Shown here piece by piece: positions 1 to 64,000 of a stretch of 64,000 nucleotides of DNA. The notes below the pieces were generated by a model. That model had not been told where the DNA came from and searched no databases. It saw nothing but the letters and a program-made list of their open reading frames with translations. Source of the stretch: Candidatus Nomurabacteria bacterium (GTDB lineage Bacteria > Patescibacteriota > Minisyncoccia > Phycocordibacterales > UBA9973). Both the position numbers and the translations under genes were made by a program. The stretch spans positions 14,875 to 78,874 of the forward strand of contig JAHFNT010000005.1 in NCBI GenBank assembly GCA_023267195.1. The letters run 5' to 3'. Every line of letters starts with the position of its first letter. Position 1 is the first letter of the stretch.

Positions 1-432
1 TTCAAAATGGAAAGCATTAGGAAATGTATAAGAATCATCGGGCCTAGAAGAAATAAATGGGATAGCGCAAAGGTGGGTATTACTGCACCACCCATCAAGA
101 CAAAATATGGTTGGTTGCTTCTTTATCATGGCATTTCAAAATCTCACAACACTTATCGTATTGGGGCTGTTTTGCTTGACCTCAAAGATCCAGCCATTAT
201 GCTCGCTCGCACTTCTGATCCAATATTTGAACCACAGGAAGATTATGAGAAGGTGGGGGTGGTCAATAATGTTGTTTTCCCTTGCGGGATGGTTAAAAGA
301 CCTGCCCGTCGGGGCGGGGAAGATTTGCTTTATATTTATTATGGCGGAGCGGACACCGTCGTCGGGGTGGCCACTATTGAACTGGGAATTGTCCTGCGGG
401 CCTTAACTAGAAGTTTAAAAAAGAAAAAATAA
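1..432 (+). CDS. C-terminal fragment of a GH130/DUF377-like glycosidase (5' end outside window)
   Basis: The ORF runs off the left edge; codons 1-6 are in frame with no upstream stop. Motifs GWLLLYHG, VVFPCG and LYIYYGGADTVVGVATIEL resemble the C-terminus of the DUF377/GH130 beta-propeller glycosidase/phosphorylase family. Confidence 0.45.
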   Translation, partial: FKMESIRKCIRIIGPRRNKWDSAKVGITAPPIKTKYGWLLLYHGISKSHNTYRIGAVLLDLKDPAIMLARTSDPIFEPQEDYEKVGVVNNVVFPCGMVKRPARRGGEDLLYIYYGGADTVVGVATIELGIVLRALTRSLKKKK

Positions 433-441
433 AACGTTGTT

Positions 442-1071
442 ATGCACCTATCTATAGAATGGCTCTCGACATTTATTCTGAATTATCCTCTGCTTAAATA
501 TTTGATTGTATTTTTAGGGGCGGGATTTGGGGGAGAGTTTGGCCTCATCTCTTTGGCTTTTTTGGCGGCTCATAAAGTTTTTCCCTTAATTCCTTTTCTA
601 ATTGTCAGCTTTTTAGGGACTATGTCTTCAGATACTTTGTGGTTTTTATGGGGCAAAACCAAATTAGCTGGGAAAATTATTAGTCATCGTTATACAGCCG
701 GCACCGTCTCGGTAATCATGGAAGCAATAAGGAAAATCAGTCGGGGGAATCACCTGCTTGCCCTTATTCTTGCAAAATTTCTTGTTGGGACACGTATTCT
801 GGTCATTATGTATGTAAGTAAAACCAATATAGCTTTCAAAAAATTTATTTTACCAGACCTGGTAGCTATTCTTATCTGGCTTATTACGCTTACGTCAATT
901 GGTTATCTTTCTGGGCTTGGTTTTGCTTATATTTCAAAGATGTTAAAAAACATATATGCTGGCATAGGGTTTATTATTTTAATTGTATTCATAATTATAA
1001 TTATTCAAATATGGCTGAAGCGGTTTTTTCTTAAAAAAGAGGAAGAAATTATCAAACAGCATGATTTGTGA
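442..1071 (+). CDS. DedA/SNARE-associated family membrane protein
   Basis: 209-aa polytopic membrane protein. The N-terminal region (LIVFLGAGFGGEFGLISLAFLAAHKV...) is typical of the DedA/TVP38 family. ATG at 442. Confidence 0.55.
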   Translation: MHLSIEWLSTFILNYPLLKYLIVFLGAGFGGEFGLISLAFLAAHKVFPLIPFLIVSFLGTMSSDTLWFLWGKTKLAGKIISHRYTAGTVSVIMEAIRKISRGNHLLALILAKFLVGTRILVIMYVSKTNIAFKKFILPDLVAILIWLITLTSIGYLSGLGFAYISKMLKNIYAGIGFIILIVFIIIIIQIWLKRFFLKKEEEIIKQHDL

Positions 1072-1162
1072 CCCTTCATATAAAATAATTCAGGCCTTCG
1101 CTCTGAGGCTCAGTCTCGAAGAGGTCATGGTGAGTAAGCCCGAACCATGATATAATAAACAT

Positions 1163-1561
1163 ATGCAAATAAATTTACAGGGTAAAAATTTTGAGTTGAC
1201 CGAGTCAGTAAAGGACTATGTCCTAAAAAGGGTGACCAATCTGGAGAAATTACTTTCTAGCATAGAAGCGGGCGGAGGTGAAGTGCTAGTTGATTTTGAA
1301 GTGGGCAAGAGCACCAAGCATCATAAATCCGGTGATGTTTTTCATGCAGATTGCAACATTAATATCAACGGAAAAAATTTTTATTCAAGCTCGGATAAAG
1401 AAGACATTTTCCAGGCCATTGATGAAATCAAAGATACAATTTTTAACGATATAAGAAAAAATAAAGATCGGAAACAGACTCTGCTCAAGCGTGGCGCGCT
1501 TAGTATAAAAAAGATGTTGAAAGGCCTTACTAAGAGAAATCCATTTACTTCGAAGTACTAG
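1163..1561 (+). CDS. hpf: ribosome hibernation promoting factor (HPF/RaiA, sigma-54 modulation protein family)
   Basis: 132 aa. The MQINLQGKNFELTESVKDYV...KR..LEK opening is typical of the YfiA/HPF family; size fits a short HPF. Confidence 0.7.
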   Translation: MQINLQGKNFELTESVKDYVLKRVTNLEKLLSSIEAGGGEVLVDFEVGKSTKHHKSGDVFHADCNININGKNFYSSSDKEDIFQAIDEIKDTIFNDIRKNKDRKQTLLKRGALSIKKMLKGLTKRNPFTSKY

Positions 1562-2399
1562 TTTTCAAAAAATCTTCATATTTTATTTCTTTTTTGCCTT
1601 CAGGTAAGACTTTTTTGATTATAAATTTTTCATTTTCAAGCGTTGCTTCGGTTATGATAATTCTCTTGCTGTTTTTAAAAAAGAATGTGCGGGGCCATCT
1701 GGCATAAGCGCGGAATTTGTTATATAAAAAAACCCCATTTTCTTTTTCAATATCTACCAACCCATCTTCTTTTTTGATTTTTTTGCAGTAGCTTGTCTTT
1801 TTCTCATCTTGTGGTACTGTCTTGGTTTTGTTTTCTAAAATATCCGGTAATATTTTCACCAAAAGCTCCCCTCCCATTTTTATCAAACGTTTACGCAACA
1901 CTGAGGCGGTTTCTTCCTTTTCTATATTCGTTTTTTCTTGCGCTACAATATCTCCCGCGTCCATTTTATAAACCATCTTTTGAATAGTGATACCAGTTTC
2001 TATCTCGCCGTTTAAGATAGCGGATTCTATTGGAGAAGCGCCTCGGTATTTCGGTAAGAGTGAATAATGTATATTGATTGAACCAAATTTTGGAAGATTT
2101 AAAATATTTTCTGGAATAATTTTGCCATAGGCTATTACCACAAAAATATCATATTTGTTTTTATTAATTTTTTCCGCAAAATCTGAATCTAGATTTTCTG
2201 GTTTCAGGCAGGGGATATTATTTTCTTCGGCAAATTTGCTGACAGGCGTAGATTCCGTTTTCATACCCCTGCCTTGTTTACTGTCTGGCGAAGTAATGAT
2301 GACAGACGGCAAAAAACCTTTTTGTTTTAAAATTTGAAGTGTTTCAGACGCCACCTCGGGTGTACCCCAAAATGCAAAATTTAAATTATTTTTATTCAC
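1545..2399 (-). CDS. fmt: methionyl-tRNA formyltransferase
   Basis: The N-terminal FAFWGTPEVASETLQIL...PSVIITSPDSKQGRG is the Fmt formyltransferase signature. The C-terminal Fmt domain is present. Sits adjacent to def, the classic def-fmt pair. Confidence 0.85.
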   Translation of the reverse strand: MNKNNLNFAFWGTPEVASETLQILKQKGFLPSVIITSPDSKQGRGMKTESTPVSKFAEENNIPCLKPENLDSDFAEKINKNKYDIFVVIAYGKIIPENILNLPKFGSINIHYSLLPKYRGASPIESAILNGEIETGITIQKMVYKMDAGDIVAQEKTNIEKEETASVLRKRLIKMGGELLVKILPDILENKTKTVPQDEKKTSYCKKIKKEDGLVDIEKENGVFLYNKFRAYARWPRTFFFKNSKRIIITEATLENEKFIIKKVLPEGKKEIKYEDFLKTSTSK

Positions 2400-2430
2400 T
2401 TTATAACTTTATTAACTTTCAATTTTATAA

Positions 2431-2982
2431 CTACTTTGGTAATTCTTCTTTTACATCTTTTGCATGATCAATAAAAAGTATGCCATTTAAATGGTCGGTT
2501 TCATGCTGAAAAATTTGCGCTAAAAGCCCGGATGCGCCACGAGTAAATTTTTTCCCTTCCTCGTTATAGGCTGTGACTGTAGCCTTTTTAGACCGGAAAG
2601 TTTTGCCATAGAGCCATCTTACAGACAGGCATCCCTCTGGCACCCAGTCTTTTTCACGTGAGAGCTTGGAAATTTTTGGGTTAATAAAAACAAGATCTTT
2701 ATTCAATTCTTCCGTCGCAGTGGATGATTCAGTGTCGGGGGCACTTGTCTCGTCTCTTTTTTTACCGAAATCTTTTGCAAATATTTTACCGGAAACGATA
2801 AAAATTCGTAGTGGATATCCTATCTGGGGTGCAGCTATCGCTACACCATCGTTTTGGCTTCGGAGGGCTTCAGACATTTCTTTCAATATATTCTGTATTT
2901 TTTTATTTTTGATATCGGGGACACGCACTTCATCTGCTATTTTGCGAAGGACTTTCTCTTTTTGTTGGAGAATTTTCTTCAT
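2431..2982 (-). CDS. def: peptide deformylase
   Basis: All three PDF motifs are present: GVAIAAPQIG (motif 1), EGCLSV (motif 2) and QHETDHLNG (motif 3). Confidence 0.9.
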   Translation of the reverse strand: MKKILQQKEKVLRKIADEVRVPDIKNKKIQNILKEMSEALRSQNDGVAIAAPQIGYPLRIFIVSGKIFAKDFGKKRDETSAPDTESSTATEELNKDLVFINPKISKLSREKDWVPEGCLSVRWLYGKTFRSKKATVTAYNEEGKKFTRGASGLLAQIFQHETDHLNGILFIDHAKDVKEELPK

Positions 2983-2993
2983 ATTTTGCGGTT

Positions 2994-4301
2994 TTATTTA
3001 AGTTCCTTCAAGTATTCGAGGAGCTTGCTTAATTTTACGGTATCTTGAGATCTATTGGACATGTCTCTCACTATTACAGAATCGTCAAGCGCCTCTTTTA
3101 CTCCAAAGATTATTGCATAAGGAATAGAAAGCTTTTCCGCTATTGCCAATTGCGAGCCAAGGCTATCTTTAGATAATGACTGAGCAATAGGTATATGAGC
3201 CTTACGCAATATTTCAATTACGTTTAAACTTTTCAATTTTGCCTCAGACCCCAGTTGGATGAAATATATCTTAGGTTTTTTCATTATCCGTGGCGAGAGT
3301 TTTTTGTACCAAGTAGATGCTATTATGCGATCCACTCCTATAGATATTCCCACCGCTGGCACGTCGCGCTTGTTGCCTATTTGACGAGCCAGATAATCAT
3401 AGCGTCCGCCTCCACCAAGCGCTAGCGGAGTTCCATCCTCGCCCCCGTTTTGCTCTATAATTTCAAAAACAGTGCGGGTATAATAAGAAAGCCCGCGCAC
3501 TAGATTTTTATTTATATTGTAGGCTATGCCCATTTCTTCCAAATATTCAAGCACTTCTTTAAAATGTTTCTTACACGAAACACAGAGAGAAGAAACAGAA
3601 TCAGGAGCGTTTTCGTTTATTATTTTTGTTTTTTCTTCCTTTGAATCAAGTATGCGAAGCGGGTTTGTCTTCAGGCGTTCGCGGTCTACCGAAGGCAGAC
3701 TGCTTATATTTTTTTTATAATAATTGGTAAGTTCTCGTAGATATGTGTTTCGGCACTCTTTATCACCGATTGAATTTATGTCAATTGTCAGATTTTCTGC
3801 TCCGGCTTCCTCTAAGATGCTCATGCCAGCCTTTATCACTAGCGCATCCATAATGCTTTTCTCATTTCCCAAACAATCCAAATCAAATTGCCAAAATTGC
3901 CTATAGCGTCCGCGTTGAGGCTTGTCATGCCTGAAAACTGGACCATATTGATAAAACATCACCGGCTGAGGCATAGTTTGCATTCCGTGTTCTATGTAAG
4001 CTCGCATTAGAGGAGCCGTATGTTCGGGTCGGAGCGCTAGATGATCTCCGCCTTTAGTTTTAAATGCATACATTTCCTTATCCACAATGTCTGTGCCTTC
4101 ACCAATAGAAGAGGTAAAAATTTCTTCATGTTCCAATATTGGAGTATCGATAGGCTTGAACCCATAATAAACGGCAACTTCCTGTGCTTTTTCGAAGAAT
4201 CCCTGAAATCCATAATAATCTTCACTCATCAAATCCCGCATTCCTTTTGGGGATGCGATGTCGGTCATTTTGTTTTTGTTGGTGTGTGCAGTTTTTTTCA
4301 T
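2994..4301 (-). CDS. hisS: histidyl-tRNA synthetase
   Basis: Class II aaRS with HisRS-specific motifs (MRDLMSEDYY..., GGGRYD, RP motif). The ORF extends to 4346 but that start would overlap lepB by 41 nt. ATGs at 4301 (MKKTAHTNKNKMTD...) or 4268 (MTDIASPKGMRD) are more plausible starts. Confidence 0.85.
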   Translation of the reverse strand: MKKTAHTNKNKMTDIASPKGMRDLMSEDYYGFQGFFEKAQEVAVYYGFKPIDTPILEHEEIFTSSIGEGTDIVDKEMYAFKTKGGDHLALRPEHTAPLMRAYIEHGMQTMPQPVMFYQYGPVFRHDKPQRGRYRQFWQFDLDCLGNEKSIMDALVIKAGMSILEEAGAENLTIDINSIGDKECRNTYLRELTNYYKKNISSLPSVDRERLKTNPLRILDSKEEKTKIINENAPDSVSSLCVSCKKHFKEVLEYLEEMGIAYNINKNLVRGLSYYTRTVFEIIEQNGGEDGTPLALGGGGRYDYLARQIGNKRDVPAVGISIGVDRIIASTWYKKLSPRIMKKPKIYFIQLGSEAKLKSLNVIEILRKAHIPIAQSLSKDSLGSQLAIAEKLSIPYAIIFGVKEALDDSVIVRDMSNRSQDTVKLSKLLEYLKELK

Positions 4302-4305
4302 ATAT

Positions 4306-4893
4306 TTATAACTTATCTTCTTGACTATAACTGCCCGGTAGCACATCTATCTGGCTTATGGGGAGTAAACGCAAAAATGCTTTTCCTGTCAAAAGACTTC
4401 TTTTAACAGCCCCCCAATATCTTGAATCAGAGCTAGCGCTCCTATTATCACCCATGACGAAATATTCATCATCTTTTAATTCAAAATGCGTATCGTTGTT
4501 TGCTTGATTTTTTACAAAAGGTTGCAGAAGTTTAAAACCCTCTTTGTTTTGGGCATTTGTTATTGTTACTTCATTACCCTTTATGTCTACGGTTTCGTTG
4601 GGTAGGCCGATAATTCTCTTGATGAAGAATTTTGTTGTATCACCCGGATAGCGAAAAATAACCACATCATCTCGTTTTGGATCGCCGAGCCTATAAGATA
4701 TTTTATCCACAATTAGATAATCTCCATTGGAAAAAGTCGGCACCATTGAAGAGCCAGAAACAATAAATGGTTCAGCTACCAATACGCGAATTGGCACGAC
4801 GATAAGCAGAGCGATGAGTGCAAAGCGCACCAACTCCCAGAACGACTGTGAAATTGTTTTTTCCGCCGCTCTCTCTTGTATTTTTTCTTCCAT
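4306..4893 (-). CDS. lepB: signal peptidase I
   Basis: N-terminal TM helix. S26 family boxes GSSMVPTF (catalytic Ser), YLIVDK region (catalytic Lys) and GDNRSASSDSRYWG (box E). Confidence 0.9.
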   Translation of the reverse strand: MEEKIQERAAEKTISQSFWELVRFALIALLIVVPIRVLVAEPFIVSGSSMVPTFSNGDYLIVDKISYRLGDPKRDDVVIFRYPGDTTKFFIKRIIGLPNETVDIKGNEVTITNAQNKEGFKLLQPFVKNQANNDTHFELKDDEYFVMGDNRSASSDSRYWGAVKRSLLTGKAFLRLLPISQIDVLPGSYSQEDKL

Positions 4894-4992
4894 GGCTACA
4901 ATATAACATAAAAAATCCTTGACAGGGTAGCAAAATTTGTTGGGTAATTCAAAATTATGAATTAAGAATTATTAATTTGTTATCATATAAAG

Positions 4993-5520
4993 ATGAAGCT
5001 AGTAGTTGGTTTAGGAAATCCGGGTGAAGAGTATGAAAAGACCAGGCACAATACTGGGCGGATTTTAGTTTCGATGATAGAGGACAAACTGGAAGGAGAG
5101 AAGATAAAGTTCCTAACGCCGGATACTTTTATGAATAATTCTGGAAAAGCAGTTGTTCCTTTGGTAAAAAATAAAAAAGATTTGGAGAATTTGGTGGTGA
5201 TTTATGATGATATTGATTTACCGCTTGGTAAAATGAAAATTTCTTTCAATCGCTCGAGTGGGGGACATAACGGTTTAAATTCAATTATTAAAGCGCTAAA
5301 GTCTCAAGAATTTCTGCGGATTAGAATTGGTATTTCCCCTGCGACCCCATCAGGCAAAATTAAAAAACCAGTAGGTGAAAAAGCCGTTTTAAATTTCCTG
5401 CTTGGCGAATATAAAAAACCAGAATTAGAAACTCTCAAAAAACTTTCCAAAAAAGTGGCTGAGGCAGTGGAAACTATTTTTACCGAAAGCAAAGAAAAAG
5501 CAATGAGTCTTTATAATTAA
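4993..5520 (+). CDS. pth: peptidyl-tRNA hydrolase
   Basis: MKLVVGLGNPGEEYEKTRHNTG is the canonical Pth N-terminus. Also GGHNGLNSI. Confidence 0.9.
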   Translation: MKLVVGLGNPGEEYEKTRHNTGRILVSMIEDKLEGEKIKFLTPDTFMNNSGKAVVPLVKNKKDLENLVVIYDDIDLPLGKMKISFNRSSGGHNGLNSIIKALKSQEFLRIRIGISPATPSGKIKKPVGEKAVLNFLLGEYKKPELETLKKLSKKVAEAVETIFTESKEKAMSLYN

Positions 5521-5521
5521 T

Positions 5522-8500
5522 TTAAATTTCCTTTACCGCTTCTATCACGATGCTCTTTTCGCCGTTGCGAAGAGAAACTTTGCCAGAGAAGGCTATGCAT
5601 TTTTCTGGGACGAGTATATCTGCAGAATCTTTGAAAATGGAAGGGAAACAAACGGCTTCGATGGTATCGCTCAGGTCTGCAATTTTTAAGAAAACCATGC
5701 GGTCATTGTTTTTAGTGATAACTTGCCTTGCATTTTCAATAATTCCAGCTAGGGTAGTTTGCATTCCGTTGCCGAATTCTTCTTTGACTTTTTTGATGTT
5801 CACAGTGCGTTTTTCTAATTTTTCCCGCAGGCGATCAAGTGGATGTCCGGAAATATAAAGTCCAAGCAGTTCTTTTTCCCAAAGCAATTTTTCTGCTTGG
5901 GTGGCTTCTCCCGCTTTTTGCAATTTGAATTCTGGGGCCTTAATTTCTGCAGAGCCGCCAAAAAGGGAAACCTGATTGCCGTTTTGTTTGGAATTTTCGT
6001 GGTTGTATTCCAACATTGCTTCTAGATTTGCCAAAAGTATTCCACGATCATTCCATTCATCCATGCAGCCGGATTTGATGAGCGCTTCCATAGATTTTTT
6101 ATTTAAATTTTTGTGTTTGATTCTATCCAAGAAATCTGTAATTGATTTGAATTTTCCATTTAATTTTCTTTCTTTGATGATTGCATCCGAAATATCCGTA
6201 CCCAAATTTTTGATTGTATAAAATCCGAATCTTATTTTTTCGCTTCTATTTTCTTTGTCTATGTTGAGCCCAGTTTTAGTCGATAAACAAGTGAATCCGC
6301 CAAAACTTTCGTTGATATTCGGTGGTAAAACCGGAATTTTCATATTTTTACATTCCTCGATTATTTCCGCGATTTTTTCCACATCGCCGGATTCGGCTGT
6401 TAAAATCGCGGCCATGTATTCTACTGGAAAGTGTGCTTTCAAATACGCTGTTTCGTAGGCGACTCGGCCATAGGAAGCAGCGTGCGCTTTATTGAATCCA
6501 TAAGCCTGAAAAGGCTCAAAAAGTTTCCAGAGTTTTTCTGCGAATTCTGGAGTTTGACCGTTTTTGATTATACCCTTGGTAAATTTTTCCCTTTGTGCCG
6601 CCATTTCAGCCGGTATTTTTTTACCGACGGCCTTACGGAATTTATCCGCTTCCTCCCAGTTATAACCAGCGAGTTCTATAGCACAAAAAAGAAGGTCATC
6701 TTGGTACACGATTAGCCCATATGATTCGCCTAGGAATTTTTTCATGCGCGGATCTAAATATTTTACGAGACTTGGATTGTGTTTGCGTTTGATGTACTCC
6801 GGAATTGATTCCATTGGGCCAGGACGGTATAAAGCGACCATGGCATTGATGTCGTGGATTGAAGAAGGTTTTAATTCTTTCAAATATCTAGTCATGCCGG
6901 AACCATTCAATTGGAAAAGCCCTTCTGTTTGGCCGTGTGCCAAAAGTTCAAAGGTTTTCTTGTCGTCGAGTGGTAGCTTGTCTAAATTTATTTCCACTTC
7001 GTAAAATTTTTTAACTAAATTGATTGCGTCTGCCAAAATTGCCAAATTTCTGATTCCCAAAAAGTCGAATTTTAAAAGTCCCGCTTCTTCTGCGCTATAC
7101 ATGTCATATTGGGTAATTATTTTTCCGCCTTTCGGGTCGAGCTGGGTCGGCATGTATTCATAAATAGGCAAGGGCGCGATGACTACTCCGGCGGCATGCA
7201 CCGAAATGTGTCGGACACACCCTTCCAATTTTTTGGCTAAATCTATTATTTCTTTCGTGTCTTTCTCTTTTTTGTAAGCTTCAGCTAGTTCTGGCACGAT
7301 TTCCATAGCGTGATCGATCGTCATCGGCATGCCTTGCGAACCCATCGGAATCATTTTAGAGATTCTATCTCCTACAGAGTAAGGGTAGGCAAGCGCTCGG
7401 GCTACATCTCGCACCGCTCCGCGTGCCATCATCGTACCAAAAGTTCCTATCTGGGCGACTTTATCTTCGCCATACTTTTGTTTGACATATTCAATCATTT
7501 CATCTCGCCTATTATCGGCGTAATCCATATCGATATCTGGAGCCGAAGGGCGGTAGGGGTTCAAAAATCGTTCAAATGGAAGTTTGTATTCAATAGGATT
7601 AATATTTGTAATTCCGATTAAATAAGTAACCATTGAGCCTGCTACCGATCCTCGGATAGCGGTCAGAATGCCGTTTTCTCTGGCATGTCGGAGCAGATCC
7701 CCAACTACTAAAAAATATGGAGAATAGCCTTTATCAAAAATAATTTTTAGTTCATATTCTATGCGGTCTTTTATTTCCGGAGTTTCTTTTATGTTCAAAT
7801 TTTTAAGCCCGGCGTAAGCGAGCTCGCGCAGTTTTGCATCATGTGTTTTACCATCTTCTATCTTTATGTCCGGGAAAACCCAACGCCCAAGTTCAAGCTC
7901 CAAATTGCACATTTCCGCTACTTTTAAAGTGTTATCAACTGCTTCAGGAACATCTTTGAAAATTTCTCTGGCCCTTTTTACGTCAATAAAAGAATAATCG
8001 CCATCCCCAAAGGAAAATTTATTTTCATCCTTAATGTCAGAATTTGTTTGAATGGACAGCAGGGTATCGTGCGCTTTACTGTCTTCTGTGTGGCAATAAT
8101 GTGAATCTATTGTTCCCACCAGAGGAATATTTAGCCGTTTACTTAAGGCAATTAAACCATCTTTGACTTCTTTTCCTCCATCAATTTTTCCATAATCTTG
8201 GATCTCTAGAAAATAATTTTCCTTACCAAAAATTTCTTGATATTCTTTAATTATTTTTTCTCCTGCCTCTGGATTTTTATTTGCCAGCGCTCGGCCAAGT
8301 TCTCCGCCGAGACAGCCGGAAAGCGCAATTAAGCCTTCAGAATATTTTCGTAAGATTTCTTTGTCCATGCGGGGTTTATAATAAAATCCTTCAACATGGG
8401 AAAGTGTCACTAGGCGCATAAGATTTTTATAACCCTGTAGGTTTTTCGCGAGCAGAATGAGATGGTATCTTTTGTTGTCTATGCCGGGGTCTTTATCTAG

Positions 8501-8728
8501 TCGGCCACGGTTTGAGATGTAAGCTTCAACGCCTATAATAGGTTTGACGCCAGCCTTTTTTGCCAGTTTATAGAATTCTATAGCGCCGTACATATTGCCA
8601 TGATCTGTGATAGCTATAGCTGGCATGCCAAATTTCTTGGCCAAATCCACTAAATCTTCAAGCTTTGAAAGCCCGTCCAAGAGGGAATAGTGCGAATGTG
8701 TATGTAGGTGGACAAAACCCTTTTCCAT
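5522..8728 (-). CDS. dnaE: DNA polymerase III alpha subunit
   Basis: 1068 aa. N-terminal PHP domain ([15 protein letters not shown]), polymerase core and a C-terminal OB fold. A short DnaE typical of reduced genomes. Confidence 0.9.
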
Positions 8729-8755
8729 TTTTTTATAATAGCATATAATAGACCT

Positions 8756-9808
8756 ATGAAAAAAATACGAGTTGGGATAAATGGTTTCGGCAGAATTGGT
8801 AGAGCTTTTTTAAAAGTTGCTTGGGATAGACCAGAAGTGGAAGTGGTTGCTGTAAATGATTTGGGCGATGTCGCCAACATGGCGTATCTTTTAAAATACG
8901 ACACGGTGTACCGAGAATGGAAACATGATATCAAAGTTGAGGGCGACAGTTTAGTTATTGATGCAAGAGAAGACAGAAAAGTAAAAGTTTTAGCGCAAAA
9001 AGATCCTGCGACGCTGCCATGGAAAGATTTGGGAGTGGATGTCGTCGTAGAATCGACTGGACTTTTTACCAGTTATGATAAAGCAAAAGTGCATTTGGAT
9101 GCTGGGGCAAAGAAAGTGGTGATTTCGGCGCCAGAAAAAGGCGGAGACCCTTCGACAAGCTCAGGGCAAGCGGTTCATGGGGAAACTATTTTGCTTGGCG
9201 TGAATGAAGAAAAATTTGGCACTTGCGATCTTACTTCCAATGCTTCTTGTACGACGAATGCGGCTTCGCCTTTGATCGCTATTCTCAATGAAGCTTTAGG
9301 AGTAGAAAAAGCTATTTTAAATACAGTGCATGGCTATACGGCTTCGCAAGGAATTGTCGATGGACCAAATAAAAAAGATTTTCGGGAAGGTCGCGCCGCA
9401 GCGCAAAATATTGTCCCTTCTTCGACTGGTGCAGCGATCGCCGTGACGAAAGCTTTTCCCGAGCTCGAAGGACTTTTTGATGGTATTTCCATCCGCGTGC
9501 CAGTAGTTGCTGGGTCAATTGTAGACGTTACTTTTATATCAAAAAAAGAAACGACCGCCAAAGAAGTGAATTCTATACTCCAAAAAGCTTCTCAAGATTC
9601 CAGATGGAATAAAATTTTTGCCGTGACCGAAGAGCCTTTAGTTTCTGGTGATATTTTGGGAAGTAGTTATGGTTCAATCGCTGACCTCAAAATGACTCGC
9701 GTCGTCGGCGGCAATCTCGTAAAAGTGATGGGCTGGTACGACAACGAAATGGGGTATACCTATACTCTCGTGGATCATGTAATCAAGACGGGGGAAACTA
9801 TAAAATAA
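8756..9808 (+). CDS. gap: glyceraldehyde-3-phosphate dehydrogenase
   Basis: [16 protein letters not shown] Rossmann N-terminus and catalytic SNASCTTN. The ATG at 8756 is preferred over the upstream alternative start. Carries a short insertion ([17 protein letters not shown]) relative to canonical GAPDH. Confidence 0.9.
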
Positions 9809-9817
9809 ATTAAAATT

Positions 9818-10126
9818 ATGCAAAAAAGATATTGGTTGCGAGGTGGAATAATTGCATTAATTATTTATGCTGTTGTCACAGTTATATTGGTTCCTTTTAG
9901 CACTTTAGGTAAAGAGTGCTCTGTTTTTTGTTTGACCTATTGGTCTATCCCTTCATTTATTGGCTCAATTATTATTTCTTTCCCAATTAAAATACTTACC
10001 GGATCTACTTTTTTCATGCGCGGTTCAAATGTCTTTTTCGGCGCTATCTATTTTTATTTTATTATTGGTATGGTTATCGGTTGGGTGTATGGGAAAATTA
10101 AAAGAAAAAACAATATTAACATTTAA
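9818..10126 (+). CDS. hypothetical small membrane protein (3 TM)
   Basis: ORF with good hydrophobic helical periodicity, following gap on the same strand. No recognisable family. Confidence 0.35.
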   Translation: MQKRYWLRGGIIALIIYAVVTVILVPFSTLGKECSVFCLTYWSIPSFIGSIIISFPIKILTGSTFFMRGSNVFFGAIYFYFIIGMVIGWVYGKIKRKNNINI

Positions 10127-10131
10127 AAAAA

Positions 10132-11112
10132 TTATTTTTCTAATTCCGGCAAGACTTTAAAATACTCGTCTATGTAGGGGAACATAGTGTCGCAAGCGAC
10201 GAAGACAACATTCGTGTTCTTTTTTAACTTCTTTTCTTTTTTTAGTTTGGCCAAAGTTTCTAAAATACCAGCGAGTTGCATGCCGGTCGAAGGGCCGACG
10301 AAAAGGCCTTCGCGGATAAGTTTCAAACTCGTTTCGAAAGCTGGCTCAGTAGCTACTGGGACTTCTTTATCAACTACTTTCTGCCAAGGGAAGAAAAGCT
10401 TTTTCACCGCATCTTCTCCTCGCGAGCCGGGAATCGAGGAGCCAGTTTTTATGGATGTGCCAATTATTAAAATATTTGGAATTTTCTTTTTTAAATAAGA
10501 CCCACTTCCAGTAATCGTTCCACCTGTGCCCAAGCTCATGCAGAAAATATTAATTTTCCTTCCAAATTGTCCATATAGCTCTTTGCCGATTACTTCACTT
10601 GAAGCTTTCGGGCTATTCGGATTTATGTATTGATGCAAATTTTTCCAGCCTGCTTGCTTGCCCATCTGGGTTGCATCCCAAATTCCGCCTATTTCACTTT
10701 TTACATCCGGTGAAGCAGGCCCGTCGGAAATAATGAGATCTGTACCCATCAATTTTAAAATATTTTGTTTATTTTTTGGAACATCCGGGGTGATGATCGC
10801 ATGCATATTGGGGATGCCGAAATGTCGAGCTAGTATCGTCAAAGACAGGACAGTGTTTCCGGAAGAATATTCCACCAAGTGCTTTATTTTTTTTAATTCA
10901 TTTTTTGGAATGCCATCGAGCATATACCAAGCAGGCAGAGATTTGATATTGGCGAGAGGCACGCTTTGCATCAGTTTTATATAAATATGTATGCTGTCTT
11001 TGAGATATGGATTTAGGCGAAGAGGAAGCTCTACGACAGGCGAAGGGCCCATAGAACCGGGTTTTAGATAATCAAATATTGCTTTTTCGCCCTTGAATGT
11101 ATTTTTTTTCAT
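10132..11112 (-). CDS. PLP-dependent cysteine synthase family protein (CysK/CysM/CBS-like)
   Basis: PALP fold: PLP-lysine region near the N-terminus, SSGNT, glycine-rich GTGGTITG loop. 326 aa. Confidence 0.75.
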   Translation of the reverse strand: MKKNTFKGEKAIFDYLKPGSMGPSPVVELPLRLNPYLKDSIHIYIKLMQSVPLANIKSLPAWYMLDGIPKNELKKIKHLVEYSSGNTVLSLTILARHFGIPNMHAIITPDVPKNKQNILKLMGTDLIISDGPASPDVKSEIGGIWDATQMGKQAGWKNLHQYINPNSPKASSEVIGKELYGQFGRKINIFCMSLGTGGTITGSGSYLKKKIPNILIIGTSIKTGSSIPGSRGEDAVKKLFFPWQKVVDKEVPVATEPAFETSLKLIREGLFVGPSTGMQLAGILETLAKLKKEKKLKKNTNVVFVACDTMFPYIDEYFKVLPELEK

Positions 11113-11897
11113 ATATTTATTTCGCCCTCAAACACACATACAGCCGGACCAGTCAGCCAGATATTTTGATAAACACCTTTTCCAGCTTTTTCAAATTCCA
11201 CAGTCAAATCTCCACCCGGCATTTTTATATGACAAACATTTTCTTTTAAAATCCCAAGATGATGTGAAGCGATTGCCACAGAACAAGCTCCTGTTCCGCA
11301 GGCAAGTGTTTCATCTTCTACACCTCGTTCATAAGTGCGTACATAAAAAATGCCGTTTTTATTTTCTACATAATTCACATTTACCCCTTTGGGGTTTTGG
11401 CCATTGTCGCGAATTTTGCGCGCTTCAATGCAGATAGGGAAGCTTTCTATATTTACGACAAATTGAATATGGTGCGGGGTAGTACCTGAACACAAAAAAG
11501 GTAAGCCATTTTTTTCTCCAATTTCATTTACATTCTGCATTTTTAACTTTATTAAACCACTATCTAATATTTCTGCTTCATGCTCTCCATCTACCGCGAT
11601 GAATTTTACTTTTTTGGGATTTTTGATAATTTTTAAAACACTATTAGCAAAATGTACGATACACCTCCCACCGTTTCCGCACATGCTTCCCATGCTTCCA
11701 TCGTTGTTGATGAAGACCATTCTGAAATCAAAATTTCTCTCTTTTTCTAAAAGTATTACCCCGTCTGCCCCTATCCCAAAGCGTCGATGGCATAAATATT
11801 TGATATTTTCTTGATCGTTTACGGAAAATACTTTCTCTCGATTGTCTATCATTATGAAATCATTTCCGGCGCCATGGTATTTGTAAAATTTGAGCAT
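11109..11897 (-). CDS. dapF: diaminopimelate epimerase
   Basis: YHGAGNDFIMID N-terminus and the two catalytic Cys motifs CGNGGRC and CGTGACS. 4-nt overlap with the downstream gene. Confidence 0.9.
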   Translation of the reverse strand: MLKFYKYHGAGNDFIMIDNREKVFSVNDQENIKYLCHRRFGIGADGVILLEKERNFDFRMVFINNDGSMGSMCGNGGRCIVHFANSVLKIIKNPKKVKFIAVDGEHEAEILDSGLIKLKMQNVNEIGEKNGLPFLCSGTTPHHIQFVVNIESFPICIEARKIRDNGQNPKGVNVNYVENKNGIFYVRTYERGVEDETLACGTGACSVAIASHHLGILKENVCHIKMPGGDLTVEFEKAGKGVYQNIWLTGPAVCVFEGEINI

Positions 11898-11925
11898 TCT
11901 TGGATTATATACTATAATTTAATAT

Positions 11926-12426
11926 ATGAAAATCTATATTGGCTCTGATCACACTGGGTATGAATTAAAAGAAAAATTAAAAAAATATTTAAGTGAACTT
12001 GAGCTTGGATATGAGGTGGTGGATAAGGGTGCCTTTAAATATGATGCTGATGATGATTACCCAGATTTTATCGAGCCGGTGGCGGAAGCTGTCGCTAGTG
12101 AAGAGGGGAGCCTCGGTGTCATTCTCGGCGGCTCAGGGCAAGGAGAAGCCATGTGCGCAAATAGAGTAAGGGGTGCACGAGCAGCAGTGTTTTATAGCGA
12201 AGCTTTTCCTAAAGAAGCTATTGATATAAATGGTGGTAAAAGCGAGGATTCTTTTGAAATTGTAAAGCTTGCAAGAATACATAATAACGCAAATATTTTA
12301 TCTTTAAGCGTCAGATTTTTATCCGAAGATCAAATAAAATTTGCTGTTGAACTTTTTCTTAAAACTCCATTTGGAAACGAAGAGAGGCATGTACGTCGCA
12401 TTAATAAACTAGAGCCTAGTGCCTAA
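11926..12426 (+). CDS. rpiB: ribose-5-phosphate isomerase B
   Basis: MKIYIGSDHTGYELKE is the canonical RpiB/LacAB N-terminus. Confidence 0.85.
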   Translation: MKIYIGSDHTGYELKEKLKKYLSELELGYEVVDKGAFKYDADDDYPDFIEPVAEAVASEEGSLGVILGGSGQGEAMCANRVRGARAAVFYSEAFPKEAIDINGGKSEDSFEIVKLARIHNNANILSLSVRFLSEDQIKFAVELFLKTPFGNEERHVRRINKLEPSA

Positions 12427-12430
12427 TTTT

Positions 12431-13135
12431 ATGGCTGAAATAGTTCCCGCAATTTTAGAAAAGAATTTTAATGAAATAAAAAATAAACTTACCTTTTTGC
12501 GCGGTCGGTCAAGGGTTGCGCATCTGGATTTTTGTGATGGAAGATTTGTGCCGAATCAGACATGGCCTTTCGCCTTCGGCGGGTTTAATGATCTTGATTT
12601 TGCAAAAATTATAAATGAAGAAGAAGGGATGCCCTTTTGGGAAGAATTTGATTTTGAGTTTGATTTAATGGTTGAAAATGCGATAGAAAATTTTGATATT
12701 TACATGAAGTTGGGCCCGAAAAGAATTATTTTTCATCCTCGAGGAGAAAAGGACCTAAAAGAATTCCAGCATTTTTTAGAAGGACTTGATATGTATGTGC
12801 GAGACAACGTAGAAATCGGCTTAGCTTTTCGTCCGAGTGATGATTTATCCGTCGTTTCACACTTGGCAAACAATGTGGACTTTTTGCACTGCATGGGTTC
12901 GGACAAGGTTGGGTTTCAGGGTGCTGGTGTTACTTTTGACGAGCGAACAATCGATAATATAAAATTTCTAAAGAAAAATATAGAAGGCATAGTAATCTCT
13001 GTCGATATTGGTATTAATTTAAATAATGCAGAGGAAATCTTGAAAGCTGGCGCCGACAGACTTTGCATCGGTTCTAGTATTTGGAAAAGTCCGGACCCTG
13101 TCGGCGCGCTCCAAAACTTTCAAAGTTTGGTATAA
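12431..13135 (+). CDS. rpe: ribulose-phosphate 3-epimerase family protein
   Basis: TIM-barrel RPE-like: IVPAIL, HLDFCDGRFVPNQTW (compare HxDxMDGxFVPN), C-terminal GAD motif. The ORF-track start at 12419 is a GTG; the ATG at 12431 is preferred. Confidence 0.7.
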   Translation: MAEIVPAILEKNFNEIKNKLTFLRGRSRVAHLDFCDGRFVPNQTWPFAFGGFNDLDFAKIINEEEGMPFWEEFDFEFDLMVENAIENFDIYMKLGPKRIIFHPRGEKDLKEFQHFLEGLDMYVRDNVEIGLAFRPSDDLSVVSHLANNVDFLHCMGSDKVGFQGAGVTFDERTIDNIKFLKKNIEGIVISVDIGINLNNAEEILKAGADRLCIGSSIWKSPDPVGALQNFQSLV

Positions 13136-13143
13136 TAAAAAGA

Positions 13144-14013
13144 ATGTCATTCTTGTCTGAAGATAAAATAAAAGAGCTCGCGAAAAAAGCAAACGAGATT
13201 CGGATGTCGATTATTGAAATGTTGGTGGAAGCGAAAAGCGGACACACGGCCGGGCCGCTCGGGATGGCAGATATTTTTACTCTTTTTTATTTTCATGTTT
13301 TAAAACACGATCCAAAAAATCCAAGTTGGGAAGAACGAGACAGGCTCGTGCTTTCAAACGGACACATTTGTCCAGTCTTGTATGCGACGATGGCGCACGC
13401 AGGGTATTTTCCATTAGAGGAATTGAAAACTCTGCGTAAATTCGGCACGCGCTTGCAAGGTCATCCACACCGAGAATATATGCCCTGGGTAGAAAATAGT
13501 TCTGGTCCGCTCGGTTCTGGGCTTTCACAAGCAGTCGGTATGGCGCTCGCAGATAAAATGGATGGTTCGGCTTCGCTCACCACAGGCAAAAAAATGCCAG
13601 ATCGGTTTATTTATGCTTTTTTGTCAGACGGGGAAATGGATGAAGGCAATACCTGGGAAGCGGTGATGCTTGCCGGAAAACATAAACTTCACAACCTGAT
13701 CGCAATTGTGGACCGAAATAATATTCAGATTGAGGGATATACTGAAGACGTGCTGCCACTCGAGCCTTTTCATGCTAAGTGGAAAAGTTTTAATTGGCAT
13801 GTGATAGAAGTTTCTGGACATGATTTTAGATTTCTAAACGAAGTAATAGAAGAAGCGCAAGCTGTTTACGAAAAGCCGACAGTCATCATCGCGCATACGA
13901 TACCCGGTAAAGGCGTCAAAGAATTTGAGAGAAATTATAAATGGCATGGCAAACCGCCCTCCAAAGAAGAAGGGGAAATGGCCTTAGAAGAACTTAATAA
14001 TAATCGATTCTAG
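13144..14013 (+). CDS. transketolase, N-terminal (TPP-binding) subunit
   Basis: SGHTAGPLGMADIF and GHPH TPP-binding motifs. ~290 aa, i.e. the split-transketolase N half. The ATG at 13144 is preferred over the upstream extension. Confidence 0.88.
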   Translation: MSFLSEDKIKELAKKANEIRMSIIEMLVEAKSGHTAGPLGMADIFTLFYFHVLKHDPKNPSWEERDRLVLSNGHICPVLYATMAHAGYFPLEELKTLRKFGTRLQGHPHREYMPWVENSSGPLGSGLSQAVGMALADKMDGSASLTTGKKMPDRFIYAFLSDGEMDEGNTWEAVMLAGKHKLHNLIAIVDRNNIQIEGYTEDVLPLEPFHAKWKSFNWHVIEVSGHDFRFLNEVIEEAQAVYEKPTVIIAHTIPGKGVKEFERNYKWHGKPPSKEEGEMALEELNNNRF

Positions 14014-14018
14014 AATAT

Positions 14019-14315
14019 ATGAATATAAATTTAAAAAATATATTTCAATTGATCTTTTATGGGTTAATAGCTTATTTTTCTGGTATATTATCTTATGATT
14101 CTATTAGTAGATTTACCAATGATTTATTTCCTGTAATATTTACAGTTGTTTCTTTACTAGGATTTGTAGGTTCTTTGGTTAAAATTGCTCAAATATTAAG
14201 TAATAAAGAGAATACAAAACTTGCAATTTTATCTAATATTGGTATTGGATTTTTTATTGTTATTATTTTTGCAATAATAGCCTATCTTTTTATTATTCTC
14301 TCATTATGGCATTAA
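14019..14315 (+). CDS. hypothetical small membrane protein inserted between the transketolase halves
   Basis: 98 aa with 3 predicted TM helices. Very AT-rich relative to its flanks. Confidence 0.35.
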   Translation: MNINLKNIFQLIFYGLIAYFSGILSYDSISRFTNDLFPVIFTVVSLLGFVGSLVKIAQILSNKENTKLAILSNIGIGFFIVIIFAIIAYLFIILSLWH

Positions 14316-14322
14316 TTATTTT

Positions 14323-15321
14323 ATGTTAAACCCAAAGCTAAAACTTAACACTAAACTATTTAATACGGACGTCGAGCAGGTGCCGATCCGTAAAGGTTTT
14401 GGGCAAGGATTACTTATGGCAGGCGAAGCGGATTCCAGTGTCGTCGGACTTTGTGCCGATTTGACTGAAAGCACACAGATGAATTTATTTGCCGATAAAT
14501 TTCCAGATCGGTTTATTCAAGTCGGAGTCGCGGAACAAAATCTGGTAACGGTGGCTTCCGGGATGGCAGCAATGGGAAAAATTCCATTTTGTTCTTCATA
14601 TGCGATGTTTTCACCGGGCAGAAACTGGGAACAAATTCGCACGACGATCACTTATAACGACCGGCCGGTAAAAATCGTCGGCTCACATTCAGGAATTTCT
14701 GTCGGGCCAGACGGAGGGACGCATCAGGCGCTTGAAGACATCGCGCTCATGCGTGTGATGCCGAACATTGATGTCATTTCTCCTTGTGATGCTATCGAAG
14801 CCAAAAAAGCGACGTTGGCGCTCGCCAAAACTGGCAAGCCAGCATATTTGCGTCTGGTTCGCGAGAAAACTCCGATTATTACAACCGAAGAAACTCCTTT
14901 TAATATAAACAAAGCAGAGATTTACTGGCTGCCGGATGTCGGGCTCGCGCAGGTCGGAATCATCGCGACTGGTGGTCTTCTTTACCGCGCACTATTGGCG
15001 GCCAAAGAATTAGAAGCCGAAGGAATAAAAACTAAAGTGCTGAATCTAGCTTCCATCAAGCCGATGGATGTAGAAGCTGTCGTGGCGTTAGCGAAAGAAA
15101 CGAAAGCAATTGTGACCGTGGAAGAACATCAGGTAGCTGGAGGTATGGGAGGGGCGGTGGCAGAAGTGCTCGCGCAAAATTTTCCTGTACCTATGGAATT
15201 TATCGGTGTGCAGGACAAATTTGGGCAAAGTGGTACACCAGACGAACTGGTGGAACATTATGGCATGGGAAAAAATTCTATCAAAGAAGCAGTGCAAAAA
15301 GTATTAGCTAGAAAAATTTAG
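14323..15321 (+). CDS. transketolase, C-terminal (pyrimidine-binding) subunit
   Basis: Transketolase pyrimidine-binding and C-terminal domains (GFGQGL..., EQNLVTVASGMA, SHSGISVGPDGGTHQ). Confidence 0.88.
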   Translation: MLNPKLKLNTKLFNTDVEQVPIRKGFGQGLLMAGEADSSVVGLCADLTESTQMNLFADKFPDRFIQVGVAEQNLVTVASGMAAMGKIPFCSSYAMFSPGRNWEQIRTTITYNDRPVKIVGSHSGISVGPDGGTHQALEDIALMRVMPNIDVISPCDAIEAKKATLALAKTGKPAYLRLVREKTPIITTEETPFNINKAEIYWLPDVGLAQVGIIATGGLLYRALLAAKELEAEGIKTKVLNLASIKPMDVEAVVALAKETKAIVTVEEHQVAGGMGGAVAEVLAQNFPVPMEFIGVQDKFGQSGTPDELVEHYGMGKNSIKEAVQKVLARKI

Positions 15322-15326
15322 ATTTT

Positions 15327-16337
15327 TTAATTGATTTTGGTAGCTTTATAATCTTCTGGAGCATTTTTTAAATACTCTTCCAATTTTTCACGAGTAAGGA
15401 GGCCTTTTTGCGCGCCAATTTCTTGTACAACTGACATAGAATTAATCGGACCCCAAGTAAAAGCTTCAAGAGGGGAAAAACCTAATGCAAGCGCACAAGC
15501 AATGGTGGAAGAAAAAGCATCTCCCGCGCCAGTGCGTTCGAGTGGTGGTGCGATGTCGGGGTATATTGGAATATGCCAAAGTTCAGCATCTAGATAAAGA
15601 TAAGCCCCATTTGATTCGTCGCTTATTACGACAATTTTAGGACCGAGGGTATGGATACCTTTTGATAATTCTAAGATATCTCTTTTATCTTTCTCTTTTT
15701 GTAGAATTTTCTCTGCCTCTTCAACATTACAGAAAAATATTTCCGATCTTTTGTAAATATCTTTTAGTTTTTCTGTTCCGAGTTTTATCTGAAAAGTTCC
15801 CGGTTGAAAAGCTAGCTTGGTATTTGGATGGTCGTTTAAATATTTTGATATTTCTTCATGATACTCAAGTGAATCTTCTGCAAGCGAGCTTAAATACATC
15901 CAAGCTACTTCCCCAAGTGGTGGTAATTTATAATTAAATTTTCCGTGTTTGATTAAGATTGTTCGGTCAATATCATACCAGAGTACATAATGGTAATTAG
16001 TCAGCTTGTCTTTCTCCGTGGTTATATATTTAGTAGAGACTTTTTCATTTTCTAAGCTTTCTAGGCAGTGCTTGCCATGTTTATCGTCTCCAATATTTGT
16101 GACCAGGGCGGATTTCAAGCCGAGACGGGAGGCGGCAACAGCGGCATTCGGACTATTGCCTACAGCGTGGATGACATCTACTGATTCATAAGGAACTTTA
16201 TCTCCAAAGCGTACACACAGTTCGCAGGCGTCGCTATCTATCTTACAATGCACATGTGCATCTTTCAGCCTAATGAACGCATCTATGACAATATCCCCAA
16301 TTGCCAAAAAGTCTATTGTGTTTTCGTTTTCATCCAT
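15327..16337 (-). CDS. PfkB-family carbohydrate/nucleoside kinase (ribokinase-like)
   Basis: Ribokinase fold: N-terminal FLAIGDIVID and a C-terminal GAGDAFSS anion-hole motif. Confidence 0.75.
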   Translation of the reverse strand: MDENENTIDFLAIGDIVIDAFIRLKDAHVHCKIDSDACELCVRFGDKVPYESVDVIHAVGNSPNAAVAASRLGLKSALVTNIGDDKHGKHCLESLENEKVSTKYITTEKDKLTNYHYVLWYDIDRTILIKHGKFNYKLPPLGEVAWMYLSSLAEDSLEYHEEISKYLNDHPNTKLAFQPGTFQIKLGTEKLKDIYKRSEIFFCNVEEAEKILQKEKDKRDILELSKGIHTLGPKIVVISDESNGAYLYLDAELWHIPIYPDIAPPLERTGAGDAFSSTIACALALGFSPLEAFTWGPINSMSVVQEIGAQKGLLTREKLEEYLKNAPEDYKATKIN

Positions 16338-16383
16338 GTTACCATTGTAGCATAAAATATATAATAAATAATATGCAAATTAT

Positions 16384-17877
16384 ATGTATAAAAAAATAGT
16401 GTTGGTTTTATCCGTAGTTGCTTTTTTCTTTGTATATAATTTCGCATTCGCTAGTTTGGTTATCAATGAAATAATGTATGATTTGTCCGGCTCTGACTCC
16501 ACAAGCAGTAAGAGCAGGGAATGGGTTGAAGTTTACAATCCGGATGGAGTCAATGTTGATGTCGATGCTTCCAAGTGGAGGATTTACGATGGTTCTGCCA
16601 ATAGGACAATTAACGGAGAGGTAAATTTTTCCATTCCTGCTGGCGGATATATTATTTTCGCTGGTGATAAAGATGCTTTCCTTCTAGATCATGCTGGTTT
16701 TTCCGGAATAGTTTATGACACCGGAATTACGAGTTTAAATAATGCCGGTGCAATTTTAAAAGTTTTAGATCAGGATTTGAATATCATTGATTCAGTCACC
16801 TATGCATCTTCGCAGGGCGGGGCTGGAGATGGGAATTCTTTGCAAAAAATTGCAGGCGGTTGGCAAGGCGCCAGCCCCACCCCCGGTGTGCAGAATGAAA
16901 CTTCCGTGCCACCGCCTGTGCCACCAAGCGAAAATAATCAAACAAGCACAAGTTCTTCCACTCAATCAAGTTCAAGTTCTTCAGAGGTAAAAATTCCGAC
17001 TATCGAGGAACGGAAAATTAAAACCCAAATTATTGGCAAGACTCTTGGTTTTGCTGGTGTGCCGGTTTTACTTGAGGGTAGGGTGTACGATTCTGAGGAC
17101 AAGGATGTGCATTACGGAAAGCTCTTTTGGAATTTCGGCGACGGAGATTCTGTAGAAATCAGACTTCCTTACAACAACCCGCAATCCCATATTTATTTTT
17201 ATCCTGGCGACTACGTCGTTTCGCTTGCTTATTATCAAGATTATTATGCCAACGTTCCGGTCGCTACGAGCCAGTTAGGTCTAAAAGTTGTTTCGGCGCA
17301 AATTTCTGTGAGCAAAGTAGGGGATGAAAAAGATTTTTTTGTGGAGCTTTCCAATAACACGGAGTATAATGCGGATTTATCAAATTGGATTTTGTCTGCC
17401 GGCGCAAAAACTTTTGTTTTACCCGTAAATACAAATCTTGGTCCAGGGAAGAAAATTATTATTTCTCCTAAAATTACCAGTTTTTCTTTTGCTGATAAAA
17501 ATTCTCTAAAATTAATGACTGCGCAAAGGGAAATCGTTTTTGATTATGGGGATGCAGAGAAAAGTATAGTAACAGAACCACCCAAATCCTCCTTACCTCG
17601 GGGGCAGAATCCAGATTTTCCCTCTTCTTTTAAGAGGAAGTTAGAAGAAGTCGATGTTCCTATTTCCGTATCTGTTCCCGGTATATCTGAAAATTTACCA
17701 GCTTTAGCTTTAAATAGCGACGGACCAGAATTAGGCCAAGAAAGTTCATATTCTTTTCCATTTATTCCTGTTGTTTCCTTTTTGTTCATCGGAGCTTCAG
17801 CCAGCGCGGTATATTACGTTCGTCGGAAAATGGTTGTTCCCCAGTCCGGAAGTGATTTTGAGATTCTCGATGAGTAG
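16384..17877 (+). CDS. lamin-tail-domain (LTD) surface protein with Ser-rich linker and C-terminal TM anchor
   Basis: Signal/TM at the N-terminus. LVINEIMYDLSGSD...EWVEVYNP...SKWRI is the LTD signature. Poly-Ser/Thr linker. C-terminal hydrophobic helix followed by RRK. Confidence 0.6.
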   Translation: MYKKIVLVLSVVAFFFVYNFAFASLVINEIMYDLSGSDSTSSKSREWVEVYNPDGVNVDVDASKWRIYDGSANRTINGEVNFSIPAGGYIIFAGDKDAFLLDHAGFSGIVYDTGITSLNNAGAILKVLDQDLNIIDSVTYASSQGGAGDGNSLQKIAGGWQGASPTPGVQNETSVPPPVPPSENNQTSTSSSTQSSSSSSEVKIPTIEERKIKTQIIGKTLGFAGVPVLLEGRVYDSEDKDVHYGKLFWNFGDGDSVEIRLPYNNPQSHIYFYPGDYVVSLAYYQDYYANVPVATSQLGLKVVSAQISVSKVGDEKDFFVELSNNTEYNADLSNWILSAGAKTFVLPVNTNLGPGKKIIISPKITSFSFADKNSLKLMTAQREIVFDYGDAEKSIVTEPPKSSLPRGQNPDFPSSFKRKLEEVDVPISVSVPGISENLPALALNSDGPELGQESSYSFPFIPVVSFLFIGASASAVYYVRRKMVVPQSGSDFEILDE

Positions 17878-17892
17878 TGATATATTTGATCC

Positions 17893-19740
17893 ATGTGTGG
17901 CATTGTCGGATACATTGGGAAAAGGGAAGCCTATCCTATTTTAATTAAAGGTCTAGAACGATTGGAGTATCGCGGTTATGATTCTGCGGGAGTAGCACTT
18001 TTGAACGAGGGTGTTTTTTCTGTGCATAAGAAAAAAGGCAAGGTCGTAGAGCTAAAGAAGCTTGTTGCACATAAAAAACTTTTAGGCAAAGTGGGAATTG
18101 CGCATACTCGCTGGGCTACTCATGGTATACCTTCAGATAAAAATGCTCACCCGCAGTTATCAAATTCCGGAGACATTATTATCGTACATAACGGTATTAT
18201 AGAAAATTATTTGACCATTAAAAAAGTATTAACAAAAAAAGGCTATAAGTTTTATAGTGATACAGATACGGAAGTTTTAGCAAACTTGATTGAAGACATT
18301 AAAAAAAATACAAAAGTTAACCTTGGCGAAGCAGTACGTTTGGCCCTGCTTGAAATCGATGGCGCTTATGGAATTTTAGTTTTAGCGAAGGACGAGCCTG
18401 ATACTATTGTTGTTGCCAAAATTGGCTCTCCGGCGGTAATCGGAGTTGGCGGAAGCAAAACAAACCCAGAATTTTTTATTGCCTCCGACGCGACACCGAT
18501 CATAGAATATACCGACAGAGTTATTTATTTAGAAGATAGGGAAATGGGAATAATCAAGAATGGGGAACTGACAATCAAAACAATTCAAAATAAGATAGTT
18601 AATCCTTATGTGCATAAGCTGGAGATGAAGATTGAAGAGCTGGAGAAGGGGGGGTTTGAACATTTTATGCTAAAGGAAATTTTCGAACAGCCGGAAGCAC
18701 TACATAGCACCATTCGCGGTCGATTAATTGAAAGTGACGGGAATATAAAATTTGGGGGTTTAGAAAAGTTTCAAAAAGAATTAAAAAATCTTCGCAGTCT
18801 TACAGTGGTGGCTATGGGAACTGCTCGTTTTACCGGACTTATTGGAGAATATGCTCTGGAAGAATTGGCAGATATTCCAACCAAAGTAGAATATGGGTCT
18901 GAGTTTACTTACCGCAAAAAAGCGATTGCAAAAAATTCTGGGTTACTTGCAATTTCTCAATCGGGAGAAACGGCTGATACGCTCAATTCTATTAAAGAAG
19001 CGAAACGTAAAGGTATGTTGACACTCGGTATTGTAAATGTTATCGGCTCAAGTATCGCTCGGGAAGTGGATGCCGGTATTTATAATCACGTGGGTCCTGA
19101 AACAGCCGTAGCCTCGACTAAAGCTTCCACTTCACAAGTTTTACTGCAAATTATGCTGGCAATTTATTTAGGCAGAATGCGCGGGCTTACAAAAAAAGAA
19201 GGGCAGACCATCCTAAAAGAAATACAGAAACTTCCGGAATTGGCGGCAAAAACGCTTAAAAATAGCGACCAAATAAAAAATCTAGCAAAAAAATATAAAA
19301 AAATCGAGCACTTTTTTTTCCTTGGTAGAAAATACAACGCCGGCACAGCTATGGAGGGTGCCCTCAAAATGAAGGAATGTTCATATATCCACGCCGAAGG
19401 TATGAATGCGACAGAATTAAAACACGGTCCGCTTTCCCTTATTGATGAAAATTTTCCTTCATTGGTTATTGCGCCAATGGATAGTATGTACGAAAAAAGT
19501 AAAAGTTCTATTCAGGAAATTAAAGCGCGCGGAGGGCTGGTTATTGCGCTGACCACCGAAGGTAACAAAGAGCTAGAGAAAATTGCCAATGATGTGATTT
19601 ATATTCCTAAAACACTAGAGATGCTCACCCCCATTCTCGCCTTTATTCCAATGCAACTCTTTGCCTATTACATAGCAGTCGAGCGAGGTAACGATGTCGA
19701 CAAGCCTCGCAATTTAGCCAAGAGTGTGACGGTGGAATAA
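17893..19740 (+). CDS. glmS: glutamine--fructose-6-phosphate aminotransferase
   Basis: MCGIVGY (Ntn Cys2), two SIS domains, C-terminal ...VTVE. Confidence 0.92.
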   Translation: MCGIVGYIGKREAYPILIKGLERLEYRGYDSAGVALLNEGVFSVHKKKGKVVELKKLVAHKKLLGKVGIAHTRWATHGIPSDKNAHPQLSNSGDIIIVHNGIIENYLTIKKVLTKKGYKFYSDTDTEVLANLIEDIKKNTKVNLGEAVRLALLEIDGAYGILVLAKDEPDTIVVAKIGSPAVIGVGGSKTNPEFFIASDATPIIEYTDRVIYLEDREMGIIKNGELTIKTIQNKIVNPYVHKLEMKIEELEKGGFEHFMLKEIFEQPEALHSTIRGRLIESDGNIKFGGLEKFQKELKNLRSLTVVAMGTARFTGLIGEYALEELADIPTKVEYGSEFTYRKKAIAKNSGLLAISQSGETADTLNSIKEAKRKGMLTLGIVNVIGSSIAREVDAGIYNHVGPETAVASTKASTSQVLLQIMLAIYLGRMRGLTKKEGQTILKEIQKLPELAAKTLKNSDQIKNLAKKYKKIEHFFFLGRKYNAGTAMEGALKMKECSYIHAEGMNATELKHGPLSLIDENFPSLVIAPMDSMYEKSKSSIQEIKARGGLVIALTTEGNKELEKIANDVIYIPKTLEMLTPILAFIPMQLFAYYIAVERGNDVDKPRNLAKSVTVE

Positions 19741-19744
19741 AATT

Positions 19745-20077
19745 ATGGAAATAATTTCAACAAAAGAAAATAAAAGTTATGGAATAAAATTTGAAGCCAA
19801 AGAAGACAAGAAGCTTTTTGGGTGGGCGTATCTTTATATTATGTATAACGATTTGCACGAAGAGCCATTTGGGTTTCTGGAAAATGTTTTTGTAAAGGAA
19901 GAACATCGGGGCAAGGGAATAGGCAAAAAGTTGATTGAAAATGTAATTAACGAAGCTAAACGTCATAATTGCTATAAGTTGGTTGGCACTAGCCGCTATG
20001 AGCGGTCGGAAGTGCATGCTATGTATATTAAAATTGGTTTTAAGGACTACGGAAAAGAATTTAGAATGGATTTTTAA
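19745..20077 (+). CDS. GNAT family N-acetyltransferase
   Basis: ENVFVKEEHRGKGIGKKLIE is the acetyl-CoA-binding motif A (R/Q-x-x-G-x-G/A). Confidence 0.7.
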   Translation: MEIISTKENKSYGIKFEAKEDKKLFGWAYLYIMYNDLHEEPFGFLENVFVKEEHRGKGIGKKLIENVINEAKRHNCYKLVGTSRYERSEVHAMYIKIGFKDYGKEFRMDF

Positions 20078-20093
20078 TATAATAAATATATCT

Positions 20094-21044
20094 ATGCAAG
20101 AAAAAATTTTAGTTATCGGGGCGTGCGGACAAATTGGGGTAGAGCTTACGGCAACCTTGCGTAAAAAATATGGGAGTGAGAATATAATTGCTTCAGATGT
20201 TCGCGAAGAAAATGCGCTTCTTGTGGGTACTGGACCGTTTGTTATTTTAGATGCGATGAATAAGGGAACGATTCAGACACTCATAAAAAAAGAAAAAATT
20301 ACCATAGTATATTTGCTAGCAGCGCTCCTGTCTGCGACTGGTGAAAAAAATCCAAAACTTTGCTGGGAACTCAATATGGAGAGTTTACAAAATGTTTTAG
20401 ACATTGGTGTAGAAGAAAAGTTAAAAATATTTTGGCCTTCCTCTATTGCTGTTTTTGGCACCACAACCCCAAGAGAAAATACCCCACAAAAGACCGTTAT
20501 TGAGCCGACGACAATGTATGGGGTGACTAAATATGCAGGAGAGCTTTTGTGCCAGTATTATAAAAAAAGATTTGGTCTCGATGTTAGGAGTGTGCGTTAT
20601 CCCGGACTTATTAGTTGGAAGTCCGAGCCAGGCGGGGGAACTACAGACTACGCGGTAGATATATTTTATGGAGCGATTAGAGAGGGTAAATATACTAGCT
20701 TTCTTTCCGAAAATACATATTTGCCGATGATGTATATGGATGATGCCATCCGGGCGACACTGGAATTAATGACTGCACCGAAAGAAAAGTTAAAAAATAG
20801 CCTGGCATATAACTTATCCGCCATTAGTTTTTCTCCTAAGGAAATTGCCGAAGCCATAAAAAAGCGAATACCAAATTTTGAAATTAGTTATGAGCCAGAT
20901 TTTCATCAGCCAATTGCGGATAGCTGGCCGAAGAGTATTGATGATAGTGTAGCTAGAGCAGACTGGGGCTGGCACCATGAGTATGATTTAGAAAAAATGG
21001 TGAGTGTGATGCTAGAGAATTTAAAAATGAAATTGGTAAAATAA
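20094..21044 (+). CDS. tdh: NAD-dependent epimerase/dehydratase family L-threonine 3-dehydrogenase
   Basis: ILVIGACGQIG Rossmann motif, an extended-SDR YxxxK fold, and immediately upstream of kbl (the tdh-kbl pair). The ATG at 20094 is preferred over the long upstream extension that overlaps the GNAT gene. Confidence 0.7.
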   Translation: MQEKILVIGACGQIGVELTATLRKKYGSENIIASDVREENALLVGTGPFVILDAMNKGTIQTLIKKEKITIVYLLAALLSATGEKNPKLCWELNMESLQNVLDIGVEEKLKIFWPSSIAVFGTTTPRENTPQKTVIEPTTMYGVTKYAGELLCQYYKKRFGLDVRSVRYPGLISWKSEPGGGTTDYAVDIFYGAIREGKYTSFLSENTYLPMMYMDDAIRATLELMTAPKEKLKNSLAYNLSAISFSPKEIAEAIKKRIPNFEISYEPDFHQPIADSWPKSIDDSVARADWGWHHEYDLEKMVSVMLENLKMKLVK

Positions 21045-21047
21045 TTT

Positions 21048-22274
21048 ATGTATTCAAAAAAACTTATAGATTCTATTGAAAAGGAATTTGAAACGCTGAA
21101 AAGCGCTGGGAAATTTAAAGTGGAGAGGGAATTGGATGGAGCTCAGGGGGCAGAGGTGCGGATTGCGGGCAGACAAGTCCTGATGTTCGCCTCAAATAAT
21201 TATTTAGGTCTGGCTAATCATCCGGAAATTGTAAAAGCGGGGAAGGAGGCCATAGAGCAATACGGCTTCGGCTTGTCATCCGTCAGGTTTATTTCCGGCA
21301 CAGAAACGATTCACAAAATTTTAGAAAAAAAGTTAGCAGAATTTTTGGGCGTGGAGGATAGTATCTTGTATTCCACTAATTTCATGTCTAATCTAGGATT
21401 TTTTGCAACGATTACCAATGAAACTTTCGGCGACAGCGCTCCATACCTAGACGCGATTTATAGCGATGAGCTAAATCATGCTAGCATCATAGATGCTTTC
21501 AAGCTCTGCAAAAAAGAAAACGTTGTAAAAAGAATTTATTCTCATGGTGATGTTGCTTTACTGGAAAAAATGCTGGAAGAAGATAAAGAAAAAAATTATC
21601 GTTTTAAAATAATTGTAACAGATGGAGTTTTTTCTATGGAAGGATATCTGGCGCAACTGCCGGAACTAAAAAAGTTGGCAGAAAAATATGAGGCTATGCT
21701 TTTTGTGGATGATGCGCATGCCATCGGGGTGCTTGGGAAGACTGGCGCCGGAACGCCGGAACATTTTAATTTGCATGGGCAGGTGGATGTCCTTTCGGGG
21801 ACCTTCGGCAAAGCGCTAGGCGGAGCTGTGGGCGGATATATTGCCGGCAAGAAAAAAATAATAGAACTGCTTCGCCAAAAATCCCGCACGTATCTTTTTT
21901 CAAATTCTGTGCCTCCGTCTGTTGTCATCGCATCTATAAAGGCACTTGATTTATTAAAAGAAAAAAGAGAACTTTTGGACAAAGTAAGAGAAAATTCTGA
22001 ATACTTTAGAGCTGGAGCGCGAAAATTAGGTTTTAAAGTTTTAGAAGGCATTCATCCGATTGTGCCAGTAATGCTGGGTGATGCCGCTAAAACGCAAGAA
22101 ATTAGTCAGAAACTTTTAGCCAAAGGATTATTCGTTGTTGGATTATGGTTTCCGGTGGTGCCAGAAGGTGCTGCCCGCTTGCGTTTCCAAATTTCTGCCG
22201 CGCACACACATGAACAAATTGACCAAGCGCTCGAAATTTTATCAGAGGTAGGCAAAGAAATGAAAATAATTTAA
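21048..22274 (+). CDS. kbl: 2-amino-3-ketobutyrate CoA ligase (glycine C-acetyltransferase)
   Basis: PLP-dependent alpha-oxoamine synthase family (FASNNYLGLANHPE..., DDAHA, SGTFGKALGG PLP-Lys region). 408 aa. Confidence 0.85.
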   Translation: MYSKKLIDSIEKEFETLKSAGKFKVERELDGAQGAEVRIAGRQVLMFASNNYLGLANHPEIVKAGKEAIEQYGFGLSSVRFISGTETIHKILEKKLAEFLGVEDSILYSTNFMSNLGFFATITNETFGDSAPYLDAIYSDELNHASIIDAFKLCKKENVVKRIYSHGDVALLEKMLEEDKEKNYRFKIIVTDGVFSMEGYLAQLPELKKLAEKYEAMLFVDDAHAIGVLGKTGAGTPEHFNLHGQVDVLSGTFGKALGGAVGGYIAGKKKIIELLRQKSRTYLFSNSVPPSVVIASIKALDLLKEKRELLDKVRENSEYFRAGARKLGFKVLEGIHPIVPVMLGDAAKTQEISQKLLAKGLFVVGLWFPVVPEGAARLRFQISAAHTHEQIDQALEILSEVGKEMKII

Positions 22275-22281
22275 TTTTTTT

Positions 22282-22497
22282 ATGTTCAAAAACTTTTTAC
22301 TGAAAAAAATGCTTCGCACGCAAGGCGTGCCCGAAGCGCAAATAGAAATGTTCATAGTGATGATGGAGAAAAATCCAGAGCTTTTTAAAACTATAGCCGA
22401 AGAAGTGCAAACAAAAATGAAAGAGGGAATGAGCCAAATGGATGCGGGAATGCAGGTGATGAAAAAATACGAAGCGGATCTCAGAAAATTGGTGTAG
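22282..22497 (+). CDS. hypothetical Met-rich small helical protein
   Basis: 71 aa with 11 Met. Starts 8 nt after the kbl stop. No family recognised. There is a weak resemblance to Met-rich segments of the SRP54 M-domain. Confidence 0.35.
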   Translation: MFKNFLLKKMLRTQGVPEAQIEMFIVMMEKNPELFKTIAEEVQTKMKEGMSQMDAGMQVMKKYEADLRKLV

Positions 22498-22544
22498 ATT
22501 AAAAAGTGGAAAACTCCCACATTCGCAAGCTCGGTATTTTCAAC

Positions 22545-22573
22545 TTGACAATACCCCCTAGGGGGTATATACT
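22545..22573 (+). promoter_or_regulatory. sigma-70-like promoter carrying a CsoR-type operator
   Basis: TTGACA at 22545-22550. The 18-bp perfect palindrome ATACCCCCTAGGGGGTAT lies at 22551-22568. TATACT at 22568-22573, giving 17-bp spacing. It sits immediately upstream of csoR and closely resembles the B. subtilis copZA CsoR operator (TACCC...GGGTA). Confidence 0.7.
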
Positions 22574-22579
22574 TCCCCT

Positions 22580-22843
22580 ATGCACACAAATAAACAAAAA
22601 GTCATTCGCCGACTGAAGATTCTAGAAGGCCAAGTGCGGGGCTTGCAAAATATGGTTGAAAAAGATACTTACTGTATTGATGTCATAACGCAGACTTCTG
22701 CAGTGAAGCAGGGTCTTTCTAATGTTGAAGATATTTTGATGGATGGGCATTTGGGGCATTGTGTTATTAATCAAATCAAAAAAGGAGAAACAGCTAAAGC
22801 CAAAACGGAAATATTAAAAGTTTATAAATTAAAAAGAAAATAG
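22580..22843 (+). CDS. csoR: CsoR-family copper-sensing transcriptional repressor
   Basis: DUF156/CsoR fold: RLKILEGQVRGLQNMVEKDTYCIDVITQTSAVKQGL...HLGHCV with Cys and His ligands in the canonical positions. Confidence 0.85.
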   Translation: MHTNKQKVIRRLKILEGQVRGLQNMVEKDTYCIDVITQTSAVKQGLSNVEDILMDGHLGHCVINQIKKGETAKAKTEILKVYKLKRK

Positions 22844-22894
22844 ATCGACAAGGGCTTCGACTGGGCTCAGCCGAAAATCCTCACTATAAATAGT

Positions 22895-25219
22895 ATGAAC
22901 ACATTTAAAACATACAAGGTAAAAGGAATGCATTGCGCGTCTTGCGCCAGTATTATTGAAAGAACTATCAAGAAAATTGAGGGGGTAGCAAATATTGAGG
23001 TGAATCCGGGCACCGAAAATGCCAAGATTTCTTTTGATACAAACAAAACCAACGCGGAACAATTTAATCAAAAACTTGAACCACTTGGTTACTCGCTACA
23101 CAATATGAACATGTCAGCAAACGCTTCGGCTGTGCTCAGTGCAAGTGATATGAATATGAGTGAAGATGAACATAAAGAGCATTTGGGACTGAATCAAACT
23201 AAAAAAGAAAAGTTGGCAGAACTGAAGGACATGAAGAATAAACTTCTTTCTCTAATTCCTATTGTGCTCATTAGTATTTTTGTAATGAGTTACGATATTT
23301 TGGCGCAGTTTAAAGTTATTGCCGAGATGTCTTATTTCTGGAATGAATTTTTCCATCATCTTTTACCAGTTTTGGCCACTTACACGCTATTTGTAGTTGG
23401 TAAGCCATACTTACTCGGCTTATATCGTTTTTTTCGTCATGGACAAGCCAACATGGACACACTTATTGGTCTCGGTACGCTAGTGGCTTTTTTATATAGT
23501 TTTATTGTTAGCGCTTTTGAAGAAAGTTTAAAGGCTTTTATAAATGTCAATCAAAGTTATTACGATGTTACTATCATTGTGATTGCTTTCATTACACTTG
23601 GAAAATATCTGGAAGCGCGTTCAAAATTAAAAACAGGCGATGCGATTGAAAAACTTTTAAATCTACAGGCGAAAACTGCTTTAGTGGTTCGCGGTGAAAG
23701 GGAAGTTGAAATTCCGGTAGATCAAGTTATGCATGGTGATATTATTATCGTAAAACCCGGGGCAAAAATTCCAGTTGATGGCCTGATTGTTTCAGGATTT
23801 TCTTATGTTGATGAATCAATGGTGACCGGCGAACCAATGCCAGTAGAAAAAAAAGAGGGAGATGCTGTAGTATCTGGGACGATTAATACAACGGGATCTT
23901 TCACTTTTAGGGCGACGAAAGTTGGTGGAGAAACTCTGCTTGCCCATATTGTGAAAATGGTGGAAGAAGCACAAGGGAGTAAGGCACCGATACAGGCTTT
24001 GGCGGACAAAATTTCCAGTATCTTTGTGCCGGTTGTTTTGGGGATTGCAGTTTTGACTTTAGTGTTATGGCTTTTAGTTGGTATGCAATATTTTGGTTTC
24101 TCCCAAGCGCTTTCTTTTGGTTTGGTTTCTTTTGTGGGGATTTTGGTTATTGCATGTCCATGCGCTCTCGGTCTGGCGACACCGACGGCAATCATTGTTG
24201 GTGTAGGCAAAGGTGCGCGCGAAGGAATTTTAATCAAAGATGCGGCAACATTGCAAAAATTACACCAAGTCAATGTAGTTGTCGTGGATAAAACAGGTAC
24301 TTTGACTATGGGGAAACCCGAGCTTATTGCAGTTAAAAATTTTTCAAATAAAAATGATGATGAGCTGGTTTCTATTCTGGCCACTTTAGAAAATAAATCA
24401 GAACACCCTATTGCTCACGCCGTAATAAATTATGCAAAATCAAAAAAGCTAAAAATTAGCGAGCTGAATGATTTTGAAATTATAAAGGGCAAAGGACTTA
24501 AAGGAAGGGTTGACGGGGTAGAATATTTTGCTGGTAATACTAGACTAATTGAGGATCTAAATCTGCCGTTTGATAAAAATCTTTTGGAAAAAGAAACCTT
24601 GGAAGGCAAGACCCCGATAATTTTGGCGAATCAAAATGCAGTGCTCTGTGTGGTTTTGATAGCGGACGCGATAAAACCGGAAGCGATCGAGGCAGTAAAT
24701 AATTTACACAAACTCGGCGTCAAAATTGTGATGTTGACAGGAGACCATAAAAATACTGCTAAATATATTGCGAAGCTTGTCGGTATTGATGATATCGTGT
24801 CGGAAGCAATGCCGGAGAGTAAATTAGATAAAATCAAAGAATTGCAAGCGGAAGGCCAGGTCGTGGCGATGGCTGGAGATGGAGTAAATGACGCACCGGC
24901 GCTCGCGCAAGCGGATGTGGGTATTGCTATGGCTACTGGGACAGATGTGGCGATTGAAAGCGCTGGCATTACACTTCTACATGGCGATATTTCCAAACTA
25001 GTGAAAGCTATAAAACTTTCTAAAATGACAATGCGTGGAATCAAGCAGAATCTTTTCTGGGCTTTTGTTTATAATATTATTGGAATTCCGCTCGCATCTG
25101 GAATTTTCTTCCCATTCTTTGGTTGGTTGCTTTCGCCAGTCTTTGCTGGGTTTGCCATGGCGATGTCTTCAGTGTCTGTGGTAGGGAATTCGCTTCGCAT
25201 TAAGAGTAAAAAATTGTAA
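22895..25219 (+). CDS. copA: copper-translocating P1B-type ATPase
   Basis: N-terminal HMA domain (GMHCASCAS), TM CPC motif ([11 protein letters not shown]), DKTGTLT phosphorylation site, GDGVNDAP hinge. Confidence 0.92.
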
Positions 25220-25265
25220 AATTATAAAGGGTCGAATTTTTATAAGCAATAATTAAAATAAATTT

Positions 25266-25385
25266 ATGATGGGATATGGATATGGTGGAATGATGGGGGG
25301 CGGTTTTGGTTCTATTGTAGCCTTAATAGTGTTGGTTGATCTTGTTTTGTTCGGTATCTGGCTTTATAAAAATATTAATAAATAA
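25266..25385 (+). CDS. unannotated 39-aa Met/Gly-rich single-TM micropeptide
   Basis: ATG at 25266, stop at 25383-25385. Encodes MMGYGYGGMMGGGFGSIVALIVLVDLVLFGIWLYKNINK. Lies directly downstream of copA. Below the ORF-track size cutoff. Confidence 0.3.
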   Translation: MMGYGYGGMMGGGFGSIVALIVLVDLVLFGIWLYKNINK

Positions 25386-25388
25386 AAA

Positions 25389-25793
25389 ATGTATTTACGG
25401 AACAGAAAATTATTCATAGGTGTTTGCATTTTACTTGCTTATATAAGCATTGGAGTATTTGGCTTGCTTAAGCTTGACCATAAGATTGAAATGCCTATGG
25501 ATAATTGTCCGTATGCCCAAAATAGTTATGCAATATGTGAGAATAGTCTTGACCATATAAATAACTGGCAGCAATTTTTAAACGCAATTTCGCCATCTCT
25601 TTTCATATTTTCAATTTTAATTCTAGGAATAGTTTTATATTTAGTTACCAAACACAATTTTTTAAATCAAAAAAGTTATTTTTATAAATGGAAGTATTGC
25701 TTATATAATAAAAAATTATATCCTTACTCGAACATAATAATAAAATGGCTAGCATTTTTTGAAAACAGCCCTTCCTTTTTCTACAGGGCGTAG
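25389..25793 (+). CDS. hypothetical membrane protein (2 TM, CPYAQNSYAIC motif)
   Basis: ORF only. Very AT-rich. No family recognised. Confidence 0.3.
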   Translation: MYLRNRKLFIGVCILLAYISIGVFGLLKLDHKIEMPMDNCPYAQNSYAICENSLDHINNWQQFLNAISPSLFIFSILILGIVLYLVTKHNFLNQKSYFYKWKYCLYNKKLYPYSNIIIKWLAFFENSPSFFYRA

Positions 25794-25877
25794 CTAATTA
25801 TTTTGTCGTAAAATTTTTAGCTTTGCCTTCTGGTCCTCATATGAGGATTTTTTACTATTCTAATTATCTACAATATT

Positions 25878-26411
25878 ATGGACAAAAAAACAATTATCTC
25901 GTTATTAATTATCTTTGCTTTTGTTGGAGGTTTAGCGTGGTGGAGTAAATCAGTATCAATAGAAGAAAAAGAATCTCGCGCATTTGAACTTGGGGGTTCG
26001 CATCTGGTAAAAATTGGCAATACGGCAAATGTGCTTACTGCCATGGAAACCTTCTATGACTTCGGTACGATCTCCATGAAGAACGGGAATGTGAGCAAAA
26101 TATTCAAGCTAACTAATTCAACAAACGAAGATATATTGGTGCCGAGCGTAAGTACTTCCTGCATGTGTACTACCGCGTATGTACTCAAGGGTGGGGTAAG
26201 AAGCAGGCCTTATGGAATGCCGGGGCACGGTGGAGCGGTTCCGAAGGCAAATGAAATTGTAAAAGCGGGCGAATCGCTTGAGATTGAAGTAGTATATGAT
26301 CCCAATGCTCACGGTCCTGCTGGTGTCGGTTTGATTGAGCGCTCTGTGTTCGTGGAAGACGAGAATACAAATGTAACAGAACTCAAGTTCAAGGTTAACG
26401 TAACCCCATAA
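25878..26411 (+). CDS. DUF1573 domain-containing exported protein
   Basis: N-terminal TM/signal. FYDFGTISMKNGNVSKIFKLTNSTNEDILVPSVSTSCMCT matches the DUF1573 core (FDFGTI...F.F.NTG...L.I..V..SCGCT). Confidence 0.65.
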   Translation: MDKKTIISLLIIFAFVGGLAWWSKSVSIEEKESRAFELGGSHLVKIGNTANVLTAMETFYDFGTISMKNGNVSKIFKLTNSTNEDILVPSVSTSCMCTTAYVLKGGVRSRPYGMPGHGGAVPKANEIVKAGESLEIEVVYDPNAHGPAGVGLIERSVFVEDENTNVTELKFKVNVTP

Positions 26412-26415
26412 AAAT

Positions 26416-27195
26416 ATGAAAAAAATTATTATTATAATCAGCCTTGTGCTAATCGCCATAATTGGCATAGTTATTCTAAAAAACAATCCCGCAACTTCGG
26501 CTATTGTTTGGAACATAAGCAAAGAAGGTACCTGGCTTTTGCCGCTTCTTTTAGTGTCGGCGATTCTAGACAGCGTGCATCCTTGTTCGTTCTCAATTCT
26601 GCTGATCACAATAGCATTTCTGTTTGGTATTCAACTTAGCCGAGAGAAAATTCTTAAATTGGGCGGAACATACATTGCTGGAATATTCACAGCCTATTTC
26701 TTGATTGGGTTGGGAATTCTGAAAGTACTTCACTTGTTCAATACTCCACACTTCATGGGTAAATTAGGATCAACACTTCTGATTACTTTCGGAGTGATAA
26801 ATATTCTAAATCGTTTTTTCCCGAAATTTCCAATCAAGTTAAAGATTCCTGGAATTTCTCACTCGGCGATGGGTCGCTTGATGGACAGAGCTTCATTTCC
26901 AGCAGTATTTGGGCTCGGATTGCTTGTCGGTATTTGCCAATTCCCATGTATGGGTGGCCCGTATCTTATGGTTATCGGGCTCTTGCGTGATCAAGTGACA
27001 TATTTGAGCGGATTTAACTACCTTCTCTTGTATAATCTTATCTTAATTATTCCTCTGGTTGTGGTGTTATTTATCTCAGCTGATAAGTTACTGGTGGAAA
27101 AAGTGCAAATTTGGAAACGCGACAATTTAGGCGGATTAAAACTCTGGACCGGTATTGCGATGATTATTATTGGTATCTTAATATTCCTTATCTAA
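26416..27195 (+). CDS. ccdA: cytochrome c-type biogenesis / thiol-disulfide transmembrane electron transporter, CcdA (DsbD family)
   Basis: Polytopic. Two conserved Cys motifs in TM helices (DSVHPCSFSILL and GICQFPCMGGPY), typical of CcdA/DsbD beta. Confidence 0.7.
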   Translation: MKKIIIIISLVLIAIIGIVILKNNPATSAIVWNISKEGTWLLPLLLVSAILDSVHPCSFSILLITIAFLFGIQLSREKILKLGGTYIAGIFTAYFLIGLGILKVLHLFNTPHFMGKLGSTLLITFGVINILNRFFPKFPIKLKIPGISHSAMGRLMDRASFPAVFGLGLLVGICQFPCMGGPYLMVIGLLRDQVTYLSGFNYLLLYNLILIIPLVVVLFISADKLLVEKVQIWKRDNLGGLKLWTGIAMIIIGILIFLI

Positions 27196-27199
27196 ATAT

Positions 27200-27694
27200 A
27201 TGACTAAAAAAATAATAGAAATAGATGAATTTATAAATAAAATAAATTCACTCAAAGAAAAAGTGGGGGTGGACATATCAACCGCCGAAGACCTGAGTAT
27301 GGCTGTGATGAATCTAATTAGCCTTGAAGAACATTTCTTTTTTACTGGCGTTAAAACAGGCAAGGATGAATATTTTGACACAACACTTGAAATACGCGAG
27401 GTGAGAAAAGACTTATTGGCCAAACTTATGCCAAATAATGAAGGCGAGACCTGGTGTATCTCAAAACACCTGTTGGCCACGACCATGCGACTTATAGAAG
27501 TTGGGAACAAACTTAATTCCGAGGGTAAAAAAGAGAAAGCCAAAGAAATCTTTCAAAAAGCGTACCAAGTATATTCGATTTTCTGGGCGCTTAAATTGAA
27601 ATTAATCAGTGGGGAGAAAATACAACAAAAAGCTAAAGACAGTTCGCGTTTGGAAGACTTGGTCGATAAATTAGCTGACTGTTGTGATGAATAG
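27200..27694 (+). CDS. hypothetical cytoplasmic protein ending in Cys-Cys-Asp-Glu
   Basis: 164 aa, no TM, C-terminal ...LADCCDE. Co-oriented and tightly packed within the metal island. Confidence 0.4.
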   Translation: MTKKIIEIDEFINKINSLKEKVGVDISTAEDLSMAVMNLISLEEHFFFTGVKTGKDEYFDTTLEIREVRKDLLAKLMPNNEGETWCISKHLLATTMRLIEVGNKLNSEGKKEKAKEIFQKAYQVYSIFWALKLKLISGEKIQQKAKDSSRLEDLVDKLADCCDE

Positions 27695-28382
27695 ATTAAA
27701 TATGAAAAATAAAATAAAAGAAATACTATATTCAGTTCTGGCTATTATTGTGATCGTATTCTTGGGTCTTGCCCCTATGGGAGAAAAAGCATTTGCCCTA
27801 AATTGGGGCAACCTGGGAATGAAAATGATGGAAGCGGGTGTGATTGATCAAGAGAAATTTGAAAATCTGTATCAGGAACGAGGTGGGCTTAACGAGGCGG
27901 ATAAAAAGTTACTCTATAGTGCGCGCAATAAAAATCTAATTATCACCCCGGAGAATTCTCACATGATGCTCAATATGCTCTGGGCCTTAGGGCTCGGAAA
28001 TAAAAATCCCATTCTTGAAAATGGGCCAATGATGGACCCACGATATGGGGGAGCAGCGAATTTCGCATCTACCGGTGGCTGGATCCTGGCTAAAGGAAAC
28101 GCAATGGATCATTACAGTATGCATGAGTTCATAAAATTAACACCCGAAGAGCAAGGGCTAGTGGAAAAAGTGGCCAAAAATATTTATCGTCCTTGCTGTA
28201 GTAATCCAGCGTATTTTCCGGATTGTAATCATGGTATGGCGATGCTAGGACTTCTTGAAATGATGGCTTCGCAAGGCGCAGCGGAAGAAGAAATGTATAA
28301 ACTTGCGACAGAAGTAAATACTCTTTGGTTTCCAGAATTACAAAAGCAACAACAAAAAGGTGGGACAGGTTGTGGAGCTTAA
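27684..28382 (+). CDS. membrane-anchored exported protein with RPCCSNP...DCNHG cysteine motif
   Basis: N-terminal TM anchor. Soluble domain with CC-X10-C-X-H and a C-terminal GGTGCGA. No family recognised. Overlaps the upstream ORF by 11 nt; an alternative ATG lies at 27702. Confidence 0.45.
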   Translation: MMNRLNMKNKIKEILYSVLAIIVIVFLGLAPMGEKAFALNWGNLGMKMMEAGVIDQEKFENLYQERGGLNEADKKLLYSARNKNLIITPENSHMMLNMLWALGLGNKNPILENGPMMDPRYGGAANFASTGGWILAKGNAMDHYSMHEFIKLTPEEQGLVEKVAKNIYRPCCSNPAYFPDCNHGMAMLGLLEMMASQGAAEEEMYKLATEVNTLWFPELQKQQQKGGTGCGA

Positions 28383-28388
28383 GTTTTT

Positions 28389-29441
28389 GTGATAAGATGT
28401 ATCTTTATTATGAGATATTATACATTTCATGTTCAAGGCACTCATTGCGCATCGTGTAAAATCTTAATTGAAGATGTTTTGGAAGAGCAAGATTTTATCA
28501 AAAGGGTGCAGGTGAATCTAAAAAGAGAAATAGTGGAAATAGAAACGGAAAGCGAAAAGAGCCCAGAAGAACTTATTGCAATCTTAAATCCAAAAATAAA
28601 ACAAAATGGCTATGTGCTTTCTCTAGATGGTTCGGCTCCTCTCACCACAGGAAAAAATACAGAAATAAAAAATGACAACAATGTGCTTTGGCAAGCGATA
28701 CCCATCGGACTTGTATTCTTAGCGTTGTTTTTTTTATTACAAAAATCTGGCATTTTAGATCTTGGCTTTGGGGGCGAGACGACGCCAGCGACCAGTTTTC
28801 TTATTGGTTTGATCGCCTCAGTTTCGAGTTGTCTGGCGGTCGTTGGTGGCTTGGTTTTGTCTTTATCCGCCAAGATATCAGAAGATGATGAAAGCGACAC
28901 AAAAACTTTTATACTTTTTCACTCCGGTAGATTGTTTAGTTTTGCCATTTTAGGTGGGGCGCTAGGATTAATAGGCAACGCTATTGGTATTAATTTTACC
29001 TTTACGGCAATATTGGGTTTGGTCGCGTCTTTAGTGATGCTATTTCTTGGTTTGAATTTAGTGGGCGTGTTTACTAAAAATAAAATAACTTTGCCGTCTG
29101 GAATTTTTAACTTCTTTAGAAAAATTGAGCACAAGACTTTTACTCCGCTCATTATTGGTTTTGCCACTTTTTTTCTGCCATGCGGATTTACCCAATCAAT
29201 GCAAGTTGTTGCACTCTCCAGCGGATCATTTGTGTCTGGGCTCTTAATTATGTTGGCTTTTGCTTTAGGAACTTTGCCTATGCTTTTATTATTATCGTTC
29301 GGGTCAGCGTCTTTTGCCCATTCAAAATATGCGCCGCTATTTTTCAAATCAGCTGGAGTGGTGGTAATAGGTCTAGGAGTATTTGCGCTGCTTGCAGGGT
29401 TGGCTGGTTTGGGAATTATAAATCCACTATTTAATATTTGA
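28389..29441 (+). CDS. HMA (heavy-metal-associated) domain fused to a DsbD_2/TauE-SafE-like polytopic permease
   Basis: N-terminal YTFHVQGTHCASCKILIE is an HMA fold with a CxxC metal site. Followed by ~8 TM helices with Cys-bearing motifs (SSCLAVVGG, FFLPCGFTQS) as in the PF13386-type family. Confidence 0.6.
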   Translation: MIRCIFIMRYYTFHVQGTHCASCKILIEDVLEEQDFIKRVQVNLKREIVEIETESEKSPEELIAILNPKIKQNGYVLSLDGSAPLTTGKNTEIKNDNNVLWQAIPIGLVFLALFFLLQKSGILDLGFGGETTPATSFLIGLIASVSSCLAVVGGLVLSLSAKISEDDESDTKTFILFHSGRLFSFAILGGALGLIGNAIGINFTFTAILGLVASLVMLFLGLNLVGVFTKNKITLPSGIFNFFRKIEHKTFTPLIIGFATFFLPCGFTQSMQVVALSSGSFVSGLLIMLAFALGTLPMLLLLSFGSASFAHSKYAPLFFKSAGVVVIGLGVFALLAGLAGLGIINPLFNI

Positions 29442-29462
29442 TTTGCTATAATTAACTATCTT

Positions 29463-29837
29463 ATGAATAAAACAGTTTCAATCATAATTACATTAGGGCT
29501 CGTTGTTGCCATCGCGATTATTTTTACCGGCGGGGGAGATAAGTTTGCAGAAAAGGTAGAAATAAGGGATGGGGTTCAATATGTCACAGTTAATGCTAAG
29601 GGTGGGTATTTCCCTAGGGTTTCAAATGCCAAAGCTGGCATTCCGACTAAACTGCTGGTGAAGACTAGTGGTACTTATGACTGTTCAGCTTCTTTGGTGA
29701 TTAAGTCCATTAATTATCAAAAAATTCTTCCCCAAAATGGAGTGACTGAAATTGATATTGGCACACCCGGGGCGGGTAAACCCCTCCAGGGAGTGTGTGG
29801 AATGGGAATGTATAGTTTTCAAGTTAATTTTCAATAG
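29463..29837 (+). CDS. cupredoxin-like (PF13473-type) exported protein
   Basis: N-terminal TM anchor. ~90-aa beta-rich domain with the C-terminal pattern C...C..GMGMY, reminiscent of Cupredoxin_1 domains (...C...GH..M). Confidence 0.45.
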   Translation: MNKTVSIIITLGLVVAIAIIFTGGGDKFAEKVEIRDGVQYVTVNAKGGYFPRVSNAKAGIPTKLLVKTSGTYDCSASLVIKSINYQKILPQNGVTEIDIGTPGAGKPLQGVCGMGMYSFQVNFQ

Positions 29838-29905
29838 TTGTTTCTAAAACTTTTTAGAATATTTATATTTGCATATAAAGCTTTCTATATTATAATTACT
29901 TTATT

Positions 29906-31474
29906 ATGACTTTCATGCATAGGATCTTAAATTTCTTAAAAAATAAGAAGTATGTTTGTGGTGCTATTGCGCTAGCCCTGGTAATTGGCGGTATATTTGT
30001 GTTCAAAAATAATAAAGTAGCGAACGATACTCTCATAGTCCACTCAGCTGATTTCGTGAATCAGGTTTCGGTTTCTGGAAAAGTTGTAGCGTCGGATGAT
30101 GTTAGTCTTGGTTTTTCACAAGGTGGCAGAATAGCTTCCGTCCGTTTTAAGGTTGGTGATATTGTCACCGATGGAACACTTTTAGCTAGTGTGGAAAATG
30201 GAGATTTACGGGCTGATTTAACTCAAAAAGAAGCGGCTCTAGAAAAAGTACAGGCAGATTTAAAATCTTTGCAAATTGGGACTAGGCCGGAACAAATTGC
30301 TATTACAGAATCTGCGCTTGCAAGCGCAGAGACCGCTTTCGGTCAAGCGGGGCAGGGTGTTGTTAATTCTATCAACGATGCTTATACAAAATCAGACGAT
30401 GCGATTAAAAACAAAATAGACCAATTTTTTAGAAATCCATTATCTAATGATCCATATATCAGGTTGTCTGTGGATGACAACCTTCTGATATCTTCAGTCA
30501 ATCAAGAAAGAAAAGCTGTTGGTTTGACTCTTGCATCATGGGAAAAATCTGTTTTAGAAATGAATTCAGGGACGAATTTAGATAAATATATTTCTGAGGC
30601 AGAAAAAAATATGAATCAACTCAAAACATTTTTGGCGAAAGTTTCTTTGATTACCAATGATCCTGAAGTTACGTATGATGGGAATAATACTATTCCAAGT
30701 ACTTGGAAAACTGACACCTCAACAGCCCGATTGGCGGTTGATACGGCGGTTTCAAGTTTAGCTTCTGCTGTTACTTCATATAGAAGCGCCGAGTCTGATC
30801 TTATTACCAAGCAAAATAATTTAAAACTTGAACAAGCTGGATCGACACAAGAAGAGTTGGATGCAAAAACGGCAGAGATCAAGGGGGCAGAAGCAAGTGT
30901 TTTGAGCGCGAAAGCCAATTTACAGAAAACCTTAATTGTTGCTCCGTTCGATGGGATAATAACAAAAATAGATGCAAAGATTGGAGAAGTTGCATCTGCT
31001 AATGTTTCTGTTGTGGAGATGATGAGTGTAGGAACTTTCCAAATAGAAAGCTATGTGCCGGAAATTAATATCGCCTTAATTAAACTCGGCAATGATGCTG
31101 ATGTTACCCTAGATGCTTACGGCGAGAGTGTGTTGTTTAAAGCAAAAGTTGTTTCCATTGATCCAGCTGAAACAATTCGCGACGGAGTTTCTACTTACAA
31201 AATAAAACTTCAATTCAGTGAGAAGGATGAACGTATAAAATCTGGAATGACAGCTAATGTTTCTATTACGGTTTTCAACAAGCCTGGCGTGATAGCCATT
31301 CCTGGAGGAATTGTTTTTGAGAAAGAAGGAAAAAAATTTGTACAAGTAAAAGTTGATGAAGTGGTAGAAGACAAGGAAGTAATTCTCGGAAGTGTTTCTG
31401 CTCTAGGCAAAGTTGAGGTTGTTTCCGGCTTGGTGGATGGCGATATGGTTATTCTTAATCCGGAAATAAAATAA
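29906..31474 (+). CDS. HlyD/MacA-type periplasmic adaptor (membrane fusion protein)
   Basis: N-terminal TM, biotin-lipoyl-like hairpin (TLLASVENGDL), long coiled coils, C-terminal beta-barrel/MPD. Confidence 0.75.
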   Translation: MTFMHRILNFLKNKKYVCGAIALALVIGGIFVFKNNKVANDTLIVHSADFVNQVSVSGKVVASDDVSLGFSQGGRIASVRFKVGDIVTDGTLLASVENGDLRADLTQKEAALEKVQADLKSLQIGTRPEQIAITESALASAETAFGQAGQGVVNSINDAYTKSDDAIKNKIDQFFRNPLSNDPYIRLSVDDNLLISSVNQERKAVGLTLASWEKSVLEMNSGTNLDKYISEAEKNMNQLKTFLAKVSLITNDPEVTYDGNNTIPSTWKTDTSTARLAVDTAVSSLASAVTSYRSAESDLITKQNNLKLEQAGSTQEELDAKTAEIKGAEASVLSAKANLQKTLIVAPFDGIITKIDAKIGEVASANVSVVEMMSVGTFQIESYVPEINIALIKLGNDADVTLDAYGESVLFKAKVVSIDPAETIRDGVSTYKIKLQFSEKDERIKSGMTANVSITVFNKPGVIAIPGGIVFEKEGKKFVQVKVDEVVEDKEVILGSVSALGKVEVVSGLVDGDMVILNPEIK

Positions 31475-31475
31475 T

Positions 31476-32732
31476 ATGTTTTCCTCATTAAATATTCGTA
31501 TTGGATTTTTCCTGGCGAAGCGTCAGATAAGGAGGTCAAATCCATGGACCACTGTACTCATAATTTTTGTGATGTTTTTTACTTTTCTAAATTTGGTGGT
31601 GGTAAGTGGAATTTTAGTCGGACTTATCCAGGGGGCAATCGATGCTGTGCGTACTCACTACACAAGCGATGTGATTATTTCCTCACTCAATAATAAAACT
31701 TATATAGAAAACAGTCCCGAAGTTTTAAGCATTGTTAAATCGATACCAGAGATAGAAGTTTTTTCTGCACGATACTTAGATGGAGGCACACTAGAGGCAA
31801 ATTATAAAACGCGGACAAATGAAAAAGAAAAACCAAACACGGCGGTAGCTTCAATAACAGGCATAGATCCAATTGCAGAGAACGAGGTGACGAATCTTTC
31901 CAAGTTTATAGTAGAAGGTGAGTATTTAGCGCCAGGAGACTATGATCAGGTGCTCTTGGGGGCTTATCTTGATAAAAAATATTTGCCGATTGATTCTCCT
32001 GGGTTTTCTGCGCTTAATAATGTTGAACCAGGTACTAAAATTAGGCTGAAAGTTCATGGGGTGGAACGCGAAGTTACTATTAAAGGTATTATAAAGGCAA
32101 AAGTCGATGAACTTAGTATGAGAGTATTCATGGTTGATTCTCAGCTGCGTAGTATGATTGGGCGCAATGATTATAATGTGGCCGAAATATCTATAAAATT
32201 AAAACCAGGGACTGATCCCAATATAGTTCGAGATATTTTAAAACTAAATGGAGTTGATAAAGTTGCCAAAGTTCAGACCTATGCCGATGCTCAGCCGAAA
32301 TTTATTAAAGATATGGTGGACACTTTTGCTTTGCTTGGAAACATGCTTTCCTCTATCGGGCTAGTAGTTGCTTCCATTACGATTTTTATCGTGATTTTTA
32401 TTAACGCCATAACCAGAAGGAAATTCATCGGCATTTTAAAGGGAATTGGTATTAACGAAAGAGCTATTGAAATATCGTATATTTTGCAATCTTTCTTTTA
32501 TGCATTTTGCGGTTCGCTTGTGGGTATTATTGTGCTTTATGCATTTCTCCAACCGTTTATGTCGGCGCACCCAATCGATTTTCCTTTTAGTGACGGAATT
32601 CTGGTAGCTCCAATCAGTGGTACGATAGCACGCATAGCTCTGTTGATGATTACTACGATTGTTGCCGGTTTCATTCCAGCCCGTCTGGTCGTTCGCAAGA
32701 ATACACTAGATTCAATATTAGGCAGAAATTAA
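31476..32732 (+). CDS. ABC transporter permease, MacB/FtsX family
   Basis: N-terminal TM, large extracytoplasmic MacB_PCD-like domain, C-terminal FtsX 3-TM bundle. Confidence 0.75.
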   Translation: MFSSLNIRIGFFLAKRQIRRSNPWTTVLIIFVMFFTFLNLVVVSGILVGLIQGAIDAVRTHYTSDVIISSLNNKTYIENSPEVLSIVKSIPEIEVFSARYLDGGTLEANYKTRTNEKEKPNTAVASITGIDPIAENEVTNLSKFIVEGEYLAPGDYDQVLLGAYLDKKYLPIDSPGFSALNNVEPGTKIRLKVHGVEREVTIKGIIKAKVDELSMRVFMVDSQLRSMIGRNDYNVAEISIKLKPGTDPNIVRDILKLNGVDKVAKVQTYADAQPKFIKDMVDTFALLGNMLSSIGLVVASITIFIVIFINAITRRKFIGILKGIGINERAIEISYILQSFFYAFCGSLVGIIVLYAFLQPFMSAHPIDFPFSDGILVAPISGTIARIALLMITTIVAGFIPARLVVRKNTLDSILGRN

Positions 32733-32742
32733 TTGAGAATTT

Positions 32743-33417
32743 ATGATTGAAGTAAAAAATTTAAAAAAATCATTCAAAGATGGGGAAAGTATCACCGAAG
32801 TCTTGAAAGGAATAGATTTTGTGGCCAAAAGCGGAGAATTTGTTGCTATCATGGGACGTTCAGGCGCCGGCAAAAGTACCTTTCTTTATCAAATGAGCCT
32901 TCTGGACGAGCCGACAAGTGGAGAGATTCTTATTGATGGAAAAAATGTTTCTTCTTTGACGGTAGGCGAAAAAACAAACTTCCGTCTTTCTGATTTAGGA
33001 TATGTTTTTCAAGATTATGCCCTGCTTCCAGAAATGACCGCATTAGAAAATGTCGCCTTGCCGCTTTTAATGCAAGGTTTCAGTGAAAAAAAAGCATTAG
33101 AAAAAGCGACAGAACATTTGATTTTGGTCGGTCTTGGAGAAAGATTAAAGAATTTACCAAGCCAACTTTCTGGCGGAGAACAACAGAGGGTAAGTGTTGC
33201 GCGGGCTATCGCTCATGAGCCGAAAATTTTATTCGCTGACGAACCAACAGCTAACCTAGATAATGAATCATCTCGCGTTATTATGAATATTTTGAAAGAG
33301 TTGCACAAGGAAGGACAAACGATAATAATGGTTACGCACGAAGTTGAATATAGCAAATTTGCAGAACGCATAATTCACCTAGATGATGGGAAAATAGTCT
33401 CTATTGATAAAAATTAA
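32743..33417 (+). CDS. ABC transporter ATP-binding protein (MacB/LolD-like)
   Basis: Walker A GRSGAGKST, signature LSGGEQQRVSVARA, Walker B ILFADEPT, H-loop. Confidence 0.9.
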   Translation: MIEVKNLKKSFKDGESITEVLKGIDFVAKSGEFVAIMGRSGAGKSTFLYQMSLLDEPTSGEILIDGKNVSSLTVGEKTNFRLSDLGYVFQDYALLPEMTALENVALPLLMQGFSEKKALEKATEHLILVGLGERLKNLPSQLSGGEQQRVSVARAIAHEPKILFADEPTANLDNESSRVIMNILKELHKEGQTIIMVTHEVEYSKFAERIIHLDDGKIVSIDKN

Positions 33418-33456
33418 CTAAATGAGTTATTATGTAGTATATATAAAGATTGTATT

Positions 33457-34365
33457 ATGTTAAATAAAAATAAATTTATATTAACACTCGCTGGAGTTCT
33501 TGCTTTGGTTCTTATGGGGGGAGCCGTGGCTTTTGCCGAGCAGGCTGTACCGGGAGATTCGCTTTACAGAGTAAAGATTTTTGTAAATGAACCAATTGCT
33601 GGAATCTTTGCTTTATCACAAGAAGAAAAAACGGAATGGGTAGAGCGTCTGGTAGAAAGACGGCTAGAAGAATCAAGAAAACTTGCCTTCAATGGCAATC
33701 TCGATGGATCTGCAAGAGTTAATCTCCAAAATCAAATAGAAAGTAAAATTAATGAATTTAACTTAAGTGTAGGTCAGCTTGCTCTTAAAAAGGGTGAATT
33801 AACTAACGCATCAAACCTAAATATAAGACTACAGGCATCGCTTAAGGCTTATCAAAACGTGCTAGAAAAGCTTTTAGCTGATACCAACATTAAAGCAGAT
33901 ACAAAACAAGAGACCGAAAAATTAATTTTCACCCTCGCGGGATTCCAAAATGAAATGAACAATGCTAGTAAAAAAATCGAGTTGGTTAATAGGGCGGTAC
34001 TCGATTTAGCGTCGGTGCTTAATGAGCAAAGTATGGCTGAGAATTTACTAAATTCAATAAAACTTTCGTACCAAAAAGAAAAAATAAATTTATCTTTAAA
34101 TATACAAAATCAAATCAATGGCAAGCTCGCAAAAGCAGAAAATTTACTTGACGAGGGGAAGCTGTTTGTGGCCTCTGCTGATTATCAAATCGCGAATGAT
34201 AAATTTCAGTTGGTGATAACCCTAGTAAATGAAGGAAAACTTCTCTTGTTGTCTAATGTGATAAGAAGGGAAATTGATGATGGGGATGATATTAGAGAGG
34301 ATGAAGATGTTGATGACTACGGTAATTTTATTGAAGATGAAAGCTTCGAGTTCGAGGGTGACTGA
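33457..34365 (+). CDS. exported coiled-coil protein with strongly acidic C-terminal tail
   Basis: Signal peptide, ~250 aa of heptad-rich sequence, C-terminal DDGDDIREDEDVDDYGNFIEDESFEFEGD. Downstream of the MacAB-like genes. Confidence 0.45.
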   Translation: MLNKNKFILTLAGVLALVLMGGAVAFAEQAVPGDSLYRVKIFVNEPIAGIFALSQEEKTEWVERLVERRLEESRKLAFNGNLDGSARVNLQNQIESKINEFNLSVGQLALKKGELTNASNLNIRLQASLKAYQNVLEKLLADTNIKADTKQETEKLIFTLAGFQNEMNNASKKIELVNRAVLDLASVLNEQSMAENLLNSIKLSYQKEKINLSLNIQNQINGKLAKAENLLDEGKLFVASADYQIANDKFQLVITLVNEGKLLLLSNVIRREIDDGDDIREDEDVDDYGNFIEDESFEFEGD

Positions 34366-34419
34366 ATAAGTTTTGAGATTCACGGGGAATTCATTCCAAA
34401 TATTTAATGTAATAAATAT

Positions 34420-34920
34420 ATGAAGAAAATAGCCTTATCTTTATTTGTGATTTTTGCTTTTGCGGCATATGTACTGTATGTGCGTATTATTGGTACTAAT
34501 GTGCCATTTGTCGTATTGACACCTGAACCCAATAAGCCAAAAACAAGTTTGTCTTTGCCTAAGTATGGCGGAAATACAAATACCAATACAAATGTAACCC
34601 CAAAATCAAAATCTATACCCACGACAAACAACTTAAAGTATAAAGACGGAAATTATATTGGTAAAACAATAGATGCATATTATGGCAACGTGCAAGTAAG
34701 GGCTATAATTTCTGGCGGGAAAATAACCGACGTGCAATTTTTAGATTACCCGCAAGACAGGCAGAATTCTATCCGTATTAATACCAGGGCTATGCCATAT
34801 TTGATTAGTGAAGCCATTTCAGTTCAAGATTCAAACGTGGATACAATTTCTGGTGCATCATTTACCAGTGCCGCGTATCGTGAATCACTATCGTCTGCTC
34901 TACTGCAAGCAAAAATATAA
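34420..34920 (+). CDS. FMN-binding domain protein (flavinylation substrate), membrane-anchored/exported
   Basis: N-terminal TM. The C-terminal FMN_bind domain has the flavinylation motif DTISGASFTS (Dx[ST]GA[ST]), where the Ser/Thr is the ApbE target. Confidence 0.75.
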   Translation: MKKIALSLFVIFAFAAYVLYVRIIGTNVPFVVLTPEPNKPKTSLSLPKYGGNTNTNTNVTPKSKSIPTTNNLKYKDGNYIGKTIDAYYGNVQVRAIISGGKITDVQFLDYPQDRQNSIRINTRAMPYLISEAISVQDSNVDTISGASFTSAAYRESLSSALLQAKI

Positions 34921-34922
34921 AA

Positions 34923-35696
34923 ATGAAACAAGTGCAAATTATTATGGGAACGCCAGTCGCTGTTGAGATCGTGGATAGGGAAGCAAATCAAAAACTTTTT
35001 GATGAAGTTTTTGATTACTTTAAGTATGTGGATGAAAAGTTTAGTACCTATAAAGACACTAGTGAAATTAGCGCGATAAACAATAAAAAAAATAAAGGAG
35101 AGAATACCCAAAATATATTTGGAGGAATGAGCAAAGATATGAAAGTAGTTTTTGAATTATCTCTAGAAACAAAGAAAATAACCAATGGCTACTTTGATAT
35201 CATTACTCCAAGTGGAAGCTATGACACTTCTGGCTTGGTGAAAGGATGGGCAATTTTTAATGCCAGTAATATTCTAAAAACTCGTGGGGTAAAAAACTTT
35301 TGCGTGGAAGCCGGCGGAGATATTCAAGTTTCAGGCAGAAATGAAAAAGGAGAAGCCTGGTCTATAGGCATTCAAAATCCATTTAATAAGAAAAGGGAGA
35401 TTATAAAGAAAGTTTATCTTGGCAACAATGAAGGCATAGCTACTTCTGGCACTTACGTGCGCGGGTGCCATATATACAATCCCAAAGATAAAAATGATAA
35501 ACTAGAGGAAGTTGTGAGTCTGACAGTTATAGGTTCGAATATATTTGAAGCTGACCGCTACGCTACTGGGGCTTTCGCTATGGGACAAAATGGAATATTT
35601 TTTATAGAAAGCAAGGAAAACCTAGAAGGATACGCTATAGACAAAAACGGTGTAGCAACCATGACTATTGGCTTTAAGAAATACATCAAAGAATAA
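34923..35696 (+). CDS. apbE: FAD:protein FMN transferase
   Basis: ApbE family: IMGTPV N-terminal motif, conserved core. 257 aa, at the short end of the ApbE size range. Confidence 0.7.
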   Translation: MKQVQIIMGTPVAVEIVDREANQKLFDEVFDYFKYVDEKFSTYKDTSEISAINNKKNKGENTQNIFGGMSKDMKVVFELSLETKKITNGYFDIITPSGSYDTSGLVKGWAIFNASNILKTRGVKNFCVEAGGDIQVSGRNEKGEAWSIGIQNPFNKKREIIKKVYLGNNEGIATSGTYVRGCHIYNPKDKNDKLEEVVSLTVIGSNIFEADRYATGAFAMGQNGIFFIESKENLEGYAIDKNGVATMTIGFKKYIKE

Positions 35697-35700
35697 AATC

Positions 35701-37230
35701 ATGTTTAGATTTATAGACAACTTTTTGAATAAGACAACTATGTATAGAGTAGTTCTTTATGTTCTCTTCTTTATGTTTTGTTCTGCTTTTATGCTCGCGG
35801 TGTTCAAACTTTTACCTTACACACCCATAGACCTAATAGTATCGCTCTTGGTTATTTTATTTATTTCTTTTATGGCAAATTTTATCTTCTCTTTTGTTTA
35901 TGAAGCGCCTACTAATGTGGAATCGGTGTATATCACAGCTTTGATTTTGTTCTTCGTAATTACTCCAGCCCAAGGCGGGGTATATTCGCAGTTTTTGCCC
36001 CTGGCTTTCTGGGCCTCAGTCTGGGCCGTTGCTTCAAAATATATTTTGGCTATTAATCGCAAACACCTTTTTAATCCAGTGGCTTTTGCTATAATGCTTA
36101 CCGCTCTTACTATCAACCAATCTGCTAGTTGGTGGGTAGGCACCGAGACCATGCTGCCCTTTGTTGTTTTAGGCGGACTGCTTGTGGTTAGAAAAATTCG
36201 CCGCGCTGATATGGTAACAAGTTTTTTAATTTCGGCGCTTCTTACAATTACAATGTTAGCTGTGCTAAAAAATTCAGAAATTGTTAGCACCCTATTCAAA
36301 ACGCTTAAAGATTCAGCTTTCTTTTTCTTTGCTTTCATTATGCTTACTGAACCGCTTACTGCTCCAGCTACCTTCTGGCCTCGGATAATTTATGGCGTTT
36401 TAGTTGGGTTTTTGTTTGCACCGTCGCTACACATTGGTCCATATTTTTCGACACCCGAGTTGGCTTTGGTTATGGGAAATATATTTGCGTATTTAACAAG
36501 CCCCAAGGAGAAACTATTTTTGAAATTAAAAAAACGAGTTGAGGTAGGCGCCAATACATTTGATTTTATTTTTGAGAAAGATAAAAATTTCTCTTTTCTG
36601 CCCGGGCAGTATATGGAATGGACATTAAAACATCGTGATCCTGACACTCGCGGCAATCGCCGTTATTTTACTCTAGCCTCATCACCTACGGAGCCCGAAA
36701 TACACCTAGGCGTGAAGTTTTACCAAGAACCAAGCAGTTTCAAAAATCGCCTGCTAGCCCTGCCGACAGGTGGAGAAATGATAGCTTCCAGCAGATCTGG
36801 AGATTTTGTTATGCCGAAGAGAAAAGATCAAGGTCTGGTGTTTATTGCCGGTGGCATAGGAATTACACCATTTAGAAGTATGATCCAGTACCTAATTGAC
36901 AAAAAGGAAAAAAGAGAAATAACGTTGTTTTATTCAAACAAAAAAATTTCTGATATAGCCTATAAAGAAATATTTGACAAAGCACAAAATGAACTTGGTA
37001 TAAAAATTATTTACAATATTACCGACGAAGAAAATCTGCCGCCATCGCAATCTATTAGGAAAGGTTTTGTTGACATGGAAATTATCAAAAAAGAAGTTCC
37101 AGATTATTTGCAAAAAACTTTTTATATTTCCGGTCCGCGAAGTATGGTAGAAGCTTTCAAGAGCACCCTCCGATCTATCGGGGTTAAAAGAAGAAATATA
37201 AAAATTGATTTCTTCCCGGGTTTTGCTTAA
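35701..37230 (+). CDS. polytopic membrane protein fused to an FNR-like FAD/NAD(P)H-binding oxidoreductase domain
   Basis: N-terminal ~270 aa with ~8 TM helices. The C-terminal domain carries RRYFTLAS (RxYS FAD motif), GGIGITPF (NAD(P)-binding GGxGxxP) and a YISGP C-terminal motif. The ATG at 35701 is preferred over the ORF-track start that overlaps apbE. Confidence 0.65.
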   Translation: MFRFIDNFLNKTTMYRVVLYVLFFMFCSAFMLAVFKLLPYTPIDLIVSLLVILFISFMANFIFSFVYEAPTNVESVYITALILFFVITPAQGGVYSQFLPLAFWASVWAVASKYILAINRKHLFNPVAFAIMLTALTINQSASWWVGTETMLPFVVLGGLLVVRKIRRADMVTSFLISALLTITMLAVLKNSEIVSTLFKTLKDSAFFFFAFIMLTEPLTAPATFWPRIIYGVLVGFLFAPSLHIGPYFSTPELALVMGNIFAYLTSPKEKLFLKLKKRVEVGANTFDFIFEKDKNFSFLPGQYMEWTLKHRDPDTRGNRRYFTLASSPTEPEIHLGVKFYQEPSSFKNRLLALPTGGEMIASSRSGDFVMPKRKDQGLVFIAGGIGITPFRSMIQYLIDKKEKREITLFYSNKKISDIAYKEIFDKAQNELGIKIIYNITDEENLPPSQSIRKGFVDMEIIKKEVPDYLQKTFYISGPRSMVEAFKSTLRSIGVKRRNIKIDFFPGFA

Positions 37231-37277
37231 CCTTTTGATTACAAGACTTTTTTACTTTATTTTGCTATATTTTCTCC

Positions 37278-38096
37278 ATGTCTTTAAGTATCGGGATTGT
37301 TGGTTTGCCGAACGTGGGAAAATCCACGCTTTTTAATGCGTTGACCAAAAAAGGCGTACCGGCGGAAAATTATCCTTTTTGCACCATTGATCCATCGGTT
37401 GGGATTGTGCCGGTGCCAGACGAAAGACTCACGAAACTAACAGAGATTTCTAAATCTAAAAAAACAATCCCTGCGGTAGTTGAATTTGTGGATATCGCGG
37501 GGTTGGTGAAGGGTGCATCACTAGGCGCGGGTCTTGGAAATAAATTTCTTTCACACATTCGCGAAGTAGATGCGATTGTAGAAGTGGTGCGAATTTTTGA
37601 AGACAAAGATATGATTCACGTGCATGAGAAGATCGATCCGCTTTTTGATATTGAAGTTATAAATTTTGAACTAGAGCAGGCGGGGATTAAAAAACCGACA
37701 CTGTACGTATTAAATACTTCTGCTGTAGCTGATAACATAAAAAAAGATTTTGTATCAAAACTCCCTAGTCCTTATATTGAAGTCGATCCGATTTTTGGTA
37801 CTGGTCTAGATAATTTAATTAAAGCTGGCTACGATCTACTTAATTTAATTACCTTTTTTACGACCGGAGAAGACGAATCGCGCGCTTGGACGACAGTTCG
37901 TGGAGCGACAGCGCCGACAGCCGGAAAATCCATTCATACAGACTTTAGAGACAAATTCATTCGTGCAGAAGTGGTGGCATATGAAAAACTTATAGAAGCA
38001 GGCAGTTTTGCCAAGGCAAGAGAAAAGGGTTGGGTGCGGACAGAGGGTAAAGAATATATTGTACAAGACGGCGACGTAATAGAATTTTTGATATGA
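37278..38096 (+). CDS. ychF: Obg-family GTPase/ATPase YchF (OLA1-like), short form
   Basis: [19 protein letters not shown]1 motif, [10 protein letters not shown]-terminal TGS domain. At 272 aa it lacks most of the helical insertion of canonical 363-aa YchF. Confidence 0.7.
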
Positions 38097-40795
38097 AATT
38101 TAAAACTTTGTTTAAATCAAGTGTTTTTTTTATCAAAAAATTAGTATTTTTTAGTTTTTTTATTGTTGCTAATTTATTTTTCTTTGTATCATACGTGCAG
38201 GCAAGTTCACTCTCTAGTACTCCAGCTGATTATTGGGTGACTAATGGAACAGTTAGTGCTATTGCATTAGGGTCTGATGGCACAACTTATATTGGCGGAA
38301 GTTTTACTAGCGTTGGCTTAAATGCCGGTTACGGTGCTGCTATTGATACAATCTCTGCTGTTCCTGATCTTAATTTTCCGAATGTTAATGGAATAATTCA
38401 TGCGGTTGTCTCAGATGGTTCTGGCGGTTGGTATATAGGGGGTATTTTTACCCAAGTTGGTAGTGTTTCGAGAAATAATATTGCCCATATTCTCTCTGAC
38501 AAATCAGTAGATCTTAATTGGAATCCGAATGCTAGTAATTTGGCCGGTAATGCTACTGTTTTTGCTCTTGCCGTAAGTGGTACGACAGTTTATGTTGGTG
38601 GAAGTTTTACTACCATCGGCGGCCAAACAAGAAACCGCATTGCAGCGATCGATTCAGATGGTTTAGCGACGAGTTGGGATCCGAACGCGAATGCAACTGT
38701 AAATACTCTTGCCGTAAGTGGTACGACAGTTTATGTTGGTGGAAGTTTTACTACCATCGGCGGCCAAACAAGAAACCGCATCGCAGCGATCGATTCAGAC
38801 GGTTTAGCGACGAGTTGGGATCCGAACGCTGACAGTATTGTATATGTGCTTACTGCGAATGGTACAACAATCTACGCCGGGGGAGCCTTTACCACTATTG
38901 GTGGCCAAACCAGAAATCATATCGCAGCAATCGATTCGGACGGTCTAGCGACAAACTGGGATCCAAATGCAAATAGCGATGTACGTTCACTTGTAATAAA
39001 TGGTACAACAATCTACGCCGGGGGAGCCTTTACTACTATCGGTGGCCAAACCAGAAATCATATCGCAGCGATCGATTCAGACGGCCTGGCGACAAGCTGG
39101 AATCCAAATGCTAACTCTACTGTTAATACTCTTGCCGTCAGTGGCAGCATAGTTTACGCCGGAGGATATTTTATTACCATCGGTGGCCAAACTAGAAATC
39201 ATATCGCAGCGATCGATTCAGACGGTTTAGCTACGAGCTGGGATCCAAATACGAATGATGTTGTTCATAAAATTGCTGTAAGTGGAAACGTAGTCTATGC
39301 AGGGGGTGCTTTTGTTACCATAGGTGGTCAAACAAGAAACCGCATCGCGGCTATTGGTCCTGATGGTCTCATTACCAGTTGGAATCCAAATGCTAACTCT
39401 ACTGTTAATACTCTTGCCGTCAGTGGCAGCATAGTTTACGCCGGAGGAGATTTTACCACTATCGGCGGTCAAACTAGAAATAGTATCGCAGCGATCGATT
39501 CAGACGGCCTGGCGACAAGCTGGAATCCAAATGCTAACTCTACTGTTAATACTCTTGCCGTCAGTGGCAGCATAGTTTACGCCGGAGGATATTTTAGAAC
39601 CATCGGCGGTCAAGCAAGAAACCGTATCGCAGCGATCGATTCAGACGGCCTGGCGACAAGCTGGAATCCAAATGCCAATAGTACTATTTGGGCTCTTGCT
39701 GTAAACGGGAACGTAGTTTACACCGGGGGAGATTTTACTTCTATCGGCGGTCAAGCAAGAAACCGTATCGCAGCGATCGATTCAGACGGTTTAGCTACGA
39801 GCTGGGATCCAAATGCAAGCAATACTATTTATGCTCTTGTGGTAGATAATTCTACCGTTTACACCGGGGGAGATTTTACTTCTATCGGCGGTGAAACAAG
39901 ACGTTATGTCGCGGCTCTTGATTTAAATACTGGCCTAGCCACTTCCTGGAACCCGAACGCTAGTACTAGTATTTATGCTTTAGCTTTTAGTGGTACGGCC
40001 GTTTACGCCGGGGGAGATTTTACTTCTATCGGCGGTGAAACAAGACGTTATGTCGCGGCTCTTGATTTAAATACTGGCCTAGCCACTTCCTGGAACCCGA
40101 ACGCTGGAAGTAGTTCCGTTTGGGCTCTTGCCGCTAACGATATTGCGGTTTATGTAGGTGGGACTTTTAACGTAATTAGTGGAAATTTCCGACCAAAATT
40201 TGCCAAATTTAATAAATCTTTTAATCTTTCATATGCCCCAGGTTCCAATGGTTCAATCACTGGTTCTGTTTTACAAACAGTAAATGGCGGGGATGATGGT
40301 ACAACAGTAACAGCAGTTCCAAATTCCGGTTACCATTTCTCCGGTTGGAGTGATGGATTTCTGGTCGCTTCCAGAACTGATACAAATATTTCTAGTGACA
40401 TTACAATTACTGCAAATTTTGAAGTTGATGCATCTGTTGTTAATATATACCAAAGCAGTGGTCTCAGTGTTCCATTAATCAGTCGCCCACTTGTCACCGT
40501 TTGCGAGTCAGGACATAAATTCAATATTAAAACCGGTTTACTTTGCCCTTCTTATAAAGAAAAACCCCAGTATACATCTTTACCTTCTAGGTGTTTTGTT
40601 ACTAAGCCTATGAAGTTGGGGAGCAGGGGCAAAGATGTAAAATGTTTGCAAACTAATCTAAAAGTTGTTCCGATTACCAGTTTTTTTGGGCAAAAAACAA
40701 AATCAGCCGTTATTGCTTTTCAAAAATTACACAAACTTGTCCCAGATGGAATTGTGGGGAAGAAAACAAGAGCAGTATTAAATAATAATTTATGA
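38093..40795 (+). CDS. large exported tandem-repeat (beta-propeller-like, delta-60-type) protein with C-terminal peptidoglycan-binding domain
   Basis: N-terminal signal/TM. About 13 copies of a ~47-aa unit ([38 protein letters not shown]). The C-terminal ~60 aa resemble PG_binding_1 ([14 protein letters not shown]...GKKTRAVL). Confidence 0.65.
38566..40130 (+). repeat. intragenic near-identical tandem DNA repeats (~141-bp units and sub-repeats)
   Basis: 38566-38706 and 38707-38847 are almost identical. The unit ...aatccaaatgctaactctactgttaatactcttgccgtcagtggcagcatagtttacgccggagga... recurs near 39100, 39390 and 39520. The unit ...gattttacttctatcggcggtgaaacaagacgttatgtcgcggctcttgatttaaatactggcctagccacttcctggaacccgaacgct... 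recurs at ~39880 and ~40010. Confidence 0.8.
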
Positions 40796-41694
40796 TTAAA
40801 ATGGAAAATCAAACTAAGCTTTTTTATTTGAAAGACGTAGAAGACTTTAGGGACTATGAGATGTTAGATACTGGTGGAGGAGAGAAATTAGAACGATTCG
40901 GCAAATATGTTTTTGTTCGTCCGTATGAAGATGCTATTTGGCCAAAAACTTTTTCCTATCAAGATTGGGGTAAAGCTGATGGTAAATTTTGGAGTTCTAA
41001 GGTTGGGGCGAAAGCAGGGTGGAAAATAACAAAAAAAATTACAGCAAAATGGGAAATGGAATACAAAAGTATTAAATTTCTGGTATCTCCAACACCTTTT
41101 AGGCATTTGGGATTTTTCCCAGAGCAAGCAAGTATATGGGATTTTATTGAAAATAAAATAAAAAACTCTAGCAGGAAAGTTAAATTTTTGAATTTATTTG
41201 GTTATACCGGAATCGCGAGTTTGTTTGCCTTGCGCGCTGGCGCGGAAGTGACGCATGTAGATGCTTCTAAGCAAACATTGAATTGGGCCAAGGAAAATCA
41301 AAAAGTTTCTGGCTTAGAAAATTTGCCTATGCGAATCATAGCAGATGACGCTCTCAAATTTTTGGAGCGTGAAGAAAAACGTGGTAATAAATATGATGCG
41401 GTAATCATGGATCCGCCTAAATTTGGTCGGGGTCCCAAAGGGGAAGTATGGAAAATAGAAGAAATGTTGCCGAAACTCCTTGCTCAAGTGCAAAAAGTTT
41501 TAAGCAACGAACCACTTTTCGTAATTCTGACTTCTTACGCCACCGATTCATCAGCACTTTCCTTGGGATATGCGCTTTCTGAAATAATGCAAAGGTGGGA
41601 AGGACGAACGGAAGCAGGCGAATTATGTGTCTTGGAAAAATCAAACAATCGCGCAATCTCGCTTGCGAATACCGCGCTCTGGAGTGCTAAATAA
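40792..41694 (+). CDS. class I SAM-dependent methyltransferase (RlmI/YccW C-terminal-domain-like)
   Basis: LNLFGYTGIASLFALRAGAEVTHVDAS (SAM-binding motif I), IMDPPKFG (motif IV, DPPxF). 4-nt overlap with the upstream gene. Confidence 0.65.
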   Translation: MIKMENQTKLFYLKDVEDFRDYEMLDTGGGEKLERFGKYVFVRPYEDAIWPKTFSYQDWGKADGKFWSSKVGAKAGWKITKKITAKWEMEYKSIKFLVSPTPFRHLGFFPEQASIWDFIENKIKNSSRKVKFLNLFGYTGIASLFALRAGAEVTHVDASKQTLNWAKENQKVSGLENLPMRIIADDALKFLEREEKRGNKYDAVIMDPPKFGRGPKGEVWKIEEMLPKLLAQVQKVLSNEPLFVILTSYATDSSALSLGYALSEIMQRWEGRTEAGELCVLEKSNNRAISLANTALWSAK

Positions 41695-41697
41695 AAT

Positions 41698-42036
41698 CTA
41701 TTCTTTGCTTTCGGGCTGAATCTCTTCCACGTCTTCCTGAATCTCTTCCACGTCTTCCTGAATCTCTTCCACGTCTTCCTGAATCTCTTCAATATCTTCT
41801 GATACTTCTTCGAGCTCCTCGCTGTGTTTATTTACGGTCATTTGTATGAATATCGAAAGATAAATAGCTTCCAATGAAACTATGGTGGTTAAAATAAGCA
41901 GTACATCAGAACTTGAAAAATCAAAGAAACGCAAGGCAAAAATGCCAACAAAAAATACAGTATGCGCTAAAATGGATTGGGGCGATCCAATCCAATAAGT
42001 TAGTTTTCTAGAAAATTCCTCAAACTTTTTATTCAT
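41698..42036 (-). CDS. DUF1003-like 2-TM membrane protein with acidic heptapeptide-repeat tail
   Basis: Two TM helices (ILAHTVFFVGIFAL; LLILTTIVSLEAIYLSIFIQMTVNKHSEE) followed by the C-terminal (EEIQEDV)x4 repeat. Confidence 0.5.
   Translation of the reverse strand: MNKKFEEFSRKLTYWIGSPQSILAHTVFFVGIFALRFFDFSSSDVLLILTTIVSLEAIYLSIFIQMTVNKHSEELEEVSEDIEEIQEDVEEIQEDVEEIQEDVEEIQPESKE
41713..41800 (-). repeat. 21-bp perfect tandem repeat (x ~4) encoding EEIQEDV
   Basis: gtcttcctgaatctcttccac is repeated head-to-tail. It also creates the artefactual MKRFRKTWKRFRKTW ORF on the opposite frame. Confidence 0.85.
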
Positions 42037-42117
42037 GTCAATCGGTTAATAAGCTCATAATATACCTTTTTAAAAAGCAATACAACTGTCGGTCAAAATT
42101 GTTTACTTTAATTTAGA

Positions 42118-43158
42118 ATGTTTTTATGGTATGATGCGTTTATGGAAACAAATAAACCAAAACTAAATATAGGTTTCTTCTTTTTGTGCCTAGGATTATT
42201 AATAACATTAATAACTTCAGTTGTTTCATTCCTTAATCTTGTTTTTAACACTCTAGATAAAAGATTTCCAGATGTTTTAAACGCTACGTATCAATATGGA
42301 TATTCCACTTACGAATATGAAAGTATCCGCATGGCGCTCGCTACCCTCATAATCTTCTTTCCAGTTTTCTTGGTCATTTCTTATTTTTGGAGAAAATTCT
42401 TGAAGGGCGCAATGGGGCATTTTGATGAAATTATTAAAAAATGGGTGGTGTATATTATTCTATTTCTTTCGGCAATAGTTACGATGGTAGACTTGGTTGC
42501 TCTGATCAGGTATTTCATCTCTGGAGAAATAACTACCAGATTTATTTTGAAAGTATTGATCACCCTAGTGGTGGCTGTGTTGGTTGGTGGATATTACATA
42601 CTTTTGCTGCGGGAAAAGCCGTACCTTGATAAACTTAGCAAAATTTTTGCGGGTATTGGACTTTTGCTGGTAATACTGGCTGTAGTTTATAGTTTCTCCA
42701 TTATGGGTAGTCCGTTTAAGCAGAGAATGCTTCGTTTAGATGACAGAAGAATCGGCGATCTGCAAGGCATTCAATATCAAGTAATAAATTATTGGCAACA
42801 AAAGGAAAAATTGCCAGAGAAACTCTCAGATCTTTCTAATCCTCTGTCTGGATATTCTCTGCCGGTTGATCCGGAATTTGAAAAAGGGAGCATTTATGAA
42901 TATTCAGTCAAAGACAAACAAAAATTAATCTTTGAACTTTGCGCAACTTTTGCTTTGCCAATACCGAAAGGGTGGAGGGAGTATAGCGGTGGTGTAGTAG
43001 CTCCTATGTATTATGGCGAAAAAGATATTGCCAATACTTCCTATCCATACGGAGGCGGAGGAGTGAATGAATCTTGGGATCATCAAGCAGGTCGCACTTG
43101 TTTTGAACGAACTATTGATAAAGATATTTATCCTCCGTTTCCTAAACCAGTGAGATAA
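42118..43158 (+). CDS. hypothetical polytopic membrane protein
   Basis: 346 aa. ~6 TM helices in the N-terminal half, then a soluble C-terminal region. No family recognised. Confidence 0.4.
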   Translation: MFLWYDAFMETNKPKLNIGFFFLCLGLLITLITSVVSFLNLVFNTLDKRFPDVLNATYQYGYSTYEYESIRMALATLIIFFPVFLVISYFWRKFLKGAMGHFDEIIKKWVVYIILFLSAIVTMVDLVALIRYFISGEITTRFILKVLITLVVAVLVGGYYILLLREKPYLDKLSKIFAGIGLLLVILAVVYSFSIMGSPFKQRMLRLDDRRIGDLQGIQYQVINYWQQKEKLPEKLSDLSNPLSGYSLPVDPEFEKGSIYEYSVKDKQKLIFELCATFALPIPKGWREYSGGVVAPMYYGEKDIANTSYPYGGGGVNESWDHQAGRTCFERTIDKDIYPPFPKPVR

Positions 43159-43162
43159 AGAT

Positions 43163-46012
43163 ATGAGGTTGTATGATCATAAGAAAATAGAGAAAAAATG
43201 GCAAAATATTTGGGAGAAAAAGGGGATTTATCATGCTATAGACCCGGTCAAGGGCGGGGCAAGTAAACCAAAAAAGCCCAAATATTATAGCTTGATAGAA
43301 TTTCCATATCCCTCAGGGGATGGTTTGCATGTGGGTCATCCCAGGCCATATATCGGGATGGATATAATCTCAAGGAAAAGAAGGCTGCAGGGTTTTAATG
43401 TTTTGTACCCGATCGGCTGGGATGCGTTTGGTCTTCCGACGGAAAACTTTGCCATAAAGACAGGTAAGGATCCACGATTTGTTACGAAGAAAAATAGCGA
43501 AAATTTCAAACAACAGATACAATCGCTTGGAATTTCTTTTGATTGGTCTCGAGAAATAAATACAACTGATCCGAAATATTATAAATGGACACAGTGGATA
43601 TTTTTGCAGTTTTTGAAGAAAGGATTGGCCTATAAGGCCAAAATGAATATCAACTGGTGTCCGAAGGACAAGATCGGTCTTGCGAATGAAGAAGTTATAG
43701 GCGGTTGTTGCGAGCGATGTGGGGCACAGGTAGAAAAAAGAGAGAAAGAGCAGTGGGTGTTGGCGATCACTAAATATGCAGAGCGTTTAGATAAAGACTT
43801 AGATGGTGTGGATTATTTGCCACAAATTAAACTTGCTCAAAGAAATTGGATAGGGAAGTCGGAGGGTGCGGAGATAGAATTTAAGATTACGGATTATGAG
43901 TTAAAAATTAAAGTTTTCACCACTCGTCCCGATACTATTTTCGGCGCGACTTATGTTGTTTTAGCACCGGAACACCAATTGATCAATGACCTAAAATCAA
44001 GAATTTCCAACTGGACTGAAGCGGAAGATTATATTAAAAAAACAAAACAAGAAACAGAGATAGAGCGCACGGCAGAAAATAAAACAAAAACAGGAGTAGA
44101 GTTAAAAGGGGTAAAGGCGATCAATCCCGGGAGCAAAGAAGAAATTCCTATCTGGATTGCCGACTATGTGCTTGCAAATTATGGCACAGGGGCTATCATG
44201 GCTGTGCCGGCGCACGATGAAAGGGATTTTGAATTTGCGAAGAAATATAATTTGGAGATAAAGCAAGTCATTCAACCAATTTTTGGTATAGAAAATAAAA
44301 GAAAAGAAGCAGTACACAGAAACACTATTACTGGTATTGTGAAAAGTCGTGACGGGAAGAAAATTTTAATGTTAAAATGGAAAGATTATGATTGGTTAAG
44401 TGGTGTAATAGGAGGTATTGAGGGTGATGAGTCTCCAGAACAAGCAGCGGAGCGAGAAGTGTTAGAAGAAACAGGATATAAAACTAAAGCTATTTTTGTT
44501 TCCCCAATAAAAGTTGAATCGCATTTTTTTGCTGAACATAAAAATGAATGGCGTTCGAGGATAGACACCCCAGTTGTTTTGGAGTTGGTGGATGAGAAGC
44601 CAGAAATAATTTCCGAGAAAGAACAAGCAAAACATGAGGTAAGGTGGGTTGATATAAAAGAAGTTTTTGCTTCAACTATGTTTGGAAACAATAAACTTGC
44701 AATAGAATTAGCACTTTCACGAAGTGCCTATACTGGTTTTAATGGAGACCAAAGAGACTCCTTAATAAATTCTGGCAGATTTGATGGAATGGATTCCCAA
44801 AAAGCCAAGAAAGAAATTATAAAATTTGTTGAGGGAAAAGAAAAAACCACTTTCAAGCTTCGCGACTGGATATTTTCCCGTCAGCGATATTGGGGTGAGC
44901 CGATACCGGTTGTACGATGCGAGAAATGCGGGTTAGTTCCTGTGCCGGAGAAGGATCTGCCAGTAGAACTTCCAAAAGTGAAAAATTATCAGCCGACGGA
45001 TAGCGGAGAATCGCCACTCGCAAATATTTCAAAATGGGTCAATACTAAATGTCCTAAATGTAAAGGCAACGCAAAAAGGGAAACAGATACCATGCCAAAC
45101 TGGGCAGGATCCAGTTGGTATTATTTACGATACACAGATCCCAAAAATTCTAAAGAGTTTGCTGGTAAGAAAAATTTGAAATATTGGACGCCGGTAGATT
45201 GGTATAACGGAGGAAATGAACACACCACACTTCATCTTTTATATTCACGTTTTTGGCATAAATTTTTATATGATTTGAAACTAGTGCCCACAAGCGAGCC
45301 CTACATGAAACGTACCTCGCATGGGATGATTTTAGGCGAGGGGGGCGTAAAGATGTCCAAATCGCTAGGTAATGTCATAAATCCGGACGAAATGGTAAAA
45401 ATTTACGGCGCGGATACGCTTCGCATCTATGAGATGTTTATGGGGCCATTTGATCAATCTGTAGCTTGGTCTACAGAAAGTATTATTGGCGCGAGGAGAT
45501 TTATAGAAAAAATTTGGCGGTTGCAATTTAAGGTGGGTAAAACAAGCGATAGTGGAATAAAGAAAATTTTAAATAAAACCATAAAAAAAGTTTCTGAAGA
45601 TATTGAGAATATGAATTTTAATACAGCAATTTCTTCTATGATGATCTTGGCAACTGAGATAGAAAATGAAAAAAGTGTCTCAAGAGAAGACTATAAAAAA
45701 TTCTTGCAAATACTTTCTCCCTTTGCGCCGCATATAACCGAAGAATTGTGGAGCTTGCTCGGAGAGAAAAAATCTATCAATCTTTCCACTTGGCCAAAAG
45801 TGGATGAAACTTTTCTCAAGGATGAAGAAATTAAAATCGTGATTCAGATCAATGGCAAAGTCAGAGCGCAAATTATTGTGAAAGCTTCTGATCCAGAAGA
45901 AAAGATAAAAGAAAGAGTTTTTAGCGACCCCAGCGTGTTAAAACATTTAGGGAACAAGGGGATCAAAAGAACAATTTACATTAAAAATAGACTTATCAAC
46001 CTTGTGGTTTGA
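43163..46012 (+). CDS. leuS: leucyl-tRNA synthetase with an inserted Nudix hydrolase domain
   Basis: HIGH motif HVGHPRPY, KMSKS (VKMSKSLGN), CP1 editing TTRPDT...AVPAHDERD, and a LeuRS C-terminus. An extra ~150 aa (nt ~44295-44765) contains the Nudix box GGIEGDESPEQAAEREVLEETGY. Confidence 0.9.
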   Translation: MRLYDHKKIEKKWQNIWEKKGIYHAIDPVKGGASKPKKPKYYSLIEFPYPSGDGLHVGHPRPYIGMDIISRKRRLQGFNVLYPIGWDAFGLPTENFAIKTGKDPRFVTKKNSENFKQQIQSLGISFDWSREINTTDPKYYKWTQWIFLQFLKKGLAYKAKMNINWCPKDKIGLANEEVIGGCCERCGAQVEKREKEQWVLAITKYAERLDKDLDGVDYLPQIKLAQRNWIGKSEGAEIEFKITDYELKIKVFTTRPDTIFGATYVVLAPEHQLINDLKSRISNWTEAEDYIKKTKQETEIERTAENKTKTGVELKGVKAINPGSKEEIPIWIADYVLANYGTGAIMAVPAHDERDFEFAKKYNLEIKQVIQPIFGIENKRKEAVHRNTITGIVKSRDGKKILMLKWKDYDWLSGVIGGIEGDESPEQAAEREVLEETGYKTKAIFVSPIKVESHFFAEHKNEWRSRIDTPVVLELVDEKPEIISEKEQAKHEVRWVDIKEVFASTMFGNNKLAIELALSRSAYTGFNGDQRDSLINSGRFDGMDSQKAKKEIIKFVEGKEKTTFKLRDWIFSRQRYWGEPIPVVRCEKCGLVPVPEKDLPVELPKVKNYQPTDSGESPLANISKWVNTKCPKCKGNAKRETDTMPNWAGSSWYYLRYTDPKNSKEFAGKKNLKYWTPVDWYNGGNEHTTLHLLYSRFWHKFLYDLKLVPTSEPYMKRTSHGMILGEGGVKMSKSLGNVINPDEMVKIYGADTLRIYEMFMGPFDQSVAWSTESIIGARRFIEKIWRLQFKVGKTSDSGIKKILNKTIKKVSEDIENMNFNTAISSMMILATEIENEKSVSREDYKKFLQILSPFAPHITEELWSLLGEKKSINLSTWPKVDETFLKDEEIKIVIQINGKVRAQIIVKASDPEEKIKERVFSDPSVLKHLGNKGIKRTIYIKNRLINLVV

Positions 46013-46037
46013 TTAACAGTAGTAGTATAATTGCAAT

Positions 46038-48125
46038 ATGCGTTCAGATATATTTGATAAGATTTCTTTCATATTATTATTTTTAGTTATTATTTTATTA
46101 CCAGTTTTCTGTTTGCCCTTTACTAAAATTCCAGTTGAAACTTCTAAGGGGTTTTTGTTAGTTTTGGGTCTTACTGTTTCTGTCGTGACTTGGGCTATTG
46201 CCAGATTTTTGGATGGAAAAATTGTTTTCCCTAAATCTTGGCTGTTGGTTTCTGGTTTCAGCATCTCCCTGGTTTTTCTATTGTCGGCTATTTTTTCTGA
46301 GATTCCCCAGGTTTCTCTTTTTGGAATAATGTTTGACACTCCTTCTTTTTGGTTTATTTTCTTTGCCTTTGTCTTAATGTTATTTTCCTCTATTGTTATA
46401 AAGACTTCCAAGCGCGCAAAAATAGTTTTATTTGGAACGGTATTATCTTCCGCCTTCGTATTAGTTTTTCAGATTTTCCATTTATTCATGCCATCTGTTT
46501 TATCACTAGGGATTTTATCCGGCAAAACCGGCAATATTTTAGGTTCTTGGAATACACTTGGGCTTTTTGCTGGTTTTTCCAGTCTTTTATTTCTTTTGGT
46601 TGTAGAATTTTTTCCGATTTCTCGACTCGGAAAAATTTTTCTTAATATATTTATTGCATTTTCGATATTTTTGGCTGCGGCGGTAAATTTTCAATTAGTC
46701 TGGATACTTCTAGGAATTTCTAGCTTGATTATTTTTGTTTACAAAGTATCAATTACTCTGGAAAATAGCAAAAAAGAAGAAGACGAAAAAAATAAGAAAT
46801 ATTTTCCTTTAGTCTCTTTTATTGTGGTGATCATTTCTTTACTGTTCTTTTTATCCGCTGGTTTTGTTGGCAACATTATTCCGAATTATTTGAAGGTATC
46901 AAATTCCGAGGTTAATCCTTCTCTGGGTACAACTTTTTCCATAACTAAACAAGTGTTTATAAAGGATCCTCTCTTGGGAATCGGCCCGAATAGATTTGGA
47001 GAAGCTTGGGCGATGTATAAACCTGCCATTATAAACAATACTCAATTTTGGAATGTTTCCTTCAATTCTGGGTCTGGATTGCTTCCCTCTTTAACGGCTA
47101 CTACCGGGATGCTTGGTATTCTAGCCTGGCTTCTATTTCTTGTTCTATTTTTATTTACTGGCGCCAAGTCAGTATTTTCAAGCGTTAAGAATGGGGTTAA
47201 TTGGGAAACAATGTCATTCTTTGTATTGTCTCTTTATTTATTTGTTTCTTCATTCTTCTATTTTACCGGGGTGGCAGTATTCTTGCTCGCTTTTGCCTTC
47301 ACTGGAATATTTGCGGGATTGAGTGCGTCTTCCTCGGGTAAAGAAGTAATAATATCGTTTTTGGATAATCACAAGAAAAGCTTTTTTTCTATTCTTGCCC
47401 TAATTATTTTAGTTATTTCTTTTATTGCTATTTCTTTCAAATATGTAGAGCGATTTATTTCTGTATCATATTTTGGAAAAACATTGGCTGCGACAGAAGA
47501 ATCGACGGCTGAGATTCTTATCAATAAAGCCGTTTCTCTTTATTCAAATGATTTATATTTACGCACCTACGCGCAGGTTTATCTTGTGAAATTAAATTCT
47601 CTGGCAACCAAAGGCGGAGCGTTGTCCGACAAAGATAAGGTTGATTTACAGACAAGTTTGAATCAAGCGGTAAACGGCGCGCAAATGGCGGTGGCATACA
47701 ACCCACAAAACTATCTAAATTTTGAATCTCTCGGATTGGTATATCAGACTGCTGGATCGCTCGGGGTAAAAAATGCTTACACGGAGGCATTTACCGCTTA
47801 TCAAACTGCTTCCGCTTTAAATCCATTAAATCCAGGTCTCAAACTTGCTATGGCCAATGCTTCATTTTTTGATGGAAAAATTAAAGAAGCAAAAGACTAT
47901 GCAAAAGGGGCTCTCGAGTTAAAGCCTGATTATATTGACGCACTGCTGACCCTTTCCCAAATAGCTAAGGACGAGGGAAACAATAACGAAGCTATTGCTT
48001 ACGGAGAGGCCGCTCTTTCTGTCTCTCCGAGCGATAAAAATTTGATAAATTATGTAAACTCATTGAAAAATCCAGCGCCAGCAAAAGAACCCGCTTCGGA
48101 CAAATCAAATAATCCTAAAAATTAA
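46038..48125 (+). CDS. Wzy_C (O-antigen ligase/PglL-like) polytopic membrane protein with C-terminal TPR repeats
   Basis: ~12 TM helices with a large extracytoplasmic loop in the ligase-like core. The C-terminal ~180 aa form TPR-like helical repeats. Confidence 0.6.
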   Translation: MRSDIFDKISFILLFLVIILLPVFCLPFTKIPVETSKGFLLVLGLTVSVVTWAIARFLDGKIVFPKSWLLVSGFSISLVFLLSAIFSEIPQVSLFGIMFDTPSFWFIFFAFVLMLFSSIVIKTSKRAKIVLFGTVLSSAFVLVFQIFHLFMPSVLSLGILSGKTGNILGSWNTLGLFAGFSSLLFLLVVEFFPISRLGKIFLNIFIAFSIFLAAAVNFQLVWILLGISSLIIFVYKVSITLENSKKEEDEKNKKYFPLVSFIVVIISLLFFLSAGFVGNIIPNYLKVSNSEVNPSLGTTFSITKQVFIKDPLLGIGPNRFGEAWAMYKPAIINNTQFWNVSFNSGSGLLPSLTATTGMLGILAWLLFLVLFLFTGAKSVFSSVKNGVNWETMSFFVLSLYLFVSSFFYFTGVAVFLLAFAFTGIFAGLSASSSGKEVIISFLDNHKKSFFSILALIILVISFIAISFKYVERFISVSYFGKTLAATEESTAEILINKAVSLYSNDLYLRTYAQVYLVKLNSLATKGGALSDKDKVDLQTSLNQAVNGAQMAVAYNPQNYLNFESLGLVYQTAGSLGVKNAYTEAFTAYQTASALNPLNPGLKLAMANASFFDGKIKEAKDYAKGALELKPDYIDALLTLSQIAKDEGNNNEAIAYGEAALSVSPSDKNLINYVNSLKNPAPAKEPASDKSNNPKN

Positions 48126-48139
48126 ATATTATATAAAGA

Positions 48140-49819
48140 ATGGAGAAAATTTTGCGAATTTTTACAAAAGAATCTGGCAGCATAAATCAAGCAGCCCTTC
48201 TTTTGGGTTCTCTTACTTTGCTTTCTCAAATTTTAGGGCTTCTCCGTGATCGATCTATTGCGCATTTCATCGGGCCCTCATCAACTCTCGATGCTTATTA
48301 TGCCGCTTTTCGCGTACCGGATCTTATTTTTATTTGTGTGGCATCGCTGGCCTCTGTTACGGTGATAATTCCTTTTATTGTTGCTCGGATGAATGGTGGA
48401 GAAGTAACCAAGGAAGCGCAAAAATACCTAAACGACATCTTTACGGTTTTTTTTAGTTTGATAGTCCTGGTTTCTTTAGCAGCATTTTTTCTGATGCCAT
48501 ATTTTGTGCATTATGTTGCCCCAGGTTTTACCGAGTATTATCAGGTAGAAGTTATTTTACTTTCTAGGATAATGTTGTTCTCGCCAATCTTGATGGGATT
48601 GTCAAATCTTTTTGGCTCCATTACCCAGCTTTTTCGGAAATTTTTTATTTATTCTTTAAGCCCGATTTTTTATAATTTGGGAATTATTGCCGGAGTTGTA
48701 CTTTTTTATCCCAAATTTGGAATTTCAGGATTAGCTTACGGGGTGGCACTGGGAGCTCTGATGCATTTTTTGGTGCAGGCTTTTGCTTCACATGGTTCTG
48801 GCTTTACCCCCCAGTTTTCCCTAACTATTAATTTTAAAGATATAAAACAAATAGCACTCACTTCGCTCCCGAGGACCATGGGTCTCGCTTTCAATAATCT
48901 CGCCCTGATTGCGATAATTGCTCTTGCTTCCTACTTAAAGAGTGGTTCTATCTCCGTATTCAATCTTTCTTTCAACCTTCAATCAGTACCGCTTAACATC
49001 ATAGGCATCTCATATGCGGTGGCCGCTTTTCCAACTCTGGCAAAATCTTTTGTTGGTGATAAAAAGGATGAATTCAAAAAACATTTGAAAGCTACTGCGA
49101 GAGCGATAGTTTTTTGGTCTTTGCCCGTTATCTTTCTTTTTATTGTGGTGCGGGCGCAGATTGTGCGCGTAATTTTGGGCTCCGGATCTTTTTCCTGGGA
49201 AGATACTCGTTTGGTGGCTGCCTGCCTAGCCATTTTTTCTATTTCAATTTTGGCCCAGGGTATGATCGCGCTTCTTTCTCGTTCGTATTATGCGACAGGG
49301 AATACTAAGCGCCCGCTGATTGTAAACTTTTCCTGTTCTGTTTTAATTATAATTTTATCCTACGTGCTTATTTATGTTTTCCAACATATGCCAATGTTCA
49401 GATATTTCATAGAATCATTGCTCAAGGTTAGCGATATCGCGGGGACGGAGGTATTGATGTTGCCACTCGCATATTCTATTGGCACAATTTTGAATTTTAT
49501 CCTGCATTGGATATTTATCAAGAAAGATTTCCTGCCAGACGAATCTTTCATTACTAAGACTTTCTTTCAGAGTTTGGGTGCGTCGTTTTTCTTGGGAGCT
49601 GTTGCTTATGTGAGTCTCAATATTCTCTCTCCAATTTTTGGCACGACGACTTTCTGGGGAGTTTTCTTACAGGGTTTTATTTCTGGTATTCTCGGCATTA
49701 TCGCTGCCGTGATCGTCTTGTATTTATTAAAGAACGAAGAATTAAAAGATCTTACTCAAACCCTCAAAACAAAATTCTGGCAGGCAAAAATCATCGCCCC
49801 AGCCCAAGAAGAGCTTTAA
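48140..49819 (+). CDS. murJ: lipid II flippase MurJ (MviN)
   Basis: The N-terminal AALLLGSLTLLSQILGLLRDRSIAHFIGPSSTLDAYYAAFRVPDL matches the MurJ/MOP superfamily. 14 TM helices. Confidence 0.85.
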   Translation: MEKILRIFTKESGSINQAALLLGSLTLLSQILGLLRDRSIAHFIGPSSTLDAYYAAFRVPDLIFICVASLASVTVIIPFIVARMNGGEVTKEAQKYLNDIFTVFFSLIVLVSLAAFFLMPYFVHYVAPGFTEYYQVEVILLSRIMLFSPILMGLSNLFGSITQLFRKFFIYSLSPIFYNLGIIAGVVLFYPKFGISGLAYGVALGALMHFLVQAFASHGSGFTPQFSLTINFKDIKQIALTSLPRTMGLAFNNLALIAIIALASYLKSGSISVFNLSFNLQSVPLNIIGISYAVAAFPTLAKSFVGDKKDEFKKHLKATARAIVFWSLPVIFLFIVVRAQIVRVILGSGSFSWEDTRLVAACLAIFSISILAQGMIALLSRSYYATGNTKRPLIVNFSCSVLIIILSYVLIYVFQHMPMFRYFIESLLKVSDIAGTEVLMLPLAYSIGTILNFILHWIFIKKDFLPDESFITKTFFQSLGASFFLGAVAYVSLNILSPIFGTTTFWGVFLQGFISGILGIIAAVIVLYLLKNEELKDLTQTLKTKFWQAKIIAPAQEEL

Positions 49820-49891
49820 ACTTAACGTTTTTATTTCTACGTGGTATAATGACGAAACGGACGGAAATGTCCATTTTTCTGTTTTAATGAT

Positions 49892-51667
49892 ATGGAAAAA
49901 GATTATTCAAATTTACACCGAAATTTGGTGCTCAAATATTTTTGGCAAGTAATTAGAAATTATAAAGTTTCTTTTTTTACCATTATTATTAGCATAATAA
50001 TTTTTGTTGGTTTTGATATTTTTATTCCTTTACAGTTTCTTAAACTTTGGAACATATTGAGTTCTAGCAATTTTGACTCTATAAATAATGCAAGAAGCAT
50101 AGTTATCCTTATCCTTATTTTGGGGCTCATTCGCATGTTGTTTAGACGACTTATGGATTTTTCAAGTTCTTACCTAAAAGCAAATGTTATGGCAGGACTT
50201 CGCGAACAGGCATTTTCTTATATGATTGGACATTCACACTCTTTTTTTGCAAATAAATTTGCAGGATCTTTAACCCAAAAGATAGGTAAATATGCTAGAT
50301 CTTTTGACAGATTGATGGATGGGTTAATTAGAGATGGGATTCCATTAATTATTAGGTCTGCCGGTACTATTATTGCTATTTATTTTATCGCCCCCAAATA
50401 CGCTTATATATTAGCTGTGTTTTGTTTTATATTTTTGGTGACAGCTTTAATTTACACTAGACTTAAATTAAAATATGATGTAATTGCTGCTTTAGCAGAT
50501 ACAAAAACTACTGGAGTACTAGCTGACTCAATAAGTAACCATTCTTCCATTCAACTATTCACAGGCCATGAATACGAAAGAGAACGTGTTGGTAGAGTTA
50601 TTCAAGAACAAAAAAAGGTGACCCTTTTTAATTGGAACTTATGGAATGGATTAGGTGCCATACAGGTCTCTTATGTATTAACTATAGAATTTATTATTTT
50701 TTGGACCGCTATTGGTGACTGGAGAGTTGGGCTAATAGGGTTGCCAGTAATAGTACTTATCCAGAGTTATTTTGGTCGTTTAATGGACGGTCTTTGGGAT
50801 TTTGCAGGCATTATACGCATTTTTTATGATGGTTTTGCCGATGCGCAAGAAATGGCGCTTATTTTAAACACACCCTATGAAATTCTTGATAAAACAGCAG
50901 AAGTTGTCAGGAACCCAGGAGGGGGAATTGTTTTTGATAATGTAACTTATGTTTATGAAAATAATACCTCAAAAGTGTTAGATAATTTTTCTCTAATCAT
51001 TCCCGTGGGACAAAAAATTGCAATTGTTGGTTCCTCAGGAGCAGGAAAAACAACATTTGTTCGTCTTTTAATGAGATTGTTTGATCTTACTTCTGGAAAA
51101 ATTATGATTGATGGGATTGATATAAGTAAAATTTCTCAACAAAATCTTCGAGAGCAGATTGCTTTTGTGCCACAAGACCCGGTCTTGTTTCACCGTACTC
51201 TTATGGAGAATATTCGTTATGGTAGGCGTGATGCGACAGATGAAGAAGTTTTAGATGCTGCACGCCTTTCACACTGTAATGATTTTATTGCAACCTTACC
51301 AGAAGGATATGAAACGAAGGTGGGTGAAAGAGGAATTAAACTTTCAGGGGGAGAACGTCAGCGTGTAGCTATTGCCCGGGCAATTTTAAAAAATGCACCA
51401 ATTTTAATTTTAGACGAGGCGACTTCTTCGCTGGACTCTCATTCTGAATATTTAATTCAAGATGCATTACGCACGCTCATGAGGGGCAAAACAACAATTG
51501 TTATTGCACACAGGCTTTCAACTATACGTGAGATGGATAGAATTGTTGTAATAGAAAAAGGAAAAATTATTGAGGATGGGGGGCACAATGAACTCTTGAA
51601 TCAAGAGGGTGGATTATATAAAAAATTGTGGGACCTGCAAGCGGGAGGATTTAAAAATATAATATAG
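49892..51667 (+). CDS. ABC exporter, fused permease/ATPase (MsbA-like)
   Basis: 6-TM domain plus an NBD with GSSGAGKTT, LSGGERQRVAIARA and ILILDEATSSLD. Confidence 0.9.
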   Translation: MEKDYSNLHRNLVLKYFWQVIRNYKVSFFTIIISIIIFVGFDIFIPLQFLKLWNILSSSNFDSINNARSIVILILILGLIRMLFRRLMDFSSSYLKANVMAGLREQAFSYMIGHSHSFFANKFAGSLTQKIGKYARSFDRLMDGLIRDGIPLIIRSAGTIIAIYFIAPKYAYILAVFCFIFLVTALIYTRLKLKYDVIAALADTKTTGVLADSISNHSSIQLFTGHEYERERVGRVIQEQKKVTLFNWNLWNGLGAIQVSYVLTIEFIIFWTAIGDWRVGLIGLPVIVLIQSYFGRLMDGLWDFAGIIRIFYDGFADAQEMALILNTPYEILDKTAEVVRNPGGGIVFDNVTYVYENNTSKVLDNFSLIIPVGQKIAIVGSSGAGKTTFVRLLMRLFDLTSGKIMIDGIDISKISQQNLREQIAFVPQDPVLFHRTLMENIRYGRRDATDEEVLDAARLSHCNDFIATLPEGYETKVGERGIKLSGGERQRVAIARAILKNAPILILDEATSSLDSHSEYLIQDALRTLMRGKTTIVIAHRLSTIREMDRIVVIEKGKIIEDGGHNELLNQEGGLYKKLWDLQAGGFKNII

Positions 51668-51670
51668 TTT

Positions 51671-53497
51671 ATGGATCTCAAACACATCAGAAATTTTTCA
51701 ATCATCGCGCACATTGATCACGGCAAGAGCACCTTGGCAGATAGAATGCTTGAGATCACGCATACAATCGAAACTCGCAAAATGCGAGATCAGGTACTGG
51801 ATTCAATGGATTTGGAACGAGAGCGGGGGATTACCATCAAAATGCAACCTGTGCGAATGGAGTATGAATTTAAAGGGGAAAAATATATTTTAAACCTGAT
51901 CGATACCCCTGGGCACATAGATTTTTCCTATGAGGTTTCTCGCGCTTTAAAGGCCGTAGAAGGCTCTATTTTGCTCATAGATTCTACCCAGGGGGTACAA
52001 GCTCAGACTCTTACCACGCTTAATATGGCACGTCAGGGAGGCCTTAAAATCATCCCTGTGCTGTCTAAAATTGACTCCCTGTTGTCTAGGGTACCCGAAG
52101 TAAGAGAAGAGGTTATAAAGCTTTTAAATTGCGACCCGGAAGAAATCTTATTAGTCTCTGGTCGTACAGGTGAGGGAGTAGAAAATTTATTGCAAGAGGT
52201 TATAAAACGAGTACCAGAGCCCGTAGAAACAAATCATGGGGAAAATATATTGCGCGCGCTTGTTTTCGATTTTAAATATTCCAACCATAAAGGGGTGATA
52301 GTTTTTGTGCGGGTGCTTGATGGCAAAGTTCAAAAAGGGGATACCCTGCTTTTCGCTGTTTCGGAAGAAAAATTTATTGCGCTCGAAGTTGGTATTTTTT
52401 CACCCGAGGAAACCCCGCGCGATTCTCTTTCAGGTGGAGAGACAGGTTATATCGTTACCGGAATTAAAAAGCCTGGCATAGCTTCTGTTGGAGATACAAT
52501 TACCATGTTTAAAAACCCCTTACCAGCCTTTCCCGGTTATAGGCAACCGATGCCTGTTGTTTGGGCTTCAGTTTTTCCGGAAGATGCGGACGATTTTGCT
52601 GAATTAAAACTTGCCTTGGGTAAATTAAAACTTTCTGACTCAGCTTTCTCTTACGAAGAAGAGGCTTCAGGTTCCCTGGGGAAAGGATTCAGATGTGGAT
52701 TTTTGGGAATGCTTCATCTGGAAATTATCACCGAGCGTTTAAAACGCGAATTCAATCTGGAGTTGGTTATCACCACCCCTTCTATCACCTATGAAGTTTT
52801 ACTGAAAAATGGCCCCTCGGTTCCGCTCGGGACAGGCAAGCGCGAAAAAATTTATTCCCCATACTTTTTTCCCGACGACGGTCTTGTGGAAAAAGTTTTT
52901 GAGCCTTGGGTAAATTTAAAAATAATTACCCCAGTAGAATACATTGGTAGCATCATGCAGCTTTTGTTTGACCACGAAGGGGAAATAGGCGAAACGGATA
53001 ATTTTGGGGACAATAGGTCATCCATCTCAGTGCAGATTCCTTTGCGTGAACTGATGCGCAACTTTTTCGATGAATTAAAAAGTGCCACTTCGGGCTATGG
53101 TTCCATTTCCTATGAAATGGGCGAGATGCGCGAGGCAAATGTAACCAGGCTTGATTTATTGGTGGCGGATGAAGTGATACCGGCTTTCTCTAGGGTTGTA
53201 TCAAGAAAAAGAGCCGAAGAAGAAGCAGAAGAAGCAGTTGAAAAACTGGCAAATCTTTTGCCCAGGCAGATGTTTACTCTGAAAATTCAGGGTCGGGCGC
53301 TTGGGCGAATTATTTCTTCACGCACTCTCTCAGGGATGAAAAAAGATGTCACTCAACACATGTATGGGGGCGATATTACTCGCAAAATGAAACTTCGTGA
53401 GAAGCAAAAGAAAGGCAAGAAGAAAATGAAAGAAAGAGGGAAAGTAAATATTCCACAAGATGTGTTTTTAAAGATGATGCGCGCCGGTGAAAAATAG
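51671..53497 (+). CDS. lepA: elongation factor 4
   Basis: IRNFSIIAHIDHGKSTLADR G-domain. LepA-specific C-terminal domain. 608 aa. Confidence 0.92.
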   Translation: MDLKHIRNFSIIAHIDHGKSTLADRMLEITHTIETRKMRDQVLDSMDLERERGITIKMQPVRMEYEFKGEKYILNLIDTPGHIDFSYEVSRALKAVEGSILLIDSTQGVQAQTLTTLNMARQGGLKIIPVLSKIDSLLSRVPEVREEVIKLLNCDPEEILLVSGRTGEGVENLLQEVIKRVPEPVETNHGENILRALVFDFKYSNHKGVIVFVRVLDGKVQKGDTLLFAVSEEKFIALEVGIFSPEETPRDSLSGGETGYIVTGIKKPGIASVGDTITMFKNPLPAFPGYRQPMPVVWASVFPEDADDFAELKLALGKLKLSDSAFSYEEEASGSLGKGFRCGFLGMLHLEIITERLKREFNLELVITTPSITYEVLLKNGPSVPLGTGKREKIYSPYFFPDDGLVEKVFEPWVNLKIITPVEYIGSIMQLLFDHEGEIGETDNFGDNRSSISVQIPLRELMRNFFDELKSATSGYGSISYEMGEMREANVTRLDLLVADEVIPAFSRVVSRKRAEEEAEEAVEKLANLLPRQMFTLKIQGRALGRIISSRTLSGMKKDVTQHMYGGDITRKMKLREKQKKGKKKMKERGKVNIPQDVFLKMMRAGEK

Positions 53498-53649
53498 GTT
53501 GAAATATTTTATCTAAATATTGGGCTATAAAGCAGAATCATACTGATGATTATCAGTATGCTTACTACCGCCCAAGCAAACTGTATTCTCTTTTGATGTT
53601 TTTTATTGAAAAGCATATACTAGAGCGTAGTATAGCATATTTTTATTTT

Positions 53650-54024
53650 ATGAGAAATTTTAATCACAATGGACGATTAGAACGTGCAATACGGTCAAAA
53701 CCAGTTTTAATACTTCTCGGTATTTTGATATTGATTTTTTCGTGGAGTACTTTACGTTTTTGGAACAAAATGAGAGAAACAGCCCAAAATAAAGAGTTAG
53801 TTGAAAGTAAAGTAGCGGAATTAGAAAAACAAAAAGAAAAACTCACAAATGACATCAATAGTTTAAAAACATCAGACGGTAAGGAAAAAGTTTTTCGAGA
53901 TAGTTTTGGATTGGCGAAAGACGGAGAAGAGGTTATCGTGATCGTGGATGATAAGAATGCACAAAAGGCGTCTGAAGAAGATTCCAAAGGATTTTTCTCT
54001 TTTTTAAAGAATTGGTTTAAATGA
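53650..54024 (+). CDS. septum formation initiator family protein (FtsB/DivIC-like)
   Basis: Single N-terminal TM followed by a coiled coil (ELVESKVAELEKQKEKLTNDINSLK) and a short beta-rich C-terminus. The ATG at 53650 is preferred. Confidence 0.6.
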   Translation: MRNFNHNGRLERAIRSKPVLILLGILILIFSWSTLRFWNKMRETAQNKELVESKVAELEKQKEKLTNDINSLKTSDGKEKVFRDSFGLAKDGEEVIVIVDDKNAQKASEEDSKGFFSFLKNWFK

Positions 54025-54045
54025 ATAATATGCTACAATTAGGGT

Positions 54046-55062
54046 ATGAAAATTGCATTTTTTGAAGTTTCAGTGCCTAAAGTAGACGAGCCCTTGGTTT
54101 TACAGGCGCTCGCTGGCAACCAAGTTTATTTTTATGAAGAGAAATTAAATGAAAGTACTCTGGAGAAAGCAAAAGAGGCTGATATTATTTCAGTCTTTAT
54201 AAATTCAACAATTGATAACAAGGTAATTGATGCCTTGCCTAATTTGAAATTCATAGCTGCTCGCTCTACTGGGTTTGACCACATTGATTGCGAGTATGCT
54301 AAAGCTAAAGGGATAAAAGTTTCTAACGTTTCTGCTTATGGCTCTCATACAGTGGCGGAGTTTGCATTGGGATTAATTTTAACTTTTGCCAGAAATATAA
54401 AGTTAAATGCTGATAATTATATTAAAGAATCTGCCAACTTTGATTACTCTAAAGCGATGGCAGGATTTGATTTATGTGGCAAGACTTTGGGAGTTATCGG
54501 TACTGGCAAGATTGGCAAGAATTTAATTAAAATAGCCAAGGGGCTTGAGATGAAAATTGTGGCACATGATTTATTCCCAGATTTAGATTTTGCCAGAGAA
54601 AATAACTTTGAGTACAAAAGCCTGAAGGAAGTTATTTCTGTTTCCGATATTGTTTCTTTGCATACTCCATACAGCAAGGAAAATCATCACCTAATAAACC
54701 AAGAAATTATTTCTAAAATGAAAAAAGGCGTTTACCTTATAAACACAGCGCGAGGGGAGCTTGTAGACACTACGGCTCTAGTCTCTGGGTTGAGAAATGG
54801 TACTATTGCTGGTTTTGGTGCTGATGTGATTGAAGCGGAAAAACAATTTAAAAATGAAGCTCAATTATCTTCTGCTCAAAAATTAACAGAAGAAGAAAAG
54901 GTAATAATTAATTTAAATCACGAACTTATGAAAATGCCTAACGTAGTAATTACTCCACATATAGCCTTTTTTACCCATGAAGCAGTGGCAGTAATTTTAC
55001 AAACAACAATTGATAACATCAGGGCCTTTATTTCCAGCAATCCTATTAATTTAGTAAATTAG
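54046..55062 (+). CDS. D-isomer-specific 2-hydroxyacid dehydrogenase (hydroxypyruvate/glycerate dehydrogenase-like)
   Basis: GVIGTGKIGKNLIKIAKGLEMKIVAHD NAD-binding motif and the catalytic R/E/H triad region. Confidence 0.8.
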   Translation: MKIAFFEVSVPKVDEPLVLQALAGNQVYFYEEKLNESTLEKAKEADIISVFINSTIDNKVIDALPNLKFIAARSTGFDHIDCEYAKAKGIKVSNVSAYGSHTVAEFALGLILTFARNIKLNADNYIKESANFDYSKAMAGFDLCGKTLGVIGTGKIGKNLIKIAKGLEMKIVAHDLFPDLDFARENNFEYKSLKEVISVSDIVSLHTPYSKENHHLINQEIISKMKKGVYLINTARGELVDTTALVSGLRNGTIAGFGADVIEAEKQFKNEAQLSSAQKLTEEEKVIINLNHELMKMPNVVITPHIAFFTHEAVAVILQTTIDNIRAFISSNPINLVN

Positions 55063-55068
55063 AAAGAT

Positions 55069-56358
55069 ATGCAAAAAAGCTTGATTCAGAATTTTGATGA
55101 GTTGGCTGTGACTTCGAATCGCAAGATGGCTCTAGAAATAATGGAGTCTGGGTTAAAAGCTATCAATACCAAAGAAGTTATTTTTAATTCTGTTAAGTTG
55201 ACGGGGAATGTTTTAAATATTGAGGGGCAAAGTTTTGATTTGTCTAAATTTAAAAAGATCAAGATTGTTGGTTTTGGAAAATCTTCCCCAGAAGCCGCGC
55301 TGGCCCTAGAGAATATTTTAGGTGGAAAGATTGACGCTGGGGTAGTAATTGGACTTTCCAAAATAAATTTAAAATATATTGAAACCTTTGTTGGTAGCCA
55401 CCCTCGGCCCAGTGAAGTTAATTTCGAAGCTGGGGAGAAAATATATAAAATCGCCGAGAATGCCACCGAGGATGATTTGGTCATTGTAATTGTTTCCGGA
55501 GGAGGTTCGGCGCTCTTGTGCCATGGTAAAGAGGAGTGCGAAAGCGGAATCAAACTTTATGATTCTTTTTTAAAATCCGGAAAAACAATTGCCGAAATAA
55601 ATACTGTCAGAAAACACCTGTCGTTTTTGAAAGGCGGAGGCTTGGCTAAAATCGCTTACCCGGCCACGATTGTAGCGCTTATTTTTTCAGACATACCCGG
55701 AGATAATTTTGAAAATGTTGCTTCCGGACCGACCTATAAAGATATGACTACGGTGGATGATGCAAATAAAATTATTAGAGAAAATAACCTAGGAGAATTC
55801 AACTTAATTGAAACTCCAAAGGAGGATAAATATTTTGAAAAAGTTCACAATTTTGTTTTAGTTTCCAATCAGACCGCGGTAGAAGCGATGGCGCAAAAAG
55901 CGCAAGAATTTAATTTAGAGACAGACATTATTTCCACCCGATTGTTCGATGAAGCAAGCAGTGTTTTAAAGAAAATATTTTCTTCCAAGCTTTATTTCCA
56001 CAAAGAAAATTCTGTTGTCTTGGCTGCCGGTGAGCCTAGTATTGTGATTTCTCCAAATAGAGGCAAGGGTGGGAGGAATATGCATATGGGGTTATTGGCC
56101 ATAAAGAATAAAACCATTGATGAAAATACTGTTTTTATTTCTTTTGCCTCTGATGGCATGGACAACAGCGATGCGGCTGGAGTTGTCGTGGATAAAATTA
56201 ACATAAAAAATGCAGAAAAACTAAGATTGGATGTAGATGACTATCTGGAGCGTTTTGATTCCTATTCTTTTTTTTCTAAAGCAGGTGGTATAATCAAGAC
56301 TGGCCCTACGGGTGCCAATGTTTCTGATTTAATGATTTTGTTAAAGAAAAAATTATGA
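55069..56358 (+). CDS. glycerate 2-kinase (MOFRL family)
   Basis: DUF4147 N-terminal and MOFRL C-terminal domains (VIVSGGGSALL, GEPSIVISPNRGKGGRN). Confidence 0.75.
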   Translation: MQKSLIQNFDELAVTSNRKMALEIMESGLKAINTKEVIFNSVKLTGNVLNIEGQSFDLSKFKKIKIVGFGKSSPEAALALENILGGKIDAGVVIGLSKINLKYIETFVGSHPRPSEVNFEAGEKIYKIAENATEDDLVIVIVSGGGSALLCHGKEECESGIKLYDSFLKSGKTIAEINTVRKHLSFLKGGGLAKIAYPATIVALIFSDIPGDNFENVASGPTYKDMTTVDDANKIIRENNLGEFNLIETPKEDKYFEKVHNFVLVSNQTAVEAMAQKAQEFNLETDIISTRLFDEASSVLKKIFSSKLYFHKENSVVLAAGEPSIVISPNRGKGGRNMHMGLLAIKNKTIDENTVFISFASDGMDNSDAAGVVVDKINIKNAEKLRLDVDDYLERFDSYSFFSKAGGIIKTGPTGANVSDLMILLKKKL

Positions 56359-57578
56359 ACAAGATTACTAAAATCATCGCGGAAGAAATAAAAGATTCAA
56401 GGGGTAATCCGACAATCAAGACCACAGTTTTTTGTGGGGAAAAATTCGCCAGTTTTTCTGTGCCTTCAGGGGCATCTACCGGCGCGCATGAAGCTCATGA
56501 ATTGCGCGATGAAGACGGAAAGGGTGTGAAAATTGCAATAGATAAAGTCAACAATGCCATTGCCCCCTTGCTTCTTGGTCAGGACGTTTTTAATCAAATG
56601 GAAATAGACAGAATGATGATTGAGCTTGATGGAACCTACAATAAAGACAATCTCGGCGCTAATTCTATGGTGGGTGTGAGTATCGCCTGCGCTAAAGTCG
56701 CTGCCATCCTTTCCGGAAAAGAAATTTTTGAATATTTACAGACCCTTGCCCAAATAAAACATTCCCGGAAGGTTCCTTATTTATATATGAATTTAATAAA
56801 TGGAGGCAAACATGCCCACAATAATCTTGTATTTCAAGAATATATGATTGTACCAGACACCGATAATGCAAAGGAGGCAGTAGAAATTGGCATAAAAATT
56901 CAAAATAGTTTAAGGGAAATAATAATCAATGAACTAGGAAGAGAGTCTATTATACTTGGCGACGAAGGGGGTTTTGCGCCAAAAATAAGTGACATAAAAC
57001 AACCTCTCTTTTATCTGAATAAGGCCATAAAAGAAAATCATTTAGAAGGCAGAGTTCGGTTTGCCATGGATGTTGCTTCTTCCTCTTTCTATGGAGGTGA
57101 AACTTATATAATAAATGGTAAAGATACTAAAAAAGAAGAATTGCTGGATTTTTATAATTCATTGGTCAAAGAGTTTGGTCTGTTTTCCATAGAGGATCCG
57201 TTTGATGAAGAGGATTTTGACAGTTTTAAAAAATTAAAAAATGATAACAAAAATCTCTTGGTTGTGGGGGATGACTTAACTGTAACCAATATTTCGCTTC
57301 TGGAAAAGGCAATCAAAAAAGACAGCATCAATGCGATAATCATCAAGCCAAATCAGATAGGTACGCTTTCTGAAACACTCAAAGCTATGCAGTTGGCTCG
57401 AGAGAATGGCGTAGAAATTATTGTCAGTCACAGGAGCGGGGAGACAGATGATGATTTTATTGCAGATCTTGCCTTTGCGTTTAAATGTTTTGGTTTGAAG
57501 GCTGGCGCTCCAGCTAAACCGGAAAGAATGATAAAATATCAAAGGTTGATGCAGATTGCTAGCCGCTCCAGCGCCTAG
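56355..57578 (+). CDS. eno: enolase
   Basis: RGNPTIKTTV...SVPSGASTGAHEAHELRD plus the conserved Mg/2-PG ligands. Confidence 0.92.
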   Translation: MNKITKIIAEEIKDSRGNPTIKTTVFCGEKFASFSVPSGASTGAHEAHELRDEDGKGVKIAIDKVNNAIAPLLLGQDVFNQMEIDRMMIELDGTYNKDNLGANSMVGVSIACAKVAAILSGKEIFEYLQTLAQIKHSRKVPYLYMNLINGGKHAHNNLVFQEYMIVPDTDNAKEAVEIGIKIQNSLREIIINELGRESIILGDEGGFAPKISDIKQPLFYLNKAIKENHLEGRVRFAMDVASSSFYGGETYIINGKDTKKEELLDFYNSLVKEFGLFSIEDPFDEEDFDSFKKLKNDNKNLLVVGDDLTVTNISLLEKAIKKDSINAIIIKPNQIGTLSETLKAMQLARENGVEIIVSHRSGETDDDFIADLAFAFKCFGLKAGAPAKPERMIKYQRLMQIASRSSA

Positions 57579-57586
57579 ACAAATTT

Positions 57587-59995
57587 ATGACAGAAGAAAA
57601 AAATTTTGTTAAGTGGTATAGCGAGGTAGGTATTGCCGACGTTCCTGTCGTGGGGGGTAAAAATGCGGCGCTCGGTGAGATGTATGCAAACCTCGTGCCG
57701 CTTGGAGTAAACATACCAGATGGTTTTGCGTTGACCGCAGATGCCTATAGGCACTTTTTCAAAAGTACTGGTTTAGATGAAAAAATAAAAGAAATTCTGG
57801 CGGATCTTGATACAAGTGACATGCGCAATCTGCAAATTCGAGGCAAGAAAATTCGCAAGGAAATTTTAAAAGCTGATTTACCAGAAGACCTGAAAGATAT
57901 AATCGCGAAGTCTTACGAAGAATTGTGTCAGAAATATGGAAAGGATAGTGATGTGGCGGTGCGCTCCTCAGCTACGGCAGAGGATTTACCTGGTGCCTCT
58001 TTTGCTGGTCAGCAAGAGACTTATCTTAATGTTCATGGTATAGACAATGTTCTTATTGCGACCAAGAAATGCATTGCTTCGCTTTTTACTGATCGTGCTA
58101 TTTCTTATCGTAAAGATAAAGGATTTTCGCATTTTGAGGCGGCTCTTTCGGTAGGCATACAGATTATGGTTCGGTCTGATCTGTCGTCTTCGGGAGTAGC
58201 CTTCACGATTGATACAGAAACTGGTTTTGACAAAGTTATCGTTATCAATGGTATCTATGGTCTCGGGGAGTTTATCGTACAGGGCAAAGTCATTCCAGAT
58301 GAGTTTATGGTTTTTAAGCCGTCACTTGATAATGGCGTCAGCAATCCAATTATCGGTAAAAGTATTGGTCAGAAAAATATTAAATTAGTTTATGCAAAAA
58401 ACGGTACTAAGCAAGAAAAAGTTTCGCCTAGAGATCAGCAGAAATTTTGCCTGACAGACGAAGAGGTTGTGAAGCTGGCGAAATGGTGTTACGAGGTGGA
58501 AAAATATTTCTCGCAAAAGCATGGCCATTATCAACCAATGGATTTGGAGTGGGCAAAAAATGGCAAGACCGGCGAGCTTTTTATTGTGCAAGCTAGGCCC
58601 GAGACAGTTATTTCGTCACTAGATAAAAATATTTTAAAAGAATACAAATTGCAAAAAACGAGCAGAGTTTTAGCTAGCGGAATTGCTGTTGGTTTAAAAA
58701 TTGGCAGTGGCAAGGTTCGCATTTTGCATAACGCTAAAAATATTAATGATTTTCAAAAAGGGGAAGTTTTGGTAACTGAGATCACTGATCCAGACTGGGA
58801 ACCAATTATGAAAATTGCGAGCGCGATCGTGACCGATAAAGGTGGACGTACCTCTCATGCGGCGATCGTTTCCCGCGAATTGGGTATTCCTTGTATCGTA
58901 GGAGCCAATAATGCCACTAAAGCACTCAAAAAAGGGCAGGAGGTTACCGTAGATGCCTCCCTCGGGCAAGTTGGCAATGTATATGAAGGCATTATTCCTT
59001 TTGAAATTATTGAACATCGCCTGGATAAAATACCAAAAGTAGCAACCAAGATTATGGTCAACATCGGTTCTCCCGACGAAGCGTTTAAAAGCCATGCCTT
59101 GCCGGCCGAAGGGGTTGGTTTGGGTAGGCTAGAGTTTATTATCGCTTCGCATGTTCGCTTCCACCCGAATGCGCTGATTGATTATCAAAAGTTAAAGCTT
59201 GGCAAGCAAACTCCATACATCAAAAAATTAATTAAAGAAATTGATAATTTGACGCCTCTATATAAAGACAAAACAGATTTTTATGTGGACCAGCTTGCGC
59301 TTGGTATCGCGAAGGTTGCCGCTACGTTTTACCCACATCCGGTCATTATCCGTTTTTCCGATTTTAAAACCAATGAGTACCGCACTCTCTTGGGTGGGGA
59401 ATTGTACGAGCCCCATGAAGAGAATCCGATGTTGGGTTGGCGCGGGGCATCTAGATATTATGATCCAAAATTCAAAACGGCTTTTGGTCTTGAGTGTAAG
59501 GCGATGCAGAAAGTCCGAACGGAAATGGGTTTTACAAATGTGGTTCCGATGATTCCATTTTGTCGAACTCCCGAGGAAGGTAAAAAGGTAATTGAGACAA
59601 TGAAAGAATTTGGTTTGGATAAAGCGCAAGATAATACTTTGAAGGTTTATGTCATGTGTGAAATTCCTTCAAATATTCTGCTAGCGGATGAATTTTTGGA
59701 GATTTTTGATGGTATGTCTATCGGTTCAAATGATCTGACTCAACTTACACTCGGGCTCGATCGTGATTCTGGCATAGTTACTCATATTGCGAACGAAAAC
59801 AATGGAGCAGTTAAGAAGCTGATCGCAGAGATTATTCACAAGTGCAAAGAAAAAGGGAAGTATATTGGTATTTGTGGGCAGGCGCCTTCGGATTATCCAG
59901 ATTTTGCCAAGTTTTTGGTAAGTGAAGGCATCGAAAGTATTTCCCTCAATCCGGATACAGTTATCAAAATAATTTTGGCACTTTCAAATAAGTAA
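57587..59995 (+). CDS. ppsA: phosphoenolpyruvate synthase (pyruvate, water dikinase)
   Basis: DVPVVGGKNAALGEMY N-terminus, phospho-His domain GGRTSHAAIVSRELGIPCIVG, and a C-terminal PEP-utilising TIM barrel. 802 aa. Confidence 0.85.
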   Translation: MTEEKNFVKWYSEVGIADVPVVGGKNAALGEMYANLVPLGVNIPDGFALTADAYRHFFKSTGLDEKIKEILADLDTSDMRNLQIRGKKIRKEILKADLPEDLKDIIAKSYEELCQKYGKDSDVAVRSSATAEDLPGASFAGQQETYLNVHGIDNVLIATKKCIASLFTDRAISYRKDKGFSHFEAALSVGIQIMVRSDLSSSGVAFTIDTETGFDKVIVINGIYGLGEFIVQGKVIPDEFMVFKPSLDNGVSNPIIGKSIGQKNIKLVYAKNGTKQEKVSPRDQQKFCLTDEEVVKLAKWCYEVEKYFSQKHGHYQPMDLEWAKNGKTGELFIVQARPETVISSLDKNILKEYKLQKTSRVLASGIAVGLKIGSGKVRILHNAKNINDFQKGEVLVTEITDPDWEPIMKIASAIVTDKGGRTSHAAIVSRELGIPCIVGANNATKALKKGQEVTVDASLGQVGNVYEGIIPFEIIEHRLDKIPKVATKIMVNIGSPDEAFKSHALPAEGVGLGRLEFIIASHVRFHPNALIDYQKLKLGKQTPYIKKLIKEIDNLTPLYKDKTDFYVDQLALGIAKVAATFYPHPVIIRFSDFKTNEYRTLLGGELYEPHEENPMLGWRGASRYYDPKFKTAFGLECKAMQKVRTEMGFTNVVPMIPFCRTPEEGKKVIETMKEFGLDKAQDNTLKVYVMCEIPSNILLADEFLEIFDGMSIGSNDLTQLTLGLDRDSGIVTHIANENNGAVKKLIAEIIHKCKEKGKYIGICGQAPSDYPDFAKFLVSEGIESISLNPDTVIKIILALSNK

Positions 59996-60004
59996 AAATT
60001 AATG

Positions 60005-60075
60005 TGCGAGTAGGGGGAATCGAACCCCCGTCTAATCCTTGGGAAGGACTCATTCTACCACTAAACCATACTCGC
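60005..60075 (-). tRNA. tRNA-Gly (anticodon CCC)
   Basis: A 71-nt cloverleaf folded by hand. 7-bp acceptor stem GCGAGTA/TACTCGC. Anticodon loop UUCCCAA with U33 and A37. T-arm GGGGG-TTCGATT-CCCCC. No encoded CCA. Confidence 0.8.
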
Positions 60076-60106
60076 TTATAAGAGAATATAACTTTATTTA
60101 AACTGC

Positions 60107-60125
60107 TTGACAAGTATGCTATAAT
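60107..60125 (+). promoter_or_regulatory. putative promoter with extended -10 (TGcTATAAT) upstream of the glutaredoxin-like gene
   Basis: TGCTATAAT at 60117-60125, ~33 nt upstream of the ATG at 60158. The nearby TTGACA (60107-60112) is too close to act as a -35. Confidence 0.35.
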
Positions 60126-60157
60126 TTAAATATTAGAAAATAAATGAAGAAAAATTT

Positions 60158-60403
60158 ATGCCCAACACAATGCCAGCCGTAACAATCTATTCAACCCCAA
60201 CTTGCCATTTTTGCCATATGGCTAAAGATTTTTTTACCAAAAACGGTATTGTTTACACAGAATATAACGTAGCGAGTGATTTAGAAAAACGCAAAGAAAT
60301 GGTAGAAAAGTCTGGCCAGCTGGGCGTGCCTGTTATTATTATCGGCGATGAACTTACGGTGGGTTTTAATCAGCCTAAAATTGCGGGATTACTCGGGTTG
60401 TAG
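60158..60403 (+). CDS. glutaredoxin-like protein (NrdH/Grx, CHFC active site)
   Basis: 81 aa. VTIYSTPTCHFCHMAKDFF, GVP motif (GQLGVPVIII). Thioredoxin fold. Confidence 0.8.
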   Translation: MPNTMPAVTIYSTPTCHFCHMAKDFFTKNGIVYTEYNVASDLEKRKEMVEKSGQLGVPVIIIGDELTVGFNQPKIAGLLGL

Positions 60404-60409
60404 GGCTTG

Positions 60410-60481
60410 TGTCCTCGGCAGGAATCGAACCTGCAATTACTCCTTAGGACGGAGTCGTTATATCCATTTAACTACGAAGAC
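60410..60481 (-). tRNA. tRNA-Arg (anticodon CCU)
   Basis: A 72-nt cloverleaf. Acceptor stem GTCTTCG/CGAGGAC, D-arm GTTA/TAAC, anticodon stem ACTCC/GGAGT with loop GUCCUAA, T-arm GCAGG-TTCGATT-CCTGC. Confidence 0.8.
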
Positions 60482-60554
60482 TATCTGTATAATCTAGCAC
60501 AGAAAGGCCCCTTTTGAAATTGGTATTTCATTGGTTTATGCTATAATAACAACT

Positions 60555-61352
60555 ATGAATATTGATGGAAAGAAAAATTCACTTGAATTGCCAAGACGAG
60601 ACCTGCGTGGTTTGCATGAAGCGAGAACTGGCGATATTCCATTTGAACAACCTTCAGTTGGATTTATTACATTGAAAGACAAAATTGAAACCAGCTCCGA
60701 CGTTTCTTCGGTGGATTTAGAAGATGCCCTTGTTTCCAAGGATCCTAATATAAAAATTAATGAGTTAGAGTGTTTCGCTTTGATGCGCATGCTTCTCAAG
60801 AGGACAGAAGCGGAAAGAGAAATGTTTAAAGGACAGGCTATTCTCGACGGGTTAACTGGTGTTTTGAATCGTCGTGGTCTTGACCAAGAATTAAATGAAG
60901 TAAAAGAAAGATTAAAACACACAAAAGAAGGAGTTGAAAAACGTAAATCACACCCTGGTCATGTTTTATTTTTTATAGTTGATGTTAATGACTTCAAGAA
61001 AATAAATGATACATATGGCCATGATAAGGGAGACGAAGCCTTGAAATTGGTTGCCTCGTGTTTAAAAGAAGAAGCTATCGAAAGAGGTGGCAAAGCCGCC
61101 AGAGTGGGAGGTGATGAGTTTGCAATTTTAGAAGAAAGTTCTGTGGGTTGTACTACTACCGAAGCCCAAGTAATCTCTTCAAGAATTGAAGAAAAAATAA
61201 ATTCTCTTTTATTTGTGTTAGATGATGATGGGAAAGAGGTTCGTTTTACGGTTTCGATTGGAGGTGCGGTTTTGAACAGCGGTGAGGATAGAACGATTGA
61301 TCAATTAAAAAAAGAGGCCGATACTGCGATGTATAAAAGAAAGAGCCGTTAA
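60555..61352 (+). CDS. GGDEF-domain diguanylate cyclase
   Basis: The C-terminal domain has LDGLTGVLNRRG, VDVNDFKKINDTYGHDKGD and the active-site RVGGDEFAIL (GGDEF variant). The N-terminal ~90 aa are unassigned. The ATG at 60555 is preferred over the TTG at 60531. Confidence 0.8.
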   Translation: MNIDGKKNSLELPRRDLRGLHEARTGDIPFEQPSVGFITLKDKIETSSDVSSVDLEDALVSKDPNIKINELECFALMRMLLKRTEAEREMFKGQAILDGLTGVLNRRGLDQELNEVKERLKHTKEGVEKRKSHPGHVLFFIVDVNDFKKINDTYGHDKGDEALKLVASCLKEEAIERGGKAARVGGDEFAILEESSVGCTTTEAQVISSRIEEKINSLLFVLDDDGKEVRFTVSIGGAVLNSGEDRTIDQLKKEADTAMYKRKSR

Positions 61353-61393
61353 GAATCCTTTTGTTTTATAAAAAAATATGCTAAATTATCTCC

Positions 61394-61666
61394 ATGGATC
61401 CTGAATCCAAAAAATTATTAGAGGCGACTTTTGAGCTTGCCGAAGAGAACAATAAAATGCTTCGCAAGGTGCGGAGTATCCAAAAATGGGGAGTTTTTTG
61501 GCACTCACTCAAAATGATTCTAATAATTGGAGTTACGTTGGGGGCTTTTTATTTTCTGGAGCCCTATGTAAACAAAATGGTAGACCTGTATAATTCAATT
61601 TCTGGCACAGCCGAGAAACTGAATACTACCAGGGATTCATTTCAAGAGTTTTTGAAGAAATTTTAA
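61394..61666 (+). CDS. hypothetical small membrane protein
   Basis: 90 aa with one central TM helix. No family recognised. Confidence 0.35.
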   Translation: MDPESKKLLEATFELAEENNKMLRKVRSIQKWGVFWHSLKMILIIGVTLGAFYFLEPYVNKMVDLYNSISGTAEKLNTTRDSFQEFLKKF

Positions 61667-61670
61667 ATTT

Positions 61671-61742
61671 GCCTGGGTAGCTCAGTAGTAGAGCTCTCCC
61701 CTGAAGAGGGATAGGTCGGCAGTGCGATTCTGCCCCCAGGCA
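61671..61742 (+). tRNA. tRNA-Phe (anticodon GAA), atypical D/T loops
   Basis: Acceptor stem GCCTGGG/CCCAGGC. Anticodon loop CUGAAGA with U33 and G37. T-arm GGCAG-TGCGATT-CTGCC. G at position 55 and a 7-nt D-loop are unusual, so this could be a divergent or pseudo-tRNA. Confidence 0.6.
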
Positions 61743-61761
61743 CAAAAGCGGAGCTTTTGTG
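61741..61761. terminator. perfect 9-bp-stem hairpin (CACAAAAGC-GGA-GCTTTTGTG) between convergent tRNA-Phe and hsp20
   Basis: The inverted repeat overlaps the tRNA 3' end and lies 15 nt from the hsp20 stop. No clear U-tract on either side. Confidence 0.35.
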
Positions 61762-61775
61762 AGTCCGTAGATAAA

Positions 61776-62249
61776 TTAGATTGATCTCACTTTTACGTTA
61801 TTCCTTTTTTCCTTGTCCACTTTTTTGATTTTGATGGTCACAAGGCCATGCTTTTCGGTGGCCTCGACTTCTTCCGGTTCTACTTCGGCGGGAAGCGAGA
61901 TGGTGCGGGAAAACTTTCCCCAATAAAGCTCTTTTCTAAAATAGTTTTCTTCATCTATGGTTCTAGACTCTTCTCGTTTGCCACTTATAGTAAACATGTC
62001 TCTAGAAATTGAGAGTTCCAAATCTTCTGGTTTTACCCCAGCAGTCATCGCTTGAATTACTATTTCTGTGGGGGTCTGATATACATCAATAGACAACTCT
62101 GCTTCATCGTTTTCTTCTTCAATCCAATTGCCATTGCCTTTTTTATCTCCATTTTTACCTTTTACCACTCCGTATTCTCCCTCTTTTTCTTCTTCGATTC
62201 CCATGCTACCCGTTAATCTCTCAAAAAAACTTCTTTTTTTATTATTCAT
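61776..62249 (-). CDS. Hsp20/alpha-crystallin family small heat-shock protein
   Basis: ACD domain (IDVYQTPTEIVIQAMTAGVKPEDLELSI...G.F.R...LP) with a C-terminal extension. Confidence 0.8.
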   Translation of the reverse strand: MNNKKRSFFERLTGSMGIEEEKEGEYGVVKGKNGDKKGNGNWIEEENDEAELSIDVYQTPTEIVIQAMTAGVKPEDLELSISRDMFTISGKREESRTIDEENYFRKELYWGKFSRTISLPAEVEPEEVEATEKHGLVTIKIKKVDKEKRNNVKVRSI

Positions 62250-62268
62250 AACTATAAATTATATTTTT

Positions 62269-62970
62269 CTAATAATCCTCACTCAGTCTTCTTACTTTTT
62301 CAAAAAGTAGCATAACAATAATTGTGACGACCCACAAAAATGCAAATACTTTTAAAAAATCTCCGCCGTTGTTTCTCATTATAAAAAAATTAAAGGTACT
62401 ATGCAAGGCTATGGCCACTATAAATCCGACAGCCAGATGCCATTCCTTTTTAAAATTTCCCGCATGGAGCGAGATTCCCATAGCAATACCCAAGATACCA
62501 GAGGAAACAGCGTGCAGTAGTGTGGACCCAAGGAATCTAAGCTGGCCAGTGAGCAAGCCCACCACTGTATCACTCGCTAGGAATGGTTTAACTAAAAACA
62601 GTGTATTTTCAAGCGCCGCAAAGCCCAAAGCGGCTGTAATCATATAAATAGGCCAATCTATCGGTTTATCAGCATTGTGTGTTTTATAAAGGACAAGAAG
62701 AACAGCCAGATATTTTAATATTTCTTCTGCGCTGGCCCAAAGTACCAACTCTAATTCATTGGAGTTTATGTTTGTTTGTATAAATTTTTGGATAGGCAAG
62801 ACTATTAGCACCGCCAGCATGCCCATAATGAATACTATGGTAAGCAGCCCAGATGGCTCAGGGTACTCATCATCTTCTTTAAGCCAGAACCAGAGCCACA
62901 AAAGCGAGGGAATAATTCCAGTCAGAAGCGCCAAAGCCAAAATTTTTGGATCAGTTGTTAAAAGGGTCAT
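62269..62970 (-). CDS. PrsW-family intramembrane metalloprotease
   Basis: Polytopic. EEILKYLAV (EExxK), FAALENTLF and HSTFNFF (HxxxN/D) motifs of the PrsW/CPBP family. The ATG at 62970 forms an ATGA overlap with the valS stop. Confidence 0.65.
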   Translation of the reverse strand: MTLLTTDPKILALALLTGIIPSLLWLWFWLKEDDEYPEPSGLLTIVFIMGMLAVLIVLPIQKFIQTNINSNELELVLWASAEEILKYLAVLLVLYKTHNADKPIDWPIYMITAALGFAALENTLFLVKPFLASDTVVGLLTGQLRFLGSTLLHAVSSGILGIAMGISLHAGNFKKEWHLAVGFIVAIALHSTFNFFIMRNNGGDFLKVFAFLWVVTIIVMLLFEKVRRLSEDY

Positions 62971-64000
62971 AAATCCTGAGAGCCTTCGAAGGGCCATTGT
63001 TCGATCATTAGCAATTTTTTATTCTTTGAAGGCAGCATCGACCAGATTTCTTCGGTAACGAAGGGGACGAAAGGATGCAAAATTTTTATACAGTCTTCCC
63101 AAATCAATAAAAGTGTCGGTAATAATTCAGGTTGCTTTTTACTTTCTTCTACAAGTTCATCGGCAAATCGGTGCCAGGCGTATTGATATATTTTCTCACT
63201 TGCTAAATGGAAGCGATAATTTTCCATGTCAGAAGTTATATCTTTTTTGATTTTATCAAATTCCAAAGTTAATTCATTTTTAATATTTTCTTGTCTGGTT
63301 ACTTTGTGTTTCTCCATGTTTTCTAAAATAAATCGTGTGATATTCCAAATTTTATTTGCAAAATTTTTATAGGCCTTAAGTTTATCATTGCCAAGTTTAC
63401 TATCGGATCCAGGGCCTACTCCTACAATGAGAGCCATTCGGAGGGCGTCAGTGCCATATGCGTTGACAATATCGAGCGGGTCAATATTTCCACCAAGTGA
63501 CTTGCTTATTTTTTCTCCTTTTTCATTTCGCACAAGCCCGTGCAAATATACAGTTTTAAATGGAACTTCACCGAGGAGAAATTGCGACATGAGTATCATG
63601 CGTGCAACCCAAAAGAAAAGAATGTCATAGCCTGTTTCCAGTACGTCTGTTGGGTGATAAACTTTTAGATCATTTGTTTCATCCGGCCAGCCTAGCGTAG
63701 AAAAGGTCCAGAGTCCAGAGGAGAACCACGTATCGAGTGTGTCTTCGTCCTGAGTCCAGCCACTTTCTTTTGGCGCTTCGGTATCGCAATAAATTTCTTC
63801 TCCTTTATACCACACAGGGATTCTATGCCCATACCAAAGCTGTCTAGAGATACACCAATCACGAAGATTGTCGATCCAGTTGAAATAAATACGTTCAAAA
63901 TTGTTTGGCAATATTTTAATCTTGCTTTCTCGCACTGGTTCGAGCATTAATTCCTTGAGTGTTTTGTTGCCGCGCGATTCAATTTTTTTGTTTACATTTA
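62967..64000 (-). CDS. valS: valyl-tRNA synthetase, C-terminal part (5' end beyond window)
   Basis: DWCISRQLWYGHRIPVWY (ValRS CP1-proximal motif), KMSKS as KISKSLGN, and anticodon-binding helices. No in-frame stop between 63947 and the window edge. Confidence 0.85.
   Translation of the reverse strand, partial: NVNKKIESRGNKTLKELMLEPVRESKIKILPNNFERIYFNWIDNLRDWCISRQLWYGHRIPVWYKGEEIYCDTEAPKESGWTQDEDTLDTWFSSGLWTFSTLGWPDETNDLKVYHPTDVLETGYDILFFWVARMILMSQFLLGEVPFKTVYLHGLVRNEKGEKISKSLGGNIDPLDIVNAYGTDALRMALIVGVGPGSDSKLGNDKLKAYKNFANKIWNITRFILENMEKHKVTRQENIKNELTLEFDKIKKDITSDMENYRFHLASEKIYQYAWHRFADELVEESKKQPELLPTLLLIWEDCIKILHPFVPFVTEEIWSMLPSKNKKLLMIEQWPFEGSQDL

Follow-up and report, generated by a model that had tools for sequence, protein, structure and literature searches.

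The window, by which is meant the whole stretch of DNA analysed (64,000 nucleotides), contains a compact promoter with an embedded palindrome, followed by two co-directional genes that encode a predicted copper-sensing repressor (csoR) and a predicted copper-exporting ATPase (copA). The features of this locus, with the type of evidence used to place each of them, are the following:

22545-22550, forward strand: -35 hexamer TTGACA of the csoR-copA promoter (sequence; promoter scan)
22551-22568, no strand assigned: predicted type-2 CsoR operator, a perfect 18-bp palindrome, ATACCCCCTAGGGGGTAT (sequence, uniqueness, conservation)
22568-22573, forward strand: -10 hexamer TATACT, joined to the right operator arm (sequence; promoter scan)
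22580, forward strand: predicted transcription start on the first base (A) of the csoR start codon, so that the mRNA would be leaderless (inferred)
22580-22843, forward strand: csoR, encoding an 87-aa predicted Cu(I)-sensing repressor of the CsoR/RcnR family (Pfam, PDB matches, NCBIfam, residues)
22844-22894, forward strand: csoR-copA spacer of 51 nt (terminator scan, folding, comparison with relatives)
22895-25219, forward strand: copA, encoding a predicted Cu(I)-exporting P1B-1 ATPase with an N-terminal HMA domain (Pfam, TIGR01511, motifs)
25832-25855, forward strand: terminator-like hairpin GGTCCTCATATGAGGATT followed by TTTTT (terminator scan, sequence)

Read across the site, the order is CAAC-TTGACA-ATACCCCCTAGGGGGTA-TATACT-TCCCCT-ATG. 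A spacer of 17 bp separates the two hexamers and is filled wholly by the operator palindrome, whose last base (22568) is also the first T of TATACT. The initial annotation had described this same arrangement, an 18-bp perfect palindrome between TTGACA and an overlapping TATACT at a spacing of 17 bp, and had placed it directly upstream of csoR-copA; both statements are exact, with an ORF of family PF02583 starting at 22580 and a copper-type P1B ATPase coming next. The palindrome is made up of a TAC dyad (22552-22554), C4, TA, G4 and a GTA dyad (22565-22567), with A/T flanks outside. In a neutral promoter scan of the region between 21.5 and 30.5 kb, this site headed the sigma-70-like ranking with 11 of 12 hexamer matches and was the only one to exceed 10/12, promoter-like sites overall occurring there at chance frequency (28 observed vs 27.8 expected). 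The whole module, from the -35 hexamer through the ATG, spans 38 bp and is highly conserved.

In a comparison with CHARACTERISED operators, the type-2 sites recognised by CsoR proteins have been described as two G/C tracts 2-4 bases apart, with AT-rich inverted repeats outside them (Tan et al., PMC3902906). The consensus of streptomycete CsoR sites is ATATACCCCTNAGGGGTATAT, and the sites of Streptomyces lividans read AATACCCCTGGTGGGTATAT at csoR, GTACCCCCTAGGGGTATA at copZA1 and TATACCCCCTAGGGGTAA at copZA2; in this organism two tetramers occupy each site, any base swap in the TAC/GTA dyads abolishes binding, and the Cu(I)-loaded protein does not bind DNA (PMC3902906). The palindrome in the window fits the type-2 description in its tracts (C5-TA-G5 with A and T flanks), in its dyads and in its position, since it overlaps the promoter (spacer and -10) of csoR and a copper-efflux gene. 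When it is set against the S. lividans operators (csoR-4375, copZA1 and copZA2), it matches TACCCCCTAGGGGTA as well as the consensus, and in terms of sequence these sites are the nearest verified operators. One departure concerns the distance between the dyads, which is TAC-X10-GTA in the window and TAC-X9-GTA in the form quoted for characterised type-2 sites, the core TACCCCCTAGGGGGTA containing one G more than the copZA1 and copZA2 cores. G-tracts of variable length have been reported in type-2 sites (PMC3902906), and the X10 spacing is therefore considered a variation and not a reason for exclusion.

The motif ATACCC-N6-GGGTAT is present as a single exact copy in the 64 kb. A search allowing up to three mismatches retrieved 19 further hits, every one of them with three mismatches, and the resulting 20 hits are at chance level (15.3 +/- 4.0 expected); exact matches to the CsoR consensus, estimated from base composition, would be expected about 0.003 times per window. 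A weight matrix of 22 columns, built from the boxes of relatives, gave the operator 36.3 of a possible 39.6 bits and revealed no second site of at least 8 bits in the window, and regular expressions with a variable core returned no copy in the 64 kb beyond 22551-22568. Likewise, a C-tract and a G-tract enclosed between TAC/GTA dyads appear only at the operator. The initial annotation had recommended looking for copies upstream of 25878 or 28389, and had regarded a palindrome scattered over many unrelated sites as an argument against its own reading. None was found ahead of those two positions, or anywhere else in the window, by the motif, matrix and regular-expression scans, and the predicted CsoR regulon within the 64 kb is a single unit, csoR-copA.

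Two resemblances were discarded, namely TTACCCCTTTGGGGTTTT at 11381, a half-box lookalike in which the right dyad is GTT and a T tail follows, as in a terminator-like hairpin, and TACCCAGGGGGTA at 51985, which is asymmetric and located within an ORF. The length of the palindrome was also rejected as evidence, taking into account that perfect palindromes of at least 18 bp appeared in 86 of 200 Markov-1 simulations of the window (43%) and that a longer one, of 20 bp, is found at 30311. The significance of the operator derives instead from its sequence, position and conservation. The description of the site as one of very few GC-rich elements was overstated, as the window has 38.6% GC, and C-runs and G-runs of at least five bases number 10 and 43, respectively.

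Conservation was assessed by scanning one genome per species, which yielded 420 stretches encoding relatives, from which the best 80, 74-86% identical, were taken. Almost all of these best 80 of the 420 belong to Patescibacteria/CPR MAGs (Nomurabacteria, Paceibacteria and other Parcubacteria-group lineages). Within this set the CsoR box stands immediately 5' of csoR in 80/80 loci, and its TAC/GTA dyads are intact in 78 of them, the left one being CAC in the other two (L012 and L017). The core is 16 nt long (TAC-X10-GTA) in 62 of 79 relatives, as it is in the window, and 15 nt long (X9) in 16 of 79. Near-invariant columns extend beyond the search pattern to the A/T flank and to the fourth and fifth C/G; the two bases at the centre are variable. 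In approximately 480 kb of flanking DNA from these relatives, there is no further match to the strict pattern. With regard to the promoter, a -35 matching at least 5/6 positions and lying 16-18 bp from the -10 was found in 49 of 79 relatives, and in 77 of 80 sequences the first base of the -10 (TATACT, TATAAT or TATATT) is located 0 or 2 nt into the GGGTA arm. The gene that follows csoR is copA in 76 of the best 80 loci. Upstream of the box, the neighbours vary from locus to locus, with a tRNA in some, and the position of the box relative to csoR is fixed, indicating that it is csoR, and not the upstream gene, that the box accompanies. Its identification as a CsoR operator, put forward in the initial annotation, is supported by the agreement with type-2 sites (PMC3902906) and by its presence 5' of csoR throughout the best 80 of the 420 loci.

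In Mycobacterium tuberculosis CsoR, the founding member, residues C36, H61 and C65 are the Cu(I) ligands, and Y35 and E81 couple Cu(I) binding to the release of DNA. The protein of the window matches this structure (2HH7) with an E-value of 2.8e-10, residues 4-82 of the query being aligned with residues 8-86 of the chain; taking into account that there are 79 residues on each side, the alignment was read as ungapped, with an offset of +4. C32, H57 and C61 thus correspond to the three ligands, with spacings of 25 and 4 residues and the x-C-H-C fingerprint present, and Y31 and E77 correspond to the second-shell residues Y35 and E81. Full-length matches were also obtained with other solved CsoRs (4M1P, 4ADZ and 3AAI, besides 2HH7), the best being those of Geobacillus (4M1P, 3.8e-16) and S. 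lividans (4ADZ, 4.9e-16). The Pfam family PF02583 (DUF156) is matched over residues 4-80 with an E-value of 6.4e-24 and 84.6 bits (cut-off 22.8), and among NCBIfam models the copper sensor RicR (3.7e-21) ranks far above RcnR (1.5e-6) and FrmR (3.7e-5). The DNA-contact residues of S. lividans CsoR are R54 and R57, in the RLxR motif of helix alpha1, whose first two residues are the most conserved, and Q81 in alpha2 (PMC3902906). In the window protein the alpha1 motif reads R11-L12-K13-I14, in which the first two residues are kept and the fourth is not Arg, and Q38, located six residues past the Cys, is the equivalent of Q81. A single-sequence AlphaFold2 model was all-helical and of low confidence (pLDDT 68, pTM 0.41); it was discarded as evidence for the fold, its comparison with the PDB by Foldseek having given only noise (E-values >3), and for this reason the fold assignment relies on homology to the solved CsoRs. 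This homology is clear, which answers the reservation of the initial annotation that its reading would fail if the downstream ORF were not CsoR-like, and the product of ORF 22580-22843 is, as judged from its residues, a CsoR-family repressor with a copper-type signature. An identical 87-aa CsoR together with an identical promoter is found on three metagenome contigs.

The product of copA contains the Pfam domains E1-E2_ATPase, Hydrolase and HMA, and scores 605.7 bits against TIGR01511 (copper-translocating ATPase), whose cut-off is 397. Its motifs are MHCASC at position 12, CPC at 421, DKTGT at 465, YNIIGIP at 726 and MAMSS at 755, in agreement with all the features that define the P1B-1 group (CPC in TM4, YN(x)4P in TM5, M(x)2SS in TM6, an MxCxxC domain at the N-terminus and DKTGT as phosphorylation site).

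Taken together, these data make it very probable that the palindrome is a CsoR operator set in the sigma-70-type promoter of a csoR-copA operon and used for repression. In the proposed mechanism, when copper is lacking, CsoR tetramers would bind the TAC...GTA dyads and the C/G tracts, perhaps two tetramers per site by analogy with other CsoRs, a stoichiometry for which S. lividans, B. subtilis and M. tuberculosis are the only documented cases (PMC3902906). Since the box fills the spacer, whose 17 bp are optimal, and touches the -10 of a promoter that is otherwise close to consensus, bound CsoR should exclude RNA polymerase. Binding of Cu(I) to C32, H57 and C61 would cause CsoR to leave the DNA, after which both the repressor and the Cu(I) export pump CopA would be made. 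Transcription would begin at the A of the csoR ATG, generating a leaderless mRNA, and copA would be translated off the same transcript without a Shine-Dalgarno (SD) site. Because csoR is the first gene, the circuit would be negatively autoregulated; the Cu(I)-derepressible autoregulation proposed in the initial annotation is therefore favoured by the ligand pattern, the box and the gene order.

The best surviving alternative, although improbable, accepts both the CsoR-family protein and its box and differs in the signal, which would be nickel or cobalt (as for RcnR, InrS and NreA), a persulfide (CstR) or formaldehyde (FrmR). All these sensors are members of the same family. Moreover, the protein matches InrS (PDB 5FMN) with an E-value of 2.1e-10, and InrS-type nickel sensors also have C-H-C ligands, which makes the assignment of copper specificity dependent in part on gene context. 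The second residue is a His, which could also recall RcnR, a sensor that uses an N-terminal His; however, this residue is not conserved, the N-termini of relatives being MQTNK, MKTNK, MNINK or MKYMDDKNK. Against a different signal, the x-C-H-C arrangement accompanied by Y31 and E77 is the copper-type pattern, and copper sensors give the best matches both among solved structures and among NCBIfam models, far above RcnR and FrmR. CstR lacks the His, and RcnR has H-C-H-H ligands and type-1 G6 sites. Furthermore, a Cu-type P1B-1 ATPase with CPC, YN(x)4P and MxxSS adjoins csoR in the 76 loci mentioned above (best 80 of 420).

It is very unlikely that the palindrome acts as an RNA hairpin, that is, as the intrinsic terminator of the upstream genes (21048-22497) in place of a protein site. 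Its RNA would fold into a stem of 7 bp closed by a loop of 4 nt (-10.3 kcal/mol), and it lies 54 nt past the stop codon of a 71-aa ORF. However, the tail ATACTTCC is not T-rich, and the element is absent from the list produced by the terminator scan. The distance between the box and the csoR ATG is fixed in relatives (best 80 of 420) while the upstream genes differ, a tRNA being found upstream at some loci; relatives of the upstream ORFs up71 and kbl408 were found only in contigs of the same organism, with kbl408 also in L018. In addition, it is the sequence itself that is conserved and not pairing alone, and a -35 and a -10 flank the box.

The operators of the MerR family are dyads located in the spacer between the -35 and the -10, and MerR-type promoters need an over-long spacer of 19-20 bp. 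The location of the palindrome could accordingly suggest an activator of the MerR/CueR type that would remodel the promoter in response to copper, a reading for which the chances are equally slim. The spacer here is 17 bp, and 16-18 bp in all relatives, as opposed to the 19-20 bp needed; with near-consensus hexamers, the promoter should be active unaided; no MerR-family gene is adjacent, as judged by ORFs and Pfam; and the box matches CsoR sites base for base. Finally, the idea of a chance feature of an AT-rich genome near promoter-like sequence, to which the frequency of long palindromes in the simulations (43%) and of promoter-like sites (28 vs 27.8) could lend some credit, is hardly credible and already refuted by the conservation of the box, given an expectation of about 0.003 exact consensus matches per window and its presence in 80/80 loci (best 80 of 420) and nowhere else in the approximately 480 kb of flanks.

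The CsoR-operator reading can be placed beside systems known from other bacteria. The S. lividans sites and that of the window have in common the TAC/GTA dyads, the two C/G tracts, the central TA and a location 5' of csoR and of a copA-type pump, and S. lividans CsoR (4ADZ, 4.9e-16) shares the C, H, C and Gln residues with the window protein. Unlike S. lividans, in which csoR and copZA are separate units, the window has one operator for a csoR-copA operon; it also differs in having no CopZ chaperone gene, in a CsoR of 87 aa that is devoid of a long N-terminal tail, and in RLKI in the place of RLxR.

In Bacillus subtilis, CsoR is a Cu(I)-released repressor acting on a GC-rich pseudopalindrome that overlaps the copZA promoter, and csoR is not known to head the pump operon. 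This CsoR-copZA system is reportedly the subject of work by Smaldone and Helmann in 2007. The B. subtilis CsoR-copZA site has been counted among the type-2 sites with TAC/GTA dyads (PMC3902906). Closer in gene order are two Firmicutes plasmids, from Staphylococcus capitis (NZ_CP098819.1) and Bacillus paranthracis (NZ_CP116206.1), in which, as in the window, copA comes after csoR and box and -10 are fused. The promoter reads TTGACT-TATACCTACCAGGGG-TATAAT in Staph. capitis and ...ATACCCCCTACCCGTATAAT in B. paranthracis, and the plasmid CsoRs are 41-44% identical to that of the window. In contrast with the window, these loci have a leader of 40-50 nt with a strong SD (GAGGAGG or GAGGTG), and in Staph. 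capitis a second box lies in the leader.

The csoR-cueA locus of Bradyrhizobium liaoningense resembles that of the window in that its box, TATACCCCTACCGGGTATA, overlaps the -10 and csoR is leaderless, its start having been mapped by 5'-RACE to the A of the ATG; the genes are, however, divergent and served by a bidirectional promoter, with a 42-nt leader and an RBS for cueA, whereas those of the window are co-directional and would be carried on one transcript (PMC5057107). In Mesorhizobium, the nreAXY transcript is leaderless by 5'-RACE, and NreA likewise has a dyad operator in the -35/-10 spacer and is a repressor encoded first in its own operon; it differs in sensing nickel, in belonging to another clade of the family, in its 19-bp element of other sequence and in the efflux genes controlled (PMC12724321). 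The type-1 operator of Escherichia coli RcnR, TACT-G6-N-AGTA, has a single unbroken G tract and tandem sites and is not of the type found in the window; this protein also differs in binding one tetramer per site, in sensing Ni/Co and in its H-C-H-H ligands (PMC3902906).

The type of operator, its position in the spacer, autoregulation and leaderless transcripts are, then, already documented in other phyla, and the finding is not of a new mechanism; it concerns a phylum in which regulators seldom have assigned targets. Its value is that a copper-responsive switch can be annotated with confidence, at the level of sequence, in a CPR bacterium that is uncultured and has a small genome, and little is added to the biology of CsoR itself. 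Among its possible uses are a marker for csoR gene starts in the annotation of Patescibacteria, a compact copper-inducible promoter part and, with promoter, operator and start codon in one module, a test case for leaderless initiation in CPR metatranscriptomes.

With regard to this last aspect, only 6 nt, TCCCCT, separate TATACT from the csoR ATG, and they contain no SD. Among the 79 relatives plus the window, the first in-frame ATG lies 6, 7, 8 or 9 nt past the -10 in 26, 18, 24 and 5 cases, respectively (73 of 80 in total), and a clear leader, of 28 nt, is seen only in L058. Taking into account that the A of the ATG is at the usual distance of a transcription start from the -10, csoR would be transcribed from its own ATG and its mRNA is probably leaderless, a conclusion held with good, though lesser, confidence than that on the operator.

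In the translation of copA, the distance between the two genes has to be considered. Among 74 relatives, a median of 2.5 nt separates the copA start from the csoR stop; the gap is 1 nt (TAA-T-ATG) in 33 of them and at most 6 nt in 57. Neither a promoter nor an SD would fit into so short a gap, which points to co-transcription, and a copA start 1-6 nt past the csoR stop in most relatives suggests coupling by termination-reinitiation. The 51-nt spacer of the window is unusually long, similar ones being found in L006, L052 and L061, and as it is atypical, the coupling may differ here; six loci carry an insert of approximately 570-640 nt between csoR and copA, presumably an extra gene. No terminator, SD or operator was found in the 51 nt, which fold weakly (-9.1 kcal/mol). 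Directly 5' of the copA ATG lies CACTATAAAT, with no accompanying -35, and a start signal at this point inside the spacer is possible.

The features of the csoR start recur elsewhere in the window. A -10-like hexamer ending 5-9 nt upstream was found at 20 of the 55 gene starts, which are crude starts (36%), compared with 3.0% of the other 1,936 ATGs (p = 1.4e-15); when a TG extension was added, the figures were 11/55 (20%) and 0.3% (p = 2.8e-14). An SD-like 4-mer was present at 2 of the 55 starts. The same -10 peak at 6-7 nt appears in 294 genes that flank csoR in relatives, some of which show an SD peak too. In the GeneMarkS-2 classification, a Pribnow box 6-8 nt from gene starts is the signature of 'group C', reported mainly for Actinobacteria and Deinococcus-Thermus, CPR being unmentioned in the main text (PMC6028130). 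The csoR promoter, with its Pribnow box 6 nt before the start codon and no SD, fits this sign.

These data suggest, as a tentative reading to which we give somewhat less than an even chance, a style of expression extending across Patescibacteria of the Nomurabacteria/Paceibacteria type, with csoR-copA as one visible example. According to it, a third or more of the units would be leaderless, with promoters 6-8 nt before the ATG, many of them perhaps of the extended -10 type (TGnTAnnnT); the SD would be almost absent, and downstream genes would start 1-6 nt past the preceding stop (TAA-T-ATG). If true, these CPR bacteria would join Actinobacteria and Deinococcus as 'group C' leaderless organisms, and the style may be linked to the reduction of their ribosomes and of their complement of ribosome biogenesis factors; no rRNA gene is present in the 64-kb window. 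A literature search of incomplete coverage returned only incidental mentions of such a style in CPR, and the style may already be modelled in pipelines for genome annotation. As a lead, leaderless, SD-poor expression across the lineage is more interesting than the operator itself.

Downstream of copA, the terminator scan predicted no terminator before 25832, and the unit promoted at csoR probably ends at the 25832-25855 hairpin, as deduced from its sequence. The csoR transcript may also span the ORFs at 25266-25385 and 25389-25793. The former is unannotated and has 39 codons. Beyond the hairpin lies a cluster (25878-29837) that looks metal-related from its predicted products, which are a DUF1573 protein, membrane proteins, an HMA-DsbD_2 fusion and a cupredoxin-like protein.

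The leaderless type of gene start, which is also that predicted for the csoR mRNA, is a genome-wide habit in this organism. Across the whole window, a -10-like hexamer ends 5-9 nt 5' of the ATG in 20 out of 55 gene starts, whereas 3% of the remaining ATGs have one at this distance (p = 1e-15); examples are the genes beginning at 1163, 4893, 13144, 16337, 37278, 54046 and 60555. An extended -10 (TGnTAnnnT) accompanies 11 of the 55 starts, and an SD-like 4-mer is present at just two of them. This pattern fits the GeneMarkS-2 'group C', and no report of such a habit in CPR was found in the literature searched.

At the junction between csoR and the ATPase gene copA, comparison of the 74 Patescibacteria loci encoding CsoR relatives (within L004-L083) suggests a stop-start translational coupling that operates without an SD, because copA begins one base past the csoR stop (TAA-T-ATG) in 33 of them and the median gap between this stop and the copA start is 2.5 nt. 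With its 51-nt spacer, the window is an outlier with respect to these loci, and in six loci of the L004-L083 set an insert of about 570-640 nt is located at the junction.

Modules of csoR-copA that are 74-80% identical to those of CPR, and share their promoter layout, have also been detected in MAG records under non-CPR labels, namely Gammaproteobacteria, Flavobacteriaceae, Bdellovibrionales, Oligoflexales or Kapaibacterium (loci L025, L026, L028, L030, L037, L038, L045, L052, L058, L062, L067, L079 and L081). This points either to wrong labels or wrong binning of the records or to horizontal transfer of the module.

The region 3' of copA contains the following features:

25266-25385, plus strand: small ORF of 39 codons (MMGYGYGGMMGGGFGSIVALIVLVDLVLFGIWLYKNINK), below the size limit of the ORF list
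25389-25793, plus strand: predicted membrane protein of 134 aa, containing Cys/His/Met
25832-25855: terminator-like hairpin (TCCTCATATGAGGA) with a T-tract, the first such hairpin 3' of copA, located after the 134-aa ORF
25878-29837, plus strand: tightly packed gene cluster

The 39-codon ORF, flanked by copA on one side and the ORF at 25389 on the other, encodes a product with a Gly/Met-rich N-terminus and a single hydrophobic helix, for which Pfam and NCBIfam searches gave no match; one possibility is a small membrane peptide whose gene is transcribed together with copA. Family searches with the 134-aa protein were equally negative, and among the related csoR loci compared a relative appeared in L018 only. 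The cluster encodes a DUF1573 protein, a 259-aa membrane protein, two unknowns, an HMA-DsbD_2 fusion and a cupredoxin-like protein, and seems to be concerned with metal or redox handling; scans of the window for CsoR boxes found none there.

Other palindromes and hairpins in the window are as follows:

11381-11398: terminator-like hairpin (TTACCCCTTTGGGGTTTT), a CsoR-box look-alike (TAC-X9-GTT)
22506-22520: hairpin (GTGGAAAACTCCCAC) directly 3' of the stop of the 71-aa ORF 22282-22497
30311-30330: GC-rich perfect palindrome of 20 bp (TCTGCGCTTGCAAGCGCAGA), within the ORF 29906-31474
30693-30708: long perfect palindrome (TTCCAAGTACTTGGAA)
55969-55984: long perfect palindrome (AAGAAAATATTTTCTT)

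Judged by their length, the last three are consistent with chance. The look-alike at 11381-11398 has GTT in place of the right GTA dyad; binding of CsoR to it is unlikely. As for the hairpin at 22506-22520, the terminator scan recognises it as terminator-like on the minus strand only, where no gene ends; a possible role is weak insulation of the csoR promoter against transcription coming from upstream.

A tandem pair of CsoR boxes is found in the Staphylococcus capitis plasmid NZ_CP098819.1 (Firmicutes locus L085, 1400-1480), the first (ATACCTACCAGGGGTAT) lying within the promoter spacer and the second (ATACCCCATCAGGGTAT) in the leader, some 20 nt further downstream and immediately 5' of a strong SD.

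Follow-up and report, generated by a model that had tools for sequence, protein, structure and literature searches.

The 64,000-nucleotide window analyzed here, from a Nomurabacteria-like member of the Patescibacteria (CPR, ultra-small), contains a copper-stress locus of nine open reading frames, g1 to g9, all on the + strand with one strong promoter upstream, at 22580-29837 (Table 1). In the reading we favor, at a probability of roughly 55%, the locus is a copper-stress island with a copper-induced envelope thiol relay: beside the copper pump, a conserved set of cysteine-rich membrane and surface proteins probably maintains extracellular copper-binding thiols in the reduced state. What was observed directly is the operator, the genes with their linkage and family assignments, and the conserved residues; from these we infer the mechanistic steps. 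Three of the island's proteins belong to undescribed families, and g3, g5, g6, and g7 of the window have no Pfam match. The first-pass annotation had proposed a single extended nine-gene system; the copper-linked, thiol-rich envelope set stands, but it consists of two modules, g3-g7 and g8-g9. All nine of its co-directional, tightly spaced genes were found where it had placed them, as was every motif that it quoted from g4, g6, g7, g8, and g9. Successive intergenic gaps from g1 to g9 measure 51, 169, 84, 4, 4, -11 (an overlap), 6, and 21 nt.

Table 1. Features of the copper locus, in positions of the 64-kb window
Feature	Coordinates	Strand	Evidence
Sigma-70-type promoter, TTGACA-17-TATACT	22545..22573	+	Consensus match only, 11/12
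CsoR operator, perfect palindrome ATACCCCCTAGGGGGTAT	22551..22568	.	Between -35 and -10 hexamers
g1 csoR, CsoR-family Cu(I)-sensing repressor, 87 aa	22580..22843	+	PF02583, 84.6 bits
g2 copA, P1B-1 Cu(I)-exporting ATPase, 774 aa	22895..25219	+	TIGR01511, 606 bits
g3, small 2-TM protein	25389..25793	+	Family without Pfam name
Weak hairpin followed by T-run, g3/g4 gap	25832..25849	+	Terminator-like scan, consensus match only
g4, exported or anchored DUF1573 protein	25878..26411	+	PF07610, 44.5 bits (cut-off 26.1)
g5, divergent CcdA-type membrane thiol:disulfide electron conduit, 259 aa	26416..27195	+	Family profile
g6, cytoplasmic helical-bundle protein, C-terminal ...LADCCDE	27200..27694	+	No Pfam family
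g7, membrane-anchored exported protein, core of module 1	27684..28382	+	No Pfam family
g8, cytoplasmic HMA fused to 7-TM DsbD_2 core	28389..29441	+	DsbD_2 113.8 bits, HMA 39.5 bits
g9, membrane-anchored CupA-like cupredoxin	29463..29837	+	Cu(I) ligands C74, C112, M114, M116

The first two genes are the canonical part of the locus, in which CsoR would sense cytoplasmic Cu(I) and CopA would export it. The CsoR ligand triad (C32/H57/C61) and the CopA membrane motifs (CPC, YN, and MxxSS) can be read off the sequence; g1 scored RicR-like in NCBIfam, and g2 carries an N-terminal HMA domain (59.9 bits) plus an E1-E2 ATPase domain. The promoter is the top match within 22200-33600. The CsoR operator that had been proposed ahead of the genes is present, slightly 5' of the first-pass start at 22580, as a palindrome that occurs once in the 64-kb window against a chance expectation of 0.01 matches. 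A CsoR box of the form ATACCCC-N1-4-GGGGTAT lies 16-37 nt 5' of csoR in 28 related loci and precedes copA in 3. Judging from the operator and promoter match, the island in this window would be transcribed from one CsoR-repressed promoter. The consensus scan that returned the hairpin between g3 and g4 (7 pairs, 3 of them G-C), a possible attenuating terminator, also returned a promoter-like site in that gap.

Linkage to copA and csoR was the test that the first-pass annotation had set for itself, and it was borne out. The g7 family is present in at least 594 species genomes, and of the 29 species loci that have 7 kb or more of flank on each side, 27 carry a same-strand copA within 7.5 kb of g7, a figure which, like all our linkage figures, comes from the closest 80 of at least 594 matches and is therefore skewed toward this genome's relatives. 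The order csoR-copA-g3-g4-g5-X-g7 occurs in 26 of the 80 species-level loci, and g3-g4-g5-X-g7-(csoR)-copA in 35. The gene order is repeated in many independent genomes and on independent metagenome contigs, which is more than chance would give. Where sufficient upstream DNA was available (64 loci), g3 was found in 53, g5 in 45, and g4 in 42. The CPR-wide core is g3-g7, whereas g8-g9 appears in only about one third of related loci. Where module 1 precedes csoR/copA (35 loci), no CsoR box was found 5' of g3-g7, so copper control of module 1 is not general; copper-regulated cotranscription of g3-g9 is plausible for this window.

The proteins of module 1 are united by conserved cysteines. Conservation and hydropathy place C40, C50, and H56 of g3 in an outward loop of about 40 aa; an NCBIfam search for this protein was also without a match, and an iterated HMM found its family in 64 of 84 loci. 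In g4, the STSCMCT motif contains C95 and C97, and the S-T-S-C-x-C-T CxC is invariant across 55 family members. This protein also weakly matches the OS_HP2 (seleno)protein family of NCBIfam, and DUF1573 selenoproteins have UGC at the CxC motif (PMC9312934). The proposal that g5 is a CcdA-type conduit was correct: its family profile matches the solved CcdA 5VKV (E 1.5e-20) with both Cys motifs aligned, P56-C57 and C178 are conserved, and PF02683 (DsbD_TM) is matched by 14 of 24 family members. The conserved residues of g6 are H45, C86, H90, C161, and C162, the last two being the vicinal CC of its CCDE end. A vicinal CC in the last 6 residues is found in 35 of 72 ORFs directly 5' of g7 versus 62 of 2890 background ORFs, and two unrelated types of protein carry it: soluble ones like g6, and one of 3-5 TM helices with CPxC within a membrane helix.

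The core protein, g7, carries the motif RPCCSNP...DCNHG, which provides a Cys3His set (C171, C172, C181, and H183) that is invariant in a 33-member alignment with a mean column identity of only 33%. The invariant positions extend over R169-P-C171-C172-x-N174 ... D180-C181-N182-H183-G184, together with W100, W133, and C230, the last in a flexible Gly-rich C-terminal tail; there are also conserved Met/His residues. An Fe-S cluster or structural Zn would fit the Cys3His set equally well. In a conceivable but improbable reading, g7 would not be a copper buffer but an envelope redox enzyme whose cofactor (Fe-S, Zn, or Cu) sits on Cys3His; it might, for example, reduce Cu(II) or peroxide or isomerize disulfides, and CcdA and DUF1573 would supply its electrons. 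The invariant R169, N174, D180, N182, H183, G184, W100, and W133 look more like an active site than a metal sponge, g7 has a CcmH-like helical subdomain, and peroxiredoxin-type neighbors occur in one related locus (L001) and in Burkholderia. The homolog on Burkholderia plasmids has a twin-arginine signal, which may point to cofactor loading before export, in the cytoplasm, but the CPR homologs have a Sec-type anchor. Searches returned no known cofactor motif or fold match, and the tight, nearly exclusive linkage of g7 is to copA, not to oxidative-stress genes.

The best fold match of g7 was CcmH, a candidate homology that sequence comparison did not support (hhalign probability 0.5%, no Foldseek match, and no CxxC in g7). 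With g5 being a CcdA, this match would suit cytochrome c maturation or a generic reduction of envelope disulfides, with copA adjacent by accident. We consider that reading largely refuted and hardly credible: the linkage to copA is too consistent, the CcmH homology is not significant, and the 64-kb window contains no CxxCH cytochrome, its sole CxxCH belonging to a glutaredoxin/NrdH-like protein of 81 aa. ResB/CcsA and CcmF-type proteins were likewise absent among Pfam-annotated called genes on the contigs examined. Cytochrome c maturation was the scenario that the first-pass annotation had set against its own proposal, and the window holds neither a c-type cytochrome nor a heme lyase.

In the thiol relay that we prefer, reducing power would cross the membrane through g5 and reach the CxC of the exported g4, the presumed direction of flow being outward. 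g4 would maintain the cysteines of g7, and probably the Cys pair of g3, in the reduced state. In this state, g7 would capture Cu(I) as it emerges on the outer side of the membrane, mend thiols that copper has oxidized, or do both; g4 and g3 are also putative Cu(I) binders outside the cell. With its CC tail, g6 may serve as the relay's cytoplasmic partner. We favor electron flow because g5 is a CcdA and because redox proteins replace DUF1573 in its slot beside g5 while g7 remains constant: the replacement is a Redoxin/AhpC-TSA protein in three loci (L001, L012, and L015) and a WCPHC thioredoxin-like protein in 6 loci. The g7 family also reaches an independent phylum with another regulator: on Burkholderia plasmids, the order is CueR - DUF2933 - CcdA - peroxiredoxin - thioredoxin - ... 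- P-type ATPase - g7 homolog, and the CcdA is of the g5 type (HMM E 8e-42).

The Burkholderia island also contains SCO, TlpA, and cytochrome c genes, which would fit copper acquisition or cuproprotein maturation like CcdA-TlpA-ScoI-PCuAC, where an exported copper enzyme would be kept reduced by the module and receive its copper from it. A chain from CcdA through a thiol reductase to a Cys-containing copper chaperone is indeed the TlpA/ScoI logic (PMC7558416). This is nevertheless very unlikely for the island, since the window genes lie behind a CsoR-repressed promoter with an efflux pump and would therefore be induced by copper excess, a cuproenzyme gene is absent both from the window and next to the module in the 80 loci, and the constant neighbor is the exporter CopA.

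In module 2, the question of whether g8 belongs with DsbD_2 or TauE was settled by profile search as HMA plus DsbD_2. The HMA domain has C20xxC23 (GTHCASC), the membrane part has the conserved C148 and C265, and topology was derived from hydropathy and K/R distribution. The cupredoxin predicted for g9 was confirmed but is not a novel part. Its Cupredoxin_1 score of 26.7 bits is slightly below the 27-bit cut-off. It is homologous to CupA, a Cu(I) chaperone of pneumococcus (PDB 2MRY/4F2E; E 5.7e-4), with all four Cu ligands aligned, and these are invariant in 18 relatives. In other phyla, the cupredoxin domain is fused to the DsbD_2 C-terminus. A one-chain HMA-DsbD_2-Cupredoxin_1 protein lies directly 5' of copA in Acetoanaerobium, such proteins of Clostridia and Actinobacteria are encoded beside copA or metal ATPases, and DsbD_2-Cupredoxin_1 fusions occur in metal islands of Tsukamurella and Streptomyces. 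Thus, g8 and g9 are the split form of this protein and are not specific to the island. Through two membrane cysteines, they would connect the cytoplasmic HMA CxxC with the binuclear Cu(I) site of a CupA-type domain.

As in the copY-cupA-copA operon of Streptococcus pneumoniae, g9 is a membrane-anchored CupA homolog in a copA operon, and it keeps the Cys/Cys/Met/Met binuclear Cu(I) ligands. It differs in its pairing with, or in other phyla fusion to, HMA-DsbD_2, and the island's CopA has a ferredoxin-like HMA instead of the cupredoxin metal-binding domain that partners CupA. K/R counts favored a cytoplasmic domain in 9 of 18 g9 relatives and an outside one in 3. The topology of the fusions suggests that the g9 cupredoxin most likely lies outside the membrane, opposite the HMA; for CupA, by contrast, a role on the cytoplasmic side has been described (PMC7558416).

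These features invite a different reading, thiol-relay copper translocation, in which g5 and g8, both of the DsbD superfamily, would carry Cu(I) rather than electrons. Copper would pass from the CC tail of g6 or the HMA of g8 through membrane Cys pairs to DUF1573, g7, and g9, as an outward, ATP-independent relay of the Mer type parallel to CopA. In the Mer mercury relay (MerP, MerT/MerF, and the C-terminal CC of MerA), MerA, MerT, and MerF hand the metal on by means of membrane Cys pairs and a vicinal CC at the C-terminus. The island resembles it in using an HMA, membrane Cys pairs, and a C-terminal vicinal CC as soft-metal hand-off elements across the membrane. The enrichment of CC-ending ORFs 5' of g7 on two scaffolds, the flexible C-terminal Cys of g7, the metal-binding HMA of g8 in place of a thioredoxin-docking surface, and the single chain that combines HMA, DsbD_2, and a Cu(I)-site cupredoxin, with ends predicted on opposite sides, all argue for metal transfer. 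The island differs from Mer in having no homology to MerT, MerF, or MerA, an HMA that is cytoplasmic where that of Mer is periplasmic, Cu(I) as the metal implied by the sensor and pump, and an opposite direction for any flow. Against metal transfer, every characterized CcdA/DsbD member, to our knowledge, carries electrons and none carries metals. Classic redox enzymes (peroxiredoxin-, thioredoxin-, and TlpA-like) make up the variable partners, neither an energy source nor a directionality is apparent, and CopA is already in nearly all loci. We consider metal translocation unlikely.

Returning to the thiol relay, we also compared it with known copper systems and reductive pathways. The membrane-tethered Staphylococcus aureus CopL, a surface lipoprotein that binds Cu(I) and is encoded with copB/copX, is similar in concept: an extracellular Cu(I) binder beside a CsoR-controlled exporter in an organism that has no outer membrane. 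Its fold (DUF1541) is unrelated, and it lacks a reductant supply of its own. The likeness to CopC/CopD, CopG, and CueO proposed by the first-pass annotation was not supported; the closest logic is that of Scs and of CcdA/TlpA-type reductive pathways. The CcdA/TlpA-ScoI-CoxB and CcdA-ResA/CcmG-CcmH pathways differ in that the island is linked to a copper exporter and has no cytochrome c, heme lyase, Sco, or oxidase genes; in addition, g7 lacks CxxC, and its profile-profile comparison with CcmH was not significant.

ScsB, ScsC, and ScsD are copper-induced envelope reductases, and ScsB can also feed a peroxiredoxin (PMC10907172, PMC3322552). Like our reading of the island, Scs (ScsABCD/ScsBC; Salmonella, Proteus, and Caulobacter) is a copper-induced envelope system in which a DsbD-family transporter feeds exported Cys proteins for Cu(I) binding and thiol repair, and the envelope peroxiredoxin fed by ScsB has a counterpart in the peroxiredoxin-type partners of loci related to the island. 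The differences lie in the parts. The island's conduit is a minimal CcdA, whereas ScsB has periplasmic domains; its partners are DUF1573 (Ig-like, CxC), g7 (helical, CC...CxH), and g3, none of which has a thioredoxin fold; it adds a cytoplasmic CC-tail protein; its regulator is CsoR, not CueR or CpxR; and its host is a monoderm-like CPR bacterium. If the relay operates as proposed, it would represent a new version of a known idea in copper defense, with Scs-like logic built from different proteins.

The block of nine genes, g1 to g9, begins with csoR and copA, both assigned from sequence. The g1 product is predicted to be CsoR: it scored 84.6 bits against PF02583 (cut-off 22.8), and its translation carries the Cu(I) ligand triad C32/H57/C61, an x-C-H-C fingerprint with H-x3-C spacing whose Cys positions were conserved in 46 relatives. 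The g2 product is likewise predicted to be a P1B-1 Cu(I)-exporting ATPase, CopA, with 605.7 bits against TIGR01511 (cut-off 397), an N-terminal HMA domain (59.9 bits), and the ion-site motifs ACPCALG (CPC, TM4), FVYNIIG (YN, TM5), and MAMSSVS (MxxSS, TM6).

In the window, which has a G+C content of about 38%, the top sigma-70-like match within 22200-33600 lies just upstream of g1. Inside it sits the perfect palindrome ATACCCCCTAGGGGGTAT, found in a single copy in the window against a chance expectation of 0.01. It has the properties of a G/C-tract pseudopalindromic candidate CsoR operator overlapping the promoter of csoR itself. Among the 80 loci with the best g7 matches out of at least 594, a box of the form ATACCCC-N1-4-GGGGTAT was found ahead of csoR in 28 and ahead of copA in 3. 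Where the module lies upstream of csoR, a search for ACCC-N0-10-GGGT ahead of g3 was negative, bar weak matches in 3 loci. Copper regulation can be predicted for the window's gene arrangement only. The intergenic gaps from g1 to g9 are, in order, 51, 169, 84, 4, 4, -11, 6, and 21 nt. No convincing terminator was found inside the g1-g9 block; a weak hairpin with a T-run and a promoter-like site (9/12) both fall between g3 and g4, and another promoter-like site (10/12) precedes the next gene, g10.

Coordinates of the copper island and neighboring features in the window
Feature	Position	Strand	Description
71-aa ORF	22282-22497	+	Met-rich
Promoter match	22545-22573		TTGACA-17-TATACT
Palindrome	22551-22568		candidate CsoR operator
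g1	22580-22843	+	csoR
g2	22895-25219	+	copA
g3	25389-25793	+	
Weak hairpin and T-run	25832-25849		between g3 and g4
g4	25878-26411	+	DUF1573
g5	26416-27195	+	CcdA-type
g6	27200-27694	+	
g7	27684-28382	+	
g8	28389-29441	+	HMA-DsbD_2
g9	29463-29837	+	cupredoxin-like
Promoter-like site	29868-29896		ahead of g10
Adaptor, permease, ATPase	29906-33417	+	directly 3' of g9
81-aa protein	60158-60403	+	glutaredoxin/NrdH-like

Two neighbors of the block were also observed. The 71-aa ORF, which has 11 Met and lacks a signal peptide, ends 48 nt short of the csoR promoter and is kept, with E values of 1e-34 and 4e-31, in the related loci L011 (338-553, where a CsoR box again follows directly) and L015; its product could be a small copper-related protein or else be unrelated. 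On the other side of the block, a trio encodes an HlyD/MacA-like adaptor of 522 aa, a 418-aa permease of the FtsX type, and a 224-aa ABC ATPase. It adjoins the copper island in five to six related loci (L011, L015, L027, L054, L078) with varying position and orientation; the association is loose.

The nine-gene order was repeated on homologue contigs from independent groundwater metagenomes. ORF calls from 80 species loci were searched with iterated HMMs built from the window proteins. The set comprises the closest g7 matches among at least 594 GTDB species genomes with g7 relatives, and all proportions are therefore biased towards relatives of the window genome. With X denoting the ORF directly 5' of g7, the order csoR-copA-g3-g4-g5-X-g7(-g8-g9) was found in 26 of these best 80 loci and g3-g4-g5-X-g7-(csoR)-copA in 35; in the remaining 20 loci copA was absent from the fetched DNA, with contig ends often the cause. 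Within the same set, 29 loci had at least 7 kb on each side of g7, and 27 of them carried a same-strand copA no more than 7.5 kb from g7; of the 29, csoR was present in 17, g8 in 10, and g9 in 8. The genes preceding g7 were counted in the 64 loci with at least 4.5 kb upstream: g3 was present in 53, g5 in 45, g4 in 42, and g6 in 16. A variant on an 813-kb Paceibacterota contig reads g3 - DsbD_TM - Redoxin - g6 - g7 - DUF3105 - CsoR - SHOCT - DUF302 - YHS - DUF305 ... P-type ATPase.

The window's g5 has no Pfam match itself, and it is nonetheless predicted to be a divergent, bare CcdA on the basis of its family. PF02683 (DsbD_TM) was matched by 14 of 24 members, a match of the family profile to the CcdA structure 5VKV (E 1.5e-20) spanned 226 positions and paired both Cys motifs, and the pseudo-symmetric membrane-helix cysteines (PC ... 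PC) are retained, P56-C57 being at least 90% conserved and C178 invariant. The exported partner beside g5 is a DUF1573 protein in the window and a Redoxin or Trx-like protein in relatives, a linkage which suggests that DUF1573 can stand in for thioredoxin-fold reductases. The window's DUF1573 protein, g4, scored 44.5 bits against PF07610 (cut-off 26.1), its S-T-S-C95-x-C97-T is invariant among 55 relatives, and it weakly matched the OS_HP2 (seleno)protein family in NCBIfam. DUF1573 is without established function, and the literature searched touches on function only by listing it among selenoprotein families, in a review that places UGC at the position of g4's CxC motif (PMC9312934); this points to redox or soft-metal chemistry. 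One apparent DUF1573-CcdA fusion ORF (L059:8401-9735) was discarded as an artefact, since it spans a stretch of masked N bases in the record; its CcdA part has SCCAP in place of the PC motif.

The other members of the first module, g3, g6, and g7, had no match in Pfam, NCBIfam, or PDB sequences. g3 is a 2-TM protein whose outward loop bears conserved C40, C50, and H56. g6 has 4036 homologues at 73-89% identity, with the conserved motifs EEHFFFT, EGETWCISKHLL, and a C-terminal LADCCDE; hydropathy gave no TM segment, and its model is a helical bundle (pLDDT 82.6) for which a fold search returned generic matches only.

The g7 family has 5624 homologues in a 90%-clustered collection, named mostly Nomurabacteria or Paceibacterota, and 532 representatives at 50% identity. 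Mean column identity in a 33-member alignment was only 33%, and a core was invariant: W100, A128, G132-W133, L152, R169, C171, C172, N174, D180-C181-N182-H183-G184, A186, and G189. C230, in the Gly-rich C-terminal tail, was at least 90% conserved in the same alignment. Because g7 is anchored N-terminally, with K/R on the N side of the anchor, and a Burkholderia homologue carries a twin-arginine signal, the Cys3His domain is expected to be extracytoplasmic. Its AF2 model is all-helical (pLDDT 78.6). That g7 might be a cofactor-bearing redox enzyme strikes us as quite improbable.

Known families were considered for g7. Membership of CcmH/NrfF/CycL lacks sequence support: g7 has RPCCxN and no LRCxxC, none of 33 family members matched Pfam CcmH (PF03918), and hhalign gave a probability of 0.5% (E 0.12), with the same segment nonetheless in register; Foldseek likewise gave no match. 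An identity with CopL of Cupriavidus metallidurans, a Cys-rich protein whose gene follows copF, was rejected: a tblastn search of 72,556 plasmids with g7 and its Burkholderia homologue as queries matched only Burkholderia and Paraburkholderia.

Several further features of the family were seen. The labels of the best 80 g7 genomes are nearly all Patescibacteria or unclassified, with one Gammaproteobacteria, and many GTDB representative MAGs with a Paceibacteria/Nomurabacteria-type locus (L005, L012, L018, and others) are titled "uncultured Candidatus Saccharibacteria bacterium"; these titles and the single "Gammaproteobacteria" probably reflect automatic mislabeling of Patescibacteria bins. Some members have N-terminal extensions of about 250 aa without a Pfam domain (P0152, P0157, P0216, and P0223, of 450-550 aa). 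Among ten long-extension representatives (450-600 aa), nine lack any Pfam domain, and the tenth, P0247 (603 aa), has a C-terminal BNR/Asp-box region. The g7 C-terminus is a conserved Gly-rich ...GCGA, placing a Cys two residues from the end, and ICMT-family, DUF2933, SHOCT, DUF302, YHS, and DUF305 genes recur in g7-bearing copper islands (L001:9834-12437, L088:4556-5215). It is pure speculation that an isoprenylcysteine carboxyl methyltransferase-like (ICMT-like) enzyme acts on the g7-type tail.

The ORF directly 5' of g7 varies by lineage and is almost always thiol-active. It takes one of four types: (a) the g6 type; (b) a protein of 3-5 TM segments that has CPxC within a membrane helix and whose cytoplasmic tail ends ...MKNCC; (c) a thioredoxin-like exported protein containing WCPHC, in 6 loci; or (d) a Redoxin/AhpC-TSA protein. 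A CC pair fell within the last six residues in 35 of the 72 ORFs at this position, compared with 62 of 2890 in the background (about 2%). Two unrelated scaffolds, the soluble helical g6 and the 3-5 TM CPxC protein (L002:7523-7972, L009:9659-9973, L010:7469-7915, L040:9352-9801, and about 14 others, to be compared with g6 of the window), both finish in a charged C-terminal tail with a vicinal CC, and this looks like convergence onto one functional tail. A constant g7 with interchangeable redox neighbors is what one would expect of a client or effector of a CcdA-fed reductive pathway.

Outside CPR, tblastn found plasmid-borne g7 homologues in Burkholderia contaminans, B. thailandensis, and Paraburkholderia fungorum. 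The B. contaminans island reads CueR - DUF2933 - CcdA (g5-type, E 8e-42) - peroxiredoxin - thioredoxin - ICMT-family - peroxiredoxin - P-type ATPase - g7 homologue - methyltransferase - cytochrome c - TlpA, adjoined by DUF411 - DsbD - CcdA - TlpA - SCO. Thus, g7 is tied to a metal ATPase and a CcdA-fed redox set under another phylum and another copper sensor. In total, this CueR-associated locus (L088; NZ_CP090638.1, 128436-146963), whose g7 homologue (WP_027810704.1) has the Tat-type signal, holds two CcdA genes, two TlpA genes, peroxiredoxins, and cytochromes c, plus SCO, DsbD-domain, and DUF411 genes.

The last two genes, g8 and g9, form a second module. g8 matched HMA (PF00403, 39.5 bits) and DsbD_2 (PF13386, 113.8 bits), both above cut-off, and its conserved cysteines are C20xxC23 in the HMA domain and C148 and C265 in the membrane; the literature searched yielded no experimentally defined substrate for the DsbD_2 family. 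g9 scored 26.7 bits against Cupredoxin_1 (PF13473), just below the 27-bit cut-off, and its relatives matched at E 7e-13. With phmmer it aligned to CupA (2MRY/4F2E) at E 5.7e-4 over residues 29-117, and C74, C112, M114, and M116, invariant in 18 relatives, align with the binuclear Cu(I) ligands of CupA (Cys, Cys-x-Met-x-Met). The two genes are joined elsewhere: Acetoanaerobium noterae has one 490-aa HMA-DsbD_2-Cupredoxin_1 protein directly 5' of copA (L091:4488-5960), and DsbD_2-Cupredoxin_1 fusions lie in MerR/HMA/P-type-ATPase islands on plasmids of Tsukamurella (L093:4212-5258) and Streptomyces (L092:4626-5828). These fusions indicate that g8 and g9 are the split form of a widespread unit. 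NCBI names them "sulfite exporter TauE/SafE family," and the Tsukamurella fusion adjoins merA and a multicopper oxidase.

In the fusions, hydropathy and the K/R-rich loops are consistent with a 6-TM core whose two ends lie outside. The HMA forms add an N-terminal helix, and this predicted topology would put HMA inside and the cupredoxin outside. K/R around the anchor of g9-type proteins opposes an outside cupredoxin in 9 of 18 cases, and CupA is described as acting at the cytoplasmic side (PMC7558416). CupA-like domains also occur at the N-terminus of P-type ATPases and in lactococcal copY-cupA-copA operons. Whereas CupA hands Cu(I) to a cupredoxin domain of CopA, the window's CopA has an HMA domain, and the partner of g9 is the HMA-DsbD_2 protein.

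The first-pass annotation had proposed one novel extracytoplasmic copper-handling system of nine genes. The block and every motif it quoted are present, and its extracytoplasmic copper/thiol theme and conserved linkage (copA in 27 of 29 loci) hold up, but the single system gives way to two modules, g3-g7 and g8-g9. The cupredoxin is a probable CupA homologue instead of a novel part, and the permease/cupredoxin pair is found well beyond the island.

Support for a Mer-like outward relay of Cu(I) through DsbD-superfamily proteins comes from the convergence on CC tails and from the fused HMA domain; we consider this relay unlikely. In its fuller form, to which we give slightly less credence, g5 and g8 would be ATP-independent cysteine-relay translocators and not electron conduits, widespread in CPR and, as fusions, in other phyla. 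Cu(I) might then pass from the CC tails (g6 or the CPxC/CC-tail variant) and HMA to membrane Cys pairs, and on to outside acceptors, namely DUF1573, the orphan Cys3His protein g7, and the CupA-type cupredoxin.

We instead favor, at a probability of roughly 55%, a copper-stress envelope thiol relay, all of whose mechanistic steps are inferred. Electrons would pass from the CcdA protein g5 to the DUF1573 protein g4 (replaced in relatives by Trx- or Prx-like proteins), then to g7 and probably also to g3. The reduced Cys3His/Met site may bind the Cu(I) expelled by CopA or repair copper-oxidized thiols, with g6 as a cytoplasmic partner. g8-g9 would supply a second trans-membrane Cys link, from the cytoplasmic HMA site to the CupA-type Cu(I) site. 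Assigning the same genes to cuproprotein maturation seems very unlikely, and generic disulfide reduction or cytochrome maturation has next to no probability. No c-type cytochrome was found in the 64-kb window, nor any c-type cytochrome or haem-handling gene among the called, Pfam-annotated genes on the contigs examined; together with the near-constant copA neighbor, this excludes the cytochrome-maturation reading, which the first-pass annotation had named as a refuting outcome. The sole CxxCH in the window belongs to the glutaredoxin/NrdH-like protein (TCHFCH), which is not a cytochrome.

The closest described logic is that of Scs and the CcdA/TlpA-type pathways, from which the window proteins differ. 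The Scs system is copper-induced and includes an ScsB-fed peroxiredoxin (PMC10907172, PMC3322552). It uses an ScsB-type DsbD with periplasmic domains and thioredoxin-fold ScsC/ScsD, whereas g5 is a bare CcdA and g4 and g7 are not thioredoxin-fold; the likeness is functional only, and the island belongs neither to Scs nor to the CcdA/TlpA-type pathways. We read it as an envelope thiol system that is linked to copper, would be fed by DsbD/CcdA, and consists of DUF1573 and three families without a Pfam model. In the literature searched, we found no description of such an island, of the g7 family, or of the HMA-DsbD_2-cupredoxin architecture.

CPR bacteria (Patescibacteria) account for much of bacterial diversity. 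To our knowledge, the fate of CopA-expelled Cu(I) in cells without an outer membrane is poorly understood, and we know of nothing on it for CPR. The island ties four uncharacterized families (g3, g6, g7, and DUF1573) to copper efflux and a CcdA reductant supply, and g7 among them is very strongly conserved, across at least 594 species genomes. HMA, DsbD_2, and a CupA-like cupredoxin make up one uncharacterized unit, fused or split, across phyla. The B. contaminans plasmid island offers a cultivable entry point to the g7 family, and since the Burkholderia with g7 homologues and the Clostridium relative with the triple fusion can both be cultivated, these hypotheses are testable without culturing a CPR organism.

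Follow-up and report, generated by a model that had tools for sequence, protein, structure and literature searches.

Proteins A and B, two cysteine-motif families of a copper-stress operon in Candidatus Nomurabacteria: a possible membrane-crossing relay for Cu(I) or for reducing equivalents

What is passed on, if anything, by two neighboring small proteins that carry vicinal Cys pairs on opposite sides of the cytoplasmic membrane? The question is raised by a stretch of 64,000 nucleotides from a Candidatus Nomurabacteria bacterium (the window), in which a first-pass annotation had placed two ORFs with Cys motifs (proteins A and B) between a CcdA gene and an HMA-permease gene and had proposed that, together with CcdA, they could form a trans-membrane metal/thiol relay. 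Coordinates, orientation and flanking genes of both ORFs were confirmed, and the A/B pair most likely moves copper, or electrons needed for copper binding, across the membrane. Conservation, topology, gene linkage and copper context speak for such a relay, whereas metal is the less secure part of the proposal, as the CcmH-like fold of B and, in variant loci, the thioredoxin-family and CcdA partners point to redox chemistry.

Both genes belong to a copper-stress operon with the order csoR, copA, m134, DUF1573 gene, ccdA-like gene, A, B, HMA/DsbD_2 fusion gene and cupredoxin-like gene (Table 1). The copper context is much firmer than had been recognized, with csoR, a CsoR-type operator and copA at the head of the operon. 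The CsoR translation contains YC...GHLGHC, i.e., the Cys...His-x3-Cys putative Cu(I) ligands. The GC-rich palindrome resembles published CsoR operators and has a single occurrence within the window; 16 related loci have TACCCC-N4-GGGGTA upstream of their ATPase gene. The Cys/His/Cys residues of the regulator, a palindrome overlapping the promoter and a P1B-1 ATPase with a CPC motif and an HMA domain are the features of a CsoR-regulated copper efflux operon. Among the remaining products, the C-x-C of the DUF1573 protein is kept in 92 of 93 homologs, and the HMA-DsbD_2 protein is a parallel unit in which a cytoplasmic metal site is joined to a Cys-lined membrane protein.

Table 1. Features of the copper-stress operon and of proteins A and B (positions in the window).
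Feature	Position	Strand	Basis or remark
Promoter-like site TTGACA-17-TATACT	22545..22573	+	11/12, best of region
Candidate CsoR-type operator, perfect 18-bp palindrome ATACCCCCTAGGGGGTAT	22551-22568	+	between -35 and -10
csoR, Cu(I)-type metal-sensing repressor	22580..22843	+	phmmer match to PF02583 protein of related locus
copA, P1B-type ATPase	22895..25219	+	N-terminal HMA domain (CASC), CPC membrane motif
m134	25389..25793	+	two-TM, conserved outside loop MPMxNCPY...C, matches no known family
DUF1573 Ig-like protein, exported	25878..26411	+	motif TSCMCT
CcdA-like membrane protein	26416..27195	+	DsbD/LysE superfamily, via homologs' Pfam matches
Protein A	27200-27694	+	164 aa, tail ...KLADCCDE; ORF and translation
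Protein A LEEH motif	residues 42-45	+	conserved
Protein A C86	27455-27457	+	ETWCISKH motif
Protein A H90	27467-27469	+	ETWCISKH motif
Protein A CC codons	27680-27685	+	C-terminal vicinal Cys pair
Protein B	27687..28382	+	database gene call, ATG 27687, 231 aa (P0121)
Protein B N-terminal membrane anchor or signal	about 27723-27779	+	hydrophobic helix
Protein B CcmH-like three-helix domain	about 28134-28331	+	predicted structure
Protein B loop R168-P-C170-C171...D179-C180-N-H182-G	28188-28235	+	invariant in homologs
Protein B C229	28371-28373	+	within Gly-rich tail
HMA (CASC)-DsbD_2 fusion protein	28410..29441	+	membrane Cys residues in DsbD_2 domain
Cupredoxin-like exported protein	29463..29837	+	C...C-G-M-G-M

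Vicinal Cys pairs had been described as rare, and three CC dipeptides are observed in the window where about 0.95 would be expected (56 long ORFs, 20,101 amino acids, 0.69% Cys). Two of the three fall in the adjacent genes A and B; this excess, together with the conservation of the motifs in thousands of homologs, argues for more than chance.

Protein A, which has no hydrophobic segment, is soluble and cytoplasmic. It is predicted to fold as a four-helix bundle followed by a flexible, low-confidence acidic tail with the consensus ...KLxDCC(D/N)E, and its gene is separated by 4 nt from the CcdA-like gene and runs into the start of B. The Cys pair is kept throughout the top homolog hits, as are EGETWC..KH (85/86), with a third Cys and a His that had been overlooked at first, and LEEH (86/86). 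The family comprises 4036 clusters at 90% identity, and identity is 72–87% between lineages of differing names. No match to protein A was found in Pfam-A, NCBIfam or PDB sequences. A role as a CsoR-like DNA-binding copper sensor was considered and rejected, since a real csoR is present and a membrane protein fills the slot of A in other genomes.

The mechanical ORF of protein B spans 27684-28382, and its homologs begin at the methionine of MKNKIKE, so that the start codon may lie at 27702. A single hydrophobic helix near the N-terminus, with AFA|L after it, indicates that B is exported or membrane-anchored, the anchor being Sec-type and without a twin arginine; the topology first proposed (A cytoplasmic, B anchored outside) agrees with hydrophobicity and with the fusions described below. 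The N-domain is predicted to be all-alpha, with W..GL and ASTGGW; its assignment as lysozyme/transglycosylase-like on the basis of an E-N-S motif was rejected, as it has no structural match and the residues are not conserved family-wide. The motif read initially as RPCCSNP-X8-DCNHG is real but was misspaced: the eight residues separate the CC pair from the third Cys, giving R-P-C-C-x8-C-N-H-G (RPCCSNPAYFPDCNHG). Invariance of R168, C170, C171, D179, C180, N181, H182 and G183 in 135 sequences (31–74% identity) bears out the Cys/His conservation that had been sought as a check. In the same 135 sequences more than 90% have C229, a fourth Cys missed at first, which lies three residues from the C-terminus (GCGA) in a Gly-rich arm that is variable and duplicated in some homologs.

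The B family includes 6683 clusters (90% identity) and at least 589 species-level genomes. Neither family had been recognized in the first-pass annotation and, like A, B matches nothing in Pfam-A (E ≤ 0.1), NCBIfam or PDB sequences. Some B homologs are fused to rhodanese, DsbC_N, HMA or cupredoxin domains; the long N-terminal extensions of others have no Pfam match and, judged by eye, appear to be four-TM domains with a GCPxCG motif. The 3Cys-1His likeness of the loop to CDGSH proteins (CC-x6-FP-x-C-x-H spacing) is only a lead, and a CDGSH-like Fe-S protein was rejected as an identity for B, which has Sec-type export and no match to the zf-CDGSH model.

In its predicted structure, the only known fold that B resembles is the periplasmic domain of CcmH/NrfF (PF03918; PDB 2hl7, 2kw0), and CcmH is a thiol-disulfide oxidoreductase, not a metal protein. 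Alignment of the B domain to 68 PF03918 sequences with hhalign gave a weak match (P 0.014 over 60 co-linear columns, against P 0.52 over 13 columns for the reversed-profile control); alignment to a single CcmH sequence gave nothing, and Foldseek returned zero matches in the PDB at E ≤ 0.001, CcmH included. Several features set B apart. When CcmH L-R-C-x-x-C is compared with R-P-C-C, only the second Cys aligns, B having no counterpart of the first one in CxxC; the adjoining position and that of the DSN serine hold new Cys residues, a His is added, and B has an extra N-domain of 110 residues, a C-terminal Cys arm and a copper rather than a haem context.

Co-occurrence with ccdA, another check proposed at the outset, proved very strong: in 49 of 56 loci the gene directly upstream of A is CcdA-like. 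At least 36 of 60 loci have B directly downstream of A, although about one third of the A-sampled loci have no neighboring B, and a DsbD-type membrane gene occurs within 3 kb of B in 35/40. Copper markers accompany B in 68 of 80 loci (CopA in 51), and a Chloroflexota homolog of B is encoded directly 3' of csoR, beside YHS, HMA and CopA genes. In 27 loci an A-type tail, ...K(L/M)x(D/N)CC, is borne by a membrane protein (A') made up of helices in the membrane, a charged one in the cytoplasm and the short C-terminal CC motif. The cytoplasmic module thus swaps between genomes (A, A' or an HMA domain), the CC tail being shared by at least three unrelated scaffolds, and in single-TM-helix fusions A' or HMA is joined directly to B (A'-TM-B, P0249; HMA-TM-B, P0246). 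A search of the literature on the A/B module in candidate phyla, or on DUF1573 with CcdA, found no description.

The membrane protein of the window lies below the Pfam thresholds and has weak ArsG and TsoB matches; PF11139 is matched by 22 and PF02683 (DsbD_TM) by nine of 44 homologs (best 4.9e-8). It has three conserved membrane Cys residues, with P56-C57 and C174-x3-(P177)C178 invariant or nearly so and a P-C motif in each half-repeat. A P-C Cys in both half-repeats is shared with the transmembrane reductant relays of the CcdA/DsbD/ScsB kind, a group that includes TlpA-ScoI and the Streptococcus pneumoniae-type CcdA with its surface thioredoxin, and as in these relays the gene for an exported Cys partner adjoins that of the membrane protein. 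The window differs in the third invariant Cys and in the partner, an Ig-like DUF1573 protein with C-M-C instead of a thioredoxin; in place of a thioredoxin-fold acceptor and a thioredoxin donor, the outer position is taken by the DUF1573 protein and the inner one by the helical bundle of A. To our knowledge, a dedicated cytoplasmic CC-tail protein beside the membrane gene occurs in no described CcdA system, and no characterized DsbD_TM/CcdA protein transports metal, all of them carrying reducing equivalents. In variant loci the CcdA passes the PF02683 cut-off and has two vicinal pairs, APCC and (M/T)CCAP, in its TM helices; its partner is a thioredoxin-family (AhpC/TSA-Redoxin) protein with a Sco-like CxxxC, and its closest relatives of solved structure are surface thioredoxins, peroxiredoxins and ResA. 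Among the reductant relays, ties to copper tolerance are known for TlpA-ScoI (PMC7558416) and for Scs and DsbDEG (bioRxiv 10.1101/2020.08.17.255257).

The reading to which most weight is given here, with a probability of about 0.4, is that A, the CcdA-like protein and B constitute a membrane-crossing chain of Cys sites that carries Cu(I). Under copper excess CsoR would leave the promoter, and the CC tail of A, perhaps with C86 and H90, would take up cytoplasmic Cu(I) in the fashion of CopZ. The three Cys of the CcdA-like protein would receive the ion next and pass it to the exported DUF1573 C-M-C protein and to B, which might keep it in a putative Cys3-His site while the C-terminal Cys arm shuttles it in or out. 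Copper would thereby stay bound outside the cell, beside ATP-driven CopA and the unit formed by the HMA-DsbD_2 and cupredoxin-like proteins.

Cu(I) as cargo is suggested by the soft-metal motifs present at each level (C-M-C, C..CGMGM, CxxC, CC), by the neighboring HMA-DsbD_2 protein, which follows the same principle and whose inside domain is beyond dispute a metal binder, and by the copper regulon, the Cys conservation, the coupling of the A, B and CcdA-like genes and the swappable cytoplasmic modules. Because disulfides between vicinal thiols are strained, such dithiols suit metal ligation better than electron transport (e.g., MerA and MerT). In the Mer relay a soft metal is passed along MerP, the vicinal Cys pair of MerT and the N-terminal HMA domain and C-terminal Cys-Cys tail of MerA. 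The window shares with it a thiol site outside, Cys residues in the membrane (as vicinal pairs in the variant CcdA) and a flexible C-terminal Cys pair inside, but its proteins are not homologous to Mer proteins, and no MerA or MerR gene was found among the neighbors in the operon and the related loci examined. Since the regulator is a CsoR and the ATPase is of the CPC type, the metal is presumably Cu(I).

Several observations weigh against Cu(I). The DsbD_TM/CcdA precedents all concern reducing equivalents, the partners in variant loci come from the thioredoxin family and from CcdA proteins above the PF02683 cut-off, and the only structural relative of B is a redox protein, with fusions of B to rhodanese and DsbC_N besides. 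Outward flow would also be passive, with nothing evident to drive it, and would repeat the task of CopA, and B is missing beside A in the fraction of loci given above. More tentatively, DsbD/CcdA-superfamily proteins could have been recruited in candidate phyla to serve as Cu(I) conduits lined with thiolates (a "Mer system for copper"), fed by CC-tail chaperone modules and discharging into a CcmH-derived Cys3-His protein with a Cys swinging arm; the CC tail on its several scaffolds may, as part of this conduit, represent a new class of metallochaperones.

The same architecture could instead conduct electrons outward, from the CcdA-type protein to the DUF1573 C-M-C protein (in variant loci, to the member of the thioredoxin family) and then to B; this is the main rival and somewhat less probable than Cu(I). 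B would have its thiolates kept ready for Cu(I) binding, in a TlpA/ScoI-like manner, or would repair wrong disulfides made by copper in envelope proteins, as DsbC, Scs and DsbDEG do, with A and A' serving the membrane protein in the cytoplasm as adaptors or donors. TlpA reduces ScoI and CoxB ahead of metallation (PMC7558416), and a copper-induced dsbDEG operon is reported to be required for copper resistance in Pseudomonas aeruginosa (bioRxiv 10.1101/2020.08.17.255257). The trio of CcdA, thioredoxin-like and CcmH-like proteins mirrors the order DsbD-CcmG-CcmH of cytochrome c maturation; the P-C motifs are kept and DsbD_TM matches occur among orthologs and variants; B is fused to DsbC_N and rhodanese and, at one locus (L070), adjoins a DsbA-like gene. 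Electrons are also favored by the variant loci, where the partners are a member of the thioredoxin family and a genuine DsbD_TM CcdA. However, neither A nor A' nor HMA resembles a thioredoxin or shows an evident connection to NADPH, and an HMA domain standing in for the CC-tail module argues for metal. The extra membrane Cys residues (the CcdA-like protein has three, the variant CcdA two vicinal pairs) would be superfluous for electrons, the thioredoxin-fold partner has CxxxC in place of CxxC, and B lacks the CxxC of CcmH.

An improbable alternative is that A and B are chaperones of CopA, modeled on CopZ with CusF or on the PacL scaffold: A, A' or HMA would feed Cu(I) inside and B would receive it at the exit, the CcdA-type system only keeping the outer Cys residues reduced. 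Some loci (L035, L048) have the order ATPase-A-B or A-B-ATPase and lack a CcdA-like gene among or next to these genes, the HMA-TM-B and A'-TM-B fusions join donor and acceptor on one chain, and CopA is frequent beside B, as counted above. An architectural precedent is PacL1 (DUF1490) of Mycobacterium tuberculosis, a metallochaperone-like P-ATPase partner with a TM segment, a cytoplasmic helical region and, at its C-terminus, a metal-binding motif (PMC9374683), to which A' is similar in its helices, putative C-terminal metal site and operon with a P1B ATPase. PacL1, however, has an Asp/His motif where A and A' have Cys-Cys, A is soluble without a TM helix, and neither A nor A' matches DUF1490 in Pfam. 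Furthermore, A is linked far more tightly to the CcdA-like gene, its closest genetic partner, than to copA, and CopA carries an HMA domain of its own.

Still less probable is that the Cys residues of B have a structural role, as two disulfides or a Cys3His zinc site, in an exported protein with an unrelated function, that A is an unrelated small protein of the cytoplasm and that the copper context reflects hitch-hiking on a mobile island. Invariant disulfide Cys residues are common in exported proteins, the N-domain of B matches no known fold, and the high identity of A across lineages could mean island transfer; against this stand the invariant R, D, N and H around the Cys residues, the Cys that ends a variable, sometimes duplicated Gly-rich arm, the fusions to HMA, cupredoxin and rhodanese, the linkage of B to csoR in a different phylum and the unrelated scaffolds of the CC tail. 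That B is a true CcmH/NrfF orthologue, acting with CcdA in cytochrome c maturation, is very improbable and was rejected, since PF03918 matches none of 135 B members (E ≤ 5), CxxC is absent, Foldseek against the PDB is empty and the neighbors identified in the operon and 160 related loci are copper genes, not ccm/ccs or cytochromes.

The A and B families have thousands of members and no name, domain model or structure, and their operon is among the few accessory operons retained by the very small genomes of Patescibacteria. Should Cu(I) be carried, a member of the DsbD superfamily would act as a metal conduit, a bare Cys-Cys tail as a copper chaperone and a CcmH-derived domain as a copper binder, which would extend the parts list of bacterial copper handling and provide an annotation for thousands of "hypothetical proteins." If electrons are carried, the operon would represent a new extracytoplasmic reducing branch for copper stress in organisms without cytochromes to mature. 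In both cases the small soluble domains and clear Cys-to-Ser mutants are easy targets for tests.

Protein B is also comparable to CopG (DUF411), a copper-resistance protein that binds a Cu4 cluster through CxCC (PMC7558416): both have an extracytoplasmic site, an ancestry among thiol oxidoreductases (putative for B) and vicinal plus nearby Cys residues. The thioredoxin-like fold of CopG differs from that of B, which has a candidate His ligand and the C-terminal Cys arm, and DUF411 matches neither B nor the 135 B members. At some loci a likely CopG homolog, judged by eye from CGCC and GMPxGSPGM, is encoded in the same islands.

Two adjacent proteins of uncharacterised families, designated A and B, are encoded by plus-strand ORFs lying exactly where the first-pass annotation had placed them. 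Protein A ends in a vicinal cysteine pair and, according to sequence analysis, contains no hydrophobic segment. Protein B begins with a single hydrophobic helix followed by AFA/L, continues with RPCCSNPAYFPDCNHG and ends in ...GTGCGA. The CC...C.H cluster described earlier for B is present, although its spacing had been slightly miscounted and is correctly CC-x8-C-x-H. The stop codon of A (27692-27694) overlaps a possible start of B. The 56 long ORFs of the window (0.69% Cys) contain three CC dipeptides against an expectation of about 0.95; two of the three are in A and B, and the other is at residue 182 of a 949-aa ORF. Neither protein matched Pfam-A, NCBIfam or PDB sequences, and no family model for A or B and no literature description of the A/B module were found.

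Features of the copper operon and of other ORFs mentioned in the text
Feature	Position	Strand	Description
Promoter-like site	22545-22573	+	TTGACA-17-TATACT; best of the region; directly 5' of csoR
csoR homolog	22580-22843	+	Cys...His-x3-Cys ligand set; 5' of the P1B ATPase gene
P1B ATPase (copA)		+	5' side of operon; HMA domain with CASC; CPC membrane motif
m134	25389-25793	+	134 aa, two TM helices
DUF1573 protein	25878-26411	+	exported, Ig-like
CcdA-like protein	26416-27195	+	membrane protein
Protein A	27200-27694	+	164 aa; C-terminus ...KLADCCDE
Protein B	from 27684 (mechanical ORF); from 27687 (public gene call, 231 aa)	+	homologs start at the MKNKIKE Met, 27702
HMA-DsbD_2 and cupredoxin-like proteins	28410-29837	+	cupredoxin-like protein exported
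HlyD-like (522 aa), MacB-like (418 aa), 224-aa ORF	29906-33417 (224-aa ORF 32743-33417)	+	3' of the copper genes
949-aa ORF	43163-46012		contains a CC dipeptide

The operon that includes both genes is a copper-regulated one. It opens with a csoR homolog absent from the first-pass list and runs csoR, copA, m134, DUF1573, CcdA-like, A, B, HMA-DsbD_2, cupredoxin-like, with intergenic gaps of at most 27 nt from the DUF1573 gene onward (4 nt between the CcdA-like gene and A). Between both hexamers of the promoter-like site lies a perfect 18-bp palindrome, ATACCCCCTAGGGGGTAT, which is unique in the window and which we take to resemble published CsoR operators; 16 related loci have TACCCC-N4-GGGGTA about 300 bp 5' of their ATPase gene. 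Every partner in the operon carries a near-invariant Cys motif of its own. These comprise C-x-C in 92 of 93 homologs of the DUF1573 protein (almost always TSCMCT), C...C-x-M-x-M in the cupredoxin-like protein (most often CGMGM, 23/34) and the CxxC of the HMA domain. m134, a protein that matched no known family and is always encoded 3' of copA in related loci, has a conserved outside loop with M-P-M-x-N-C-P-Y...C. The DUF1573 protein also matches the OS_HP2 (seleno)protein model weakly; it may correspond, as a separate protein, to the Ig-like domain at the N-terminus of DsbD.

Both proteins are widespread. In a collection of 5.8 billion proteins (90%-identity clusters) A has 4036 relatives and B 6683; those named, with lineage labels as in their database records, all belong to Patescibacteria/CPR (Nomurabacteria, Paceibacterota, Sungbacteria, and others), and none of them carries a Pfam domain. 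When 1.84 billion representatives were scanned exhaustively, 460 clusters of B at 50% identity were obtained, and a scan with one genome per species located B in at least 589 genomes, the best 80 all being CPR; at least one B clade occurs in Chloroflexota, with one locus encoding B directly after csoR and beside YHS, HMA and CopA genes. The only invariant residues in 135 B sequences (31–74% identity) are R168, C170, C171, D179, C180, N181, H182, and G183, and more than 90% conservation is seen for P169, N173, F177, P178, W99-x2-G-L, A127-S-T-G-G-W132 and the C-terminal C229. The last cysteine always belongs to a variable Gly-rich stretch, 2–4 residues before its end, and this ...GGCGV arm is present in two copies in some homologs (L076 9767-10798; protein P0325). 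Homologs of A conserve the CC pair, LEEH (86/86) and EGETWC..KH (85/86). The possibility that the cysteines vary among homologs is thus clearly discarded. Across differently named CPR lineages A retains 72–87% identity, unusually high for such divergent genomes, suggesting that constraint is very strong or that the copper island has spread laterally.

Gene coupling was examined in 80 CPR loci fetched with B and 80 metagenome loci fetched with A, with ORFs called mechanically and counts that vary with phmmer thresholds and available flank length. The recurrent order around B is ATPase, m134, DUF1573, CcdA-like, (A), B, HMA-DsbD_2, cupredoxin-like, and 68 of the 80 loci contain a copper marker. 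Where B is flanked by 3 kb or more on both sides (40 loci), a DsbD-type membrane gene lies within 3 kb in 35 and a CC-tail gene in 25, and 37 encode an exported partner with Cys no more than 4 kb away. The co-occurrence check with ccdA proposed at first sight comes out positive, since the CcdA-like gene immediately precedes A in 49 of 56 informative loci; B immediately follows A in at least 36 of 60, and the CcdA-like gene is therefore the tightest partner of A. Its family conserves P56-C57 and C174-x3-C178 (P177), and matches to PF11139 (22/44) and DsbD_TM (9/44) place it in the DsbD/LysE superfamily.

The cytoplasmic module is interchangeable between genomes. In 27 loci the slot of A is occupied by A', an unrelated membrane protein of 100–165 aa. 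One of its TM helices starts, on the cytoplasmic side, with C-P-I-C-A-G, and its charged tail closes with ...E(L)EKKMK(D/N)CC (CCKNW in Peregrinibacteria). As A and A' have similar tails on different scaffolds, the conserved element is the cytoplasmic tail (E/D)(L/I)xxK(L/M)x(D/N)CC. In one fusion (P0249) A' is joined directly to the membrane helix of B, and in another (P0246) an HMA domain (GMTCPSC) and one TM helix precede B. These fusions fix the topology, with the CC tail or HMA domain inside and B outside; together with the lack of a hydrophobic segment in A and the N-terminal helix of B, they agree with the initial assignment of one protein to the cytoplasm and the other to the extracytoplasmic side. 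They also show that the position of the CC-tail module is equivalent to that of a bona fide copper-binding domain. Other fusions join B to rhodanese, cupredoxin or DsbC_N domains, and many long homologs (P0271, P0316, P0342, P0318, P0279, P0325) bear an N-terminal four-TM domain of about 250 aa with G-C-P-x-C-G and P-L-Q-G-L-[DE]-I-K, which matched nothing in Pfam and might represent one more type of Cys module in the membrane, the third.

Loci without the DUF1573 and CcdA-like genes have B preceded or followed by a DsbD_TM CcdA and an exported AhpC/TSA-Redoxin protein. This variant CcdA (PF02683) contains two vicinal pairs, APCC in TM1 and (M/T)CCAP in TM4 (L015 8601-9982; L023 8295-9801; L076 10803-12328); four membrane cysteines are unusual for CcdA. 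Its Redoxin-fold partner has M-C-Y-P-A-C (CxxxC) and weak similarity to SCO1, its best solved relatives being surface thioredoxin-family proteins, peroxiredoxins and ResA. In other loci, Peregrinibacteria-type among them (L054 8311-9801; L048 3253-4792; L066 1590-2581), the CC-tail gene is preceded by genes for a CGCC/GMPxGSPGM protein, whose motifs look CopG/DUF411-like by eye, and for a membrane protein of no family with A-H-C-P-L-C-T at a helix start.

AlphaFold2 models of both proteins are confident (mean pLDDT 86.8 for B and 81.9 for A). The B model is mostly helical; helix 153-163 is followed by the Cys loop (164-180) and then by helices 181-195 and 200-214, and its four Cys and the His are assumed to converge in the fold. 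From PF03918 (CcmH) 104 sequences were collected, and when the B domain was aligned by hhalign with a profile of 68 PF03918 sequences, a co-linear match of 60 columns was obtained with a weak P-value of 0.014 (0.52 for the reversed-profile control), placing R-P-C-C-x-N....D-C-N-H on R-C-P-K-C-Q-N....D-S-N-A and QG.SE.E on G.S..E. It is plausible, though unproven, that B has a CcmH-like fold and is a remote homolog of CcmH; Foldseek found nothing for B in PDB, and its N-domain of about 110 residues lacks a recognisable relative. Membership of B in the CcmH family is ruled out because it has no CxxC motif and no B member matched the CcmH Pfam model.

A, a membrane protein and exported Cys proteins are tightly coupled genetically, and the cysteines form a potential chain: a cytoplasmic Cys-Cys tail, three invariant Cys in the membrane protein, and C-M-C and CC..C.H..C sites in the exported proteins. 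The preferred reading, tentatively given a probability of about 0.4, is that Cu(I) would be passed along it from the CC tail to the membrane cysteines and on to the exported sites. Vicinal dithiols are poor electron carriers and classic ligands of soft metals (MerA tail, MerT), which favors Cu(I), as do the substitution of an HMA domain for the CC-tail module, the presence of more membrane cysteines than electron transfer needs and the Sco-type CxxxC of the thioredoxin-fold partner. The adjacent HMA-DsbD_2/cupredoxin-like unit, a pair conserved in many loci, argues likewise, as it has the same layout of parts inside, in and outside the membrane and its metal domain is undisputed. The strongest alternative, somewhat less probable, is that the CcdA-type protein carries reducing equivalents, as to our knowledge all its characterised relatives do, and that the CcmH-like Cys site of B is kept reduced, either for Cu(I) binding or for the repair of disulfides that copper induces. 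The CcdA, thioredoxin-like and CcmH-like trio of the variant loci follows the order of DsbD-CcmG-CcmH, and precedents exist in the reduction of ScoI by TlpA (PMC7558416) and in a copper-induced dsbDEG operon (bioRxiv 10.1101/2020.08.17.255257); this scheme, however, leaves A unexplained. That A serves CopA as its donor chaperone and B as the acceptor, much like PacL1 scaffolds (PMC9374683), is doubtful; a purely structural role of the cysteines is unlikely, and B acting as a true cytochrome-maturation CcmH very improbable.

In this module known themes (a CsoR/CopA regulon, membrane thiol proteins of the DsbD superfamily, a putative CcmH-like fold and Mer-like vicinal Cys) are arranged in a new way and joined by new protein families, and its very wide distribution and clean testability make it noteworthy. 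Variable cargo is found between B and HMA-DsbD_2 (L008 10675-14155; L013 7011-9791), including DUF3105, DUF305, YibE/F and small membrane proteins rich in His whose C-termini, ...GGCCH or ...HGCCH, are a further vicinal-Cys tail. The copper islands contain SHOCT-domain proteins as well (scanned in L017, 2128-2376), and homologs of the HlyD-like and MacB-like proteins border the island in a few related loci.
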